64,000 bases of DNA from the NCBI GenBank assembly GCA_965242725.1, contig CBDESZ010000025.1, positions 380,774-444,773 of the forward strand, given 5' to 3'. The notes under the pieces were generated by a model. It did not search any database. It was not told the DNA's origin and saw nothing but the letters and a program-made list of their open reading frames with translations. Both the position numbers and the translations under genes were made by a program. Positions 1 to 64,000 of the stretch are shown here, in pieces (the stretch's first letter is position 1; every line of letters begins with the position of its first letter). The stretch is from Alkalispirochaeta sp. (lineage in GTDB: Bacteria; Spirochaetota; Spirochaetia; DSM-27196; Alkalispirochaetaceae).

Positions 1-1
1 G

Positions 2-274
2 AAATCGGTGACCGAAGGAAAAAAGGTCGCCGAACGGGTCATCAATATCGCGGGACAGTTTCTCAACCTGAAAATAGACTATCTCGGATACGTCTATGAT
101 GATTCTTCGGTACAGCAGGGTGTGTTAAAACAGAAACCATTTGTCGTGCTTGACCCGAAAGGCAAGGCGAGTATTTGTGTGCAGCAGATTGCGGGACGCC
201 TTGAACGGGTGGATTACCGGGAAGGAGGAGGAGTAGGGCAGTTTCTGAAACGTCTCTTCGGGAAACTTCAGTAA
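2..274 (+). CDS. flhG: MinD/ParA-family flagellar number regulator FlhG/FleN, C-terminal part (5' truncated by window)
   Basis: FLNLKIDYLGYVYDDSSVQQGVLKQKPFV...P..KAS matches the FlhG C-terminus; lies upstream of fliA. Confidence 0.85.
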   Translation, partial: KSVTEGKKVAERVINIAGQFLNLKIDYLGYVYDDSSVQQGVLKQKPFVVLDPKGKASICVQQIAGRLERVDYREGGGVGQFLKRLFGKLQ

Positions 275-318
275 CTTGACGACGATTTTCGATATACCTT
301 ACTCTTTAATGTGAATTG

Positions 319-1092
319 ATGGAACGTTATACGCGTATTGCGGTTCCCGGAGCCGTCGTTGGATTGGTGTTATCAATACTCGTCGCGCTGATTGCGGGAG
401 TACCTTTTGGTGTTCTCATCCTCCGCGGGCTGCTGAGCGGCGTCGTTCTGGGAGTTGGCAGCGTGGGCGTGTATGTCGTCGCGGAGCGGCTGTTACCCGG
501 CCTCTTTGACGGAGAATCGGCAATTGAAGGTTCTGATACTTTGGATTCCCGTTCAGACTTGCATGAAGAAGAAGGGGATGAGAGACAAAATCGTCGAGTT
601 GATATCGTGCTTGAAGACGAAGAGGATGACCGGGAGCCGTCGCGGCGGGCTGAAAAGCCGGAGGCGGCCGAATTCGACGACGGGGATGCTTCGGATTTTC
701 GTGATGCCCCGGGCGACGCCGGGTCCGGTGTATCGGACCGCGGCTACGATGACGATGAACTGGTGGACGAAGTTGAGGAACAGGGCGGCGGCAGCGCCCG
801 GGAATTGACCCATCAGGCGGAAGAAGAGCGGAAATATGGCGGCGGCATCGAAATCGATGACGCCGTGCTGGACGAAATGCCGGACATCGGCGCGTTTTCC
901 AGCACTTTTTCGACGTCACAGGATGGTGAAGACGATCTGCCCGGAAGCGGCAGTCTCGACGGATTTGAAAGTTCCGGAGGCGGCGGCGAGAGCCGCTCTC
1001 TTTCATCCCGTGCGAGCGGTATGGCCGGAAACGATCCGGCGACCATCGCAAAAGCGTTGAAAACGATGTTGAGCCGTGACGAGAAAGAATAG
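319..1092 (+). CDS. Hypothetical membrane protein: two N-terminal TM helices, long acidic region, C-terminal DPATIAKALKTML motif
   Basis: ORF between flhG and fliA; hydrophobic N-terminus and D/E-rich body. Confidence 0.75.
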   Translation: MERYTRIAVPGAVVGLVLSILVALIAGVPFGVLILRGLLSGVVLGVGSVGVYVVAERLLPGLFDGESAIEGSDTLDSRSDLHEEEGDERQNRRVDIVLEDEEDDREPSRRAEKPEAAEFDDGDASDFRDAPGDAGSGVSDRGYDDDELVDEVEEQGGGSARELTHQAEEERKYGGGIEIDDAVLDEMPDIGAFSSTFSTSQDGEDDLPGSGSLDGFESSGGGGESRSLSSRASGMAGNDPATIAKALKTMLSRDEKE

Positions 1093-1123
1093 TACGCTAC
1101 ACTGAAGATAACTGGGGAGGGGA

Positions 1124-1912
1124 ATGAGCGACAGTGTACTGACGGAAAAGACAGAAGAAGAACTCTGGCGACTTTACCGTAAGACAAAAGACGAGGCGAT
1201 CAGAAACCGCCTCATTAAACAGTATCTCCCCCTGGTCAAGTATGTCGCCGGCAAGCTCGCCGTTGGTATGCCCCAGAATGTGGAGTTTGACGACCTTGTC
1301 AGTTACGGCGTCATCGGTCTTTTCGATGCCATTGAAAAATTCGACCCCGGTAAGCACGTCAAGTTCAAGACCTACGCGGTGACCCGCGTGCGGGGTTCCA
1401 TATTCGACCAGTTGCGACAACTCGACTGGGTGCCCCGTTCGGTACGTCAGAAGACGAGGGAACTTGAAGAAACGGTCCGGCGCCTTGAGGCGCAACTCGG
1501 TAGAGCGGCGACGGATCAGGAAATCGCGAAGGAACTGGGGATAACCGAAGCGGAGTTTGAGAAGCTCGTCCTCAAGATCAGCGGAACTACCGTTCTCTCC
1601 CTCAACGACGTATGGTACTCCGGTGAAGACAACGATCGAATGTCCATCGGAGACAGTATCGAGAGTCCTCAGAGCCGGAATCCCGACTCGATCGTCGAGA
1701 AAGAGGAAATGAAGCGGGTCATCGTCGAAGCGATCGGTGACCTCCCCGACAAGGAGAAGAAGGTCCTTGTCCTCTACTACTATGAAAACCTCACGTTGAA
1801 GGAAATCGGCGCAGTGCTGGGAGTGACGGAATCGCGGATTTCCCAGCTTCACACAAAGGCGATCGTACGTCTGCGCGGTCGCCTGACAAGCGTCAAGCGG
1901 GGTATTATGTAA
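1124..1912 (+). CDS. fliA: RNA polymerase sigma-28 factor FliA/WhiG
   Basis: [75 protein letters not shown]. Confidence 0.96.
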
Positions 1913-1913
1913 T

Positions 1914-3884
1914 ATGGTTTCGATGGAGCAACTCCAGGGGTATATGAAGAAAGCGGCGCGGGCGGACAATGAGAAGAAATTTGTAAACGCCAGCGGGAAT
2001 ACCCTCGATGATGCGCTCCGTGAAGCCTCCGTGGAATTGGGCCTGGCCGTCAAGAAAATAGAATACGAAATTCTTGAAAAAGGATCGCCCGGATTTCTCG
2101 GCATAGGAAAACGTCCCTACCTGATCGTTGCCTATCCCCTCCAGGCGCAGCCGACCCTCGCCGGCAGTGATGATGTTGAAGATATGGACTTCGGTTTTGA
2201 ACCCTCCGAATCAGACGATCGTGACGGAGAGGCGATCGTACGTCTCACGCCGGAAGGGGTTATGCTGAAGATCACGCCTCCCAGAGGGGATGGTGAAGCG
2301 CTCACGGAGCGAGAGGCGATTCAGGCGATCGCCCACAGGACCAATGAAAAGATCGACGCCTCCATGGTCTCCAAGGCGGTCAAGCGTGCCGACGCCGTCT
2401 GGGTCAAGGTAGGGGAGTACGACTACAACCCCGCCAACGACGCCTTTGTTTCCTGTGAAATCGTCGAGAACGAAATGAAGGCGGTGGTGACACTCAGTCA
2501 GCCCGGTGAAGGCGGGTGTGACCCGACGGCGGATACGATCCGAACCGCCCTGGAAAACTCCGGTGTGGTTCACGGCATCATAGAAGACGTTCTCGCCTCC
2601 CTTGAGGACCATCCCGTATACCGTGAACCAATGGTTGTCGCCGAGGGAACCAAACCGATAAACGGCAATGATGCCCGGATCGTATATAACTTCAACACCG
2701 ATACGAAACACGTCCATATCGAGGAGTCCAAGGAAGGAAAGGTGGACTTCCGCGAACTGAATCGCATTGAAAACGTGGTTGAGGGACAGGTTCTCGCCCG
2801 GAAAGTCATGCCTGAGGAAGGTACTCCCGGACAGACGGTGACGGGCCGTCTCATACCGGCCAAGGACGGGAAGGATATCGAGCCTCCCGTCGGACCCAAT
2901 ACGCGTCTTTCCGACGACGGCCGCAGTATCATGGCTGAAATTAACGGTCTCGTGAAACTGGTGAACGGAAAGGTAACCGTAGAAAAGATTTACGTTGTCG
3001 AAGGCGACGTAAACATGAAGGAAGGGAACATTCGGTTTCTCGGCACCGTCATTATCAAGGGAAATGTGGATGACGGTTTCGGTGTCAACGCTGCGGGGGA
3101 TATCGAGGTCATGGGAAGTGTCGGCCGCAGCAATATGGAGGCCGAGGGCGATATCATCGTCCATCAGGGTATTGCCGGCAAGGGCGATGCTGCCGTGAAA
3201 GCGGGTGGTTCAATCTGGTCCAAGTTCATTGAAAATGCAAACGTAGAAGCCGGCGACATGGTCGTCGTTTCCGACGGTATCCTGAACAGCAATGTCTTCA
3301 CCGACAAACGAATCATCTGTCGCGGAAAGCGGGCCAGCATCGCCGGCGGACACGTTCGTGCCGCAGAAGAGATCGACACCAAGAACCTGGGCGCCCCCGC
3401 CGGTACGGAAACGCTCGTCGAAGTGGGGTACGATCCCAAGAGCAGGGAAAAACTGCTGGAACTTGAAAAGGCGGACCAGGAGCTTGAGAAGGAGCTTGAA
3501 GAACTGACCCTGAACATGTCTACCATTGAAAACATGCGGGTCAACAAGCGGAAGATCAGCCCGGAAAAACTCAAGCAATACGCCTCTATGAAAGCACAGC
3601 GGGCAAAGGTCACCAAACAACGACAGAAAATTTCCGGAGAGATCAAGACGATACAGACCTATCTTGATGAACTGAAGACCAACGGCCGGATCAGCGTATC
3701 CGGGACGGTATTTACCGGTGTGAAAGTGGCCGTCAAGGACGCGCAGCTACAGGTGCGTCGTGAAGCGCGCGCAGTGACATATCTGGCGGAACAGGGACAA
3801 GTCAAGGTCACGAAGTATGAAGAGAGCCGCGCCGACATTTCCGTGAAGAAACGGGAGACATCCGATGTCGCTTCAACCCATTGA
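1914..3884 (+). CDS. fapA: FapA/DUF342 flagellar assembly protein with N-terminal Jag_N-like domain
   Basis: N-terminal IEYEILEKGSPGFLGIG (Jag_N-like); VDFRELNRIENVVEGQVLA; beta-helix GNIRFLGTVIIKGNV; coiled coil. Confidence 0.85.
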   Translation: MVSMEQLQGYMKKAARADNEKKFVNASGNTLDDALREASVELGLAVKKIEYEILEKGSPGFLGIGKRPYLIVAYPLQAQPTLAGSDDVEDMDFGFEPSESDDRDGEAIVRLTPEGVMLKITPPRGDGEALTEREAIQAIAHRTNEKIDASMVSKAVKRADAVWVKVGEYDYNPANDAFVSCEIVENEMKAVVTLSQPGEGGCDPTADTIRTALENSGVVHGIIEDVLASLEDHPVYREPMVVAEGTKPINGNDARIVYNFNTDTKHVHIEESKEGKVDFRELNRIENVVEGQVLARKVMPEEGTPGQTVTGRLIPAKDGKDIEPPVGPNTRLSDDGRSIMAEINGLVKLVNGKVTVEKIYVVEGDVNMKEGNIRFLGTVIIKGNVDDGFGVNAAGDIEVMGSVGRSNMEAEGDIIVHQGIAGKGDAAVKAGGSIWSKFIENANVEAGDMVVVSDGILNSNVFTDKRIICRGKRASIAGGHVRAAEEIDTKNLGAPAGTETLVEVGYDPKSREKLLELEKADQELEKELEELTLNMSTIENMRVNKRKISPEKLKQYASMKAQRAKVTKQRQKISGEIKTIQTYLDELKTNGRISVSGTVFTGVKVAVKDAQLQVRREARAVTYLAEQGQVKVTKYEESRADISVKKRETSDVASTH

Positions 3885-4200
3885 TCTTCAGACGCTCTTT
3901 GTGCGCCTCAGCCAGGTCGGCCGGGAGCAGTCCGCAATCAAGCAGGCGGTTGCCCAGAACCAGACGGTCACCGGGAATGAAATCGCCCAGCGATCCCAGA
4001 ATGCGGGACATACAGTCCGGGAAACCGATGAAGTCTCGGAAGGTCCCGAGTCGGTCAATGAAGACGAACAGAAAGAAAACCCGAACAGCCGCGGCAGACG
4101 TTCGCCGTCGGGTGCGGAGGAGCAGAGTTCCGAAGAGGGCGACGAAAACGGAGAGTTCCGGGATCCCGACCTTGGTCAAAATGTCGATTTGACGGGGTAG
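3865..4200 (+). CDS. Hypothetical protein (MSLQPIDLQ... DPDLGQNVDLTG), typical companion downstream of fapA
   Basis: Overlaps fapA stop; conserved-looking N- and C-terminal motifs. Confidence 0.75.
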   Translation: MSLQPIDLQTLFVRLSQVGREQSAIKQAVAQNQTVTGNEIAQRSQNAGHTVRETDEVSEGPESVNEDEQKENPNSRGRRSPSGAEEQSSEEGDENGEFRDPDLGQNVDLTG

Positions 4201-4202
4201 CC

Positions 4203-4784
4203 ATGAATTTCGGTCTCTACCTTCTTCTCAACCTGCTCTTTTTATTTGCCTTGGCTCTCTGGCTCCGGACTCTCGTGGTGAAAAGACTTAAACCGGAGAC
4301 AATACTCGCCGATTTGGAAAGTGAAGTGAATACAATGATTCAGGACCTTAATGCGGCGGGTGATCAGAACGTCTCTCTTCTGGAAGACCGTATCGAGACG
4401 CTGCGGGAACTCATTCATCGTGCGGACCTGCAGATAGATGAGCTGGAGGAGAAGGTCCGGACACTGGAAACCCGGCACATCGAGCAGCACGTTGAGGTCG
4501 ACCGGGATGACGGAATCCAGGAATATCCCGCCGTGGAGACGCAGGAATCTTCCGAGGGTGACGTACACCCGCACCCTGTAGAACCATCGGTTGAGGAAGA
4601 AGCGCCCATCATCTTTCCGTTTCGGAGGGAATCTGCCGCGGAAGAGGCGGAAACACCACGACAGGCGGTCCTGCGGCTTCACGGGCAGGGCGTCTCAAGC
4701 GAACTCATAGCCTCCCGTACCGGCATCGCCATCGGTGAAGTGGAGTTGATCATCTCCCTGGGGAGCAGGCGTGTCCGGCAATGA
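4203..4784 (+). CDS. Hypothetical membrane-anchored coiled-coil protein with C-terminal HTH-like (DUF2802/DUF6115-like) motif
   Basis: N-terminal TM helix, coiled coil, LHGQGVSSELIASRTGIAIGEVELIISL. Confidence 0.7.
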   Translation: MNFGLYLLLNLLFLFALALWLRTLVVKRLKPETILADLESEVNTMIQDLNAAGDQNVSLLEDRIETLRELIHRADLQIDELEEKVRTLETRHIEQHVEVDRDDGIQEYPAVETQESSEGDVHPHPVEPSVEEEAPIIFPFRRESAAEEAETPRQAVLRLHGQGVSSELIASRTGIAIGEVELIISLGSRRVRQ

Positions 4785-6343
4785 CGGTGGCATTTGACCT
4801 CGGTACGGCAGTCATATCGGCGGCATTTTTCGACGGGTCGGCGATACGTATCATTACCGACGACGGCGGTGAACATTCCGGACCGGCATACTCACTGAAA
4901 GAAATCCTCGGTCGACGAACGACGCTTCTCTGCCGCGACGGGCAGCGCAGTCCTGAAGAGATCCTCGCCCATCGACTCCGTCGTCTCCGCCGCTCCGTTG
5001 AGGGGATGCTCGGACGTGAAGTACGACGGGCGGCACTCACCGTTCCCGCCCGTTTCGACGTGAACAGGCGTAATGCCGTCATTGAGGCGGCGCTCCTGGC
5101 GGGATTTGAACGGGCCGTTCTCCTTGATGAACCGATCGCCGCGGTGTATGCCCACGCCCGGTACGTCGAGCGGGGGTTCTTTGTCGTCTGCGATTTCGGC
5201 GCGGGCTCTCTTGACGTCACATGCGTGGAAAAGTCGGGAATGCACTTTGTCGTACACGCCGCGGGCGGGGACCGCAGAATAAGCGGAAGAGCGATTGACC
5301 GTGTTGTATCGGAATATCTTCTCCGAAATATCGGTGATATTTCCGGTCTCGAAGAGGAGCTCCGCCGCGCCGCAGAAGAGATAAAGGTGAAGCTGTCCGT
5401 TGAAGACGTCGCGTCGATTTCCGTTTCCGCAGTATACCGGTCCGGCGGGGAGAGCTCCGTGGACGTGACGATCAGCAGGGATGAATTTGAATCGCTTCTC
5501 GCACCATTCCTCGAGCGGATGGTGCGCCTCGTCGCAGATACGTTACAGGAAGCCCGGTGGAGCGGCGACGCTTCCTCTATCTTTATCCTCGCGGGTGGAA
5601 TGACTGCCGTCCCCGCAGTGGCGCATACACTGTGCAGCCATTTTCCCGTGGAACCCACCGCGGAGGCTACGCCCCGTGAGTGCGTCATACGTGGAGCCGC
5701 CCTCTTTGCGGCTCGTACAGGGGCGGAACGCCTCCCCAACCGTCGATTTCTGCCGGCAACGCTTGCCGTTGAATTGTCCGACGGTCGCTGTACTCCCCTT
5801 TTGCGAAGATATCGAACCCTTCCCGCTTCCGTGTCAGCATCCTTCACCACCGTGGCGGATGATCAGGCGGAGGCGGAAATACATCTGGTACAGGGCGATG
5901 CCGGGCGGGCCTCCGACAACCGGAGCCTCTGTCGTCTAACCCTCACGGGACTTCCCGGAGGTCCCCACGGATCGGTCCCGATTACGGTGGCCCTTCAGGT
6001 AGACGAGGATGGCGTCGTCACCGTTACAGCACACTACGGGCAGGGAAATCCGCGAGTTCAACGGACGGCGCACCTCGTCAACGGTCACCGTCGGGGACCG
6101 CTTGAAGGTGACCGGACATCGTATTTCCACTCCCTCATCCGAAGGGGCAGGGTGCTCTCGACAATCGCGGGAGGGATGCTGCGGCGGGAGATCTCCGAAA
6201 CGGTCGATTACCTGGCGGGCTGGAATACAGCGAATCCCTCTGAAATCGATAACGCCGTCACCGTCCTGGAGACCCTGGTGGAAGAGGTGATCGCCGAGCG
6301 TGACGTCCATGACGAGGGAGGAGCCGGTCGTGCAGCTTCGTGA
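4781..6343 (+). CDS. Divergent Hsp70-family protein (not canonical DnaK)
   Basis: AFDLGT, LTVPARF, DEPIAA, DFGAGSLD, LAGGMTAVP, SBD FTTVADDQ...QG...DNRSL; ATGA overlap with upstream gene. Confidence 0.9.
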   Translation: MTVAFDLGTAVISAAFFDGSAIRIITDDGGEHSGPAYSLKEILGRRTTLLCRDGQRSPEEILAHRLRRLRRSVEGMLGREVRRAALTVPARFDVNRRNAVIEAALLAGFERAVLLDEPIAAVYAHARYVERGFFVVCDFGAGSLDVTCVEKSGMHFVVHAAGGDRRISGRAIDRVVSEYLLRNIGDISGLEEELRRAAEEIKVKLSVEDVASISVSAVYRSGGESSVDVTISRDEFESLLAPFLERMVRLVADTLQEARWSGDASSIFILAGGMTAVPAVAHTLCSHFPVEPTAEATPRECVIRGAALFAARTGAERLPNRRFLPATLAVELSDGRCTPLLRRYRTLPASVSASFTTVADDQAEAEIHLVQGDAGRASDNRSLCRLTLTGLPGGPHGSVPITVALQVDEDGVVTVTAHYGQGNPRVQRTAHLVNGHRRGPLEGDRTSYFHSLIRRGRVLSTIAGGMLRREISETVDYLAGWNTANPSEIDNAVTVLETLVEEVIAERDVHDEGGAGRAAS

Positions 6344-6980
6344 GGCATACGGTATCCTTGGCGTATCGGCCCATCATGGGGTCACGGAAATACGGATGCG
6401 ATATCGCCGGCTGGTCAAGGAGTATCACCCCGACGTCACCCACCGACAGGGCGACACACTGGCGCGTATCATCGAGGCGTACCGGATCGTCGAATCCGCA
6501 ACGGCCGGTTCCCGCCCGCGGAAGACAAGGGGTGCTACCGGAGGCAGGAAAGAACGCTCTTCCCCGCCGCGCGGCCATTCCGCTGCGCCGGCGGAAGGGG
6601 GCGGCGGGGACAGCGCGCGCCTTGTTTTTCAATTGGGTGGAGTGGCGATGTCGGGGAAGGGCGGCGCCCACAGATGCGACGCCTTGCGACGACTGGTGCA
6701 CACGGGATCGCGAAGCGCGGCCGTATTTGTGCGCCAGTGTCTTTTTGACGCGGACAAGGAGGTCCGGCATGAGGCTGCACGACTCATACCGTTGGTTCCG
6801 GGAGAGCGACGGGAGTCGATGCTCATAGAAGTGGTCGATCGTCTGACGTCACAGCAATGTGTCGCGATGCTGAAGACAATCGGAAGGTATAAGTTGCCCT
6901 ATCGCCGATTTGTCGGATATGCCGCCGCGGATTCCCGCGCGTCGGTGCGTAACGCCGCCCTGGAGGTTCTGCGTGGTTGA
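6330..6980 (+). CDS. J-domain protein (HPD) with C-terminal HEAT-like repeats
   Basis: AYGILGV...YRRLVKEYHPD...IIEAY; LFDADKEVRHEAA and AADSRASVRNAAL; GTG with GGAGG at 6317-6321. Confidence 0.85.
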   Translation: MQLREAYGILGVSAHHGVTEIRMRYRRLVKEYHPDVTHRQGDTLARIIEAYRIVESATAGSRPRKTRGATGGRKERSSPPRGHSAAPAEGGGGDSARLVFQLGGVAMSGKGGAHRCDALRRLVHTGSRSAAVFVRQCLFDADKEVRHEAARLIPLVPGERRESMLIEVVDRLTSQQCVAMLKTIGRYKLPYRRFVGYAAADSRASVRNAALEVLRG

Positions 6981-8583
6981 GCTTGAATCGTTTGTGGAGC
7001 AGTTGGAACGGTACTTCCTCGAGGGGGGCGGTGACCCTGTCCGTCTCCGGGGCCGACTGAAAGACCTCCGTGCCTCGGCAGAAAAATCCGAAAACGAGGG
7101 GCTGGTGGCGGTCCTTGAACAGCTGGAACGCCATATGTACGGTGGGGGCTCACCGGTCGCAGAAGAACTGATGCCGATCATCTTCACCCTCCGCTCGATC
7201 GTGAAAGAGACAACGGGTGATCAATCGGATGGTGATTATGTACGAATTGAAACGCCGGGGAGGAAATCCCTTTTTACCTCCCTTTCCCCATACCATCGTG
7301 ACCTCCTGCGCAGTGCCCGTGAACGGGGAGAGCGACTTTACCAGTTGTCCGTGAATACTCCCGGATCGTGTCGCGGGCCGGTCATCGAGGCGATAGAACG
7401 GTCCTGTGCGGTTATACAATCCGATGATTCCGACGATTCCGGGACGTTGCAGTTTCTGATTGTGTCATCGGAAGCGCCTGAACCGGATGACCTGTTGCGC
7501 GGAAATCTCCACGCACCCTGTCACACCGTTGAGTGCAGAATGCGGCACGTTTCATTCGAAGAAGTCATTGAGGCATCGCCCGTATCGATGCAGTGGTATG
7601 GCGGTGCGCCGGAACTGCCCGTCGGTTCATCAATTGACCGGATTGAACGAACCCTTATCCTCCTCAATGAACTCCGACGATCCCCTGATGAAGGAATGGA
7701 CGGGATCATCGGGGAAATCGCCGACGGGACTACGGATGCACTGTCGTCCACGGTAGAGAGAGTATGCGAGCATTTCTTCCCGCATATCCGCACGCTTGGC
7801 CATGAACTGGGCAAGCGGGTTTCCATACGGGTATCCGGTGACGTCGGCCGCCTTTCCATTGTACACGCCGAGATGGTGGGTGCCGCCCTCAGGGAGCTGC
7901 TTGAAAATGCGATCCGGCACGGCATCGAGCCCGGGGAGGAGCGTCTCCGCCGGGGGAAACAGCGTACGGGTAATATCCGCATCGAGGTGACGGAGTACGC
8001 CCATTCCATGGGACTGCGTATACGCGACGATGGAAAGGGCGTTGCCCAGGAGGAACTTGCAGCTGCCTTTGACCGCGCCGGACGGCACGGACTTGGATGG
8101 GTACGGCGTATTGTTGAGGAATACTTCGGTGGACGGCTCACCATTCGCGCCGGCGGCGGGACTACCGCCGAGCTCGAAATTCCCCGCGGCGACGGAATGT
8201 TTCGCGCCCGGCCATTGCGGCGCCGGGGAGAAACCTTCGTCGTCCCCGTTGCAGTGTCCTCTGAAAATATCGTCCTGAAAAACGCTGAACGTTCAACCGA
8301 AATGTCGGGGGGCATCCATATTCACGGCGGAGAGCGAGGAGTGCTGCCGCTCATGGATATCGGGGAAGACGGCACCCTTCGTTCCTGTAATTCCGCCGCA
8401 AATGATGCCATGTACGCCGTGGCGGTCACGGCCGGATCCACCGCCCGGGCTGTCGTCGCCGACGAGATCGGTCGTGAGGTCATGGCGGTTCCCCTTGTGG
8501 GAGAACCCTTTACCGTCCGCCTCGGATTGCGGGATGAATATGCCCGGGTAATTCCGTTGACCTCCACCCGAAGGAACACATAA
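6973..8583 (+). CDS. Degenerate CheA-like protein (HPt-like, P2-like, HATPase, CheW-like)
   Basis: LLENAIRHGIEPGEERLRRGK..GNIRI...IRDDGKG is CheA-specific; HPt His is absent; GTG with GGAGG at 6962-6966. Confidence 0.8.
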   Translation: MVELESFVEQLERYFLEGGGDPVRLRGRLKDLRASAEKSENEGLVAVLEQLERHMYGGGSPVAEELMPIIFTLRSIVKETTGDQSDGDYVRIETPGRKSLFTSLSPYHRDLLRSARERGERLYQLSVNTPGSCRGPVIEAIERSCAVIQSDDSDDSGTLQFLIVSSEAPEPDDLLRGNLHAPCHTVECRMRHVSFEEVIEASPVSMQWYGGAPELPVGSSIDRIERTLILLNELRRSPDEGMDGIIGEIADGTTDALSSTVERVCEHFFPHIRTLGHELGKRVSIRVSGDVGRLSIVHAEMVGAALRELLENAIRHGIEPGEERLRRGKQRTGNIRIEVTEYAHSMGLRIRDDGKGVAQEELAAAFDRAGRHGLGWVRRIVEEYFGGRLTIRAGGGTTAELEIPRGDGMFRARPLRRRGETFVVPVAVSSENIVLKNAERSTEMSGGIHIHGGERGVLPLMDIGEDGTLRSCNSAANDAMYAVAVTAGSTARAVVADEIGREVMAVPLVGEPFTVRLGLRDEYARVIPLTSTRRNT

Positions 8584-8626
8584 AAAAAGGGGATGATGTG
8601 TCTGGACGTCGGTACACATCACCCCC
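8582..8626 (-). terminator. Rho-independent terminator (13-bp stem plus U7)
   Basis: Minus strand GGGGGTGATGTGT-12nt-ACACATCATCCCC-TTTTTTT; stem complete (one G.U) only on the minus strand. Confidence 0.85.
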
Positions 8627-8648
8627 GCGATCTTGATTTCCTATACCT
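8582..8648 (-). ncRNA. Candidate sigma28-dependent small RNA (~60-67 nt)
   Basis: Bounded by the sigma28-like promoter and intrinsic terminator, with no credible ORF between them. Confidence 0.4.
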
Positions 8649-8651
8649 ACA

Positions 8652-8679
8652 ATATCGACACGGCTCGGGGCGATCTTGA
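8652..8679 (-). promoter_or_regulatory. Putative sigma28 (FliA) promoter
   Basis: TCAA(8679-8676)-N16-GTCGATAT(8659-8652) versus consensus TAAA-N15/16-GCCGATAA/T. Confidence 0.55.
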
Positions 8680-8722
8680 GAACTGACCGTGCCGAAGTAT
8701 CCGGATTTTCCGGGTTTCCTCT

Positions 8723-10552
8723 TTAGCGCGCCGCGTCGGTAAGTCTGGAAAGGAAGGTGATATGGTAGCGGCACGATTCTTCGAGTGCCGAGTAGATGCG
8801 GTATGACTGGGATATGGATTCCTCGATCGTTGCCGGTCGATAACGCATCTCCTGCTCCAGCACGTCGTTTGCGAGAAACCCGACAACGTCACGATAGACC
8901 GCTCCGGTAAGCCGCGCGTCTATCGCGTCTAAGTCGGACGGATCGTCCTGACGCGATTGCAGCAAACGGCGACATACCGTGGTCCCATCATGTACCACCG
9001 TCTCGATATCCCGTATGATTGCAGTCAACTCGACGAGCGTTTCCGTCGCACTTTCACCCGCAGCCGGAGCGTTCCCCTGGAGACCGATAGGCGGAACGGT
9101 CGGCGGGTGCGGACCGTCCCCAGCCTCCGCCGTGAGGCGCTGTATACGTGAAACAGGATCCTCATGGGAAATGCCTTCAATGGCGGAGCCCCGTGGAGAG
9201 AGCACACTTGTATGCACCTCGGGGAACCGACGATTCTGCTCGGCAAACCATGAGCGATAGACGTCCATCCGGCCGTCGCTCAGGACGTCCCCGCCCTTCA
9301 GATCCGGCACATACCGCGGTGACGCCCCGTGGAGGTATCGCGACATGCCGTGTTCCGCAGGATGGAGCCGGTCCGCATTCCGGCGCAGGAGATTCTCAAA
9401 AAAGGAATCGCGGCAATGTGTCTGATTGTCCGGGAAGGCGAGATCCACACCCGCCATGGCGATATCCCGGGATCCGACGATCCGCGCAAGGTCCCACGCC
9501 GAGGTGGCAACGGATCCGCCCGCTCCCAGTTTCAGGTTTCGGTCAAAACGCCGGTCAAAAAAGGAGCCAAGGGGAAAGAGAGACGCCGACATCGAGACGG
9601 GGCCGTCATAGAGCCTGAGAATTCTCGGATGAACGGCCGGCTCGGCCACGAGTACCGTCGGCGACGGTGCAACGCGGTCAAAGTGGCGGCTGTTCCAGTA
9701 CTGCGGATCTGAAACGACGGCGAAGTGTGCGGTGACACCCAGGCGCTGTAACACCGGAATGGCGGTGTCCACGGCGATGATAAGATTGTGTGCGGCCAGT
9801 GCAGGGATGTAGGGGAGGATGTCGTCCAGAGTTGGACCGGCGCCACATACGACGGCGGGGAGGCGGGGAAAGCGATTCTCCAGCTCATCGATACCGCCCG
9901 TCGCGTGGCCGAAGACCGTGTTTCGTATCGTATTGCGTACCCACAGGCGTCCGAATCGCCGCAGGGTGTTGCGATTCACCGACGCCCGTTCCCGCATGGA
10001 ATGGAGCCGCTGGATCACCAGGGAATACCATTCCGCCGCGACCTCCTCAAAAGCTTCCAGGGCGATAACTCGCGGGTTGTAAATCTCAAGCTCCCGGAGC
10101 AGGACCGGCAGGACACCGCCCACCCAGGCGGGTACGATCCTGTCGGGCCCGAACTCCTTCCACCATGGGATAGAACGTGTCGCAAGAACCGTACTCACGA
10201 TGTGGGCGGAAAACGTTACGGCCACCACAGTGGTGCATTGATCCGCGGATGCGCGGCGCAGAGCCTCGATGTGATAGCCCATCCCCAGACCGACGCAGAC
10301 GTGTCCATCTGCGTGTTCGGTCACCTCCCGCGCCGCACGCCGCGCGGCTTCCCGGGACGGATCAAAGCGACTGTGGACAAATCGGGAACCGACCCTGAGG
10401 GTGAGCTGGCCGTTTCGCGCCGGCAGAAATTCGCATCGGGAAGAGTCAATTCCCCGCTCTGTTTCGTCGGAAAGGATTGCACGAAGATCCTGCGCAAGGG
10501 CCGGACGATCTTCCGCGATGGCGTCGATCACCGCCGAGAGGTCGCCGGTCAT
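8723..10552 (-). CDS. Motility-associated factor (Maf)/DUF115 glycosyltransferase-family protein
   Basis: HSRFDPSREA, GLGMGY, CGAGPTL, AVDTA, SDPQ, GGSVATSAWDLA, GVDLAF...THC. Confidence 0.85.
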   Translation of the reverse strand: MTGDLSAVIDAIAEDRPALAQDLRAILSDETERGIDSSRCEFLPARNGQLTLRVGSRFVHSRFDPSREAARRAAREVTEHADGHVCVGLGMGYHIEALRRASADQCTTVVAVTFSAHIVSTVLATRSIPWWKEFGPDRIVPAWVGGVLPVLLRELEIYNPRVIALEAFEEVAAEWYSLVIQRLHSMRERASVNRNTLRRFGRLWVRNTIRNTVFGHATGGIDELENRFPRLPAVVCGAGPTLDDILPYIPALAAHNLIIAVDTAIPVLQRLGVTAHFAVVSDPQYWNSRHFDRVAPSPTVLVAEPAVHPRILRLYDGPVSMSASLFPLGSFFDRRFDRNLKLGAGGSVATSAWDLARIVGSRDIAMAGVDLAFPDNQTHCRDSFFENLLRRNADRLHPAEHGMSRYLHGASPRYVPDLKGGDVLSDGRMDVYRSWFAEQNRRFPEVHTSVLSPRGSAIEGISHEDPVSRIQRLTAEAGDGPHPPTVPPIGLQGNAPAAGESATETLVELTAIIRDIETVVHDGTTVCRRLLQSRQDDPSDLDAIDARLTGAVYRDVVGFLANDVLEQEMRYRPATIEESISQSYRIYSALEESCRYHITFLSRLTDAAR

Positions 10553-12435
10553 TCAAGCTCCAGGGTAACGGTCATGCCCGGCTCAAAGGGAGTACCCGGC
10601 GGCGGATCCTGCGCGGCGACCCATCCGCTTCCCGACACCTTCACGGTGATGTCCTCCCTGTTCATGAGGGGAAGAATGGTTCGTGCCGAGAGTCCGCGAT
10701 AGTCGGGAAGGACCTCCCCGATGGGCGGCAACTCCCTGGAGTTTACGACAACCCTGCCGGGATGGCGCACGACGGTGTCGCTTTCCCGGGGAATGTTCCA
10801 GTAGGGCACGAGAAACTCAATGAGACGATCCGTGGCGGGGGCGGCTATACGTCCACCCAGATACTCCGGACCGCGTGGGTGATCGATAACGAGATATATG
10901 AGCAGTTCCGGCTGTTCCGCCGGAAACAGCGCCAGCGTGGAGGCGATAAAGTGTTCATCCGAGTATTCACCGGATACGGGGTCAAAGACTTCGGCGGTAC
11001 CCGTCTTGGCGGCCACCGTCACCCCTTCCACATTGATGCGCCGCGCAGTACCACCCGGTTCCGTTGAACTGCTCATGAGTTCGAGCATGGTTGCTGCGGT
11101 CTGGGGGGCGAGTACCTCCCGCACCGGCTCGCGTTCAAACCGGCGGATTACCTCGCCGGTGGGGGAGACGATGCGGTCCACGATCTGCGGACGCAGCAGC
11201 ATCCCGTCATTGGCCAGGGTGGATGCCGCGGCAACCATTTGTATTGCCGTCACGCCGATTTCCTGTCCAATGGCGATCGTCGGCCGTGAACGGGCGGACC
11301 AGTTCTCCGGTCGATTAAGGAGGCCTCGTTCCTCCCCGTTCAGGTCGATTCCGGTGGTCTCTCCGAATCCGAACTTCCGCAGCATCGCGTAGAAGGCGCC
11401 GGGGTCCACCGTTTCCGACGCGTAGGCTGCGCCGACGTTGCTTGAGTACTTGATGATCTCTTCCGCATTGATTCGACCGTAGTCCGCAAGATCGCGGATG
11501 ACGAACGCGCCGTCGTCGGAGCGATATCCGCCGGTGGTGTTGAAGGTGTCGTCCGGTTCAATGCCGCCGAGGTCAAGTATGCCGGCAACGGAAAAAACCT
11601 TGAAGACGCTGCCCGGTTCATAGATGTGCGAAATGAGACGGTTGCGCCGTCGTTCCGCGTCATAGGAGCGGAACGAGTTTGGATCGAAGGAGGGGCGCGC
11701 AGACATTGCAAGAAGATCCGCCGTTGTTGCGTCGGCGACGATGATCATGACCGAGTCTGCGTTGTAGGTCTGAAGCAGTTCGTCACCCAGCTCATCGGCA
11801 AAACTCTGGATTGCGAGATCAAGGGTAAGAAATACCTGATTGCCCATGACGATTTCACCGTCCCTGGGTTCGATATTTTCGACGCTCGGCTGGAGCTCCC
11901 CGGAGAACATGTATTCGATCCCTTCCAGTCCGATATCATCAACGCCGACGTAGCCGATGACGCTCGCCGCAGCTTCCCGTTCGGGATAACTTCGTCCGAA
12001 ATCCTCCTGGAGGGTAATGCCGTCGAGATTGCCCTGCTGAAACTCCCGCCGAATCGCATCGCTCTGACTGGGGGTAATCGTCCGCTGGACGATGAGAAAG
12101 TCCCGGGACGTACTGAACCGTTCATGCAGCTCTTCCCGCGGGACCTGGAGTATTTCAGCGAGGATGGTAATCGTAGAATCCATTTCGGAGACGTCGGGCT
12201 TCCAGGCGGTAACGGTATCGAGACGCGTTTGAATCGCCAGGATACGCCCGCGCCGATCCAGAATGGGACCACGTTCCACCTCGGGGGACGGAATGGGTGG
12301 TGCCGTCCGTTCTTCAACCAGCATCACCGCGGCGTAGCGGAAAAAAAGAAAAAAGGCGACTCCGAAAATGATGAAACCGAAGATACTCAGTCGACGTACT
12401 CGTTTTTCCGACGTATTTACTGAGGGAAAAGACAC
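10549..12435 (-). CDS. ftsI: Class B penicillin-binding protein (FtsI/PBP3-like) with C-terminal PASTA domain
   Basis: RGPILDRRG, GLEGIE, EPGSVFK (SxxK), SSN, KTGTA. Confidence 0.9.
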   Translation of the reverse strand: MSFPSVNTSEKRVRRLSIFGFIIFGVAFFLFFRYAAVMLVEERTAPPIPSPEVERGPILDRRGRILAIQTRLDTVTAWKPDVSEMDSTITILAEILQVPREELHERFSTSRDFLIVQRTITPSQSDAIRREFQQGNLDGITLQEDFGRSYPEREAAASVIGYVGVDDIGLEGIEYMFSGELQPSVENIEPRDGEIVMGNQVFLTLDLAIQSFADELGDELLQTYNADSVMIIVADATTADLLAMSARPSFDPNSFRSYDAERRRNRLISHIYEPGSVFKVFSVAGILDLGGIEPDDTFNTTGGYRSDDGAFVIRDLADYGRINAEEIIKYSSNVGAAYASETVDPGAFYAMLRKFGFGETTGIDLNGEERGLLNRPENWSARSRPTIAIGQEIGVTAIQMVAAASTLANDGMLLRPQIVDRIVSPTGEVIRRFEREPVREVLAPQTAATMLELMSSSTEPGGTARRINVEGVTVAAKTGTAEVFDPVSGEYSDEHFIASTLALFPAEQPELLIYLVIDHPRGPEYLGGRIAAPATDRLIEFLVPYWNIPRESDTVVRHPGRVVVNSRELPPIGEVLPDYRGLSARTILPLMNREDITVKVSGSGWVAAQDPPPGTPFEPGMTVTLELE

Positions 12436-12481
12436 AACGCACTATAATATGCTCCATTTTTCTTGTCGATACTGGGAGCAT

Positions 12482-13627
12482 ATGGTCAGCGTGATTGAGC
12501 ACCAAAAGGTCGCCCGCCGGCGCCGTCCCACCGGGACGGGGCGTACACCCCGGAAGTTGCGGGGAATCCAACCTATTCGAATTGCACGGAAATCCGGTGC
12601 TCCGGCAGTGAAGAGCGCACGAAAGAACGTACCGGTGCGGTTCTTTGCGACCCCCCACGGTATTTCAATCGATCTTCCTCGGGCGGATTATCCCGTCCTC
12701 GCCGCCGTCATCGTCTTCGCAATATTCGCAAACCTCATGCTCCTCTCCTTTCGATCCGATCGGATCATCCTTTCGGGAGTTCTGTCGGGAATCGCCCCGC
12801 CTCCCGCGCAGGAGCTGGTCATGCAGTCGCGCATTACCCCGCAGGAGAATGAGTTTGCCGTCATCGGGGAAGTGGCAGGAGTGGACCCCTCCCGTTTTGC
12901 ACGCCTGGAGGTGGAGACCTATACCGTCCGGCCGGGAGATACGCTCGGCGAAATCGCGCTCCGCTACGGGCTGGAAATGGACACCCTCATCAGTTTCAAC
13001 CAGATCGAGGATGTTCGACGTCTTCAGGCGGGAACGACGATGGAGGTTCCCAATCGGGACGGACTGCTCTACACCGTCAAGGGTGGGGATTCCCTCTCCT
13101 CCATAGCGGGCCGCCACGAAACGACGGTCAATGCGATTCTTGACGCCAATGACATGAAGAGTCAGGTGATCGATGTGGGACAGGTCATCTTCGTTCCCGG
13201 TGCGCGCCTGAACGACACGGAGCGCCGGATCATTCTGGGAGAACTCTTTGCGTGGCCGGCGAGGGGAACCTTTACCAGCGGGTTCGGTATGCGGGCGGAT
13301 CCCTTTACCGGATATCCCCGCTTTCACAACGGCGTCGATATGGCAAGCCGCATAGGGACGCCGATTCGGGCCGCCGCTTCAGGCAGGGTTGTCCATATAG
13401 AGACGCAGGTCGGGAACTACGGTCGATTTGTCATTCTGCGACACCCCGACGGGTTCCAGACGCTCTACGCCCACATGGACTCCTTTTCCGTGCGGAACGG
13501 ACAGTACGTCGACCGCGGCACCATCATCGGATCGATGGGAAACACCGGCCGAAGCACCGGTCCGCACCTGCACTTTTCAGTCATACACAACGGTACATTC
13601 GTTGACCCGTTGCGTTATCTTCATTGA
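12482..13627 (+). CDS. LysM x2 plus M23 peptidase (peptidoglycan endopeptidase)
   Basis: YTVRPGDTLGEIA, YTVKGGDSLSSIA, HNGVD, YAH, STGPHLHF; start uncertain. Confidence 0.9.
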   Translation: MVSVIEHQKVARRRRPTGTGRTPRKLRGIQPIRIARKSGAPAVKSARKNVPVRFFATPHGISIDLPRADYPVLAAVIVFAIFANLMLLSFRSDRIILSGVLSGIAPPPAQELVMQSRITPQENEFAVIGEVAGVDPSRFARLEVETYTVRPGDTLGEIALRYGLEMDTLISFNQIEDVRRLQAGTTMEVPNRDGLLYTVKGGDSLSSIAGRHETTVNAILDANDMKSQVIDVGQVIFVPGARLNDTERRIILGELFAWPARGTFTSGFGMRADPFTGYPRFHNGVDMASRIGTPIRAAASGRVVHIETQVGNYGRFVILRHPDGFQTLYAHMDSFSVRNGQYVDRGTIIGSMGNTGRSTGPHLHFSVIHNGTFVDPLRYLH

Positions 13628-13647
13628 TGTGATAAAGGATATACACA

Positions 13648-13722
13648 ATGCGCACATTAGTGATTACCGTCGTTATTCTGTTTGCAGTGTTTTCGTTTAT
13701 AAGCGCATATTCAGCGATATAG
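13648..13722 (+). CDS. 24-aa hydrophobic small ORF (signal-peptide-like; small protein or gene remnant)
   Basis: AAGGA RBS then MRTLVITVVILFAVFSFISAYSAI* in an AT-rich gap. Confidence 0.35.
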   Translation: MRTLVITVVILFAVFSFISAYSAI

Positions 13723-13766
13723 GCGGAAAGTATCTTTTCGGTCCTATTTAAATAATGCGACAGCTG

Positions 13767-16511
13767 TCACGTGTTTTTACCGTGACAGTGTTTATACTTC
13801 TTCCCGCTTCCACAGGGACACGGATCGTTCCGTCCCACCTTGGGATAGGTACGTCGAACCTGAGTCTGCCGGGGCTGGCTGCCTGCTGAGCCTGTCGCTC
13901 CGGCGTTGCCGCCCTTGGCGGGGGCGGCTCCAAGGAGACTCATATCGGTGTGGTGGGCCGTGCCCTGAACCTGTGCGGCAGGTTTGCGTTCCTCCATACC
14001 CTGCGCCTTGATTGCAAAAAGCATCCGGGCAATCCTGATTCTGATGTCCGCCAGAAGCTCATCAAAGATACGAAAGCCTTCAAGTTTGTACTCAAGGAGT
14101 GGGTTTTTCTGGGCGTAGCCGCGCAGGTACACCGCTTCTCTCAGCTCTTCAAGGTTTTCCAGGTGGTCCTGCCACCGCTGATCAACGGTTCGCAGATATT
14201 CTATCCGAATGATGAAGTTGAGGCGCTCCCTGCCGACGACCTCTTCCTTCCGCTGAAGTTCCGACCGCATATCCTGAAGAATGTTCCGTTCCAGCTCCTC
14301 GAGGGATAGGCCGGCGTACTCCGGGGCGGGGCGGGGTGCAAAGAAGAGGATCCGTTCCTGCAACTGGGTAAGGATTGTAGCCGCCGTCTGCTCGGAAATC
14401 GCGCGGTTGTCATCTATCTCGGCGAGGAGTTCCGCCGTCACGTCCTGGGCCGTCGTCAGGACGCGCTCAATGAGGGCGTGATCGTCCATGATGGCGTCCC
14501 GCTGCTCATAGATGACCTTCCGCTGTTCATTCACCACGTCGTCATACTCAAGCAGATGCTTCCGGATATCGAAGTTTCGCTCTTCAACCTTGCTCTGTGC
14601 CCGTTCAATTGACTTGTTGATGAGCGAATGGTTCAGCGGTTCTCCCGGTTCCAGCCCACGCTCCATGATCGCCTTGAGATTGAAACGGCCGCCCCCGAAA
14701 AGACGCATGAGATCGTCGTCCATGGAGAGAAAGAACCGGGATTCCCCGGGATCCCCCTGACGTCCGCTACGGCCGCGCAACTGATTGTCAATGCGTCGCG
14801 ATTCATGACGTTCCGTCCCCAGCACGTAGAGACCGCCAAGCTCCCGCACCTCCCGGTAGTCGTCAAGCCATTTCCGGCGTTCCCGTTCCAGGGCGGCAAA
14901 ATAGTCATCCCTCCCGGCATCGTCGGACAGACTCCGTCGCGCACGGAATTCCGGGTTGCCCCCGAGCTTGATGTCCGTACCGCGGCCGGCCATGTTGGTC
15001 GCAATAGTGACCGAACCTTTGGCGCCCGCTTCCGCCACAATCAGTGCTTCCCGGGCGTGGTTCTTGGCGTTGAGAACCTCATGGCGTACGCCCCGTTTTG
15101 TGAGGAGGGCGGATAGCTTTTCCGATCGTTCTATGGAAATCGTACCGACCAGGACAGGCTGCCCCTTTGTGTGGAGCCGTTCAAGCTCATCACAGATTGC
15201 CGTGTACTTGTCCTTTTCCGAAACGTAGATGACGTCATCCTGATCGAGCCGGGCGAGGGGGCGGTTGGTGGGAATAACGACGACATCGAGGCCGTAAATC
15301 TTTCCAAACTCCTTTGCCTCCGTCTCGGCGGTCCCGGTCATTCCCGAGATCTTGTCATACATGCGAAAGAAGTTCTGAAAGGTTATGGTCGCCAATGTTC
15401 TGTTCCGCGCGGCGACACGTATCCCCTCCTTTGCCTCTATGGCCTGATGGAGTCCTTCCGAATAGCGCCGGCCGTGGAGGATGCGTCCCGTGAATTCGTC
15501 GACAATTTCAACCTTTCCGTCCTTCACCACGTACTGCTGGTCCGCGTGAAAGAGACGGTGGGCGCGGAGCGCCTGCGTTGCATAGTGGATGTATTCAAAG
15601 TTTTCCTGGTCGAAGACGCTGCCGGAGATGATTTTCTTCCTGTTCAGCAACTCCTCAAGATGGTTGAGTCCTTCATCGGTGAAACTGATCTTCCGGGACT
15701 TCTCCTCAACCTTGTAGTCTCCCTCGGGTTCCTCCGGATAGTCACCGGTGGCCGGGTCCTTTGCGGCCTCAACAAGGTCCAGGACGATACGGTTGACCTC
15801 GCGAAACTTTGTCGTGTCGTCCTGGGCCTGACCGGAAATAATGAGGGGCGTCCTCGCCTCGTCAATGAGAATCGAGTCGATTTCGTCGATGATGCAGTAG
15901 TGATGGCTCCGCTGAACTTTGCTTGATTTGTCGTAACGCATATTGTCCCGGAGATAGTCGAATCCAAACTCGTTGTTCGTACCGTAGGTTATGTCGTTGC
16001 GGTACGCTTCTTTTCGGGCGTCATTGTCCATTTCCGAGACGATGTATCCCACCGATACACCGAGGTACTCAAAAACCGGTCCCATCCACTGGGCATCACG
16101 CTGTGCAAGGTAGTCGTTCACCGTAACTACGTGGACTCCCTTGCCGGTCAATGCGTTGGCGTAGGCCGCCGCAACGGAGGAGAGCGTCTTTCCCTCACCG
16201 GTTTTCATTTCCATGATCTTTCCCTGGTGAAGGACGAGAGCGCCGAGCATTTGAACGTCGTAGGGACGTTCTCCGAGGACGCGCCGTGCCGCTTCCCGTG
16301 CCACGGCAAAAACCTGCGGCAGGATTTCGTCAAGCTGACGGCCGCCATCCAGATCCCGGCGCCACCGGGCGGTCTGTTCCGTTATCTGGTCGTGAGAAAG
16401 GGCGAGAGCCCACGATTCCTGGGCATTGATCTGATGAAGGAGGGGGAGTAATTCTTTGAGGTCTGCTTCCGATTTTGAACCGAAAATACCCTGGACGAGT
16501 TGCTCGAGCAT
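13767..16511 (-). CDS. secA: Preprotein translocase ATPase SecA
   Basis: [36 protein letters not shown]-terminal [23 protein letters not shown]; start set at [12 protein letters not shown]. Confidence 0.98.
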
Positions 16512-16584
16512 ACGGTCAAAGTATACCGTCCCGGATACACGGTCAAGTTGACATCCCCTCCCGGCAATGGCACTATCGTCGCGT

Positions 16585-17820
16585 ATGACCTTCCGAACGA
16601 TTCGCGTCTCGATTGTCGTCGTCGCTCTCCTTTCAGCCATTCTTCTCTCCGGGTGTGAGTACGGAACGGTCAACGTCCTGGAACGGGAACATCTCTTTGA
16701 ACTGACCATCGGGCGACTTGAAAATGAGCTGGACCTGATTACCCGCAACGGCGTACTCCCCAACCTGCGTACCTCCATCGCCATGCGCGACGGTTTTGTC
16801 TATGTCGGCAACGGCCCGGCAAACAAGGTCATGGAGTTTACCTCCTACGGCGATCTCATTCGCCTCGTCTACGATCCTGAGGACAATCCCGTCCCCGTCT
16901 CACTCGGCGCAGGCGAAGGCCGGGCGGAAGGCGCGACAAGCAGAACCCGTACCGCCTCGGAGTACGGTTTTGGTCAGGTCGGTTCTATCGCCGTCGACTC
17001 CCGCCGGTACATGTATGTTGAAGATCGTCTTCCCCCGGAACGCGCCGTATTTGACGACGATCTGGGTGTCCATCTGAACAGGATAATCGTACGGTTTGAC
17101 GAGACCGGAACGGCCCTGGACTACATCGGTCAGGAGGGAATCGGGGGAACGCCCTTTCCTTTCGTTGAATCCATATCGGTCACGGTGCGGGATGAGCTGG
17201 CCGTCGTCGCCAAGACGATGAACGGTCATTTCTTCTATCTCTTTTCGCCGGGGGGTGACCTGATGTACTCGGTCCGCATCGGCCTGGACCGTTTGCCGGT
17301 GCTTGAGGCGGGGAGTGATGTGATCGCCGTCCTGGAGGAGGTTGCCCCCGGTACCGATGGATATCGGGTCTATTTGAAGATCTCCTACTATCAGGCGGTC
17401 CGCGATCAGGCGACGGACAAAGAGTACGGCATCAATATGGTGGAGAGCAGGGTATACTGGATCGATCTGCTCACCGGGCGGTACGACGGATATTTTGAAC
17501 TTCCCGACACGACGGAAAACAATAATCGCCTTCACTATCAGCTCCTCGGCATCGCACGGGATGAATACGTCTATCTTGCGGCGCGTATCGATGTAGGCCG
17601 CATGCGCCTGCTTATCATGAACGATGAAGGCCGGGTGCTGCGGCGGCGGAATATCGCGATACCTGAGAACGACCTCGTCCTGCGCTCCTTCCACGTCGCT
17701 CCCGACGGCGTCCTCACGGGACTCCTTGGATACACGGAACGGGCGGACGTGGTGTGGTGGCGGGCTGATCGGTTGCTGCCCGAATCGGGAAGCGGCAACG
17801 GGGGTGCCGATGAATCCTGA
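16585..17820 (+). CDS. Spirochaete-type lipoprotein, beta-propeller-like (LIC_12708-like)
   Basis: Lipobox [16 protein letters not shown] and [13 protein letters not shown] motifs; divergent from secA. Confidence 0.7.
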
Positions 17821-19381
17821 AGGCTATCTCCTTATGACGACCCGCGTCATGGCAGAAATTGACGGCCGGACGATACGCGACGCGGGGATACCCGGAAGTA
17901 CCCTCATGGAGAACGCGGGCCAAAAAGCATGGTCCGTCGTATCAGGGAAGCTCGGGAAGGGCAGCAGGCGAACGGTCGTTTTTGTCGCCGGGAACGGTAA
18001 TAACGGCGGAGATGCACTGGTAATGGCCCGGCAGTGTCTGGTGGAATCCTTTCATACGCCCCTGGTGGTCACGACCCGTTCTCAACTCAAGGGTGCAACG
18101 CAGGAGCAATGGAAGGTCGCGGAGCGGCTCGGTCTGTCAAGAAAAGCCTTTGAATCTGAGCGTAAAGAGGTTGAGAGAATCATCGCGTCCGCAGACTGCA
18201 TCGTAGACGGCGTCACCGGGACGGGACTCACCGCTCCTCTTCGTCACTTAGAAGAGGATCTGGTCTCCATGATCAACGCCGCGCGGGGCATTGTCTTTTC
18301 AATTGATCTCCCGTCGGGAATGCGCGACGGCGGCGGTGCAGAGGAGCGTACCGTCGTCGCCGACCATACGATCTGTACGGGCTATCGCAAACGGTGTCTC
18401 TATGCTCCCGCACGGAGAGCGGCGGCCGGTGAAATAACGTGGGTTGATCCCGGATTTCCCGAGGTCGAATTTTTCTCCGGGGACCAGTGGTATCCCCGCC
18501 GGTGGACCTCCCTGATTCCCGATTCCGTCGTAGACGCCTGCCGTCCCGCCGTTTCAGGTATGTCCCGGGACGCCCACAAGGGTGATCGCGGGCGGCTTGT
18601 TATCGTTGCCGGAGGGGACGGTACGGAAGGGGCGGCTCTGCTTGCGGCCCGGGGTGCAACAAGCAGCGGTGCCGGAATGGTTGCCGTCCATACAACCGAT
18701 CGCGCCTGCCTCGCGGGACTTACCGCACAGCCGGAGGTCATGTGGCGCTCCCGCATCCCGGGGGAAGACGATATCGCCTGGAGCGACGCCGTCGTCGTCG
18801 GTCCGGGTTGGACCGCGGGATCCGTGGATTCCCTTGCGACGATCATCGACCGTGCCCGGAAAGAGGAGCGTCCCGTTGTACTCGATGCGGCGGCGCTGCG
18901 ATTATTGGCGCCGGTTCTGACGGAGGACCGGGAACCCCTGTGGAGCGGCTGCGGTCCGGTCATTCTCACTCCCCATCCGGGAGAACTCGCCGATCTGGGG
19001 GGCGTATCCGTTGCGGAGGTCGTCGCAGACCCCTTCAACGTTCTCGACGGTGTCGCCCGAAGCGCCGCGTGGATGGGGGCTGTCACGATTATCCTCAAGG
19101 CATCCGCGACGATCATCCGTCGCAGCAACGGCGACTTTGCCGTCATTGACGGCCGGTGCCCGGAACTGGGTACCGCCGGCAGTGGGGACGTCCTTGCCGG
19201 TATTGTCGGCGGGCGCCTGTGCGGCAGGAAAGGGGCCGCCGCTGCTGAAGCACGGGCAATTGAAGGTGTCATGGAACACCTCCTCAGGGGCAGACAGCTG
19301 GCTCGGCGGATGGGTACCTTTTCGGCGGGACAACTGGCGGAATGGTCGATCCATGACGGGGTACACCTCCACAATGAGTAG
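17810..19381 (+). CDS. nnr: Bifunctional NAD(P)H-hydrate epimerase/dehydratase
   Basis: LMENAG, GNGNNGGDA, SIDLPSG, HKGDRG, LTPHPGE, GTAGSGDVLAG. Confidence 0.93.
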   Translation: MNPEGYLLMTTRVMAEIDGRTIRDAGIPGSTLMENAGQKAWSVVSGKLGKGSRRTVVFVAGNGNNGGDALVMARQCLVESFHTPLVVTTRSQLKGATQEQWKVAERLGLSRKAFESERKEVERIIASADCIVDGVTGTGLTAPLRHLEEDLVSMINAARGIVFSIDLPSGMRDGGGAEERTVVADHTICTGYRKRCLYAPARRAAAGEITWVDPGFPEVEFFSGDQWYPRRWTSLIPDSVVDACRPAVSGMSRDAHKGDRGRLVIVAGGDGTEGAALLAARGATSSGAGMVAVHTTDRACLAGLTAQPEVMWRSRIPGEDDIAWSDAVVVGPGWTAGSVDSLATIIDRARKEERPVVLDAAALRLLAPVLTEDREPLWSGCGPVILTPHPGELADLGGVSVAEVVADPFNVLDGVARSAAWMGAVTIILKASATIIRRSNGDFAVIDGRCPELGTAGSGDVLAGIVGGRLCGRKGAAAAEARAIEGVMEHLLRGRQLARRMGTFSAGQLAEWSIHDGVHLHNE

Positions 19382-19946
19382 GGAAGAGCCGGACAGGACG
19401 GTGAAGGGCACACCGGGACGCGAGGGACTCCGCCCGACGCCGTGGCGAAATGCGCCTGTGGAGCACGACTATTCGAGACGCCCCGGCGGAGGAACGTCCC
19501 CAGACGACAAAAGGGCTTCAAAGATATTCCGCGGAAATCGGGGGCTGATGATAACCCTCATCGATGTCGTCATTGTTGCGATAATCTTTGTCATTTTCTA
19601 TACGATTCTTGAGCCGCTGTCACAGGCGGTTGTAATCGCTCCCTACCGGGTCACTATAGACAGCCGTATGGAGGAACGGGCTCTCATCGTCGAAGCGGTG
19701 GTACACCATAGGAAACCGACGATATTCTCCACGGCGACCGATGACCCCGGCGAACTGATGCAGCCGGTGGTGACGATCGGACTGGACGACGGAGAACCGT
19801 CGATATCGGATCTCGCGCCGCGGGAAGGGGAAAGACGGCGCATGGAGCTTGTCGTTGCCCGGGAACACATTGAAAACATGGAACTTTTTTCGCTGAACGT
19901 ACAAATCGGAAACGAACGGCGAGTCTATATAGTAGATCTTCGTTGA
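19374..19946 (+). CDS. Hypothetical single-TM protein
   Basis: Overlaps nnr stop; TM segment ITLIDVVIVAIIFVIFY. Confidence 0.7.
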   Translation: MSREEPDRTVKGTPGREGLRPTPWRNAPVEHDYSRRPGGGTSPDDKRASKIFRGNRGLMITLIDVVIVAIIFVIFYTILEPLSQAVVIAPYRVTIDSRMEERALIVEAVVHHRKPTIFSTATDDPGELMQPVVTIGLDDGEPSISDLAPREGERRRMELVVAREHIENMELFSLNVQIGNERRVYIVDLR

Positions 19947-19971
19947 CCAGAAGCTGATTAGGACATATCTT
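19943..19971 (+). promoter_or_regulatory. sigma70-type promoter for a leaderless transcript
   Basis: TTGACC(19943)-17bp-TATCTT(19966-19971), 6 nt before ATG 19978; no RBS. Confidence 0.55.
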
Positions 19972-19977
19972 TTACGT

Positions 19978-20391
19978 ATGTACCAGATTTACTTTCTCTC
20001 AATCCTGACTAACATTCTCGCCGGAATCGCTTTGGGATTTGACAGGATGGACGCACGACTGCGATTGCACTCCGTCTTCAATCCCGAGTTGTTTCAACAC
20101 AACGGATTTCGTCTCGCTCTCGGTATTATCACCTTCCTGGTCGGGTTCCTGAAACTGCTTTCAGTTTCGCCGGGAGATGTCGCCGTCGTGGGTGATCTGT
20201 TGCCCGCTGTCGCCGGACTTCTCATGGGTTTCTCTCTCGCATTCCAGTATTATCAGGAACGGACGGAAGTCAAAAGCTCCACTTCAGAGACGCTGAACCG
20301 TATCTTTGGACGCCACAACGCAACGCTCGGCATGGTCGGACTTCTTGTCGGGGTCGTCCACTTTTTTCTGCATCGGGTATTGTTTCTCTGA
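19978..20391 (+). CDS. Hypothetical 4-TM membrane protein
   Basis: Hydrophobic ORF with VGDLLPA motif and HFFLHRVLFL end. Confidence 0.75.
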   Translation: MYQIYFLSILTNILAGIALGFDRMDARLRLHSVFNPELFQHNGFRLALGIITFLVGFLKLLSVSPGDVAVVGDLLPAVAGLLMGFSLAFQYYQERTEVKSSTSETLNRIFGRHNATLGMVGLLVGVVHFFLHRVLFL

Positions 20392-20402
20392 ATCAGTAGA
20401 TT

Positions 20403-20837
20403 GTGAGCATAATTTATCGCGAAGACCGTATCGTAACGACCGCCGGAGTGGCATACAGCTCCGGACGGTTTTTTTTGGCCCGTCGGGAAGCCGGCGGTGC
20501 GCAGTCACGGAAATGGGAGTTTCCAGGCGGAAAGTGTGATGAAGGCGACGGCAACGAGCGCGCCTGTCTCGCCAGAGAGTACATGGAAGAACTGGGCGTT
20601 TCCGTGGAAGTCGGTGCGGAGATCGGAAGTGTTCCCTTTGAGCACAAAGGCATTCGGTACATTCTTGTTGCATATGAAATCACCCTCCTGGATGAGCCGA
20701 AAACGTTGAGCGTCCACAGTGAGGCAGGATGGTTTCTTCCGGAAGAGCTTGAGAATCTTGATCTTGCGGACTCGGATCGTCTGCTCGTTGAACGGTATTT
20801 CCCCCATGTGTCGGGTGGCGAGGCACGGCGACGGTGA
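20403..20837 (+). CDS. NUDIX hydrolase, MutT/NudG-like
   Basis: WEFPGGK..EG...RACLAREYMEELG. Confidence 0.9.
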   Translation: MSIIYREDRIVTTAGVAYSSGRFFLARREAGGAQSRKWEFPGGKCDEGDGNERACLAREYMEELGVSVEVGAEIGSVPFEHKGIRYILVAYEITLLDEPKTLSVHSEAGWFLPEELENLDLADSDRLLVERYFPHVSGGEARRR

Positions 20838-21580
20838 TCCTCGGGACCGACACATTCAACGCAGTCGCTCCGACGGTGCAGGCAGGCGTGATCCTTCGAC
20901 AGCAGCCCGTCGGTAATGGATACGGTTTTTCCCTCGTTCCCGGCGGCCTCTATTCCCGGCGGGAAACACAGCTGAACCGGAAGATAACGGCCCTCTTTCT
21001 GAATCGTCGGATCGATGATTTCAGGTGCATACACCAAATTCACGGAAGCTCGGTCGTGTATCGCGACGGCGGCGCCGTCGACGGGCAACACATTCCGACG
21101 GCGGATGCGCAGTGGACGGATCGCCCCGATCTGGTACTCATGGTGATGGTCGCCGACTGCTGTCCCGTCGTGGTGGCGAGTCCCTCCGCGCGGTGTGTCG
21201 GCATCGCTCACGCGGGGTGGCGCGGCGTACGGTCGCGGATCGTTACGGAACTTGTCGGAGAGATGCGATCCGCCTGTGCGGGCAATGAAGAGCTGCGGCT
21301 GTGGATAGGACCGTGCGCCGAGGGAGCGCGCTACGAGGTTGATGCCGAGTTTCTGGAGTACTTTTCCCACGTACCTGAAGCGTTTCAGCCCCATCCGGAG
21401 AATCCGGACAAGAAGCTCTTTGACATACGACAGGTTCTCTACCGTGAAATTCGTGCCGCCGGTATACCATCCTCTGCGATCGAGGTAAGCCCGGGAGGGA
21501 CGATCGGTGATCGTCGGTACCACTCCCACCGGCGCGACGGATTTGCCGCCGGACGCATGACCGCCTACGTTACGATGTGA
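20834..21580 (+). CDS. pgeF: YfiH/PgeF-family purine nucleoside phosphorylase / polyphenol oxidase-like protein
   Basis: HQIHG, ADCCPV, HAGWRG, WIGP, YHSHRR. Confidence 0.9.
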   Translation: MILGTDTFNAVAPTVQAGVILRQQPVGNGYGFSLVPGGLYSRRETQLNRKITALFLNRRIDDFRCIHQIHGSSVVYRDGGAVDGQHIPTADAQWTDRPDLVLMVMVADCCPVVVASPSARCVGIAHAGWRGVRSRIVTELVGEMRSACAGNEELRLWIGPCAEGARYEVDAEFLEYFSHVPEAFQPHPENPDKKLFDIRQVLYREIRAAGIPSSAIEVSPGGTIGDRRYHSHRRDGFAAGRMTAYVTM

Positions 21581-21647
21581 CCTGCCGCCGATATTCTGTT
21601 GGACGATGAAGGCCGGAATTATTACTTTGTGTCCTAAGGAGTACAGC

Positions 21648-22214
21648 ATGGCAGATATCATCCCTGAAATTCAAAAACGAAGAGCAAAACGCGCATATAG
21701 CGACAAGGCGGTGGACGAGACGACATTACGGCGCATCTTTACCGCCGGTACAATGCTGCCGAGCTGCAGCAACAAGCAGCCGTGGCGCTTCCTCATCTGT
21801 TCCCGGGAGGAAGGCCTTGAGAAAGCGAGAGAAGCGCTGAACGGCGGTAACTACTGGGCACGGGTCGCTCCGGTCCTCGTGGTTGTTACCACACGGGACG
21901 AGTTTGACTGTCGGCTCAGCGACGACCGTAACTACGCCCAGTTTGACACGGGTATGGCCGTTGCGGGAATTCTCCTGCAGGCGACACGGGAGGGACTGTA
22001 TGCCCACCCGATGGCAGGCTTTGACCCCGCAAAAATACGGGAAAACTTCGGCATAGAAGACGAAACGAGAGTCATTACAATGATAGCCATCGGACATCCC
22101 GGTGACGGGAAAAACCTCAATGAAAAGCACGCCGAATCCGAGGCTTCCGAGCGCAGCCGCAAGGATATTGATGAAGTCATTCAATGGAACAGCTGGAAAA
22201 ACCTCGATTCCTAG
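21648..22214 (+). CDS. Nitroreductase-family protein
   Basis: RRAKRAY, PSCSNKQPWRF, FDTGMA, HPMAGFD; RBS AAGGAG. Confidence 0.92.
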   Translation: MADIIPEIQKRRAKRAYSDKAVDETTLRRIFTAGTMLPSCSNKQPWRFLICSREEGLEKAREALNGGNYWARVAPVLVVVTTRDEFDCRLSDDRNYAQFDTGMAVAGILLQATREGLYAHPMAGFDPAKIRENFGIEDETRVITMIAIGHPGDGKNLNEKHAESEASERSRKDIDEVIQWNSWKNLDS

Positions 22215-22229
22215 GAAGAGCGCGGTAAC

Positions 22230-23366
22230 TCAGAGGCCAAGGCCGAGCCGATGGGCGACGGCCTTGGCGTATTCTACAAGGCCGTAGTGGTCATTGAGGC
22301 GGGTGTGTTCCCACGCGGTAAGGCAGTGAAGTTCCTCGTCACACCTGTCGCTGAGGGCCGTTGCGAGATGAATGGCGTCGTCGACGGCCTTGGCCGTTCC
22401 CGATCCGATGTGGGGGCGCGCCAGGCTCGCGGCGTCGCCGATGAGGACGACCTTGCCGAAGACGAGGCGCGGAATGGTGAGGTCTTCGATCTTCTGAATA
22501 AACGGAAGGGGCGTCTTGAGGACCACCTCCGCAAAGGGCGGAGAGAGCTCTTCCGCAGCGCGACGTTCCATGTACTGCCGCGTTTCCGGGGTCATCAGGT
22601 TGCGTCCCACCGTCGCCCGGTGTTCATACCCTTCCGTATCGGTCATAAGCCGGGAGAGACGGGGTCCTGCGGGAATGTTCTCGTACCATACCCAGTTGAT
22701 CCGGCGTCGTCCCGATTTAACGGAACCCGTTTCGCCGGGGACCTCATAGACGACGATCGTCGTTTCTCGACCCTCAAAGATGTTGAGGGCGCCGCTTATC
22801 GTCTCTATCGTTTCGGCTGATACCATTCCCTCGTCGATCATGCCGCGCCACGCGACGTAGCCGGCGTAGGTGGGTGCGATTCCGGGGAGGAGCAGCCTCC
22901 GTGAAAGCGATCCGATCCCGTCGGCGGCGATCACGACGTCTCCATGATCGGTCGTACCGTCACTCAACTCTACAACGCCGGGAGCACCCCAGTCGGGAAT
23001 ATCGATCATAGCCAGACCCCGATCGATATTTTCCGGACCGACGACGGACTCAAGCTCCCTGAGGAGAACGTCCCAGGAAGTATATGCCGCCGCCGTTTCC
23101 GGCATCTGCGCCACCTCGCCGTTCTTGCGGTATATCCGTCGCATTGTCGCGGGTATGCTTGCGATTCCGGGAAACGCGACGCCGTGTTTTTCCAGGTACT
23201 CAAGCATGCGGCGCTGAACGACCACACCGCCGCCGCTGCGGGAGGGTTCGGTCGCCTTCTCTATGACGCGTACCTTCCAGTCCTGGCACGAGAGTCCCGC
23301 CGCCGCTACCAGTCCCGCATATGATGCCCCAATGATAATCGCCCGTCTCGGAGAACTGCTCGTCAT
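22230..23366 (-). CDS. FAD-dependent monooxygenase (2,6-dihydroxypyridine hydroxylase-like)
   Basis: IIGASYAG, ADGIGS, YAGYVAWRG, NWVWY, GDAASLARPHIGSGTAKA. Confidence 0.88.
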   Translation of the reverse strand: MTSSSPRRAIIIGASYAGLVAAAGLSCQDWKVRVIEKATEPSRSGGGVVVQRRMLEYLEKHGVAFPGIASIPATMRRIYRKNGEVAQMPETAAAYTSWDVLLRELESVVGPENIDRGLAMIDIPDWGAPGVVELSDGTTDHGDVVIAADGIGSLSRRLLLPGIAPTYAGYVAWRGMIDEGMVSAETIETISGALNIFEGRETTIVVYEVPGETGSVKSGRRRINWVWYENIPAGPRLSRLMTDTEGYEHRATVGRNLMTPETRQYMERRAAEELSPPFAEVVLKTPLPFIQKIEDLTIPRLVFGKVVLIGDAASLARPHIGSGTAKAVDDAIHLATALSDRCDEELHCLTAWEHTRLNDHYGLVEYAKAVAHRLGLGL

Positions 23367-23424
23367 AGGTTGAGAATAGCTCCTCTCCCTTTGCAGGTAA
23401 AGAAGGTGCGTATACACTGTCTTC

Positions 23425-23766
23425 ATGACACCGCAAATCATCGGAACGAAAAAGTCCGCCGGTTTTCGCTCATGCGTTCGCTTTTGCCAGGAACGGGGTA
23501 TCTCCTTTCAGACCCGGGACCCCTTTGACGCCCCCCTGGCGGACGGAGAATTGGAATCGATTCTGCTGAGCGGAGGGGTGCGTCCTGACGACCTCATCGA
23601 CAAGGAAGGGAAAACGTACAGCAAACGGGGTATGGCGTGGATGGAATATGATCCCATCGAGGAAATTCGGGCCGATCCGGCGCTTCTCCGACAGCCCATC
23701 ATACGTACCGACCGGGGAACGGTCATAGAGCCGGATCAGAGCGATCTGGAACGGCTCCTTGCATGA
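23425..23766 (+). CDS. ArsC/Spx-family protein (degenerate CxxC)
   Basis: QIIGTKKS...RFCQERGI...DPALLRQPIIR. Confidence 0.75.
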   Translation: MTPQIIGTKKSAGFRSCVRFCQERGISFQTRDPFDAPLADGELESILLSGGVRPDDLIDKEGKTYSKRGMAWMEYDPIEEIRADPALLRQPIIRTDRGTVIEPDQSDLERLLA

Positions 23767-23788
23767 TCAGAGGGGAGAACGCAAAAGG

Positions 23789-24067
23789 ATGAGCACCTTA
23801 CACGATCTGCGCGCCGAAATCGATCGTCTTGACGCTGCCCTTGTGTATATCGTGGCGCAGCGCTTTCATTGCACCGAAATGGTCGGGGAGATAAAACGGG
23901 ATCACCGGCTCCCGACCTATGACGGGGATCGGGAGGAACGGCAGAAAGCGCGTCTGAGGCGACTTGCAGAAGATGCGGATATTTCCTACTCGATAATCGA
24001 AGACCTTTTTGAAACGATTACGGATCGGGTCAAAGCGCGACACGATCAGTTGAAGAAAATGGAGTGA
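23789..24067 (+). CDS. Chorismate mutase (AroQ type)
   Basis: LRAEIDRLDAALV..VAQRF..TEMVGEIK...D.DRE. Confidence 0.88.
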   Translation: MSTLHDLRAEIDRLDAALVYIVAQRFHCTEMVGEIKRDHRLPTYDGDREERQKARLRRLAEDADISYSIIEDLFETITDRVKARHDQLKKME

Positions 24068-24093
24068 TCGAGCCGGGACGGCGGTGGGGGCGG

Positions 24094-24654
24094 TTATACG
24101 CTCTCTTCCTCCCTGGTAAACTCAGTCTCGTCTTCCGGGTTTTCCGGTTTATTGGCCCGAATCAGTTCTCCCAGGGGATCGGGAGTATCAACATACTCCC
24201 TGATACGGAAGTACATGGGGTTATCCTTGCGTTCTGCCGAATCGGGGGCGCTGTCGCTCTGAAAATCGTGAAAGTTCTGCAGCTCTCCGTAGAGGCGGGA
24301 AAACCGGTCGTGCCATCGGAGCGCTTCCTCCTGATGCTGATGGAGGTAATCGAGAAGTTCCGCCCGGTCCACCGAGGTGATACGCGTCTCGGCGTCGCGG
24401 TAGCTGTCGTGGATGCCCACAAGCAGGGTGTGCCATATGGCGAAAAATACGTCCTGATTTGAAGCGTTGCAACGGGGACAATAGAGTTGCTCCCGGACGA
24501 TGCCGTTCAATATGGGAGAACCGGACACAACATCGCCTACGCGATATTCCCGCAAACCCGGGTCGAATACTTTTGTCTGGACCTCCCCTATGGAAGCGCC
24601 GCAGCTGGTACATGTACAGGGAGGGTTGATGTAGACGGTATCAAATATGCCCAT
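24094..24654 (-). CDS. Hypothetical protein with two CxxC pairs (putative Zn ribbon)
   Basis: MGIFDTV...CTSC...QTK...YRVGD...CPRC. Confidence 0.7.
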   Translation of the reverse strand: MGIFDTVYINPPCTCTSCGASIGEVQTKVFDPGLREYRVGDVVSGSPILNGIVREQLYCPRCNASNQDVFFAIWHTLLVGIHDSYRDAETRITSVDRAELLDYLHQHQEEALRWHDRFSRLYGELQNFHDFQSDSAPDSAERKDNPMYFRIREYVDTPDPLGELIRANKPENPEDETEFTREEESV

Positions 24655-24751
24655 GCAGCTATGGTAGTATCCTTCCGTGATGAGCGCAAGATAGCGAACC
24701 CGGGAGGCAGACCTTTTGTCCAGGCGGCGGTACAATGTGTGTGGAGGAATG

Positions 24752-25684
24752 ATGGCCAGACATTCGGTGATAATCGATACCGACCCGGGAATTGACGATG
24801 CCATGGCGATTTTCTACGCCCTGTCGTCACCGGAAATCGACGTCCTGGGACTTACCACGGTATACGGAAACGTGGCGGTTGACCTGTCGACGGAGAATGC
24901 CCTGAGGGTTCTGGAGGTCGCCGGCGCGCCGGATATCCCGGTCACCCGGGGCGCCGCCCGCCCACTTTCGCGACCGTATCGCGGTCCGGCCGATTTTGTT
25001 CACGGCAGAGACGGCCGGGGCGAGGTACACCTCCCGCCGCCGACGGTGAAACCGAAGGCGCAACGTGCGACGGAGTTCATTATAGAGACGATCGCGTCAC
25101 GACCGGGTGACGTAACTCTGGTCACACTTGGACCGCTCACCAACCTCGCTCTTGTGCTCCTTGAACGCCCGGAAACGGCGTACCAGGTCAGGGAGGTCGT
25201 TGCGATGGGAGGGAATGTCCATGTTCCGGGCAATGCCTCTGCGGCGGGGGAAGCAAATATCCTCAATGATCCGGAAGCGGCGGATCTGGTCCTCTCCGCT
25301 CCATGGCCGGTGACCCTCTGCGGTCTCGATGTGACCCATAGAATCACGATGTCACCGGAGGACCTTGAGCGTATATATCGCGTGGACAATGCGATCTGCC
25401 GGTATCTGTCAAAAATCGTTCCCTTTTACCACGCCTTTTATCAAGCCCATACGGGCGGGAGCGGAATATATGTGCACGACTCGACGACGATTTCCTATCT
25501 GCTGCACCCTCAGATTTTTTCAGTAGAAAAGGTTCCCGTTCGGGTGGATACTTCCGATGGTATCGGCCGGGGAAAGACGTGGCCTTCGAAGGACGGTGAG
25601 CGGCCGGAGGTTACCGTGTGTATCGACGTAGACGGACGCGCGGCGGTGGAATATGAATTAGCCGCCCTTGATCGGAGGGAGTGA
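24752..25684 (+). CDS. Inosine/uridine-preferring nucleoside hydrolase
   Basis: DTDPGIDDA, HGRDG, LGPLTNLA, EANILNDPEAA, VHD. Confidence 0.95.
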   Translation: MARHSVIIDTDPGIDDAMAIFYALSSPEIDVLGLTTVYGNVAVDLSTENALRVLEVAGAPDIPVTRGAARPLSRPYRGPADFVHGRDGRGEVHLPPPTVKPKAQRATEFIIETIASRPGDVTLVTLGPLTNLALVLLERPETAYQVREVVAMGGNVHVPGNASAAGEANILNDPEAADLVLSAPWPVTLCGLDVTHRITMSPEDLERIYRVDNAICRYLSKIVPFYHAFYQAHTGGSGIYVHDSTTISYLLHPQIFSVEKVPVRVDTSDGIGRGKTWPSKDGERPEVTVCIDVDGRAAVEYELAALDRRE

Positions 25685-25771
25685 CGGGGAGTCTTGTAAC
25701 GACGTGTGCGGTGCGTGACGCCTGCTGTCCACAACCGTGCGGGTGGTGTGGGACGGCCCGGTAGCGGCGGG

Positions 25772-26611
25772 TCACCTTCCATCCGTATGACCCACGTTAC
25801 GGCCCTTCCGCTGTATGATGTTCTGGAGTTCCCGATGGAGCGGCGCAGGGGCGGTGCACCACGTATAGGGCCGGCGCCAGCGTTCATTGTCAACCGGAAA
25901 CGTGACGGGTTCACCGAAAAAACCGGTGTAGATACCGCCCGCCTCCTCGATGATGAGGGCGGGCGCGACGTTGTCCCAGATCATGCTTGATCGGTTGACG
26001 CATCCGCCGTAGGCACCGCAGGCGACCATCATCTGGTCGAAGACGCTGTTGCTGCTTCGCACGTTGCGACAGGAGAGGACGATATCGGCGAGGAGGGCCG
26101 TTTCGCCGTAGGTGAGTTCCGGTTCTTCCCGATGGCTGTCCATGCCGAAGGCCACCAGTGTGGAAAGGAGAGACCGCTCACGGCTGACTGAGATCCTCTC
26201 GCCGTTCCGGAACGCACCGCACCCCCGTTCTGCGATGTAGAGCTCTTCAAGTGCCGGCAAAATGACACCGGCGGCAATGGGTGTTTCCCCCTGGAGCAGA
26301 CCCATCATGATTCCGAAGAACGGTGTTCCGGCGGCGAAATTGCTTGTGCCGTCGATGGGGTCGATAACCCAGGTATAGACGGGACTGTCGCCGTCCCTCC
26401 CCGGCGTGTAGCCCTCCTCCTCGTCGATGATTCCGTGGGCGGGGTAGTGAAGGTGAATGCGCCGTGCCACTTCCCGGCCCACCGCGAGGTCCGCCTCCGT
26501 CAGCACCTGATTGGGGTCTCCCCCCTTCAACGACGGGGATACCGCACCGAAATAGTCATTTGCAATCACGGACGCCGCCTGCAGCGTTTTCTCTATGAAC
26601 TGCCGGTACAT
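25772..26611 (-). CDS. Inositol monophosphatase-family protein
   Basis: LTEAD, DEE, WVIDPIDGTSNF, WDNVAPALIIEEAGG. Confidence 0.93.
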   Translation of the reverse strand: MYRQFIEKTLQAASVIANDYFGAVSPSLKGGDPNQVLTEADLAVGREVARRIHLHYPAHGIIDEEEGYTPGRDGDSPVYTWVIDPIDGTSNFAAGTPFFGIMMGLLQGETPIAAGVILPALEELYIAERGCGAFRNGERISVSRERSLLSTLVAFGMDSHREEPELTYGETALLADIVLSCRNVRSSNSVFDQMMVACGAYGGCVNRSSMIWDNVAPALIIEEAGGIYTGFFGEPVTFPVDNERWRRPYTWCTAPAPLHRELQNIIQRKGRNVGHTDGR

Positions 26612-26642
26612 AAAGTCTCCTCTCGCCCTTCTATTGACGCGT

Positions 26643-27281
26643 CTATGGGCAGCTCAGACCCGTTACGGGAATGCGGGGATAGTGCCGCCGGAGATCTTCC
26701 GCCAGTGTTGCCGGATCGACAAAGGGGAGGGCGTGAAATCCAGCCTCCCTGGCGCCTTCGACGTTGTGGATCAAGTCGTCAATAAAGAGAATCTCCCCGG
26801 GGGGCACTGCCATCTCTTCCCGGGCCCTCATGAAAATACGCTTGTCCGGTTTGTTGATGCCGATCCACCCCGAGAGGACGACCGTTTCAAAGTAGTCCGG
26901 AAGAACGCTGTGTCTGATGATGAGGTCGTAGGTCTCCGCCGCCATATTGGAAATGATGAGACGACGGTATCCTTCTTTCCGCAGCGCCGAAATCCATCGC
27001 ACCATGGCGGGTCTGATTGAAGACCAGCCGACTCCGTCGAGATGCATCAGGACGTCAAATGTCTCCTGATCTATACGGCGGCCGCAGTGGGCGAGGACCT
27101 TCCCCCAATAGCCGTGAGCGTCCAGCTCTCCCGAGTCATAGGAGTTGCGAAACTTCCAGAGCCCCTCGATAAAGAGTTCCCTGGGGGCACCGGCCGCCTC
27201 CGCCATGTGGCAAAGAAAGATGTCGTCAATTTTGGTGACGAGAACGCCGCCGAAGTCGAATGCGATTGTTGTAATGTCCAT
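26643..27281 (-). CDS. HAD-family phosphatase (YihX-like)
   Basis: FDFGGVL, ISN, KPD..IF, FIDD...NVEGA. Confidence 0.92.
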   Translation of the reverse strand: MDITTIAFDFGGVLVTKIDDIFLCHMAEAAGAPRELFIEGLWKFRNSYDSGELDAHGYWGKVLAHCGRRIDQETFDVLMHLDGVGWSSIRPAMVRWISALRKEGYRRLIISNMAAETYDLIIRHSVLPDYFETVVLSGWIGINKPDKRIFMRAREEMAVPPGEILFIDDLIHNVEGAREAGFHALPFVDPATLAEDLRRHYPRIPVTGLSCP

Positions 27282-27292
27282 ATGGTGTACTC

Positions 27293-29164
27293 CTACATCG
27301 TGATGCCCGACGATCCGTCCCAACGGACGAATCCCTCTATCGCTTCATATTCGGCAAGACCCAGCCGGTCATAGAGTCGCGCCGTCTCCGCGTTCCGCGC
27401 CTCCGAGCGCTGCCAGAATTCTCTCGTATCGGCCCCGGGAAAGAGGGCGCGGTCCTTCTGGGATTCATGTTTAAAAATGGCGATCCGTTTGCGTTCAACT
27501 TCCTGCGGACTCAAGGGGACGGCCATTTCGATCTCATCGACGGGCCACTCCTGCCATGCGCCGCGATAGAGCCAGACGACACAGTCCGTATACCACGGTT
27601 CGTCGGTGCATTCCCGCAGCGCCTGCAGAAGAATGCTCAGACACGTCCTGTGTGTTCCGTGGGGATCGGACAGGTCGCCCGCTGCGTAAATCTGATGAGG
27701 ACGGAGGGAGCGAAGCAGTGCCGCAGTCTCGGCGATGTCGGCGGTAGAAATCGGCTTCTTCCTGATACGACCGGTCCGGTAAAAGGGGAGATCCTGAAAA
27801 TGGAGCCGTTCCTCGGGAACACCGCAGCACCGTGCGGCGGCACGCGCCTCATTGCGGCGGATCAGTCCCTTGATCTCCCGGACATACTCGCTGTCCACCT
27901 CTCCGGGTTCCTTGTTGCGGAGAAAGCGATCGACGTGGGCGTCGATATCGGCAACTCTGGAACTGCGGACGTCAAACTGGTCGCAGAACTCTTTGACGAA
28001 ATCGGAATAGCGAAGTGCATCCTCGTCGAAGACGGCGATATTGCCCGATGTCTGGTACGCGATATGTACCTCATGGCCGTGGTCGGCAAGCCGTATCAGG
28101 GTGCCGCCCATGGAGATCACGTCGTCGTCGGGGTGGGGAGAGAAGACGACGACCCGCTTTGGAAATACCTCACCCGACGTCTCCGGTTTCCCTCCGGGCC
28201 AGCCGGTTATGGTGGACTGAAAGTGGCGGAAGACTCTGATGTTGATATCATAGGCGCTCCCGCGGGTATAAAGCAGCTCCTGAAGGCCACCTTCGTTGTA
28301 ATCCTCCTCGGTGAGTTTCAATATCGCCTTGCCCGTGGATGATGCAAGCATTCGTACGGCGCGACGGGCGATCGTATCGGTCCACTCCACGGTCCCGCAT
28401 TTCCAGGGTGTGCGATACTCGCAGAGTCGTCCGGCCGCCGATTCATCCATGACGAGCGTTGCATCAGGGTGATTCCGCAGGTGAGAGGCGGGAGTCTGGA
28501 CATCCTCGGGTTCTTCAAGGATACGTGCCGCAATGTCCGCCCGGTCTTCACCAAGGGCGATGACCACTATTTTTCGCGCTTCCAGGATGGTTGCGATACC
28601 GACGGTCAGAGCGCGACGGGGTACATTTTCAGTTCCGAAGAAATCTGCGGCAAGGGAGTAGCGCCGTTTTCGGTCAATATTGACGAGGCGTGTCCTGCCG
28701 GTCGGATCGGTACCGTATCCATTGAATCCGATGTGTCCGGTGTGGGAGATGCCGGGAAGGGCGATGTCAATTCCTCCCGCGGCGGAGATCTTCTCTTCAT
28801 AGTCACGACAATACCGGGATGCTTCCTCCACGGCGACCGTTCCGTCAAGGAGATGAAGGTTTGCCCGGGGCAGGTCGAGGTGATCCGTAAGGAGCTCCCT
28901 GATTTCTCTGGACTGGCTTTGCACTTCGTTCTCCGCCATGGGGAGATACTGATCGAGGCTGAAGATGTGGACGTTCTGAAACGAAAGTTTTTCCTCGTGA
29001 TGAATGCGGATCAGTTCGCGCCACACCCCTGTCCAGGCGGTGTCAGTCGAAAGGGCGAGCACGCATTTCCCTTTTTCCCCGTTCCGGGAGGTGATCGCCC
29101 CGGCGATTTCGCGCGCCGCGTTGCGTTCCGCCTCAGCGACGCCGGGAAAGACAGTTTTCCTCAT
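27293..29164 (-). CDS. nagB: Long-form glucosamine-6-phosphate deaminase (NagB-II): degenerate NagB domain plus PIG-L deacetylase domain
   Basis: GHIGFN, LVNID, ALTVGIATI; C-terminal FSPHPDDDVISMGG, DPHGTH, HESQKD. Confidence 0.85.
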   Translation of the reverse strand: MRKTVFPGVAEAERNAAREIAGAITSRNGEKGKCVLALSTDTAWTGVWRELIRIHHEEKLSFQNVHIFSLDQYLPMAENEVQSQSREIRELLTDHLDLPRANLHLLDGTVAVEEASRYCRDYEEKISAAGGIDIALPGISHTGHIGFNGYGTDPTGRTRLVNIDRKRRYSLAADFFGTENVPRRALTVGIATILEARKIVVIALGEDRADIAARILEEPEDVQTPASHLRNHPDATLVMDESAAGRLCEYRTPWKCGTVEWTDTIARRAVRMLASSTGKAILKLTEEDYNEGGLQELLYTRGSAYDINIRVFRHFQSTITGWPGGKPETSGEVFPKRVVVFSPHPDDDVISMGGTLIRLADHGHEVHIAYQTSGNIAVFDEDALRYSDFVKEFCDQFDVRSSRVADIDAHVDRFLRNKEPGEVDSEYVREIKGLIRRNEARAAARCCGVPEERLHFQDLPFYRTGRIRKKPISTADIAETAALLRSLRPHQIYAAGDLSDPHGTHRTCLSILLQALRECTDEPWYTDCVVWLYRGAWQEWPVDEIEMAVPLSPQEVERKRIAIFKHESQKDRALFPGADTREFWQRSEARNAETARLYDRLGLAEYEAIEGFVRWDGSSGITM

Positions 29165-29177
29165 TGCATATCCACCG

Positions 29178-30830
29178 TTACACGATATGGCGCCGACTGT
29201 CGCCGAAGAGGTTGAGGACAAAGAGGGCGATACCCGTTGCGGCGAGAAGGATCGTCGCCATCGCCGATCCGGGGCCGAAATATCCGTCCATGACGGAGAG
29301 GTAAATACGAATGGGCATGGTGATCGTACCGCCGACGTACAGGAGAATGGAAGCGGAAAGCTCGTTTATCGCGGTAATCCAGCTCAGAATCGCGCCGGAA
29401 AGGATTCCGGGGATCATGAGGGGCAGGGCGATCTTGCGGAACGCCCGCGCCGGCGGAGCACCGAGACTGACACCCGCCTCCTCCAGGGCCGGATCGATCT
29501 GTTGCAGTATTGAAACCGCCGACCGTACCGAATAGGGCAGCCGCCGTATGAAGTAGGCAAGGATGATAATGGTGGCAGTTCCATACAGGACGATGGGTGG
29601 GCGGTTGAAGGCGGTGATGAATCCGATACCCAGAACCGTTCCGGGGAGAATGTAGGGGCTCATGAGCAGGGTGTCGAGAACGTTGTTGGCGGCGTTCTTC
29701 CGTCGGCTCAGGACAAACCCGATCAGCGTTCCCACAATCACGATAAGTATTACCGACGAAATCGAGAAAATGAGACTGTTGGTAATCGCCTGGGGCACAT
29801 CGAATATGACGCGGCGGAAACTGTCGAGACCTAATCCCGGGGCAAAGACGGGACCGCTGGTATTCCGAAATGCGAATATCACCACCACCACCATGGGAAT
29901 GGTGCTCAAGGCGACGATCAGGTATGAAATTCCATGGGCAAGGACGTTCTTCATCCCTTTGAGACGGATGACGACGGGGCGGTTCAACAACAGACTCGTG
30001 TACTTCCGCCTGCCCGCGGCGTAGCGCTGGAGGAAGATGGCGACACTTGCGGCAAGGACGAGAATGATACTGATCGTCGAGGCCATGGCCGGTCGCGTGG
30101 CCACCTCGCTTGTGTACATGTTGTAGGCCATCGTCGGCAGCACACGGTAGCGGCCGCCGATGATCATCGGTGTGCCGAAGTTCGCCAGAGAGAGCATGAA
30201 CGCAAGAAGTGCTCCCGAGGTGATGGACGGAATGACAAGGGGCAGGGTTACCCGAAAAAATTTGCGAAATGGCTTTGCTCCCAGGTTTTCCGCCGCCTCT
30301 TCAAGGGAGCGGTCCACCGTCTGCAACCCTCCGGAGGTGAGAAGGTAGACAAAGGGATAGAATTGCAGGGTGTATACGATAATGATTCCCACGGGCCCGT
30401 AAATCGCCGGAAAATCGATGCCCACCGTCATGAGAAGCTGGCGAAGAAATCCGTTCCGTCCAAGCATGACGATCCACGCGTAGGCGCCCAGAAAGGGCGG
30501 CGTCAGCAGCGCGAGGGTGGCAAGGGTGGCAAGAATCGCGCTGCCCCTGATGCGATAGCGGGTGGTGAAAAATGCCAATGGTACACCCAGGAGTACCGCT
30601 CCCAATGTGCCGCCCAGGGAGACGACGATACTGTTCAGCAGTGCCCGGGCGTAATAGGGGGTGGTGATAAAGGTGATGTAATTGCCGAGGCCGAATGCTC
30701 CACTGTCGGCGTCAAAGAAGCTTTCCCGGATGATTGTAAATACCGGCAGGAGGATGAGGATACCGAACACAAGGTACCCGCCTGCGGTAACTGCAGACCA
30801 GAATCCGTTTTTTCGAAACCAGTTCAGCAT
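29178..30830 (-). CDS. ABC transporter permease, FbpB/AfuB family (duplicated TMD)
   Basis: Two EAA loops (LEEAAENLGA, LEEAGVSLGA). Confidence 0.93.
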   Translation of the reverse strand: MLNWFRKNGFWSAVTAGGYLVFGILILLPVFTIIRESFFDADSGAFGLGNYITFITTPYYARALLNSIVVSLGGTLGAVLLGVPLAFFTTRYRIRGSAILATLATLALLTPPFLGAYAWIVMLGRNGFLRQLLMTVGIDFPAIYGPVGIIIVYTLQFYPFVYLLTSGGLQTVDRSLEEAAENLGAKPFRKFFRVTLPLVIPSITSGALLAFMLSLANFGTPMIIGGRYRVLPTMAYNMYTSEVATRPAMASTISIILVLAASVAIFLQRYAAGRRKYTSLLLNRPVVIRLKGMKNVLAHGISYLIVALSTIPMVVVVIFAFRNTSGPVFAPGLGLDSFRRVIFDVPQAITNSLIFSISSVILIVIVGTLIGFVLSRRKNAANNVLDTLLMSPYILPGTVLGIGFITAFNRPPIVLYGTATIIILAYFIRRLPYSVRSAVSILQQIDPALEEAGVSLGAPPARAFRKIALPLMIPGILSGAILSWITAINELSASILLYVGGTITMPIRIYLSVMDGYFGPGSAMATILLAATGIALFVLNLFGDSRRHIV

Positions 30831-30831
30831 G

Positions 30832-31926
30832 TCACCCCTCCTCATATACCCGACTGCCGTCGGAACTGTCAAAAAAGAGGAGTCCCTCCCGGGGAATGAC
30901 CGCCGTTACGGTCGCTTCCGCGTCCCTGAGATCGGACCTGTCCGAAACGTACTCCGTAACGGTCAACGTCGTGTCGTGAGCCATACGAACGCGGTACGTC
31001 ACGTCGGCGCCGAGAAAGAGCGTCTTTTCCACGGCGCCGCGGAAGGCAACGACGTGGCTGCCGGGAGCTTCTCCGGGGGCGAGGATACGAACGTCCTCGG
31101 GGCGAAAGGCAACTCTGAGGCTGTCCGGGTCCTTTCCTCCGGGAAGGGTGAGGGTTTCCCGGGAAGACGACTCCAGCGCGGCGGTGAACTCCTCCCCGGT
31201 ATACACATTCATGTTGCCGACGAAGGTTGCGACAAACTCGTTGACAGGCTCGCGGTAAATCTCCCAGGGCGTGCCGATCTGCTGAACCTTTCCAAAGTTC
31301 ATGACCGCGATGCGGTCCGAGATGACCAGCGCCTCTTCCTGATCGTGGGTGACGTACACGGCGGTGATGCCGAGCTGACGCTGAATGTCCAGAATATCTT
31401 CCCGCATCTGTATGCGCAGTTTCGCATCCAGATTTGACAACGGTTCGTCAAGCAGAAGGAGCCGGGGTTCTATAACCATTGCCCGGGCAAGGCCGACGCG
31501 CTGCTGCTGCCCCCCCGACAGTTGATCGGGAGTCCTGCTTTCGTATCCCGTGAGCTGTACCGTTGCGAGGGCGCGGGCAACGCGTCCGGTGATTTCCGCC
31601 GCCGGTACCTTCCGGTTTTTCAGACCGAACGCGACGTTTTCCGCCACCGTCATGTGGGGAAAGACGGCGTAGTTCTGGAAAACCATGCCGATGTCCCGTT
31701 GATGGGCCGGGACCTTGTCTATCACGGCCTCTCCGACGTGAATATGACCGGCATCCTGCTGATAGAAGCCGGCTATCGTCCGTAACAGCGTCGTTTTGCC
31801 GCATCCGCTCGGACCGAGGAGGGTAAAAAACTCACCTTCCGTCACCTCTATGGAGACATCATCAAGGGCGACGACGCCGGGAAAGGTCTTGCGAATGTTC
31901 TCTATACGAATCGGTTTTGCAGCCAT
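30832..31926 (-). CDS. ABC transporter ATP-binding protein (FbpC/PotA family, TOBE domain)
   Basis: GPSGCGKT, LSGGQQQR, LLDEPLSNLD. Confidence 0.95.
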   Translation of the reverse strand: MAAKPIRIENIRKTFPGVVALDDVSIEVTEGEFFTLLGPSGCGKTTLLRTIAGFYQQDAGHIHVGEAVIDKVPAHQRDIGMVFQNYAVFPHMTVAENVAFGLKNRKVPAAEITGRVARALATVQLTGYESRTPDQLSGGQQQRVGLARAMVIEPRLLLLDEPLSNLDAKLRIQMREDILDIQRQLGITAVYVTHDQEEALVISDRIAVMNFGKVQQIGTPWEIYREPVNEFVATFVGNMNVYTGEEFTAALESSSRETLTLPGGKDPDSLRVAFRPEDVRILAPGEAPGSHVVAFRGAVEKTLFLGADVTYRVRMAHDTTLTVTEYVSDRSDLRDAEATVTAVIPREGLLFFDSSDGSRVYEEG

Positions 31927-32024
31927 GAAACCTCACAAACGTGTGGAATTGTCTCGCATGCCGCGTTACGGCACCGGGAACAACAAAAATATACGGCCGA
32001 CGCCGTCCATTTTCGTAACAGGTT

Positions 32025-32058
32025 GGCCCACCGCCCTCGATTGGAGGAGCGGTGGGCC
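32025..32058. other. GC-rich intercistronic hairpin after the SBP gene (likely mRNA stabiliser or attenuator)
   Basis: GGCCCACCGC-CCTC...GAGG-A-GCGGTGGGCC; no U tract. Confidence 0.6.
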
Positions 32059-32102
32059 GCATGTAGACGAGTACGATTCCCGTCTTTACCGCGGGACGAG
32101 CT

Positions 32103-33113
32103 CTACAGGCCAAGCTCCATCATGTATTCACGGAACTGTTCAATGAATGCATTCCGGTTGGACGCGGACCATCCGAAGTCGTATTCAATCGTGTTGATTT
32201 CGCTCATCGGCGGCAGTCCTGACGGAGCGGACGCGTCTTTGCGGACGGGGCGCCGTCCCATTTCACCGACCAGAAAGTTCTGGACCCGTGCGGAAAGGGC
32301 CCAGTCCACAAATGTGCGGGCGCCTTCCGGATTGGGAGCGCCCTTGATGACTGCGATTCCGTCGGGTGCCGCGATTGCGCCGTCCTCGGGATAGACGATC
32401 GCAACGGGACCTCCCCCGAGGACAAAGCGCTGGGCGTTGTCTTCCAGGGTGATTCCAACGGGAACCTCACCGTCATTCACGTAGCGCGGCACCGCTCCTG
32501 AGCTTGAAGAGATAAAGAAGTTCTCCATCATGGACCGATATACATTCCAGCCTTCCTGGCCGTCGCCGTAAATTGCGAGGACATTGGCGAGCTGCATGTA
32601 TGACGATCCGGACTGGTCCGCCCGGGCGGTGGCGACGCCGCTCAATTGATCCGAGGCGAGCTCGCGCCACGTCCGTGGATACTGGTCGGGATTCAGCATC
32701 TCGGTATTGACGATGAAGACATTCATAATGCCGGTGTAGGGAAGCCAGTTTGTTCCCACCTTGTATACGTCCTCAATCATGTCCCAGTCGGCGGGCTCGT
32801 ACGCTTCAAGAAGATCACTGTTCTGCTCAAGGGGTTCTCCGCCGATGCTCCAGATGACGTCCGCCTGTGGATTGGCCGATTCCGCCTTGACGCGGCTTAT
32901 CACATCTCCGGAACCCATTTTAATAACTTCAAGTTCGATGTCGGGATAGTCTTCCTCCCACAGTCGAACCATGCCGGCGATGATCGTATCTTCGTGAGCG
33001 GTGTAAGCCACCACTTTTCCCGTACGCTCGGCGCTTCCCGTGGCAAACGCCGTTGCCGCTCCGAGGACCATCACGACAATGAGGATAATCGCGATTTTTC
33101 CGTTCCTGCTCAT
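32103..33113 (-). CDS. ABC solute-binding protein, AfuA/FbpA family
   Basis: Spirochaete-type signal ..AFATG; AESANPQADV, SGSSY, YPEDG...PDG. Confidence 0.9.
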   Translation of the reverse strand: MSRNGKIAIILIVVMVLGAATAFATGSAERTGKVVAYTAHEDTIIAGMVRLWEEDYPDIELEVIKMGSGDVISRVKAESANPQADVIWSIGGEPLEQNSDLLEAYEPADWDMIEDVYKVGTNWLPYTGIMNVFIVNTEMLNPDQYPRTWRELASDQLSGVATARADQSGSSYMQLANVLAIYGDGQEGWNVYRSMMENFFISSSSGAVPRYVNDGEVPVGITLEDNAQRFVLGGGPVAIVYPEDGAIAAPDGIAVIKGAPNPEGARTFVDWALSARVQNFLVGEMGRRPVRKDASAPSGLPPMSEINTIEYDFGWSASNRNAFIEQFREYMMELGL

Positions 33114-33209
33114 TTCTGCCTCCTTACGAGTAGTTAACTATCATCAGTATGGCCGGTCATTCGCTCCTCACCAATCGAAAAATTTTACGAAAACCGGTAC
33201 AATTTTCCG

Positions 33210-34883
33210 GTGGGGTTCAGGAAACCTTCGGTAACACCAATTTTCTATCGGCTCCTCGTCTCCTACTCCCTTATCAGCGTCCTGCCTCTGGCGGTTGTCT
33301 GGTTCATGACCGTCGTATGGGGAAACAACCTCATCGCCCGTTACCTGCGCTCCGCCCAGGAGCAATCCCTCCTGAACGCGGCGGAAACGACGGATCACGC
33401 AATCGATCGATTTCTGGGCATTACTTCAGATCTGGCCCGGAGTCCCTATGTCGTTTCGTCCATCGACGAGTCGGTCGATACCCTGAGTGCCGACCATGAA
33501 CTTGAGCTGTACCGGGCACTATACTCCGCCATAGCCGACGACCTGGAGGTTGTGGATGTGCATCTCACCGACGCCCGATCACGACGATTCTTTTCCACAG
33601 GGGAATATCCCCGTCGCTATCGCCTCGACGACTACCAGAACCGGCGCGATTTTGTCTTTCCCGGTGAAGGAACGAGAATCGTTCTCAATCCCCGTCCCGA
33701 GGAGCAGGGGGGAAGAATCGTCTTCAGTGTCTGGAGTGCCCTTCCTGGAGGGTATCTCATTCTGGACATACGAAACGAAGCGCTTCGCAGCGCCCTCGAT
33801 GTACGCTCTTCGAGCCGCGTCTTTCTGGTGGACCGGCAAAACTTTCGCGCCTACAACCTTTCCCAGCCGACCGGTGAGTCGACCTTCGCCGCCGTACCGG
33901 AGCTTGGTATCGCCTTCAGCAGCGAGCGATACCGCCGGGCCGCACCGACGTTGCTGGTTCACCGGGTGGACATCGGGAGTTCGTCACTTTCGATGGTGAT
34001 GACCACCGACCTTTCCACCTACTTTGAAACCCTCCGGGCCATACTGCGTGTGGCGGCGGTGATCCTTGTCGGAACGGCCCTGATTACCCTCGCCGTGTCC
34101 GGAACGATCAGCCGATCCATCAGTCGACCGATTCACGATGTACTTCACGCAATGAGCAGTGACGGGCGGGGTCCGCAGCCCCTTGACGAGCATGCGGACC
34201 GACAAAAGAGCGGAGAGCTGCACGAGCTGATTGTTCACTATAACCTGATGGTCCACACGATTCAGGATCTCTTTCAGAAGGTGCGTGAAGAGGAAAAAGC
34301 GCAGCGAATCGCCGAACGACGCGCCCTTGAGGCACAGATTCAGCCCCATTTTCTCTACAATACCCTTGGGTCGATCAAGTCCATGGCAAAGCTGGGTGAC
34401 GTGGCGGCGGTAACATCAATGGTCACCGACCTGGGTAAGATGCTCAGATTTCTCCTCTCCGACGACCAGTCGGTGGTGACTCTGGGGGAGAGCCTGGAAC
34501 AGGTGAAGCGATACCTCAACATCCAGGCGATCCGGTTTCAGGAGCGGATGAAGCTTGAGTTTCGCATCGATCCGGCGTCGCTGGACATTGAGATTCCAAA
34601 ACTGCTCGTGCAACCGCTCGTGGAAAACGCCGTCCAGCACGGGGTGGAAGTGAGTACATCGCCCGTCGATATCCGTATTGCAACGCGCCGGCTCGATGGT
34701 CACCTGACGATAGAGGTTGAAGATACCGGCGAAGGAGTGGAAGAGACGACTGATCTCGACCATCCCGGCATCGGGCTTCAGAACGTGCGGGAACGCCTCC
34801 GTTCATTCTACGGCGAAGAGGCGACCTTTGAGTTGACGCGACAGAACGGCGTCACTACGGCGCGGATGAGGATACGTATGTGA
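33210..34883 (+). CDS. YesM/LytS-type sensor histidine kinase (His_kinase family, HAMP)
   Basis: Two TM helices; ALEAQIQPHFLYNTL, QPLVENAVQHG, GIGLQNV. Confidence 0.93.
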   Translation: MGFRKPSVTPIFYRLLVSYSLISVLPLAVVWFMTVVWGNNLIARYLRSAQEQSLLNAAETTDHAIDRFLGITSDLARSPYVVSSIDESVDTLSADHELELYRALYSAIADDLEVVDVHLTDARSRRFFSTGEYPRRYRLDDYQNRRDFVFPGEGTRIVLNPRPEEQGGRIVFSVWSALPGGYLILDIRNEALRSALDVRSSSRVFLVDRQNFRAYNLSQPTGESTFAAVPELGIAFSSERYRRAAPTLLVHRVDIGSSSLSMVMTTDLSTYFETLRAILRVAAVILVGTALITLAVSGTISRSISRPIHDVLHAMSSDGRGPQPLDEHADRQKSGELHELIVHYNLMVHTIQDLFQKVREEEKAQRIAERRALEAQIQPHFLYNTLGSIKSMAKLGDVAAVTSMVTDLGKMLRFLLSDDQSVVTLGESLEQVKRYLNIQAIRFQERMKLEFRIDPASLDIEIPKLLVQPLVENAVQHGVEVSTSPVDIRIATRRLDGHLTIEVEDTGEGVEETTDLDHPGIGLQNVRERLRSFYGEEATFELTRQNGVTTARMRIRM

Positions 34884-35675
34884 AGCGAGTCATTGTGGTT
34901 GAAGATGAGCGAACCCTGTTGCGCGAGCTGGTAGAGACGTTTCCCTGGGACAGCGTCGGCTGCACCGTCGCGGCAACTGCGGGCACCGTCGACGAAGGAC
35001 GGCATCTTCTCAAAGGCATGGACGTGGACATACTGATTACGGACATTAAACTTCCCGACGGCAACGGACTTGAACTGATTGAAGAGGGAGCGGTTCAGGC
35101 TGCTATCGTCATCACGGGGTATCACGAAATCGAACTTGCCCAGCAGGCGTTGCGGGTTGGCGCGATCGATTTCCTGCTTAAACCGCTTGATGATGAAGAA
35201 TTGCGCCGTGCCCTGGAGCGGGCGGTCTCCCACGCCTCGGAAGGGGAAGATGAAACACTCGCCGTTCACGGCGATAACGTCGGTCGGGGAGGCAACCACG
35301 GGCAGGGTGTTCTTCGCGGGCTGAGCCGTCGCCGCGGGCAGGGCGGCGGAACGCTGAAAAACCCCCTCGTTCACGACGCGGTCGTCTTCATACAGAAGAA
35401 CTACCATCTCGATGTATCCCTGAATGAAGCGGCGCACCACCTGGGAATCACCGAAGGCCATCTTGCCGGTCTCTTCAAGGCGGAGACGGGACAGACCTTC
35501 GTACAGGCGCTGACGGCGTACCGTATGAACATTGCCGGGGCGCTCCTCAGGGACAGCCGATTTCTGGTGACGGAAGTTTCCCGACGCTGCGGGTACAAGG
35601 ATCCCGCCTACTTCGCGCGGGTGTTTCGCCGCCATTACCAGTTGAGCCCCCGGGGAGTACCGGGAACGTCGATGA
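34880..35675 (+). CDS. YesN-type response regulator (REC plus AraC HTH); apparent +1 frameshift near the 3' end
   Basis: VEDE, TDIKLP, KP, YFARVFRR; deleting one base from CCCCCGGGG (35647-35655) gives canonical SPREYRERR* ending at 35675 instead of running into the convergent gene. Confidence 0.88.
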
Positions 35676-35798
35676 CGATGTGTACACGACGGTGTCGCAG
35701 AATTCAGTTTATGTCAGGAAGGACAAAGAATCGGGTCCGACGACCCTCGTGTCCGGGCCGTCATACATCGTCGCAACACGATTATGTATACAGACCCG

Positions 35799-37109
35799 TT
35801 ATCCCCCTGCAAGCAGGGATTGCGCCCTGGCGTACAGACGCGCATACGCACGTTCCGGCGAGGAAGTACCGTACAGGACCGATTCCACCGCTTCCTTCAC
35901 CAGTTCCTGGAGTTCCATACTGTATTTACCGTAGTAGACGACTTCAGCCCGTCCCATGTCGCCGGCAAAGACCGCGGAATAGGGCATGCTGCGGTATAGA
36001 TCGCTCGTCATGAGCGCACGGGTGGGCTGAACGATATTGACCTGTTCAAGATATTCTTCCGGGTGGTCAAGGAGGAACTGTATGAACGCCCACGCCGCAT
36101 TTTGGAGGTCCGGGGCGATGTTGGCGTTCACCATCATATAGTGGCCATAATAGCTTGACGCGACGTCGTGTACGGCGTCTTCGAAGAGGGGAAAGGGAAT
36201 GACCATCCAATCGTCACCGGCATAGAACTCCGGGTTTTCAGCTTTCATGCGGCCCTGCTGATACAGACCGGTATGGGCCATGGCGACGCGATCGTCATTC
36301 TCATTGAAGAGGGAACGGGCATTCTCATAGACAGGAGAACCGAGGTTGCGGCCGGCGGGACCCCATTCCCTGAAAAATCGAAGAAATTGCAGCCACGCTT
36401 CTTCGCCGATAATGGCTTCCGTCTCTTCATCATTGATGAGTCGTCCCCCGAGCTGCCGGACGAGCGGTACGATACCGATAAGGTAGTCGGAATAGCGAAA
36501 ATCAAATCCGCGGCGTACAATCCGACTTCCATCTCGCCGGACAATCCTTTCGCTTACTTCCAGTACCTCCTCCCACGTACGGGGATAGGACTCCGGGTCG
36601 ATGCCTGCGTCCCGAAATACAGCCTTGTTGACGTAGATCGCCCAGTTGGTCAACTCGAGGGGCAGTCCGTACAGCCTTCCGTCGTGAATAACCGGATCAA
36701 GTACGCCGGGCATGTACTCATCTACCACCGCCTCCAGACTGTCGTATCCCAGCTGATGGGGGTCTATTGGAGCGACCTGTCCGCCAACGATGTATTGATA
36801 GGCATTTTCAATTTGGAGATTGAAAATCGCAGGCCCGCGCCCCGCCGCAAACGCGGTATAGACGAGTTCGGAGATTTCCTGGGATCCGTGAGTCCTGCGT
36901 TCGATGACGACATCTTTCCGGATTGTGGAAAACCGTTCAATCAGGGCGTGTTCGAGCTCCGTGCGATTGGGGTCCGTATGCGTCCAGTATGTAAGGACGG
37001 CAGTGTCGTTCCCGGAGGCGCGGTCGCCCGACAATAAAACGCCCGCCGCGATGAACGTTGTGAGGATTGTAACGGTAAAAATAAAAATCGATATGCTCTT
37101 TCCGGTCAT
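35799..37109 (-). CDS. Sugar-type extracellular solute-binding protein (SBP_bac_1)
   Basis: N-terminal anchor, LTYWTH, GRLYGLP, YVNKAVFRDAG, PRTWEE. Confidence 0.88.
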   Translation of the reverse strand: MTGKSISIFIFTVTILTTFIAAGVLLSGDRASGNDTAVLTYWTHTDPNRTELEHALIERFSTIRKDVVIERRTHGSQEISELVYTAFAAGRGPAIFNLQIENAYQYIVGGQVAPIDPHQLGYDSLEAVVDEYMPGVLDPVIHDGRLYGLPLELTNWAIYVNKAVFRDAGIDPESYPRTWEEVLEVSERIVRRDGSRIVRRGFDFRYSDYLIGIVPLVRQLGGRLINDEETEAIIGEEAWLQFLRFFREWGPAGRNLGSPVYENARSLFNENDDRVAMAHTGLYQQGRMKAENPEFYAGDDWMVIPFPLFEDAVHDVASSYYGHYMMVNANIAPDLQNAAWAFIQFLLDHPEEYLEQVNIVQPTRALMTSDLYRSMPYSAVFAGDMGRAEVVYYGKYSMELQELVKEAVESVLYGTSSPERAYARLYARAQSLLAGG

Positions 37110-37225
37110 CCCCGTCACCAAGTATACAATTTCATCGGTACGGGGCAATGCATTCCCGACCAAATGTGATAGTATAGGACATATATTAAAATGGTACGCT
37201 TCCGCAGGTCCCGTCAGGAGATTCC

Positions 37226-39175
37226 GTGAATGAGTTACAGGATAAAGTGATCTTGCTCGTCGAAGATGATGCGATCATCGCGCTGGGCGAGGAAGCGATG
37301 CTTCGTCGCAACGGTCTGAATGTCGTAAAGGCGCATTCAGGGCGTCAGGCGATATCCGCCTTTGAGAAGGGACGACAGATCGACCTGGTGCTCATGGATA
37401 TCGACCTCGGAAAAGGTATGGACGGTACCGAAGCGGCATCCAGAATTCTACAGGACCACGACGTTCCCATCGTCTTCCTTACCTCCCATACCGAATCGGA
37501 ATATGTGGACAGAACCGATGCGATCAGCTCCTACGGATACGTGGTGAAAAACTCCGGCGAAATGGTGATTATCCGTTCCATAATCATGGCGCTACGACTC
37601 CACGGGGCGCACAAAATGGTCAGGACATCGCGGAACGAAATCGCCAGAGAGGCAGAGCGGTATCATCTCCTCTTCACAAATCTCACCGCCGGTTTTGCCC
37701 TGCATGAAATGATCTATGACGAAGACGGTAACGCGGTGGATTATCGCTTTCTCGATGTGAATCCCGCATTTGAAACGATAACCGGACTCGCTGCGTCGCT
37801 GATCGTAGGGCGGACGGTGTGTGAGGTCCTTCCGGGTACCGAGAAGTACTGGATTGACACCTATGCAGGAGTCGTAAAGACGGGACAACCCATATCATAC
37901 GAAAATTATTCCGCCCGACTGGGTCGCTATTACGACGTCTGGGCCTTTCGGCATGGACAGGACAAGTTCGCAACGGTGATAAGCGACATCACACGCGGAA
38001 AACGAGTTGAAGAGGAACTTCGCAAACAAAGGGAAAACCTTTCAACGATGCTCGATGCAATGGGCGATGGAGTGATATCCACAGACCGCGAGGGACGTGT
38101 GGTCGTGATGAATCCGGTTGCGGAACAGCTTACCGGTTGGGACGTGGAAGGGGCGGAGGGCAGGAAATTCTCCGAAGTGTTTGTTCTGGAGGATGCCCTT
38201 TCCGGGGAAAAAGGTGACGATCCGGTGGAAATGGTACTGGCCGGCGGCAGGGCCGTTAACATATCGGAACACTCAATACTCGTATCCCGGGACGGCGGAC
38301 GATATCATATTGCCGTCAGCGCGACACCGATCATAAACGGCGATCAGGAAACGGAGGGCGTCGTGATCGTCTTTCGTGACGTGAGCGAGGATTACCGAAA
38401 AAACCGCGAAATCGCCGCCAATAATCGATATCTTGAAGGTGTCATCGAGAGTGTCCAGGAGGGTATTACCGTTCTGGATCGTTCCTTTTCCATAGAACGA
38501 ACCAATGATACTGCAAAAGGATGGTTCTCCCGCGGTGGCGATATCGTCGGTCGGAAGTGCTATGAACTGTACCGGAACAGGTCGGAACGGTGCGAAGATT
38601 GTCCGGTGGCACGGGCGATCCAAACGGGCAGGCCCGAGCACGCGGAATTACAGGGATACGGTGACGCGCCGGTAGAGTGGATTGAGGCATTTGCCTTTCC
38701 CGTACGCGATCCCGAGACGGGACGGATTGAACGGGTCGTCGAGTTCCAGCGGGATATCACGGAACGGAAACGCAGAGAGCGGCTGCTTACCGACCAGGCG
38801 GAACGATACGGCTCAATCTTCCGGGACGGTTCCGCGGCTATGCTCATAATCGATCCCCGGGACGGTTCAATCGTTGACGCCAACGCTGCCGCCGTCGAAT
38901 TCTACGGGTGGACTCTTGATCAGTTGAAAGAAATGACCGTGTTCGATATCAATGCGTTAAGTCCGGAGGAGATCGCCAACGAAATGGAGCGGGCCAGGGC
39001 GCTCAGAAAACGGCGCTTTACATTCAGACATCGCAGAGCCGATGGGTCGGAGCGTGCAGTGGTGGTGATCAGCGGCCCGGTAGAGCAGGACGGAAGCACG
39101 TTACTCCATTCAATTGTGCTTGAGAACTCCGATGAAGAGGCACAACAACACGATGACATTAACGGAACGGATTGA
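37226..39175 (+). CDS. REC plus four PAS domain signalling protein
   Basis: LLVEDD..LVLMDIDL; PAS/PAC ends ISDIT, FRDVS, QRDITERK. Confidence 0.88.
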   Translation: MNELQDKVILLVEDDAIIALGEEAMLRRNGLNVVKAHSGRQAISAFEKGRQIDLVLMDIDLGKGMDGTEAASRILQDHDVPIVFLTSHTESEYVDRTDAISSYGYVVKNSGEMVIIRSIIMALRLHGAHKMVRTSRNEIAREAERYHLLFTNLTAGFALHEMIYDEDGNAVDYRFLDVNPAFETITGLAASLIVGRTVCEVLPGTEKYWIDTYAGVVKTGQPISYENYSARLGRYYDVWAFRHGQDKFATVISDITRGKRVEEELRKQRENLSTMLDAMGDGVISTDREGRVVVMNPVAEQLTGWDVEGAEGRKFSEVFVLEDALSGEKGDDPVEMVLAGGRAVNISEHSILVSRDGGRYHIAVSATPIINGDQETEGVVIVFRDVSEDYRKNREIAANNRYLEGVIESVQEGITVLDRSFSIERTNDTAKGWFSRGGDIVGRKCYELYRNRSERCEDCPVARAIQTGRPEHAELQGYGDAPVEWIEAFAFPVRDPETGRIERVVEFQRDITERKRRERLLTDQAERYGSIFRDGSAAMLIIDPRDGSIVDANAAAVEFYGWTLDQLKEMTVFDINALSPEEIANEMERARALRKRRFTFRHRRADGSERAVVVISGPVEQDGSTLLHSIVLENSDEEAQQHDDINGTD

Positions 39176-40151
39176 AGCGGGACTCAGGGCGGGAAACCTT
39201 TCGTGGTGGGAAATGAACCTGCCGTCGGGCGAGGTTTCCTTCGACGATGAGAAGGTAAAAATGCTCGGCTATCCGCCGAGCCGGTTTACCCGCTATACCG
39301 ACTTTATGGATCTCGTGCATCCGGAAGACTTCGAGCGGGCGATGAACGCCATGCGGGACCATCTCGAAGGGCGAACGGATCGCTACGAGGTGGAGTATCG
39401 CATCCTCGCCGGTGACGGAACGTATCGATGGTTCCGTGATGTCGGTGCGATTACCGAGAGAGAAGCGGAGACGGGGAATATACGGATTATCGGAATCGTC
39501 GCCGACATTACGCCGCGAAAAATCGCTGAAGAGAAACTTCAAACCGCTGTTGAGGAACGGGACCGGCTCATGCGGGAAATGAACCATCGCGTCAAGAACA
39601 ACCTCAATCTCGTTGCTTCATTGATCAACCTCAAAGACATGGCCCTTGGAGATGCAGTCGACCTCTCGGACCTGCGTCACCGCATCCACTCCATTGCCGT
39701 GATCCATGAGAAACTCTACAAGACCGACGACGTCGGAACGATTCAACTAGCCGATTATTCGGAAGACCTCTTGACCCGCATATTCTCCCTCAACCCCGAT
39801 CTGGCGGTAACACTTGACAATCGGATCGGTGAGCGCACCATCGACAGCAGGCGCGCCGCGAGCCTGGGGTTGATACTCAATGAACTCGCCACAAATGCGA
39901 TGAAGCACGCTTTCCGGCGGGAGGGAGACAACCGGTTTACCCTTGGTGCCGAAGTGGAGGACGGGGACGTCCTTGTTGTGACGGTACGCAACAGCGGCAC
40001 ACCCTTTCCTGAAGACCAGGATCTTCAATCCCCCGCCTCTCTCGGACTTCAACTGGTGACCGCCCTGGTGGACCAGCTGGATGGAACCATTACATTGAAA
40101 CGTATACCTGAGACAATCTTCGAAATACGCATTCCTCCTGCGGAGGAATAA
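39153..40151 (+). CDS. PAS plus HisKA_2/HWE-type histidine kinase
   Basis: VHPED, EMNHRVKNNL, LNELATNAMKHAF, SLGLQLV. Confidence 0.9.
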   Translation: MTLTERIEAGLRAGNLSWWEMNLPSGEVSFDDEKVKMLGYPPSRFTRYTDFMDLVHPEDFERAMNAMRDHLEGRTDRYEVEYRILAGDGTYRWFRDVGAITEREAETGNIRIIGIVADITPRKIAEEKLQTAVEERDRLMREMNHRVKNNLNLVASLINLKDMALGDAVDLSDLRHRIHSIAVIHEKLYKTDDVGTIQLADYSEDLLTRIFSLNPDLAVTLDNRIGERTIDSRRAASLGLILNELATNAMKHAFRREGDNRFTLGAEVEDGDVLVVTVRNSGTPFPEDQDLQSPASLGLQLVTALVDQLDGTITLKRIPETIFEIRIPPAEE

Positions 40152-40174
40152 AGCTGTCGAAGGCGCCCCGGTTG

Positions 40175-42541
40175 CTAGAGGCCGAGCTCAAGCTGGTCGT
40201 CCAGAGGGGCAAGGTCCTGAAGTCCGCGGGCAGCGGCGTCACGGCCGGGTACCTTCCGACTTCCCTCCGCCCCGGCGAGGCGGTCTCCCAGGTCAACCGC
40301 TTCGGCAATGCTGTCCCAAATGGGCCGTAACTGATGATCGATGTAGTGTCGGTAGTCGAGGCCCGAGGTCGTCCGTCCAATCGGTTCGGGCCCGGTGGTG
40401 GTCATGACGTATTCAATAGGTCCCCGTCGCGAGGTCCATCCCAGCTTACGTGCGGCCCGCACCTGAGGCGGGACGGAGCTGCGGTAATCTTCAGCGCGGC
40501 GACGAAGGACTTTGCGATAGGTCAGTTCTTCGTCGAGACGTCCCCGGAGCAACTCGGAGACGCGATGACGGACAAAAATGTCCACCCGCTCTGCGGAGCC
40601 GTCGTGGAACAGCAGTTCCAGCAATTCCCGCTGAAAGCGTTGTGCCAGGGGAGTATAGTCACTTCGTACCGCTTCCATGCCTTTGATATCAACACGGTCT
40701 TCGTCCGCGATAAGTCCGGCATATCCTTTTGCCCGCCCCCGGATAGATGAGTCTGCAGTGACCGCGCGGAGGCGGGGAAGGAGAAAACGACGATAGGCGA
40801 CGTCGCACCGAATGGCGATCCTGGAACGCACGCCATAGCCGGCCCATATCGCCTCCGCAAGATCGGCGTTCAGTTCCTCCGCAAGTTCGTCTCCCCGGGG
40901 GCTGAGATCATCACCGCCGGCGTAGACAAATACGGAATCGGTATCTCCGTAGAGAACGGTCATGCCCTTGCGATTGAAGAAGTCCCGGGCAAAGAGGAGA
41001 CAGTACCGCCCGAAGCCGGTGATCGCACCGGCGAGTTCCTTCCTGCCGTATACACACCCGGAGGAACCGAGCACGCCGTAAAACGAGTTCATCAGGATCT
41101 TGTAGACAAAGGCCGCCACCTCGTCACCCGCGGCGAGCGCCTTTTCCCGGGCATCAAAGTATGTATCAAGCAGTGCCGGAAGAATACCGGGCTCCCGTGA
41201 AAACCGGGCGCCGTTGGGGGCGGTGATTTCCTGAGGGTGCCCTGCCGGGGACTCCGGCGACAAATCGTCGGACCGCGCGGTCACCTGCTCCGTCACCGCA
41301 AATCCGAGAGGATCGATGTTGAAGGTTCTCATGATTGAGGGATAGAGGCTGCGAAAATCGAAGACGACGACGTTGTGAAAGAGGCCGGGAGTCGCGTCCA
41401 GTACCGTTCCGCCGGCGGCTCCCGATACCTCTTCGGTGCTGCCACTCCGCGGAGGAAGGACCTTGCGGCGTATAAGCTCCAGGGCGTATATGTGCTCAAA
41501 TGCGGGAATGCTCGTCCACGCGAGGTTCAGGGGCAGACCGGTCAGAGTGGACCGGATGAGGGTAAGGGTGTCGAGCCCCGTCGCATCGAGAATACGGAGC
41601 ACCAGTCGAGAATCATCGAGGTTGTAACGGCAGAACGCCTCCGGGTCGTCCCGGCGGAGTCGTTCCAGGTCGTCAAGCTTGTCCTCTCCGACGGTTTTCA
41701 CCGTTTTCCCGTCGCCAAGGACTGCCCGGGCGACGGTGTCCAGCCGGTAGTCGGAAAAGCTCCGTCCCGAACCTCGTACGACACGCATCGCGTCCACAAC
41801 CTGCCGTCCGGGAATGGTGACGCCCGTGAGACCGGAGGCCGTCTTTTTGACGCCGACACGCTCGTCTTCGGCGCGTCCGAGATCAAAGGCGATGTGGAGA
41901 TCTTCACATCGCCTGGCCAGAACGGTGAAGTCAAATCGTCTGACGTTCCAGCCAGTTATGACGTCGGGGTCCCATTCCCGCACCGTATCCGCAAATGCGG
42001 TGAGGAGTTCTTCTTCGGTCGCACAGACGCGTATCCACCCCGGGAGTGGGGGAGTGCGTGCCGGAAGTCCGTCTCCAGGGAGGAAAAAAACCGCCTCCCG
42101 GGATTCGCATACAAGGGAAATTGACACGATCCGTTGGTCCCTGTCAGTCTCGATATCCAGGGCGGACCAGACAATTCCGGGACGGTGGTCGGAAGGTTCG
42201 ATTTCAGGATTGGCAAAGACGCGGTCCACCCGTCTGCCGGCACTCCATACGCCCCGGAGGTGCACCGCGGAGCGTATGCCTCTGAAGAGCAGAAACTCAT
42301 CCACCGCCGAAAGCCCGGTGCCGAAGCCGGTCCTGCCCGCCTCCTGCACTTCAGAGAGGGGATGGCCGTCAAAGGTTCGCCAGTCGCCCCGGGGATCGGG
42401 GACAAAGGAACGACGGGTCGGGTTGTCGACCACGGCGGCAAAACTCGATCCGTCCTCCAGACGCCCGGCGAGACGTATTCGACCGCGGCGCTTCCATGCG
42501 TGAACGATATACCCTTTCCATGAGCCGGATTCAGCGGACAT
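40175..42541 (-). CDS. polB: DNA polymerase II (family B)
   Basis: ExoI DIETD, ExoII GWN..FDF, ExoIII YNLDD; polymerase motifs DFRSLYPS, KILMNSFYG, YGDTDS. Confidence 0.93.
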   Translation of the reverse strand: MSAESGSWKGYIVHAWKRRGRIRLAGRLEDGSSFAAVVDNPTRRSFVPDPRGDWRTFDGHPLSEVQEAGRTGFGTGLSAVDEFLLFRGIRSAVHLRGVWSAGRRVDRVFANPEIEPSDHRPGIVWSALDIETDRDQRIVSISLVCESREAVFFLPGDGLPARTPPLPGWIRVCATEEELLTAFADTVREWDPDVITGWNVRRFDFTVLARRCEDLHIAFDLGRAEDERVGVKKTASGLTGVTIPGRQVVDAMRVVRGSGRSFSDYRLDTVARAVLGDGKTVKTVGEDKLDDLERLRRDDPEAFCRYNLDDSRLVLRILDATGLDTLTLIRSTLTGLPLNLAWTSIPAFEHIYALELIRRKVLPPRSGSTEEVSGAAGGTVLDATPGLFHNVVVFDFRSLYPSIMRTFNIDPLGFAVTEQVTARSDDLSPESPAGHPQEITAPNGARFSREPGILPALLDTYFDAREKALAAGDEVAAFVYKILMNSFYGVLGSSGCVYGRKELAGAITGFGRYCLLFARDFFNRKGMTVLYGDTDSVFVYAGGDDLSPRGDELAEELNADLAEAIWAGYGVRSRIAIRCDVAYRRFLLPRLRAVTADSSIRGRAKGYAGLIADEDRVDIKGMEAVRSDYTPLAQRFQRELLELLFHDGSAERVDIFVRHRVSELLRGRLDEELTYRKVLRRRAEDYRSSVPPQVRAARKLGWTSRRGPIEYVMTTTGPEPIGRTTSGLDYRHYIDHQLRPIWDSIAEAVDLGDRLAGAEGSRKVPGRDAAARGLQDLAPLDDQLELGL

Positions 42542-42631
42542 TGTATCAAGGTATACCGGTGGATAATGGTGCGTATACCGGGCGTGTCGGGACAAAAGGA
42601 CATATCATGGAAGGATGGGGGTGAGTGAACG

Positions 42632-43354
42632 ATGAACACACTGTTACTTGTAATGCTGCTTCCCTGGGCGGCAGGTCTCACCGCGTTTCTGGGCGGCGGT
42701 GTCGCGTCCCTGCGGCAGAACCTCCTTGCATCCGGATCGGGACAGACCTTTTCCCATGGAATGGTCGCCTTCGGAGGAGGCGTACTCTTTGCCGCAGTCG
42801 CCTTTGCCCTGTTGCCTGAGGCGTTGGCGTACCTTCCGCTGTTCCTCCTCGCCGTTACGTTTATCGGAGGAGGCGCCGCCTTTGCATTGATCGATAGGCA
42901 GATTGCCCGCTCCAGGGGGGTGGGTGCACAGTTTGTCGCCATGCTTGTTGATTTTGTCCCTGAAGCGATATCTCTGGGTGCTGTTTTTGGTCACAACCAC
43001 CGCCTTGGATATCTCCTGGCCGGGTTTATCGGACTGCAAAACGCTCCGGAAGGGTACAACGCATTTCGTGAAATGGTCGGGGCCGGCAGAAACGGCAAAT
43101 CGACGTTACTCCTCCTTCTGGGGGTGAGCGTACTGGGACCGATTGCCGCCGTCCTGGGGTATACCACGCTTCAGAACGCGGAAATAATTACCGCGGGAAT
43201 CATGAGTTTCGCAGCGGGGGGAATCCTGTATCTTGTTTTTCAGGACATCGCCGTGCAGGCCCGCATGGCCGGTCACGCTGCGCCGGCTATCGGGGCGGTG
43301 CTTGGATTTGCCGTCGGTATGATCGGAAACGAGCTTGTCTCGGCGTTCCTGTGA
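42632..43354 (+). CDS. ZIP/ZupT-family divalent cation transporter
   Basis: AFGGGVL, DFVPEA, IGLQNAPEG, FAAGGILY. Confidence 0.85.
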   Translation: MNTLLLVMLLPWAAGLTAFLGGGVASLRQNLLASGSGQTFSHGMVAFGGGVLFAAVAFALLPEALAYLPLFLLAVTFIGGGAAFALIDRQIARSRGVGAQFVAMLVDFVPEAISLGAVFGHNHRLGYLLAGFIGLQNAPEGYNAFREMVGAGRNGKSTLLLLLGVSVLGPIAAVLGYTTLQNAEIITAGIMSFAAGGILYLVFQDIAVQARMAGHAAPAIGAVLGFAVGMIGNELVSAFL

Positions 43355-43372
43355 AGCCCGTCCGCCCGCGCG

Positions 43373-44038
43373 CTATGCCGGAATGATGCGGTATGAAATC
43401 GGGGCGATTTCGGGCCGCCGGGGATAGCCTGCCGCCTGATACCCCCGGAGTTCGCCATTCAGCTCGTCCACGGACAACGGCCATGGAGAAATACGGACTT
43501 CACCGCACGCTTCCACCGTGACTTCCATGAACCGCACTTCGTCGGAGCGGTGCCAGGAGAGGGGAAAGAGTCCGTGACCTTCCATTTCAAAACTGAGCCA
43601 GAAGGAGATCATGTCACATGAACGGGTGATTTCGTCTATCTTCCCGAGGGTATCACGGGTCAGTCCGGATAGCGGGAGGCGCTCCCCGATCAGTCCGTCC
43701 ACATAGCGTATGAGCGCTGCCGATGCGGGATCGTTTCGTCCGGAAAGGAGGCGGCGGATGTGGGCGAGCGCCACGAGATCCACCACGGGGTCGGGGTGCT
43801 CCATCGCAGCGCCCCGGGCGAGCGTCTCGATCCATCGTTCCGTCGAGATCTCTCCGATGGGCAGGGTATCCATGTCCGGGTAGCCCCGGTCGTGAAGAGC
43901 TACCGCCAGGGCGAGGCGTTCCCGCCCGATTCCCGGCGCGGAGATGTCGTCGTTTCCCCAGTGGCCGGCGATATGACCGGCCAGCCGAGCGTGCTCAGCC
44001 TGGGGGACGACGATTTCTCTTCGTCTGGACCTGAACAT
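43373..44038 (-). CDS. DUF3891-family protein
   Basis: VPQAEHARLAGHIAGHWGN, ALHDRG, CDMISF, ISPWP. Confidence 0.75.
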   Translation of the reverse strand: MFRSRRREIVVPQAEHARLAGHIAGHWGNDDISAPGIGRERLALAVALHDRGYPDMDTLPIGEISTERWIETLARGAAMEHPDPVVDLVALAHIRRLLSGRNDPASAALIRYVDGLIGERLPLSGLTRDTLGKIDEITRSCDMISFWLSFEMEGHGLFPLSWHRSDEVRFMEVTVEACGEVRISPWPLSVDELNGELRGYQAAGYPRRPEIAPISYRIIPA

Positions 44039-44041
44039 TCG

Positions 44042-44746
44042 TTACTCCCTGACGCCACGAATAATGAGATAGAGCGCCATGGACAGTTCGGCCACAAAAG
44101 CGGGAACAAAGACGGCCGTATCAAAAATATGGGAAACCTCGTCATATGAAATTATCAGCGTCCGGGCAAGAGTATCAGCCATGTAGCCGGCGGCGGCAAC
44201 CATGAGCATACCCCCCAGAATCGATGGAAAGCGGGGAGAACGGACAATCAGATACCCGACAATTGAGAGACTCACGGCGAAGAAGAGCAGCGCCAGTGCG
44301 TATCCCGTGCCGTGGAGGGTGGCGAAGAAGAGCGCCAGCGCGTTGAGCTGATCCGCCGGCATTGCAGCGAGATAGGCATCTCCGCCGAGCAGGGCGACAA
44401 CGATATAGAGGTTGAGCAAATTGGCCGCCAACACAACTGCCTGGGCGAAACGGAACGCCGCGGCCACCATCGCAATCAGGGGGCTGACATCCTTCAGTAA
44501 TCGGTAAAAGAGAAAGGCGACAATAATATCGCTGACGATCATGACCAGATCAGCCACGATTCCCCATCGCAACGATTCGGGGTTGCCCATGATATTCATT
44601 GCCGTCGCGGCGGCGTCGCCGGGAACAAAGAGCGATGAGCGGACAAAGAACTCGGCGACAATGCCTGACACGAAGAGCAGCAGGTACAACCAGCCCGTCA
44701 GGCGGGCGGTTGACTTCATATCTATACGTCGTGTTTCAGATTTCAT
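44042..44746 (-). CDS. DUF4386-family membrane protein
   Basis: ARLTGWLYL, PGDAAATAMNI, AELSMALYLIIRG. Confidence 0.8.
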   Translation of the reverse strand: MKSETRRIDMKSTARLTGWLYLLLFVSGIVAEFFVRSSLFVPGDAAATAMNIMGNPESLRWGIVADLVMIVSDIIVAFLFYRLLKDVSPLIAMVAAAFRFAQAVVLAANLLNLYIVVALLGGDAYLAAMPADQLNALALFFATLHGTGYALALLFFAVSLSIVGYLIVRSPRFPSILGGMLMVAAAGYMADTLARTLIISYDEVSHIFDTAVFVPAFVAELSMALYLIIRGVRE

Positions 44747-45803
44747 TTTTGACTCCTTTTTCTACGGTTACGATGATTTTGCCTGCCGCGTGGCCCGCTT
44801 CAAGGGTTTTCAGCGCTTCCGCGGCGCGGGAAAGGGGATATCGGGCGACAATATTCGGATCAATCACTCCTGCGGCCGCCTCATCAAGGATGCGTGACAG
44901 GTCTTCCCGGCGGGTCGTCATTGTGTGAAAGCGGAAACGCCGACCCGCAAGCATCGTCTGGAGCATGAGCGAGCCGGTGCCGCCGGTCATGACAAACCGG
45001 CCCTCCGGTGAGAGTACCCGCTGATATTCTGCAAGGTTCCTGTGGCCGTTGACAGCGTAGACGACGTCATAGAGCGGAAGCGCGTGTGTTGCCTCCATTG
45101 ACGACGCCTTGTGTGACGGCGCCGATTGTGCAGGCGACTGTGCCGGCGCCCCTTTTGACGGGTCCGTGGGATTCTCGCGGGTGTAATCGACAACGCGGTC
45201 GGCTCCCAGGGCGAGGGCCTGTTCGGTTTTGCCTCGTCCGACGACGGCGGTGACGTGGGCACCGAGCATTCGGGCTATCTGTATGGCAAATCCTCCCACC
45301 CCGCCGGAAGCACCTTCAATCAGCACCCGCTCACCTTGTTGCACCCGGGCGACGGTGGCGAGGGCCTGAAAGGCCGTTACCCCTGCGGTCGGCAGAGCCG
45401 CGCCGGCTTCCATGGTGAGTCCCGTCGGCAGGTGAACGACCGCTTCGGCGTCGACGGTAATCACCTCCGCCAGTCCACCCCGGCCATATGCGGAAAGATC
45501 GGCCACAACGGCGTCCCCGGGGGTGAAGGCATCCACGCCGTGACCCGCCGCCACGATGACGCCGGCAACGTCCGATCCGGGGACGGGGTGGCGGGGGCGG
45601 GTAATGCCGTTTCCCAGCCTCATGAAAAACGGCTCACCCCGCATGGCCAGGAGATCCGACCGGTTGAGCGCCACCGCCCGAACCGCGATCTGAACCTGCC
45701 CCGCGGCGGGGGGCACCGGTGTTGTCTCTATCAGCCCGAGTCCCTCGGGACCGCCGTAGCGATCGGCAGCAACCGCCGTTACGGCGCTGTGTTCCTCTGT
45801 CAT
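44736..45803 (-). CDS. NAD(P)-dependent MDR oxidoreductase (quinone reductase/RTN4IP1-like)
   Basis: YGGPE, PGSDVAG, GASGGVG, GHAAGKIIV. Confidence 0.9.
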   Translation of the reverse strand: MTEEHSAVTAVAADRYGGPEGLGLIETTPVPPAAGQVQIAVRAVALNRSDLLAMRGEPFFMRLGNGITRPRHPVPGSDVAGVIVAAGHGVDAFTPGDAVVADLSAYGRGGLAEVITVDAEAVVHLPTGLTMEAGAALPTAGVTAFQALATVARVQQGERVLIEGASGGVGGFAIQIARMLGAHVTAVVGRGKTEQALALGADRVVDYTRENPTDPSKGAPAQSPAQSAPSHKASSMEATHALPLYDVVYAVNGHRNLAEYQRVLSPEGRFVMTGGTGSLMLQTMLAGRRFRFHTMTTRREDLSRILDEAAAGVIDPNIVARYPLSRAAEALKTLEAGHAAGKIIVTVEKGVKNEI

Positions 45804-45856
45804 TGTTTCCTCCTGACAGGGAGAATAGAGGTAGTACCTGCGGAGGTCCTAGATAC

Positions 45857-48520
45857 TTAAGTACCGTTTTTGGTACCGTTCTCGCCGATGAATCCCCGTT
45901 TCCGCGCCACCGCGACCGCCTGGATCCGGTTGGCTGCGCCGAGTTTTTCAAAAATACGGCTGTTATGTCCCTTAACGGTGCTCAGTGAGATGAAAAGACG
46001 CTCGGCAATCCGGTCGTTCGGCAGTCCCTCTGCTACAAGTCGGAGAACTTCCAGCTCCCGGCGACTCAGTGTTGTATCCATTCCTTCACCTGTCGAACCC
46101 GACGGTGTGCCGTCGCCTTCCTCCCCACCACCCTCGGTCATCTCCCGAAAAAGGTCGGTCGCAATCGGGCCTTCATCAAGAATGGGGCGGACGGCATGCT
46201 CCGGGGCGAGCAGCACCCACGCGTTTTGCAGCACCTCCCTGGCACCGGCACGTTCGCTTTCGCTGGTTCCGCCCACGGCGAGGGCGACGCTCGTCAGGAT
46301 ACGGGATTTCACGATCAAATCGGTCCACCCCCTCTCGACGGCCTCTCGTTCCAGTGTTTCCAGCTCTTCAAGGGCGGATCGGATCTCCTCCTTCGCGATA
46401 TGAAGGCGTATCCGATCCCAGGGAAGATCCTTCCGGTGTTGCTTCATCGTCGCGTGAATCAGCGACTCCGCGGCGGCGAGGTCACCGGCGGCGAGGGCGT
46501 TATGAATTTCCTGCCCGACGACAATGGAGCTGCCCGGCCGACCGGGGTCGTCGGCGCAGTCCCGTTTGATTCGCTCAAGCTCCCGTTGTGCTCGTTTAGG
46601 CGCTCCCGCCGCTTCGTGGACCCGGCAGAGCATGACGTCGGCAGCGATGTGACTGTCTATACCTTGAATCTTCCGCGCCAGATTTCTGCCACGGATGAAA
46701 TACCCCGCCGCTTCGTCAAGTTGGTTCCGGGCGTAGGCGATGCGTCCCAGTCCGGCGTGGGCTTCACACGTAACCGGCTGGTCGGGATCCCCTGCAAGGC
46801 GCAGAACTTCAAGATAACTTTGTCGCGCCCTGCTCAGGGCGAGCTGACGCTCCAGAATGATAGCCCGCCCCGTTTCGCACAGAATGTGCAAATGGGTATA
46901 TCCAGACGCGCGGCAAATATCGACGGCCCGTCGGTAGGCATCGAGGGCGCGTGGCCGGTCATCGGAAATGTGGAATGCAAAAGCCACTGCCCGGAATACG
47001 CTTGCCCGGGGGTAGCCTTCGTCTTCCTCAAGAATCTCAAGGGCACGGTCCGCATGGGTACGAATCGTCCCGTATTCGTAGGTATTTGTCGCGAGATTCG
47101 CCCGAAGGGCGTGAACATGGGCGCGGATACGGCGTTGATCTGTCCCGTTATCTGCTGCGGCGCGTCCCGTTTCCACACGATCGGGACTCCTCTCAGTCAT
47201 CAGCCTCTCCGCCCGTGCCAGGAGCGGGGGAACATCATCGCTGCGGTACGCCGTCCATGTCGCCCACGCCTGATGTACCCACAGCATTCCGTCCCCGTCC
47301 TTCCGTTCCTGCGGTACATTCTCAAGGGCGGCAATGACGGATGCGGCCTTTCCGTGGGCGTACAGGGGGATACCGCCGCCGTCAATTGCCAGTCGAATCA
47401 GACGGGGATCTTCGGATCGCACGGCGTGGGTCAGTGCGTCGCCATAGTACCCCGCATCGACAAGCCACAGCGCCGCCCGTTTATGGAGGGGCCGAAGATC
47501 GCCTTCCAGTCGATTGCGGAGCAACTCCGCAAAGAGCGGATGCATACGGTACCACCGCCGCTCGTCGTCGAGGGGGGTCACAAAGAGGTTTACCCGTTCC
47601 AGATACTCAAGCATCTCCTGACCGGTGAGGTCGACGTCTTCATCCCCGGCGAGGGCGTCGCACAGCGCTCCGGTAAGGCGGGTGAGGATTGAACTTCGTA
47701 TGAGGAAGCGCTGTACCGCTTCGGGTTGGCTGGAGAGGGCCTCGGCGGTAAGGTAATCCACGATGTGGCGGTTGGAACCACCGAAGGAGCGGAGAAACTG
47801 ATCGGGATCCTCATATCGATTGATGGAGATCGTCGCCATCTGGAGACCGGCGACCCAGCCTTCGGTTCGTGTCTCGAGGACGTGAATACTCTGTGGATCA
47901 AGGACTGCTTCCGAGCGCAGGCGCAGGAAGTCGGATATCTCATCCCCGGTAAAACGGAGATCCCCCGACCTGATTTCGACAATATCTCCCCTCGCTCTGA
48001 GGCGGGAGAGGGGCAGGTCCGGATCCTCCCGTGTTGCGATAACCATCCTGATCTCCGACGGCATGTGATCCAGGAGATATGCGATTCCACGATGAATTTC
48101 GGACGAGGAAAGGAGATGGAAGTCGTCAAGAACCATGCAGACCGGTTCTTCAACGAGCGACAGGTCGTTCAGTGCGATCGTCAATACGGAACGGAGAGAC
48201 GGAGCGGCACTTGATTCCAGCGCCTGGAGAGTCCGTCCCGGGAGCTCCGGGACAGCCTTCTTCAGACTGGCCGCAACATGGGAAAAGAAGGTGAGCGGAT
48301 CGTCGTCATCACCATCGACAGCATACCACGCAACCCGGCCCACCACCGCCGCGGCAATCTCCCGGGCGCAGGTGGACTTACCGAAACCTGCCGGCGCTGA
48401 AATCAGCGTCAGTCTCGGGAGAGGGGCATTGCGGACAAACTGCAGGAGACGGCTCCGATCCACCAGTCCCTTCTGTCGCGGGGGAGGGGTGATCTTAGTC
48501 GTCAGAACCTCGGTTCTCAC
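45857..48520 (-). CDS. MalT-like LuxR regulator (STAND ATPase, TPR, HTH)
   Basis: APAGFGKS, VLDDFH, TEGWVAGLQ, LSRRELEVL..ISLSTVKGH. Confidence 0.92.
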   Translation of the reverse strand: MRTEVLTTKITPPPRQKGLVDRSRLLQFVRNAPLPRLTLISAPAGFGKSTCAREIAAAVVGRVAWYAVDGDDDDPLTFFSHVAASLKKAVPELPGRTLQALESSAAPSLRSVLTIALNDLSLVEEPVCMVLDDFHLLSSSEIHRGIAYLLDHMPSEIRMVIATREDPDLPLSRLRARGDIVEIRSGDLRFTGDEISDFLRLRSEAVLDPQSIHVLETRTEGWVAGLQMATISINRYEDPDQFLRSFGGSNRHIVDYLTAEALSSQPEAVQRFLIRSSILTRLTGALCDALAGDEDVDLTGQEMLEYLERVNLFVTPLDDERRWYRMHPLFAELLRNRLEGDLRPLHKRAALWLVDAGYYGDALTHAVRSEDPRLIRLAIDGGGIPLYAHGKAASVIAALENVPQERKDGDGMLWVHQAWATWTAYRSDDVPPLLARAERLMTERSPDRVETGRAAADNGTDQRRIRAHVHALRANLATNTYEYGTIRTHADRALEILEEDEGYPRASVFRAVAFAFHISDDRPRALDAYRRAVDICRASGYTHLHILCETGRAIILERQLALSRARQSYLEVLRLAGDPDQPVTCEAHAGLGRIAYARNQLDEAAGYFIRGRNLARKIQGIDSHIAADVMLCRVHEAAGAPKRAQRELERIKRDCADDPGRPGSSIVVGQEIHNALAAGDLAAAESLIHATMKQHRKDLPWDRIRLHIAKEEIRSALEELETLEREAVERGWTDLIVKSRILTSVALAVGGTSESERAGAREVLQNAWVLLAPEHAVRPILDEGPIATDLFREMTEGGGEEGDGTPSGSTGEGMDTTLSRRELEVLRLVAEGLPNDRIAERLFISLSTVKGHNSRIFEKLGAANRIQAVAVARKRGFIGENGTKNGT

Positions 48521-48596
48521 CGATGTAACATACTACTTTTTCTCGCCGACGGTTTTGGACCGCCCGTGAATCGCGACGGCGGCGTGGGTGATCAGG

Positions 48597-49232
48597 TCAG
48601 ACGAGGCCGCGGACAAGGGTGCGCAGGTCGTCGGAGAGCCGGCGGAATTCGGATTCCGACGACTCTCCCCACGCTTCAGACAGATTTGCCCGAAAGGAAA
48701 AGTCGAAAAACAACGCTCCGATAATGCGGGCAGTAGCGGCGCAATCCGTTTTGTTGTCGATGCGTCCGGCGTGGACGAGACGCGTAAGGATAGCCGTAAA
48801 GAATACGACAGGAGCGTTGAGTAGATGGTCCTCCACGCTTTTCCGCGCCGACTCGTGTCGAAACTGGCTGATCATGAGCAGTCGCCACGTCAGATGAATT
48901 TTGCGGTCGGTACGACTGAAGAAAAGTCTTGCACCGTCTACCAGAAAGTCCCCCAGATCAAAGGGCTCAGCCCCCTGAAAGTACTCGTCCGGGGGAAGGC
49001 GAAAACCGGGATCGATAAGTGAATCCGAGAGGTGCGCAAGAATGGCGTCCAGCAGAGCGTTCTTGTTTGTGAAGTGAATGTATAGGGTCGCCTCATTCAG
49101 ACCGAGGGAGCGGGTGATATCCCGTACCGACACGGCGTCATAACCCCGCTCCGCAAAGAGTTCCAGGGCCCGAAAAAATATCTGATCCTTTGTCGGAGTT
49201 TCACCGGGTTTGCGCTTGCGGGGCCTTCCCAT
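48597..49232 (-). CDS. TetR/AcrR-family regulator
   Basis: ALELFAERGYDAVSVRDIT..LGLNEATLYIHF. Confidence 0.93.
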   Translation of the reverse strand: MGRPRKRKPGETPTKDQIFFRALELFAERGYDAVSVRDITRSLGLNEATLYIHFTNKNALLDAILAHLSDSLIDPGFRLPPDEYFQGAEPFDLGDFLVDGARLFFSRTDRKIHLTWRLLMISQFRHESARKSVEDHLLNAPVVFFTAILTRLVHAGRIDNKTDCAATARIIGALFFDFSFRANLSEAWGESSESEFRRLSDDLRTLVRGLV

Positions 49233-49260
49233 TCGGTCAGTATTGCAGGAACGACGATGA

Positions 49261-49324
49261 ATATCAACAATCGTTTATTTATTTACACCGAATTTCTTGA
49301 CAAAAAATAAACAATCGTTTATTT
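49261..49324. promoter_or_regulatory. Two putative TetR operators
   Basis: Perfect palindrome AAATAAAC-AATC-GTTTATTT (49305-49324) and variant ATATCAAC-AATC-GTTTATTT (49261-49280); TTGACA at 49297-49302. Confidence 0.75.
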
Positions 49325-49343
49325 AAAATGCAAGGAGAGTTGT

Positions 49344-50369
49344 ATGAATACGAAACTGGCCGCAGTACTATCGCTGTCGGCGGGAATGGCGACCGTGACC
49401 GGGTGTACGACCGCGACAACGACTTCCGCGCCGATGCGCGAAGAAACCAGCGGTTTCTACAAAGATAGCGGTGCCCGTGAGATAGCCCATGAAAGTTACG
49501 ACGCCGCGATGATGCTGTGGGAGACTGAATATGAAGAGGGGTGGATCCCGACGACCTACGGCCTCACCCACATTATTACCGCCGGCTCTCCCGATGCGCC
49601 GCCGGTCGTGCTATTACCCGGTCTCTTTGGAGACGCGACGATGTGGTACGCGAACGCAGGGGCTATGGCGGAACGATATCGTGTCATTGCGGTGGATCTT
49701 CCCGTCTACGGCGGAAAAAGCGAGCCCTCGGAAGTACCGATCACCGGTGTCGATGATTACTCACGGTGGTTTGCCGAACTTCTTGACAACGCGGGTTATG
49801 AGAGAGCGGCGGTAATGGGACTCTCCTACGGCAGCTGGCTCTCTCTTGCGCTTGCCCGGGAAGTGCCGGACCGGATTTCTGCGGTCGTCATGCTCGATCC
49901 CTCGGAGACTTTTGCGAAAATGCGCGCCTCCATGATGTGGAAGGGTATTCGTTACTTCGTATTGTTCCCGAACAGAACCAAGTACGGCAGATTCTTTGAG
50001 TGGATGGGCGGCGGCTACTCTGACTACCGTACCGATATCTGGATGGAACACATGCTGGATGTGATCGAGTATGGCTCGGTGGCGATGATGGATGTTCCCC
50101 AGCACCGTGTCTATACGCCGGAAGAACTCACGATGGTGACGATGCCCGTCCTCGTACTTGCCGGCGGCAAACCCATCATCTACAGGGACCCGGAAGCCTT
50201 TGCCGCGGCAGCGGCCGCCGCGCTTCCGCACGCCGAGATCGGGATCGTTCCCGATACCGGTCACAGTCTGCATGTGGAAAAGGCGGACGACATGAACGAA
50301 CGGATTATCCGTTTTCTCGACGGAACGCTGCGCCCGACGAAGAACGGCGCAACCCGTCCCGCCGGATGA
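49344..50369 (+). CDS. Alpha/beta hydrolase lipoprotein (carboxylesterase-like)
   Basis: Lipobox VTGC; nucleophile GLSYG; TGH. Confidence 0.88.
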   Translation: MNTKLAAVLSLSAGMATVTGCTTATTTSAPMREETSGFYKDSGAREIAHESYDAAMMLWETEYEEGWIPTTYGLTHIITAGSPDAPPVVLLPGLFGDATMWYANAGAMAERYRVIAVDLPVYGGKSEPSEVPITGVDDYSRWFAELLDNAGYERAAVMGLSYGSWLSLALAREVPDRISAVVMLDPSETFAKMRASMMWKGIRYFVLFPNRTKYGRFFEWMGGGYSDYRTDIWMEHMLDVIEYGSVAMMDVPQHRVYTPEELTMVTMPVLVLAGGKPIIYRDPEAFAAAAAAALPHAEIGIVPDTGHSLHVEKADDMNERIIRFLDGTLRPTKNGATRPAG

Positions 50370-51686
50370 TTACCTCAAGGTAACTCCCGCCGGCAGAACC
50401 TCCCGTACCGAAACGGCGCGGCCCGCCGCCATACTGAGATTGCCGGAAATACCGACGGCGATGGAGTTGATCCCGCCGCGATGGTCCGCTGCGCGGTGCA
50501 GCGGGTCCGGCTCCGTGGCGGGGGCAAAAACGTCCGCCAGAAGTCGGCGGTCGCCGCCGCCGTGGCCGACTTCATTGGCACCGGGAACGGGAACATCGTA
50601 GGGATTCCCGAAGAGGGGGAGAACACGAATTGAGACCTGCTCCAGCGGAGCTTCCTCTTCCTCCATCCCGTCCTCACGACCACGATCGTCGGCGCTGCCG
50701 GAGACCGCGGTTTTCTCCACGACCTGGTACTCGATGCGTCCCTCGTCGCCGTTAAAGGCGATACGGAAACCTTCCCAGGGAGAGTAGGCGGTAAGGTGAT
50801 AGGTGAGGCGGCATCCACCGCGATACGTCACCACGACGGAGATGTCGTCCTCAATCGAAATGTAATTTCCGAAGACGTTTTCATCCCGCCGGTAACCGTC
50901 ATGCTTTTCCGCGTCGAGATAGAGGTTTTTCAGTTCCGGGTCCTCCGCGAGATTGAGGGCAAAGGGATCGTCCGCCGGTGCCTCGGTGCCGCGGCCGGAG
51001 AAGGTGGCCATACCCCGTCGTTCCGCGTTTTCACGGCCGTAGAACTTCAGCTCTCCCGAGGCGTAGACCGTCTCGGGCACGTCGTCGAGCCACCAGTTGA
51101 CGAGGTCAAAGTGGTGGGTTGCCTTGTGTACGAGAAGGCCGCCGGAATTACGCTTGTCCCGGTGCCAGCGGCGGAAGTAGTCCGCGCCATGGCGTGTATC
51201 CAGAAGCCATTCAAAGTGAACTGAGTGAATCTTCCCGATCGCGTTCCTGACGTGCACAAGGTCCCGTATGGCGCTGTTTCGGGGGGCGTAGCGGTAGTTG
51301 AAGGTGACCCTGAGGGAACGGCCCGTTCTCCGGCGCGCTTCCTCAATGTGCTCAAGACGGCGGGCGTCGATGGTCAGAGGTTTTTCAACGACCACATCAC
51401 ATCCGGCGTTCATCGCGCGGACGATGTACTCGTCGTGAGTGCGGTCGATGGTAGTGACGATCACCACGTCCACCGCCTGACGGGCGATCATCTCCTCAAA
51501 GTCGGCGGGCGGGCCGGACGCGGGGGCGGTGCCGGCGGCTCGTGCCCTGTTGAGCGCCAGGCCCAGGCGGTGAGGGTTACTGTCACAAAGTGCGACGAGG
51601 CGTGTGGTCTTCCGATAGGTTTCCACAATTGCGTCAAGGTACATACGGTAACGGCTTCCAAGTCCGACTATCATGTAATTCTTCAT
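50370..51686 (-). CDS. Gfo/Idh/MocA oxidoreductase (YteT-like)
   Basis: VGLGSR, EKP, TFNYRY, HGADYFRRWHR, HKATHHFD, GHGGGD. Confidence 0.92.
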   Translation of the reverse strand: MKNYMIVGLGSRYRMYLDAIVETYRKTTRLVALCDSNPHRLGLALNRARAAGTAPASGPPADFEEMIARQAVDVVIVTTIDRTHDEYIVRAMNAGCDVVVEKPLTIDARRLEHIEEARRRTGRSLRVTFNYRYAPRNSAIRDLVHVRNAIGKIHSVHFEWLLDTRHGADYFRRWHRDKRNSGGLLVHKATHHFDLVNWWLDDVPETVYASGELKFYGRENAERRGMATFSGRGTEAPADDPFALNLAEDPELKNLYLDAEKHDGYRRDENVFGNYISIEDDISVVVTYRGGCRLTYHLTAYSPWEGFRIAFNGDEGRIEYQVVEKTAVSGSADDRGREDGMEEEEAPLEQVSIRVLPLFGNPYDVPVPGANEVGHGGGDRRLLADVFAPATEPDPLHRAADHRGGINSIAVGISGNLSMAAGRAVSVREVLPAGVTLR

Positions 51687-51719
51687 GGCATGAAGTATAA
51701 AAAAACGGGTACAGTGATA

Positions 51720-51756
51720 TTGTGCAGAATCGGTCAATCCTTGTGCAGAAGCGGTC
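51720..51756. promoter_or_regulatory. AraC-type tandem direct-repeat operator
   Basis: TTGTGCAGAATCGGTC (51720) and TTGTGCAGAAGCGGTC (51741); 21-bp period. Confidence 0.75.
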
Positions 51757-51759
51757 GCG

Positions 51760-52692
51760 ATGAGCGGTGAACTCCGATACGCCGCGGGAGGCGTCCGCAA
51801 CTACCACGACTACCCCGTACCTATCCACGCGCGCCTGGTGTGGGAGATTCAGTACGTCTCCGGACCGGCCCGTCCGTCCTTTCTCCTCGGCGGGGCCGAG
51901 GAAGGGATGGAGTACCGTGTTCCGGCGGAAAACGACCCGTCCGGTGAGGGGCTTGCGGACGGGCCGCCTGAAGGCGCGGCGTTATGGGTATTCGATCCCC
52001 TCACGCCCCACGGTTGGAGTTCCTCCGGGAGGTCGGTGAGCGAGGTCGCCGTCTTTCACATGGACGGTGTCGACGAGACGGTGTCACGTATCCTCTCGGG
52101 GAGGCAGTGGATCGTTCTCCGATGGCAGCATGACCCATTTCTTGATCGTGCCGCCCGGTGGCTTCGCGCCGAGGCGACGGAACTCGCCCTTCCTTCACTG
52201 CACGGGGGGCATGACGGAGGTCCGGAAGAGCTGCGGGCGGCAACGGTCGGGCGCCTCGTCGCCGCGATGGTCGCTTACTGCAGCGGTAACCGTCCCGGCC
52301 CCGACGACCGCGTCCCTCCGCGGGACGAAATTCAACTCTACCGGCTGAAACGCGCCGAGGCGTGGTTTGAGGCGCATATGCACGACGGTGTCGACGCCGC
52401 CGGGACCGCCCGGGCGGTGGGTACGAGTGTTCGTCACCTTACGCGTCTCGCCCGGGAACATCGGGATCTCTCATTCGGCAGGCTCCTTCACCGACGTCGC
52501 ATGGGCCGGGCTGTCTGGATGCTCCGCAGGGGAGACCAGTCGGTGCTTGAAATCGCATCCGCATGCGGTTACCGCAATCAGAGCGCCTTTGCACGGGCGG
52601 TTCACCGCCACTTTGGGAAAACGCCCCTGGAGCTCCGTGACGAGGTGCGTCTCCACGCCGGCGATTCCCCGTCGGCGACGCCGCGCCGATAG
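51760..52692 (+). CDS. AraC-family transcriptional regulator
   Basis: SVRHLTRL, SVLEIASACGYRNQSAFARAV..HFGKTP. Confidence 0.9.
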   Translation: MSGELRYAAGGVRNYHDYPVPIHARLVWEIQYVSGPARPSFLLGGAEEGMEYRVPAENDPSGEGLADGPPEGAALWVFDPLTPHGWSSSGRSVSEVAVFHMDGVDETVSRILSGRQWIVLRWQHDPFLDRAARWLRAEATELALPSLHGGHDGGPEELRAATVGRLVAAMVAYCSGNRPGPDDRVPPRDEIQLYRLKRAEAWFEAHMHDGVDAAGTARAVGTSVRHLTRLAREHRDLSFGRLLHRRRMGRAVWMLRRGDQSVLEIASACGYRNQSAFARAVHRHFGKTPLELRDEVRLHAGDSPSATPRR

Positions 52693-52721
52693 ATAATTTG
52701 TATTGACGGAAGGAGAAAGGA

Positions 52722-53102
52722 ATGTCGACATATAGTGCCTTTGGAATCTATGCCGCTTTGAATTTGGTTGTGATCGTATTTCAATTATGTCTCGCCCTTG
52801 GCGTGCCCTGGGGAAGTGCCTCCATGGGCGGCAGGTACCCGGGGGCCTATCCAAAAAACAAGAGAATAATTCCGATTGTAAGTATTGGAATCCTGTTGCT
52901 GTTGACCTTCCTGGTCGCCGCGGATGCCGGTCTGCTGCTCTCCCGATTCAACGGCGTATGGGGCATCCTTATCTGGCTTGTGGCAGGCTACTACGGTCTC
53001 GCAACGCTTTTGAACACGATCACCCAGAGTAAAATAGAACGAATCTGGGCCCCCGTCGCAGGTGTCCAACTTGTGTGTGTGCTCCTGATTGCCCTGGCGT
53101 GA
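52722..53102 (+). CDS. Hypothetical 4-TM membrane protein
   Basis: FQLCLALGVPWG..SMGG.YPG, ERIWAPV; RBS AAGGA; looks lower GC than its flanks. Confidence 0.8.
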   Translation: MSTYSAFGIYAALNLVVIVFQLCLALGVPWGSASMGGRYPGAYPKNKRIIPIVSIGILLLLTFLVAADAGLLLSRFNGVWGILIWLVAGYYGLATLLNTITQSKIERIWAPVAGVQLVCVLLIALA

Positions 53103-53192
53103 AGGGTACCCGTTGCCTCCGGCGGGTATTTCCCGTCTCGATGTCTATAGCGACCGCACTGTAGTATACTTTCCGCCAGGAGGAGACGAGAT

Positions 53193-54602
53193 ATGGCCGA
53201 AAACCAGACCGTGCAATTCAAAGCGCAGGAAATACTGTTCAGGGAAGGTGATTCCAGTCGCGATCTCTATGTCATACGTTCGGGAACGGTGGAGGTCTCC
53301 AAGGCGATGGGGGACAAAAACATCCCTATCGCCATGCTTGGAAAGGGGAGTTTTGTCGGAGAAATGTCGTTCATATCCGGGCTCCCCCGGTCTGCAACGG
53401 TCAGTGCCGTGGAAGATGTGGAAGCGAGTATCATCTCCCCCGACGTGCTGCAGGCGGATGTCTTCGGCATCAATGACTGGGCGGTAAACATCGCCCGGGT
53501 CATCATAGACCGGATCAGGAAAACCACAAATCTCATCGGTGAATACCGTACAGGTGATTCCCAGTCGGACAATAAAATGCCCCAGGAGCTGATCAACGAG
53601 TTCGGCATGCGTGACGAGACGTTCAATCAGGGTGTCGTCATCTACCTCAAAGGGTACTTCACGCAACAACATCTCGACGAACTGAAAAAGGTACTCAGGA
53701 CCTATTCGGCACGGGGATATCAGCGGGTCATCCTCGACTTTTCGGACGTGCCCGATGTGGACAAGGGGGTGTTGGATTTTCTTACCCAGGTTGCCCGTGA
53801 CCACCGGGCGTACACGATAGAAGTATCGATCAAGAATGTGCAGCTCATACGCAACAGGATACTTGCGGTCAACGGGATTGAACACATTATGGCCAAAAGC
53901 CGCCTCCCCCTGAAACGAATTGCCCAGCACGACTATTTGATCCGCCAGAACGAAGTTGAAACGGTCATGTACGTCGTTAAGTCCGGTCGATTTTCGATTA
54001 CCCGGGAGGTAGAGGGAGAGGAAATACTCCTCGGCTACGCTGAGGCGGGGGACGTTATCGGTGAAATGAATCTCATCAACGAGGGTACGAGGTCGGCAAA
54101 TGTCCGGGCGGAACAGGCGTGTGTCGTATACGAAGTTTCGATACACGATTTTAAACGCAACCTCTACCATATACCCAACTGGTTCATGGAAATAATGCGG
54201 GTCCTTGTCATTCGCCTGCGTCAGACCAACGACATGCTGGAGCAGGAAGTAAGGAAACAGAGCGACGAGCCGGCACCGGTACAGACGGATTCCCGGATAT
54301 GCATTCAAATGGATTCAGGAAAACCGGGTAAGATCGTCATCAGGGGAAATTTTGTACAGGGGAATCTTGAATACCTCTCGACCATGGTAAATCTTCTTAT
54401 CAAGCGGGGCGTGCTGCACATGTCGGTGGACCTGGAAGAGATCGAAGAAATCGACTACACCGCCATTCGCTACCTCCTGAAACTCTACGTCTATCTGCAG
54501 AAACGGGGCGGTCTGCTCCAGATCGGCGGAGCCCAGAGCAAGATTGTCTACCTCTTCAGGCAGTATGATATTGAGCTTCCCCGACAGGTGACAAAGAGAT
54601 AG
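53193..54602 (+). CDS. Tandem (cNMP-binding plus STAS-like) x2 protein, no HTH
   Basis: GEMSF..GLPRSATV and GEMNL..EGTRSANV; STAS-like VILDFSDVPDVD and VDLEEIEEID. Confidence 0.8.
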   Translation: MAENQTVQFKAQEILFREGDSSRDLYVIRSGTVEVSKAMGDKNIPIAMLGKGSFVGEMSFISGLPRSATVSAVEDVEASIISPDVLQADVFGINDWAVNIARVIIDRIRKTTNLIGEYRTGDSQSDNKMPQELINEFGMRDETFNQGVVIYLKGYFTQQHLDELKKVLRTYSARGYQRVILDFSDVPDVDKGVLDFLTQVARDHRAYTIEVSIKNVQLIRNRILAVNGIEHIMAKSRLPLKRIAQHDYLIRQNEVETVMYVVKSGRFSITREVEGEEILLGYAEAGDVIGEMNLINEGTRSANVRAEQACVVYEVSIHDFKRNLYHIPNWFMEIMRVLVIRLRQTNDMLEQEVRKQSDEPAPVQTDSRICIQMDSGKPGKIVIRGNFVQGNLEYLSTMVNLLIKRGVLHMSVDLEEIEEIDYTAIRYLLKLYVYLQKRGGLLQIGGAQSKIVYLFRQYDIELPRQVTKR

Positions 54603-54616
54603 ACGCCACACCGTTC

Positions 54617-54659
54617 TGAACAAATAGACGACAGATCGTCAAATATCGTAATCTGTTCA
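54617..54659. promoter_or_regulatory. Imperfect inverted repeat upstream of the TonB-dependent receptor
   Basis: TGAACAAATAGACGA...TCGTAATCTGTTCA, with nested GACGA-CAGA-TCGTC. Confidence 0.4.
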
Positions 54660-54663
54660 CGTC

Positions 54664-57354
54664 ATGACAGAATGCCGTCGCGGCAATACCTCCTTCCTTC
54701 TTATGGCAGCACCGGTATTGCTGTGGGCGTGCCTCGCCGTGGTCATGGCACCGTATACTTCCGCCCAGGAATCACCGGCCCGGGATGCACCAACCCGGGA
54801 AGCGCCTGCCCGCATGTTACGCGCCGGGGAGCAGATCCTGCTTCTCGTCTATGACCGGGATCTCGAGATTCCACTGGAGGGCGTTGTCGTCGAGGAGGCG
54901 ACAACCGGTGCCACCGCCGTTACCAATGTGGACGGTCGGGCAACACTCCGCCTGCCGGTCACCACGCCCCGGGCGGTATTGACCTTCCACCTGCCGGGAT
55001 ACGAGCCGGTTCGCACGATGGTCACCGGGTTCGATGCGGAAACCGAAGTACCGATGGTGATACTGGGCATCCTGGAAGCGGAGGAGCTGGTCATTGTCGC
55101 CGACCGTATCGGACGCACCGATGACCGGGCGGGCGTTTCCGTCGTCATAGAGCGGGATTTCATCAAGTCCAGTGCGATGATCGGTGTCATGGAAGATGTC
55201 ATGTCGTCGGTTAAACTGCTTCCGGGTGTGAGCTACAGCGGCGGATTCGGCACGTTTCTGTCGGTCCGCGGAGGTGAACCCGACGGCCTGACCCATGTGA
55301 TGGACGGTCTCGTGGTGAAGTATCCCTACCACTGGGGCGGTGGCGTCTCGGTCTTCAATCCCCACGTCATAGATTCGGTGAAGCTCTCGGCGGGAATCTT
55401 CCCCGTACGTTACGGTCAGGCGACGAGCGGGCTCATGGAAGTAACATCGATTGACCCGGTCAACGGCTATCGTTGGGAATTTGCCCAGTCCACGAGCACT
55501 CTGGAAGGGTACGCCCAGATCCCCTTTGGAGATACTGTCGGCCTCTTTGCCGGGTCGCGGCTCACCAACTACGATCTCGTCTTTGCAATGACAGGGCAGT
55601 TTCTGGAAGAGCAGGGGGTCACCTTTTCCCGGGTACCCTACATTTACGCCGGGTATCTCCGGTGGGTGGGCAAACCCTCGCCGCAACTGGAGTGGTTCGT
55701 CAATACAATGGTCGGGACCGACGGTATCGGTGTCGCCGCGCTCAACCCCGAGGTAGACACCGACCAGGAGATACTCAACTCCTTTGATTTCCGGTGGCGA
55801 AACTACGACATCCTTTCGGGGGCAGGCGCGAGCCGTCTGATAGGAGACCGCCTCCGGCTGGAAGGGAGGGCGGGGTACGAGTACGTCAGTAACGCCGTCG
55901 ATGCACGATTCACCGAGCGGGGAACACGAACCTACTCCGATACCTTCGTCAATGAAATTCAGACGAATCCCGACTTTGTCGCATACCGTCCCTACGTTTC
56001 AGCGGGCGATGACTTTTCAATCGATCAGCCGAATTCGTTTTACAACGAAACGACCCTTCACCACAGTCAGTTTCGACTAGACGCCGATTATCTCCTCGCC
56101 GACGACGATACGCTGCAGGCAGGTTTCGGCGGATTTGTTTCATTTAACCGCTACACCCTGGATCTGTCGTTCTGGGAAACCTACACCGATGTGGATACCG
56201 GAGAAGCGGAAAGCCGGATCCGTACGGTCGACCAGGCGGCGCCTTCCAACCTGGGTCTCATCACCTTCGGCTATATCAACTACGGATTGAATTTCCGACC
56301 GGGACTGCTCTCTGCCGATATCGGTTTGCGTGTGGACCACGGAATCCTCTTTGGAGACGGGTTTCACGTCGGCACGGAGGTGGCCCTCGGACCGCGTATC
56401 CTCGGACGGTGGACGCCCGAGGTATCTCGACCCTTCACGGAAATGACCGCTACCGTCGGGACGGGAATTTTCACCAAAGTCCCTTCCGATGCGGCGCTCC
56501 TCAACGATGATCTTGAGATAGAAAACGGTACCCTTACCGCGCCCAAGAGTCTGATGGCCCTTCTCGGCTGGGAAGGACGGTTTGACGGGGGATTCCGGGT
56601 GAAGATAGAGGGGTACTACAAGTACCTGTACGACCGGTTCTATATCAACTTCCGGGACGAGGCAGGACCGGGCGGATCCGTTGAAACGATTCCCCAGGTG
56701 TATACCGACGGGGTCGGACATGCGGCGGGATTTGATGTGATCATGGATCGCAGAACGAGCAGGCGCGTGGATGGCATGATCGCCTATTCGTTCATTCACG
56801 GGCGGTACATCAATCCCCGGGGTGACGCCGAAGACGGCGGCGCCCAGGATCCCCGGGACCGATGGTACTACCCGTCCTTCCACCGCTACCATACCTTCAA
56901 CGCCCTCGTAAATGTAAAACCCCGGGACTGGCTCACCATCACGACGACGGTCACCTTTGCCACCGGCGCGCCGGAGCCGGCCTACGGGTCCAAAGAGGTG
57001 GTTCCCGTCTTCTTTGCCGACGCCCGGGACAATTATGATGCCGGAGGGGGCGCCCAACCGGGTCTCAATGTCGCGGAAACCTATTCGCGCCGGGAGTACT
57101 ACTCGGACGACAATCGACAGGGGTGGGTCCTGCCGGTGGATCTCCGGATCTCCTTTCATTCATACGGGAGGAACAGAAAAGTCTACCGGGAGTTTTATCT
57201 GGGTGCGGAGGATGTACTGTCGCCGATCATGAGCCGTATATCGCCGACAAGTGATGCGGTACGGACCGATAAATATACCGGCGAAGATACGAGCGCCGCC
57301 GAGCAGGACGTCAGTTTTCCGATTATCAGTATCGGACTGAGGTTGAGTTACTGA
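54664..57354 (+). CDS. TonB-dependent outer-membrane receptor
   Basis: Signal peptide, carboxypeptidase-regulatory-like N-domain, plug VKLLPGV..SVRGG..GIFPVRYG, beta-signal IGLRLSY; operon with exbBD-tonB. Confidence 0.88.
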   Translation: MTECRRGNTSFLLMAAPVLLWACLAVVMAPYTSAQESPARDAPTREAPARMLRAGEQILLLVYDRDLEIPLEGVVVEEATTGATAVTNVDGRATLRLPVTTPRAVLTFHLPGYEPVRTMVTGFDAETEVPMVILGILEAEELVIVADRIGRTDDRAGVSVVIERDFIKSSAMIGVMEDVMSSVKLLPGVSYSGGFGTFLSVRGGEPDGLTHVMDGLVVKYPYHWGGGVSVFNPHVIDSVKLSAGIFPVRYGQATSGLMEVTSIDPVNGYRWEFAQSTSTLEGYAQIPFGDTVGLFAGSRLTNYDLVFAMTGQFLEEQGVTFSRVPYIYAGYLRWVGKPSPQLEWFVNTMVGTDGIGVAALNPEVDTDQEILNSFDFRWRNYDILSGAGASRLIGDRLRLEGRAGYEYVSNAVDARFTERGTRTYSDTFVNEIQTNPDFVAYRPYVSAGDDFSIDQPNSFYNETTLHHSQFRLDADYLLADDDTLQAGFGGFVSFNRYTLDLSFWETYTDVDTGEAESRIRTVDQAAPSNLGLITFGYINYGLNFRPGLLSADIGLRVDHGILFGDGFHVGTEVALGPRILGRWTPEVSRPFTEMTATVGTGIFTKVPSDAALLNDDLEIENGTLTAPKSLMALLGWEGRFDGGFRVKIEGYYKYLYDRFYINFRDEAGPGGSVETIPQVYTDGVGHAAGFDVIMDRRTSRRVDGMIAYSFIHGRYINPRGDAEDGGAQDPRDRWYYPSFHRYHTFNALVNVKPRDWLTITTTVTFATGAPEPAYGSKEVVPVFFADARDNYDAGGGAQPGLNVAETYSRREYYSDDNRQGWVLPVDLRISFHSYGRNRKVYREFYLGAEDVLSPIMSRISPTSDAVRTDKYTGEDTSAAEQDVSFPIISIGLRLSY

Positions 57355-57355
57355 T

Positions 57356-58162
57356 ATGGCTTTTATTCGCGGATACACGCAGAGAATCGCGGGCGTCGCA
57401 GTTGTAATGACCATGGCGGTGCTCTCGTCGTGTCATACGGCGGATTACTCCTACCGGTCGACCGAAACGTATACCGCAACAGGGAAGGAGCGGCACGCCG
57501 AGCCGGTTTTCCAGGTCGAAATTACGGGAAACCGTTTCGATCTTTCGTCGTCCCGGGCGCCGGGACTTACCGTACAGGGGTTGACCGCTCCGGCTTCGTC
57601 GGGGCGTATACAGCTCGTCGTCACCGACGCCCGGGTCTTTGCAAACTGGTCCAACGGTTGGACCGAGGGGCGGTACGAGGCATCAGGCCTGTTGTATCTC
57701 GCACCCCGGAGCCCTTTTGAACGAGTGGACGACGAGGCCGCGTCGTCGCGGCGGGAGCCACGCCGGGAGCGGGTGCTCCCGGAGGCGCACCGACGGCGGT
57801 ACCGCATCAGTGTGGAAGAGCCGATCGAGCTGTGGACCCTTCAACGGGGCGAAGTGCGATACTACGATACCTACCTCAGACAGGACGACGGCATTCTGGC
57901 GGTGAGCGGCAGAGTTGATCGCATCATGGCGCTGACGGAGTGGCTGCGGGAGATCGACGGGCGTCCCTTCTTTGAAAGGGAGCTTTTTGCATTTGTCGAA
58001 ACGCCGCCTTCCGATGCAGAACCGACGTGGCTTGCGGCGTTGCGGGATTCGGACTCGATCGCCCGGGACCGCCGGGAGGCTCCCGGGATGTTCCCTCTAT
58101 TCTACAATCTCAGCCATCTCAATGAGGACTATTTCGAAACCCTTTTGCTTGAGGAGGAGTGA
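57356..58162 (+). CDS. Hypothetical lipoprotein
   Basis: Lipobox LSSC; embedded in TonB operon. Confidence 0.75.
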   Translation: MAFIRGYTQRIAGVAVVMTMAVLSSCHTADYSYRSTETYTATGKERHAEPVFQVEITGNRFDLSSSRAPGLTVQGLTAPASSGRIQLVVTDARVFANWSNGWTEGRYEASGLLYLAPRSPFERVDDEAASSRREPRRERVLPEAHRRRYRISVEEPIELWTLQRGEVRYYDTYLRQDDGILAVSGRVDRIMALTEWLREIDGRPFFERELFAFVETPPSDAEPTWLAALRDSDSIARDRREAPGMFPLFYNLSHLNEDYFETLLLEEE

Positions 58163-58164
58163 CA

Positions 58165-58789
58165 ATGGAACTCACGCTGTTTGAACTGTTTAATCTGGGC
58201 GGATGGGCGATGTGGCCGCTCGTCGTCTTTTCGGTTGCCACTCTCGCGCTGTTTGTAGAACGTGCAGTAGTCCTCATGCGGGCCGATCTCAATACCGAGC
58301 GACTCAGGGGACGCCCTCCTGCCGTCGGTACGACAGGGCGATCTCGCCGGGGCTATTGCCGCGTGTGATGCATCGGGCAGACGCCTTGTGGTGGCCCCCG
58401 TATTTCGTGCCGCCCTTGAGGCGGGCAATCTGGGTGAGGGGCTGATAGAGCGCTCCTTTGAGTCCGCCGCCGCCAAAGAAATCAACAGACTCGAGCGGGG
58501 ACTGGATCTCCTCGTCGCGTTGGGGTCGATCTCGCCCATTACGGGGTTTCTGGGGACCGTATCCGGAATGATAGCCGCCTTCAACGCCATAGCCACCGCC
58601 GCCGACGTCAACGCGCAGCTCGTCGCCGGCGGGATATTCGAGGCCCTTATTACCACCGCCTTCGGCCTCGCCATCGCGCTTGTCGCGATTGCGGGGTACA
58701 ACCTCTTTGCCCACTTTGTAGATCGATTCGCCGCAGAAATGGAGCAGGCGGGAAATGACCTGATCACCACGATGGTCGCTGGAAAATGA
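58165..58789 (+). CDS. exbB: MotA/TolQ/ExbB proton channel, split by an apparent +1 G at 58307-58310
   Basis: GGWAMWPL..ER and SPITGFLGTVSGMI..ALITTAFGL; removing one G gives continuous RLRDALLPSVRQGDLAGAIAAC. Confidence 0.88.
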
Positions 58790-59223
58790 TCCGCCTGACC
58801 ACCCGCCGCCGTCAACGCGTTGATATCGCCGACTCCGGCGCCCTCTCGGACCTCGCCTTCCTCCTGATCATCTTTTTTATCGTCATCGCCGTCTTTAACA
58901 TCAACAGCGGATTTCTTCTCGGTCTTCCCGCTCCCGACTCGGTCACCACCGTTCACACCGACGATTTGATGCGGGTCGTCGTGGATGACGACGACACCCT
59001 GCGTGTGAACGGAGCGGTCGTCGACCGGTCGGCACTGGATAGGGCGATTCGCGACCGCCGGCGGAGCCAGCCGAACATGACGCTGGTGGTGACGCTGGAC
59101 CCCGCCTCTTCATATCAGTCGCTGGTGACCCTGGTTGAGCTCGCCCGTATGAATGACGTCGACAACTTCTCCTTCCGCATGGGTGGAACCGGTGGCGAAT
59201 CCGGAGCGGGGACCGCCCGATGA
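58786..59223 (+). CDS. exbD: ExbD/TolR biopolymer transport protein
   Basis: LSDLAFLLIIFFIV. Confidence 0.9.
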   Translation: MIRLTTRRRQRVDIADSGALSDLAFLLIIFFIVIAVFNINSGFLLGLPAPDSVTTVHTDDLMRVVVDDDDTLRVNGAVVDRSALDRAIRDRRRSQPNMTLVVTLDPASSYQSLVTLVELARMNDVDNFSFRMGGTGGESGAGTAR

Positions 59224-59633
59224 AGATCAAAACCTTTCATCGTCGCCCGTCGGTACCGGTGAACGCGATGTCGGACATCGCCTTTCTCCTCCTGGTGTTT
59301 ATTATGCTCATCAGCCTTCTCAACTATCGCCACGAGGAGCCGATCTCCTATCCCGAGGCGGAGCACCCGGAGATCACCCAGGCGGACAAGAATCTGGAAA
59401 TCTGGATTCGCCGGGATGGAACGATCGTCTATGACGGAACTGCAGTATCCCCGCGAATTGTGGAAGGAGTTATCGCCGATGCGGTCGCCGAGAATCCCTC
59501 CGTTCGTATTCATCTTCTCGCCGACCGGGATACCGAATATCGCAACGTAGCCGTGGTGGTCGAAGTATTGCAACGGCTTCAGCACCGCGTTGTGTCGCTG
59601 GTTGTCTCACCGGCAGAGGAGGGCACGCAATGA
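59220..59633 (+). CDS. exbD: ExbD/TolR biopolymer transport protein (second copy)
   Basis: MSDIAFLLLVFIML, ADRDTEY. Confidence 0.9.
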   Translation: MKIKTFHRRPSVPVNAMSDIAFLLLVFIMLISLLNYRHEEPISYPEAEHPEITQADKNLEIWIRRDGTIVYDGTAVSPRIVEGVIADAVAENPSVRIHLLADRDTEYRNVAVVVEVLQRLQHRVVSLVVSPAEEGTQ

Positions 59634-60211
59634 ACCGCTGGGTGCGCATCTCCATACTCGCCGGGGTGCTCATCCTGCACGTGGTCGTCCTCCTTACCGT
59701 GACGATCACGACCCGCATTCAGGAACAGCGGGAGGACACGACGGTCTTCAAGCTTTCAGACGTGGAAGAATATGCACCGCCGCCGGAACGGGAGGAACCG
59801 GAAGAGCCGCCGACCCGGGACGCACCGGTCGTCACCGAGGGGCCGGCGGAAATCGTCCTTGAGACGGAGGAAGAGATACAGCCCGCCGTGTCTCTTCCCG
59901 CACCGCCGCCGGACTATCTTCCCCAGCACCGCATTTCAAAACCGCCGGATATTCCGACCGACGAAATCAGAAATCGTGTCGAGTACCCCGTGCTTGCGAA
60001 CCGTCAGGGTATTGAAGGGGTCGTCTATCTCGAGCTGTTCATCGACGACGAGGGGAATATCCGCCGGATCGAAATCCTCAAGGAGCCGGGATTCGGTCTC
60101 GGCGAGGCGGCGGCCGCGGCGTTCAGGGGCGTCACGGTAACCCCGGCGGAGGCAAACGGCACGCCTGTGGCCGTCAGGTACCGTTATCCCGTGCGTTTCC
60201 GGCTGCGATAG
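59630..60211 (+). CDS. tonB: Energy transducer TonB
   Basis: TM helix with conserved His (VLILHVV), Pro/Glu linker, YPVLANRQGIEGVV..PVRFRL. Confidence 0.92.
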   Translation: MNRWVRISILAGVLILHVVVLLTVTITTRIQEQREDTTVFKLSDVEEYAPPPEREEPEEPPTRDAPVVTEGPAEIVLETEEEIQPAVSLPAPPPDYLPQHRISKPPDIPTDEIRNRVEYPVLANRQGIEGVVYLELFIDDEGNIRRIEILKEPGFGLGEAAAAAFRGVTVTPAEANGTPVAVRYRYPVRFRLR

Positions 60212-60321
60212 AAGGGGCGGTCGCATCTGCACTTGCGCCGACGGGTCCGGCTGATGTATTTCTGGTAATGAGCAGGACGATCTCCTCTGAGATCCAACGC
60301 ACACTGAAGGAGGTTCTTGCG

Positions 60322-61335
60322 GTGCCAAGAGTTGTACATGCCCGACGGATACATGCGGCGCTATTCGCGCTGGTTTTATTGATGGTCAGCCAGGCAGCCA
60401 CGGCGTTTGAAACAGGCGAGAAGGTAGAGGTTCTTTCCTATGGATCGTGGTTTGAAGCGGAAATTCTTGAGATCCGGGACGATCAATTTCTCGTCCATTA
60501 CATCGGATGGGACAGCTCCTGGGATGAGTGGGTTTCCCGCGGCGACATCAGGTATCCTCAGACTACACCGACCTCCGACGAGACCGAACACGTGCCGCCG
60601 ACGGTGCGCGATGAAACCCCCGAGACAATACCCTTTCGGCCGGCCGACAATTACGAGTATCGCCTGGGAGACATGGTGGAAGTCCGATCGGGCGGAGCGG
60701 GTTTTTCACATCGGGCGGAGATCGTGGAGGTCGACGGGGAGCGCTATCGTATCAGGTATGACGGGTACGAAACGACAGAGTGGACCGGTCCGGGACGCAT
60801 ACGGCTGCCCGAAGAAGGAGCGGTCTGGGATGCGCTGATGTACCGGTTTCACTACGACGTGAGTGCCGAAGGCGTCCTCGGATATTTTCAGCATGAAACT
60901 CCTGCGCCAGACGGCGAATATGTAGCCGGTAATGCCATCATGGACCACGAAATTCTCATTCACAAACGGGAAACGTTGTTCGGACGGATTGACAGATTCG
61001 GCCGTGTCAGTGTGCGGGACCACCTGCTCGGACGGATATCCGTCCAGGGAGGGTCAGTGCTTGTCCGTCGGAACGGTCGGGACGTCGGGACGATTCTTGC
61101 CGATGGGACGATCCGTGGGGGAAACGCTCCGCTCGCCCGCATCGATGAGTACGGAGAGTTAGTCACTTCCGGGGGTGTATCGATCGGCAGCATCGATCCG
61201 GATACAGGCTATCTAATCGGATACTGGGGATATGCGTCGCCGACACAGGATGAGCTGGACCGGAAGATCGTCGCAGCGTTCCTCTTCTTTTTTACGGAAC
61301 TGCCCCACGCCATGGAACGGCTGACTGAGTATTGA
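60322..61335 (+). CDS. Secreted protein with two Tudor-knot/Agenet (chromo-barrel-like) domains and a C-terminal beta-repeat region
   Basis: RBS AAGGAGG with GTG, signal peptide ..ATA|FE; GEKVEV..SWFEAEI..VHYIGWDSSWDEWV; GDMVEV..RIRYDGY..EW. Confidence 0.75.
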   Translation: MPRVVHARRIHAALFALVLLMVSQAATAFETGEKVEVLSYGSWFEAEILEIRDDQFLVHYIGWDSSWDEWVSRGDIRYPQTTPTSDETEHVPPTVRDETPETIPFRPADNYEYRLGDMVEVRSGGAGFSHRAEIVEVDGERYRIRYDGYETTEWTGPGRIRLPEEGAVWDALMYRFHYDVSAEGVLGYFQHETPAPDGEYVAGNAIMDHEILIHKRETLFGRIDRFGRVSVRDHLLGRISVQGGSVLVRRNGRDVGTILADGTIRGGNAPLARIDEYGELVTSGGVSIGSIDPDTGYLIGYWGYASPTQDELDRKIVAAFLFFFTELPHAMERLTEY

Positions 61336-61355
61336 AGTGTACGGTGAATCCTGTC

Positions 61356-61823
61356 CTATGTATCCCGGTCAGTTGTATCCCGGTCAGTGGCCAGACGTGC
61401 AAGTTCCGCCAGCGCTCCCGCCCAGGCGCGCTCCTGCCATTGTCGCGCATCTTCCCACTCCGGGCTGTTGCGCCAGCCTGAATGAATAAGGTTTATCGTC
61501 GTCCCCTCCGCCGTCGGAATGAAGAAGACTACCACATGTGTCAGCGGGTCGGCGTCGCCGGTAAAGTGCTTGAACTGTTCCGGGCTGCGCCACTCGAATG
61601 AAAGGAATTGATCGGTCTCGATTGCCGTTATGCGACAGCCGATCGTGCTGTTGTCCTCCCGGTTGTCGGGGTCCCAGAAAAGCTCGTATTTCCCGCCCGG
61701 GACCGGTTCAACATCGGCCTCAACCGTAAGCCAGCGTTCAAGTGCGTTGTTTTCGGTGAAACATGTGAAGGCTTCTCTGAGGCCGCACGTCAATATCACA
61801 CGTTGATGGACGATTTTATCCAT
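61356..61823 (-). CDS. SRPBCC/AHSA1-family protein
   Basis: AFTCFT..LERW, PGGKYEL, LSFEW, LIHSGW, W..AL..L. Confidence 0.9.
   Translation of the reverse strand: MDKIVHQRVILTCGLREAFTCFTENNALERWLTVEADVEPVPGGKYELFWDPDNREDNSTIGCRITAIETDQFLSFEWRSPEQFKHFTGDADPLTHVVVFFIPTAEGTTINLIHSGWRNSPEWEDARQWQERAWAGALAELARLATDRDTTDRDT
61359..61388. repeat. Perfect 15-bp tandem duplication
   Basis: TGTATCCCGGTCAGT x2, encoding TDRDT-TDRDT at the SRPBCC C-terminus. Confidence 0.9.
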
Positions 61824-61863
61824 AGTGGTTTCCTCGAATCGCCATGTTCCCGAGGCGTGCCGG

Positions 61864-62101
61864 CTATTTCATCCCCGGACGCTCGCCCCCTTTCAAGATT
61901 TGATATCGCTTCGGCCGTACGGCGTCTGCGTGTCTCCTCCCGGAGAAGTTTTTGAACGCGAATGCGGTTTGAGGCGGACCAGTTGCCCCCCGGTGTACCG
62001 TCCTTATGGAATTCCACCCACACCGGCTCATCCCGTTGATTATAGGCGGAGAGCCAGTCCCGCCACTCTTCAAGTTTGCCGATCGACAGTCGGTGGTCCA
62101 T
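61864..62101 (-). pseudogene. Internally deleted YdeI/OmpD-associated (OmdA) family remnant or miniprotein
   Basis: Segments EWRDWL..VWVEFHK, WSASNRIRVQKL, ETRRRR..AISNL; removing one base from run 61886-61890 gives ..GERPGMK*. Confidence 0.6.
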
Positions 62102-62149
62102 GAGGCTCCATTATACCGCGATTCGGGTACTCTCGCCGAAGAAAGGGGA

Positions 62150-62963
62150 TTATCCGGGAACCGCTGCCCGTCGTCGTGCCGCGTCGCCGAGCATCCTGGC
62201 ATTTATCGCTCTCATAAGGGGCATGGGGATGACATGGGTAAGAAGTCGAAACACCCATCCCGTGAGGACGGATTCCCCTGTTCTTCCGCAGCGCCGTAAT
62301 GCCCTGATCGACACAGCGCTCCACACTCATGGGCGGCATCGGCATGCTCTTCCGGGAAAACCCGAATTCCTCGATGATCGGTGTATCCGTCGGACTGGGC
62401 AGGAGGACGCTCACATGGACACCGAGGGGCTTCAGTTCCCAATGCAATGCCCGTCCGAGCATGAGGAGGTACGCCTTTGTACCCGACTCGTTTGCCATGA
62501 AGGGCAATCCCATATCTGCCCCCATCGCCGAGACGAGTTCGATCCCGCCGTGACCGCGGCGGGAAATCCGCTCCGCAAAGTGCCTCGTCAGGGAGAGCTG
62601 GGAGGTCACATTTACCTGGACGACCCGCTGCTGTGTTTCAACGCGCTCCGACAGAAATGCCGCCGGCGCGCCGGTCCCGGCGGCTCCGACAAAGAGCCCC
62701 ACATCGAGATGTTCCGTGGCGCCGGCAATGACCGTAAGGCAGTCGGACCGGGCCAGATCCGCGGTGACGACGAGGTGGTCGACACCATACTCGGCGGACA
62801 GCTGCCTGCCGATTTCATGTAGGAGCGTCGTCCTTCGAGCGACAAGTACGACATTGATGCCGTTTCCCGCGAGTTGTCGGGCAAACTCCCTGCCGATACC
62901 TGACGATGCGCCCGTCACCACGGCCCAAGGGCCGAAATATATTGGACTCAATTTTTTCATCAT
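62150..62963 (-). CDS. SDR oxidoreductase (DltE/17beta-HSD-like); apparent +1 frameshift near the 3' end
   Basis: TGASSGIG; YxxxK position reads ESGTK; removing one base at 62275-62278 gives NRESVLTGWVFRLLTHVIPMPL..PG* ending at 62150. Confidence 0.85.
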
Positions 62964-62971
62964 TCCTCCTT

Positions 62972-62993
62972 TATCAGAATATACATTCTGGAA
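62972..62993. promoter_or_regulatory. Putative TetR operator upstream of the SDR gene
   Basis: CAGAAT-ATAC-ATTCTG palindrome; related site at 63601-63622. Confidence 0.7.
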
Positions 62994-63011
62994 TACGTAA
63001 AAATTTTTTGA

Positions 63012-63590
63012 TTACGGTAACAGCTCATAGGAAGTCTCCAGGAACGCACGAATCCGGGACGGTGATCGCCCTGATTTAACGGCGACGATATACCCTGACG
63101 CAACACCGACGAGGAAATCGGCCAGGGCCGGGATGTCGGGCACGTAGCCGGCGTTCGCGCGATACTCCTCCTCGAGGGCATGCAGAAAGGCTTTTCGCAT
63201 GCGCTCAAAATGTGAATTTATACGAAAGGAAATTGACTCGTGAGGTGCCGTGATTTCGATGGACGCATTCCCGATGAGGCAGCCAAGACGTCCATCGGGA
63301 TTTTCAATGGAATCAATGAGCATCTCGAAGTATCGTCGGATTTCAGCCTTTCCCGCGCCGGGGCGTTCCATCGGGCCAAGGAGAGAGTCAATGACGGTGC
63401 GGGAATAATGGTCCATGACACGGGCAAAGAGTTCGTGTTTCTCGCCGAAAGCTACATACAACCCGTACCGGTTCACACCGGTCGCCTTGACGATGTCTTC
63501 AATTGACGTACCGCCGAAACCGCTTCGCCAGAATACCGGAACCGCCCGTTCCAGGACGTCATGTTCATCAAATTCGCGATGTCGCGGCAT
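63012..63590 (-). CDS. TetR-family regulator (NemR/ComR-like)
   Basis: MPRHREFD..FWRSGFGGTSIEDIV..GVNRYGLY..FG.K; GCLIGN. Confidence 0.93.
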   Translation of the reverse strand: MPRHREFDEHDVLERAVPVFWRSGFGGTSIEDIVKATGVNRYGLYVAFGEKHELFARVMDHYSRTVIDSLLGPMERPGAGKAEIRRYFEMLIDSIENPDGRLGCLIGNASIEITAPHESISFRINSHFERMRKAFLHALEEEYRANAGYVPDIPALADFLVGVASGYIVAVKSGRSPSRIRAFLETSYELLP

Positions 63591-63600
63591 GACCTCTCCT

Positions 63601-63622
63601 TACCAGAACGTTCATTCTGATA
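63601..63622. promoter_or_regulatory. Putative TetR autoregulatory operator
   Basis: CAGAAC-GTTC-ATTCTG; reverse complement TATCAGAATGAACGTTCTGGTA resembles TATCAGAATATACATTCTGGAA at 62972. Confidence 0.7.
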
Positions 63623-63694
63623 AACAGTATATACATTTTCGACAGCAACGTCGACCGATCTTCGATGACAGGTCCCTGGATCGACTGTATACCC

Positions 63695-64000
63695 CTAATT
63701 CAATGACTCTCTGAGGGTGACTACTGCATGAAGGTTTTCCGTACCGATTTGAGATACTTCCACAGCCGCTTCCTGAATGGTGCTTGCCTTCACCATGACG
63801 TCCCGGATTCCCTGCTCGATGAGACCGGACGCCTCGACGATACGCTTTATGCTTTTATCGGTCGAAGAAATTGTGTGCTCCATACCTTCCAGGGCCCGAT
63901 CGACCTGTTGGTGACCGTCCTCAAGCTGGGCCGTCGCCCCCAGGAGCTCCCGGGTACCGGTCTCGAGCTCAAGGGTCGATGCGAGTATCTCCTCGAAGGC
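63695..64000 (-). CDS. Methyl-accepting chemotaxis protein, C-terminal tail (5' part outside the window)
   Basis: Heptad helix AFEEILASTLELETGTRELLGA..IEQGIRDV..ENLHAVVTL. Confidence 0.65.
   Translation of the reverse strand, partial: AFEEILASTLELETGTRELLGATAQLEDGHQQVDRALEGMEHTISSTDKSIKRIVEASGLIEQGIRDVMVKASTIQEAAVEVSQIGTENLHAVVTLRESLN

Follow-up and report, generated by a model that had tools for sequence, protein, structure and literature searches.

Three overlapping genes at the end of a flagellar operon, encoding an Hsp70, a J-domain protein and a derivative of CheA, raise the question whether they form one dedicated chaperone machine. They lie in the window, the whole 64,000-nucleotide stretch of Alkalispirochaeta sp. 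DNA analyzed here, and a preliminary description had proposed such a machine, with the CheA derivative as client or scaffold. The survey of related loci gives another answer. The three genes do not make up a single obligate machine; Hsp70 and J protein are inherited as a pair, and the CheA-like gene is inherited separately.

The tail of the flagellar operon

Behind the end of flhG, all genes through the trio lie on the plus strand. A 258-residue FlgV-like protein with two transmembrane segments (316..1092), assigned from its layout and its position after flhG and with no family match, is followed by fliA of the sigma-28 type (1124..1912; Pfam Sigma70 r2/r3/r4), which is positioned as in PMC11607428. 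Next are fapA (1914..3884; Pfam FapA, FapA_N and Jag_N), a YjfB-like small protein of 111 residues named by position (3865..4200), and the TM+HTH flagellar-operon protein (4203..4784; Pfam DUF6115), named by position after section 8 of the same source. The trio comprises a degenerate Hsp70 paralogue of the spirochaete flagellar-operon subfamily (4781..6343; 520 residues; Pfam HSP70, E 2.7e-63), a J-domain/HEAT-repeat co-chaperone, or J/HEAT (6330..6980; 216 residues; Pfam DnaJ, E 1.1e-8, over the cut-off), and a CheA derivative without the Hpt His and the ATP lid (6973..8583; 536 residues; HATPase_c, E 1.6e-12; top NCBIfam matches CheA).

The TM+HTH gene is the constant upstream neighbor, and its stop overlaps the Hsp70 start; the successive overlaps down to the CheA-like gene are 4, 14 and 8 nt. 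Overlapping frames after the flhG-fliA-fapA run and the absence of a grpE or heat-shock context had both been claimed, and both are borne out. No grpE or dnaJ lies near the trio in the window, and the canonical dnaK of this genome is a separate locus on another contig. Promoter and terminator motif counts stayed at chance level (2 vs 1.9; 5 vs 4.3). One sample has two public runs whose contigs match the trio without a single difference; it is possibly the source sample, hence the agreement is not independent. A convergent Maf-type flagellin-modification gene on the minus strand (8723..10552; Pfam MptE-like, weak Maf_flag10_N and PseD matches) closes the plus-strand run and is outside the module.

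J/HEAT has a class C layout, with a J domain (about 6336-6491) bearing HPD (6426-6434) and no G/F region, zinc finger or DnaJ C-terminal domains. HPD is present in 47 of 48 order-level copies. The HEAT region (about 6618-6977) gives a weak HEAT_2 match in the window (E 0.015), with E 1e-6 to 3e-13 in relatives. The eukaryotic Fes1 is a precedent for a HEAT domain working as exchange factor, and such a role was considered here.

Inheritance of the Hsp70 and J/HEAT pair

Among 75 loci of the window's order, 46 carry the trio, 18 the CheA-like gene only, one a J remnant with the CheA-like gene, and one none detected; nine are uninformative. The trio lies 3′ of the TM+HTH gene in 46 of the 66 informative relatives. 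Presence or absence of Hsp70 and J is concordant in 65 of these 66 loci. Stop and start overlap between Hsp70 and J in 41/45 loci and between J and the CheA-like gene in 32/41, and the gap from TM+HTH to Hsp70 is no more than 20 nt in 44/48. Purifying selection acts on all three genes, as dN/dS in two close pairs is 0.07 and 0.07 for Hsp70, 0.11 and 0.29 for J/HEAT, and 0.11 and 0.22 for the His-less CheA, not near 1. Five families supply the 18 loci with the CheA-like gene alone, and in one of them all 11 loci are of this kind; an operon-type Hsp70 was absent from the three genomes of this group that were searched in full. A congener of the window's organism has lost both Hsp70 and J/HEAT.

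Across the phylum, 46 of the 401 genomes sampled, belonging to 19 families, encode a full-length J/HEAT. The Hsp70 is immediately 5′ of J/HEAT in 35 of 39 inspected. Where the upstream gene was seen, the pair is 3′ of TM+HTH in 20 of 30 cases and adjoins non-flagellar genes in 10; in 10 genomes of four families the intact pair is relocated among housekeeping genes. The pair precedes cheW(-cheR-cheA or -cheR-?-cheD) in five families and has no adjacent CheA at all in at least nine. J/HEAT stands without an adjacent Hsp70 in three genomes of one family. In the phylum survey, for which the YjfB-like gene served as anchor, the pair is absent from 81 of 92 informative YjfB-anchored loci outside the window's order. 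The flhA gene is present in all 46 J/HEAT genomes, but because it is present in 392 of the 401 genomes generally, the co-occurrence of the pair with flagella is uninformative; most flhA-bearing genomes lack the pair, and motility can therefore do without it. Canonical DnaK is also encoded in every pair-bearing genome tested.

A contig scan by exact motif returned 41 loci, namely 34 spirochaete operon copies and 7 others, which are either dnaK loci of the ordinary kind or long Hsp70s with no relation to the subfamily. The 34 copies come in part from the genome collection of the survey and are not independent, and the scan carries no inference on absence outside the phylum. When 1.84 billion representatives were searched with a profile, long HEAT-repeat proteins dominated the result, which is uninformative on range. 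No published description of the pair or the trio was found in a literature search, mostly without subscription papers.

An extra Hsp70 had been placed at the same site in Borrelia, correctly so. According to PMC11607428, the flgB superoperon of B. burgdorferi has 31 genes and ends with bb0264, which follows fapA plus two small genes and belongs to the co-transcribed stretch bb0272-bb0264. The gene, dnaK-1, is non-essential, and its mutant has an intermediate infectivity phenotype (PMC3485029). BB0264-type proteins differ from the operon Hsp70s in their length of about 490-503 residues, cut lid and shortened GrpE loop, and no J/HEAT or CheA-like gene adjoins them. In three small multi-replicon genomes a 503-residue Hsp70 without J/HEAT occupies the BB0264-type site; these copies, equated with the BB0264 family by position and length, nest within the operon Hsp70 subfamily in the tree. 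A motility function for BB0264 was not found in print.

The tree splits 61 operon Hsp70s from 22 DnaKs at SH-aLRT 100. The window Hsp70 exceeds the Pfam HSP70 cut-off (214.6 bits vs 20.6), with an actin-like NBD and a beta-sandwich SBD, and stays below the DnaK equivalog cut-offs (206-211 bits vs 648 and 822). Order-level relatives score 405-547, and two distant operon Hsp70s pass the DnaK model PRK00290 only. The residues that we take to be catalytic in DnaK (T11, K70, E171 and D194, mapped on a spirochaete DnaK) are retained in the window copy and in 59/59 relatives, with T199 changed to S in the window. Four ATPase motifs are intact in 59/59 relatives and the fifth in 58/59; a 22-residue deletion at DnaK 76-101 occurs in all 59. 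The GrpE loop has 9-12 residues, vs 11 in DnaK, and is shortened by 5 in three copies only. In place of the hydrophobic linker VLLLD, whose pattern is found in 8/59 relatives, the window has LPNRRF. The 47 class-level copies measure 553-602 residues. At this level the hydrophobic linker is lost together with roughly half the lid segment, which points to specialization, whereas distant copies keep a DnaK-like linker, GrpE loop and lid.

Three known identities were rejected: DnaK by the equivalog scores, the altered linker and the lack of grpE/dnaJ context; HscA by its score (window 198 vs 708 bits), the retained GrpE signature and the lack of Fe-S genes among annotated neighbors; and HscC by the absence, in 59/59 copies, of both the 4-8 residue L1,2 insertion and the D211-loop deletion. 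The class-level copies do have an HscC-like length, and the DnaK 76-101 deletion that HscC shares is also common in non-proteobacterial DnaK.

What is borne out of the proposed trio is a conserved pair of Hsp70 and J/HEAT genes, co-oriented and overlapping, that differs from DnaK, closes the flagellar superoperon at its 3′ end and is under purifying selection. The CheA derivative as part of the unit is not supported, since that gene stands alone in 18/66 loci and the pair does without a CheA in many families.

The window's Hsp70 copy and the CheA-like gene

The Hsp70 of the window is a degenerate outlier of its subfamily, a status missed in the preliminary description. It keeps 61 of 96 family-invariant residues, compared with 82-96 in the 59 relatives. 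After residue 36 it lacks 28 residues of lobe I, both the phosphate and the adenosine loops are altered, the lid is short, and the linker is lost. None of the phosphate-1, TPS, EPTAA, phosphate-2 and adenosine patterns (0/5) is found in the window, and each is found in 58-59 of 59 relatives. The terminal branch measures 1.92, vs 0.29-0.45 in the closest relatives. Lineage-specific changes number 125 vs 40, about threefold faster, with 71 vs 41 for the CheA-like protein and 12 vs 8 for J/HEAT; the relative-rate chi-square is 24-51 for the Hsp70 and 0-5.4 for flanking genes. A branch dN/dS is not given because dS on the window's branch is saturated, and a single-sequence model with pLDDT 40 was unusable. 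Assembly error was rejected as the cause of the odd sequence, the contigs of two public runs, possibly from the source sample, being identical. The window Hsp70 evolves under relaxed constraint, and its coupling to the J partner is probably poor.

Tentatively, this copy may have gone further and become an early pseudogene, leaving the trio of the window without a joint function now. The long branch, the chi-square values, the 35 changed invariant residues and the 28-residue deletion point that way, and in the congener the same loss has already occurred. Against it, the frame of 520 codons is unbroken and so are both overlaps, invariant sites are kept more often than variable ones (60/88 vs 36/80, Fisher p 0.003), the equivalents of the four presumed catalytic residues remain, and J/HEAT, the partner, retains HPD and shows no acceleration. 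Such decay would concern the window copy only and is compatible with the explanation of the pair favored below.

The window's CheA derivative matches the profile of the His-bearing family over its full length (E 6e-69) and shows remnants of P1-P2-P3-P4-P5, the layout of a CheA with P2. The N box ELLENAIRHG (about 7894-7923) and the G1 box DDGKG (8026-8040) are kept. The Hpt His is absent, as had been described, from the window and from 19/19 informative copies of its family, and is present in 39/39 copies of nine other families and in 4/6 rows of a tenth. Its loss is a feature of the window's family only and not of the trio. The ATP lid with the F and G2 boxes is deleted in the window and in all 17 copies aligned from two genera, and the P4 pocket is the most conserved part among 17 copies from the window's family. 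P3/P5 give no Pfam match in the window or 7 relatives, and the GATILGDG hairpin is replaced. The predicted structure of a relative matches CheA structures; its helical hairpin and its C-terminal domain, rich in beta structure, align with P3-P5.

The Hpt signature HS[IV]KSE[AS]A is found in 7/9 full operon CheAs, with two near-variants; the other CheAs whose motif was read have H[ST][IL]KG instead. The CheA-like gene shares the HS[IV]KSE signature and the operon site with the full CheAs of the cheW-cheR-cheA cassette of distant spirochaetes, and is therefore likely a relic of such a cassette once encoded directly after the pair. In the CheA tree the variant and operon CheAs fall on one side at 94, in a topology with long branches, no bootstrap and no secure root. 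For most of the window's order the derivative is predicted to be an active but receptor-uncoupled kinase; for the window's family the prediction is a pseudokinase that binds nucleotide, does not phosphorylate and is maintained by selection. Rhodobacter CheA3 shows that non-functional kinase domains and Hpt domains without His can be retained (PMC10782961). Unlike the CheA3 type, the present protein has a single Hpt, P3/P5 below Pfam detection and no adjoining cheW/cheY, and in one family His and ATP lid are lost together with the nucleotide pocket conserved. The CheA would have decayed in steps under selection, from loss of partners through divergence of P3/P5 to loss of His and lid, and the steps offer a natural series for non-catalytic CheA function.

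Role of the pair and comparison with known systems

On balance, the tail of the superoperon is best explained as an old and likely private Hsp70 and J/HEAT chaperone for motility or chemotaxis, plus a separately inherited CheA that is likely a relic of the cassette. The clients of the pair would be cytoplasmic proteins of motility or chemotaxis. By analogy with the known Hsp70 cycle, a client would dock on the HEAT repeats, the J domain with its HPD would stimulate the cognate Hsp70 to hydrolyze ATP, and the client would be retained and later set free as a polar motility complex assembles. As a single ancestral client the chemosensory kinase complex is the likeliest candidate, though it would not be obligate. 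In E. coli, CheA and FliN are HtpG clients depending on DnaJ/CbpA (PMC3708813).

It is rather unlikely that the pair is a second general or stress DnaK/J system whose flagellar site reflects historical inertia or co-expression without a motility client. Such a system would account for the intact pairs among housekeeping genes, the DnaK-like distant Hsp70s and the lack of the pair in most flagellated spirochaetes. However, lineages throughout the phylum have the same flagellar gene directly 5′ of the pair, and the junction is tight in the order; the class-level losses in linker and lid point to specialization; and the J/HEAT helper has none of the generalist DnaJ domains. One dedicated machine of all three proteins, in which HEAT binds the CheA derivative as client or scaffold of the Hsp70, is improbable: the CheA-like gene is directly behind the pair in 46/46 informative pair-bearing loci of the order, it and the Hsp70 are both accelerated in the window, and E. 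coli CheA is a chaperone client (PMC3708813), but the gene persists without the pair, the pair without an adjacent CheA, His loss is confined to one family, and J/HEAT is not accelerated alongside.

Within the favored explanation of a private chaperone, a fuller version is offered with low confidence: an ancestral spirochaete Hsp70/J-HEAT chaperone for polar chemosensory or flagellar assembly, of which dnaK-1 would be a remnant, may still serve the receptor-uncoupled CheA, in one family a selected ATP-binding pseudokinase scaffold.

The pair resembles HscA/HscB in that an Hsp70 is co-encoded with a class C J protein, the second domain of which carries the client in the HscB type. It differs in scoring below the HscA cut-offs, in the lack of Fe-S cluster genes, in the retained GrpE signature, and in the HEAT domain that replaces the HscB helical domain. 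E. coli HscC with DjlB/DjlC is likewise a specialized Hsp70 (550-580 residues), which has a deletion in lobe I and a J protein of its own (PMC8215388). Unlike HscC, the operon Hsp70 has neither the L1,2 insertion nor the D211-loop deletion and has a nearly full-length GrpE loop; its helper is a soluble J/HEAT and its context is flagellar. Myxococcus StkA and Synechococcus DnaK1 are also Hsp70 paralogues tied to a motility or chemosensory-like pathway, but they belong to type IV pilus systems, not periplasmic flagella, and the abstracts mention no J/HEAT partner (PMC4319316, PMC13710413).

Specialized bacterial Hsp70s beyond HscA/HscC have been termed unexplored (PMC13580251). The present data define a phylum-wide Hsp70 subfamily that has a J/HEAT protein as its own partner and a motility operon as its address. 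They also provide a testable role for bb0264 of B. burgdorferi, a gene with existing transposon mutants.

Flagellar operon tail and its setting

The preliminary description placed three overlapping plus-strand genes behind the flagellar genes, and their positions proved correct. The Hsp70 gene at 4781–6343 encodes 520 aa (Pfam HSP70) and overlaps the preceding gene by 4 nt. A J-domain/HEAT (J/HEAT) gene at 6330–6980 (216 aa, 14-nt overlap; Pfam DnaJ and a weak HEAT_2) and a CheA-like gene at 6973–8583 (536 aa, 8-nt overlap; HATPase_c, best NCBIfam match CheA) follow. All three proteins score far under the DnaK, HscA, DnaJ and CheA cut-offs. The trio is identical letter for letter in contigs from one sample's runs. 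Upstream lie flhG, a two-TM gene, fliA, fapA, a small gene and a DUF6115 gene; the last five correspond by position to the flagellar-superoperon genes for FlgV, sigma-28, FapA, YjfB and TM+HTH (PMC11607428). The module is real, conserved and uncharacterised: a specialised Hsp70/J pair plus a passenger CheA derivative. A search of the text of openly accessible papers found no description of pair or trio. Term searches of Hsp70/JDP papers found no mention of spirochaetes or Borrelia, and the strings HSP70, DnaJ and CheA were not found in six supplements of PMC11607428.

The TM+HTH protein (4203–4784) has weak matches, far under cut-offs, to the collar protein FlbB and SpiroCoCo_C. At 8723–13627, a Maf-type gene and a PBP gene (minus strand) precede a LysM/M23 peptidase gene (plus strand), a block that recurs after the operon in many relatives throughout the order.

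Elsewhere the genome encodes three full CheAs and has a canonical dnaK locus. At G000:C8:18006–21300 (locus L339) the canonical dnaK and dnaJ are broken by frameshifts, which are assembly insertion errors, since a spanning run contig lacks 17 single bases of this stretch. Two other places look frameshifted, probably from the same errors: the stretch from fliY/fliN to flhB immediately upstream of the window (G000:C25:373287–375648) and a cheW after a cheA (C18:154845–156674).

The Hsp70 subfamily and its J/HEAT partner

In a tree of 83 proteins without outgroup from other phyla, 61 operon Hsp70s split from 22 DnaKs with SH-aLRT 100. Alongside a second Hsp70, a canonical DnaK occurs in 10 of 10 distant genomes tested. 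Each ATPase motif is kept in 58–59 of 59 relatives, and a 22-residue lobe I deletion is common to all 59. The hydrophobic linker is missing from class-level copies, as is roughly half of one lid segment; distant copies retain both. By the features in PMC8215388 the family is not HscA, its GrpE loop being nearly intact, nor HscC, for which the L1,2 insertion and the D211-loop deletion are also absent. In close pairs dN/dS is 0.07 for Hsp70 and 0.11–0.29 for J/HEAT, not near 1, the value that the preliminary description would have counted against the module. All but one of the 48 order-level J proteins carry HPD (47; the other is a split gene), and the C-terminal part of J/HEAT matches HEAT/alphaRep repeats.

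In the standard cycle of Hsp70, J proteins of class C bind the client through a second domain and set off hydrolysis in the Hsp70 with which they pair. The second domain of J/HEAT would likewise bind the client, and hydrolysis would then be triggered in the partner Hsp70. We infer that the two are cognate partners because they are co-inherited, overlap and have diverged from DnaK.

The window's Hsp70 copy is degenerate, and its measured decay is new here. It has retained 61 of the 96 invariant residues, compared with 82–96 in relatives, matches none of five ATPase motif patterns and carries a further deletion of 28 residues. Among the counterparts of DnaK residues (numbering presumptive for most), R167 and D393 are gone; T11, K70, E171 and D194 are kept. 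Its branch is 1.92 long versus 0.29–0.45 in the closest relatives, and relative-rate tests give 125 vs 40, 133 vs 39 and 110 vs 48 changes; chi-square is 0–5.4 for J/HEAT and the flanking genes. Invariant sites are retained more than variable ones (p 0.003), and a retention bias in the SBD is non-significant (19/24 vs 42/72, p 0.09). Constraint on this copy is relaxed but persists.

Distribution and candidate client of the pair

Among 100 YjfB-like-anchored loci from 123 relatives with a match (one large family thinned), the pair is present in 11 (7 families) and neither gene in 81 (27 families); 8 loci are short. A profile search, scoring at most seven candidates per genome so that misses are possible, found full-length J/HEAT in 46 of 401 genomes, representing 19 families. 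Hsp70 lies immediately 5′ in 35 of the 39 inspected; those without it are one genome of family f32 and three of f46. Where the upstream gene was seen, the pair directly follows TM+HTH in 20 of 30 cases and sits among unrelated genes in 10 (four families). On its 3′ side are cheW-cheR-cheA or cheW-cheA in f39, f45 and f32, cheW-cheR-?-cheD in f25 and f36, the CheA derivative in the window's order and f57, and unrelated genes elsewhere. Where taxa are known, J/HEAT clusters in the ESM Atlas are mostly from Spirochaetota.

In three small multi-replicon genomes a lone 503-aa Hsp70 occupies the operon site, with an M23 gene two genes further on. It fits B. burgdorferi bb0264, or dnaK-1 (278565–277090; PMC3485029 supplement). 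As the preliminary description had stated for Borrelia, this extra Hsp70 lies at the same site: it is the last gene of a 31-gene superoperon, with bb0272–bb0264 co-transcribed (PMC11607428). For the one bb0264 transposon mutant tested, 7 sites out of 15 were positive at each of the two time points, and it is marked intermediate or equivocal (PMC3485029).

Our best guess for the client, by a modest preference, is a motility or chemotaxis protein. This guess draws on where the pair sits in the operon, on the cheW-cheR-cheA genes beside it in distant lineages, and on E. coli, where CheA and FliN depend on DnaJ/HtpG (PMC3708813). Hsp70 paralogues linked to motility offer precedents (PMC4319316 and PMC13710413). 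Against this reading, the pair is absent from most flagellated spirochaetes, and a third of inspected pairs sit outside the operon. That the pair is instead a general second chaperone seems unlikely.

For the order, 75 loci from 74 relatives were fetched around fapA or the CheA-like gene; 4 without anchor gene and 5 incomplete ones were set aside. The synteny that had been proposed holds in 46 of the remaining 66, which have all three genes, and breaks down in 18, where the CheA-like gene stands alone, so that one obligate three-part machine, as first supposed, is improbable, and the pair plus a passenger is the better description. One further locus has a J remnant with the CheA-like gene, and in one no gene of the trio was detected; the CheA-like ORF there is split and very divergent. 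Presence or absence of Hsp70 matches that of J in 65 of 66. The CheA-only loci span five families, including 11/11 loci of one family and one congener of the window's genome, and whole-genome searches of three CheA-only genomes found no operon-type Hsp70. Stop/start overlap occurs at 41 of 45 Hsp70–J junctions and 32 of 41 J–CheA junctions.

Other genes were seen in passing. In f46, a short 184-aa J/HEAT-like gene with no adjoining Hsp70 (L277:6059–6613, L279:5141–5692, L278:6037–6588) lies beside an opposite-strand flagellin gene in two genomes and is divergent from weak YjfB/TM+HTH matches in the third. Locus L227:8–2748 (genome G104) has a 493-aa second Hsp70 after an MCP-signal-domain gene, with no adjoining J/HEAT. 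Tandem long Hsp70-like genes (864–1261 aa) in L311 and L331, from a Chthoniobacteraceae MAG and an unclassified bacterium, are unrelated to the module.

The CheA derivative

HSx[KR]S[EQ] stands at the Hpt site in 39/39 copies from nine families other than the window's, and the N, G1 and G2 boxes usually accompany it. Pfam found Hpt, P2 and HATPase in these His-bearing copies, and found no dimerisation or CheW domains; an AlphaFold model of one shows five domain folds (pLDDT 81, pTM 0.66) and best matches CheA structures. Full operon-site CheAs of distant families have HS[IV]KSE[AS]A in 7 of 9 and near-variants in the other two. The tree groups them with the derivative, apart from other CheAs (support 94, unstarred, long branches). 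The simplest reading is that the derivative would be what is left of the operon's cheW-cheR-cheA cassette, and the Hpt signature in common that links it to this ancestral cassette is new here. In several distant families (L117, L122, L174 and kin) TM+HTH is followed directly by cheR-cheD-yicC, which also suggests that the operon formerly closed with chemotaxis genes.

The His and the G2 box are absent in 19/19 informative copies of the window's family. In 17 His-less copies the P4 pocket is best conserved (27 near-invariant columns of 143 versus 2–8 in other domains), and the lid is deleted in 17/17. In four close pairs dN is well under dS wherever dS is measurable. This fits a predicted nucleotide-binding pseudokinase maintained by selection; also new here is that His and lid loss is confined to this family, apparently under selection. 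In two other genera of the family (L039:6770–8563, L040:340–2133, L038:4227–5735) the N and G1 boxes are also lost with full length kept, a further step of the derivative's decay.
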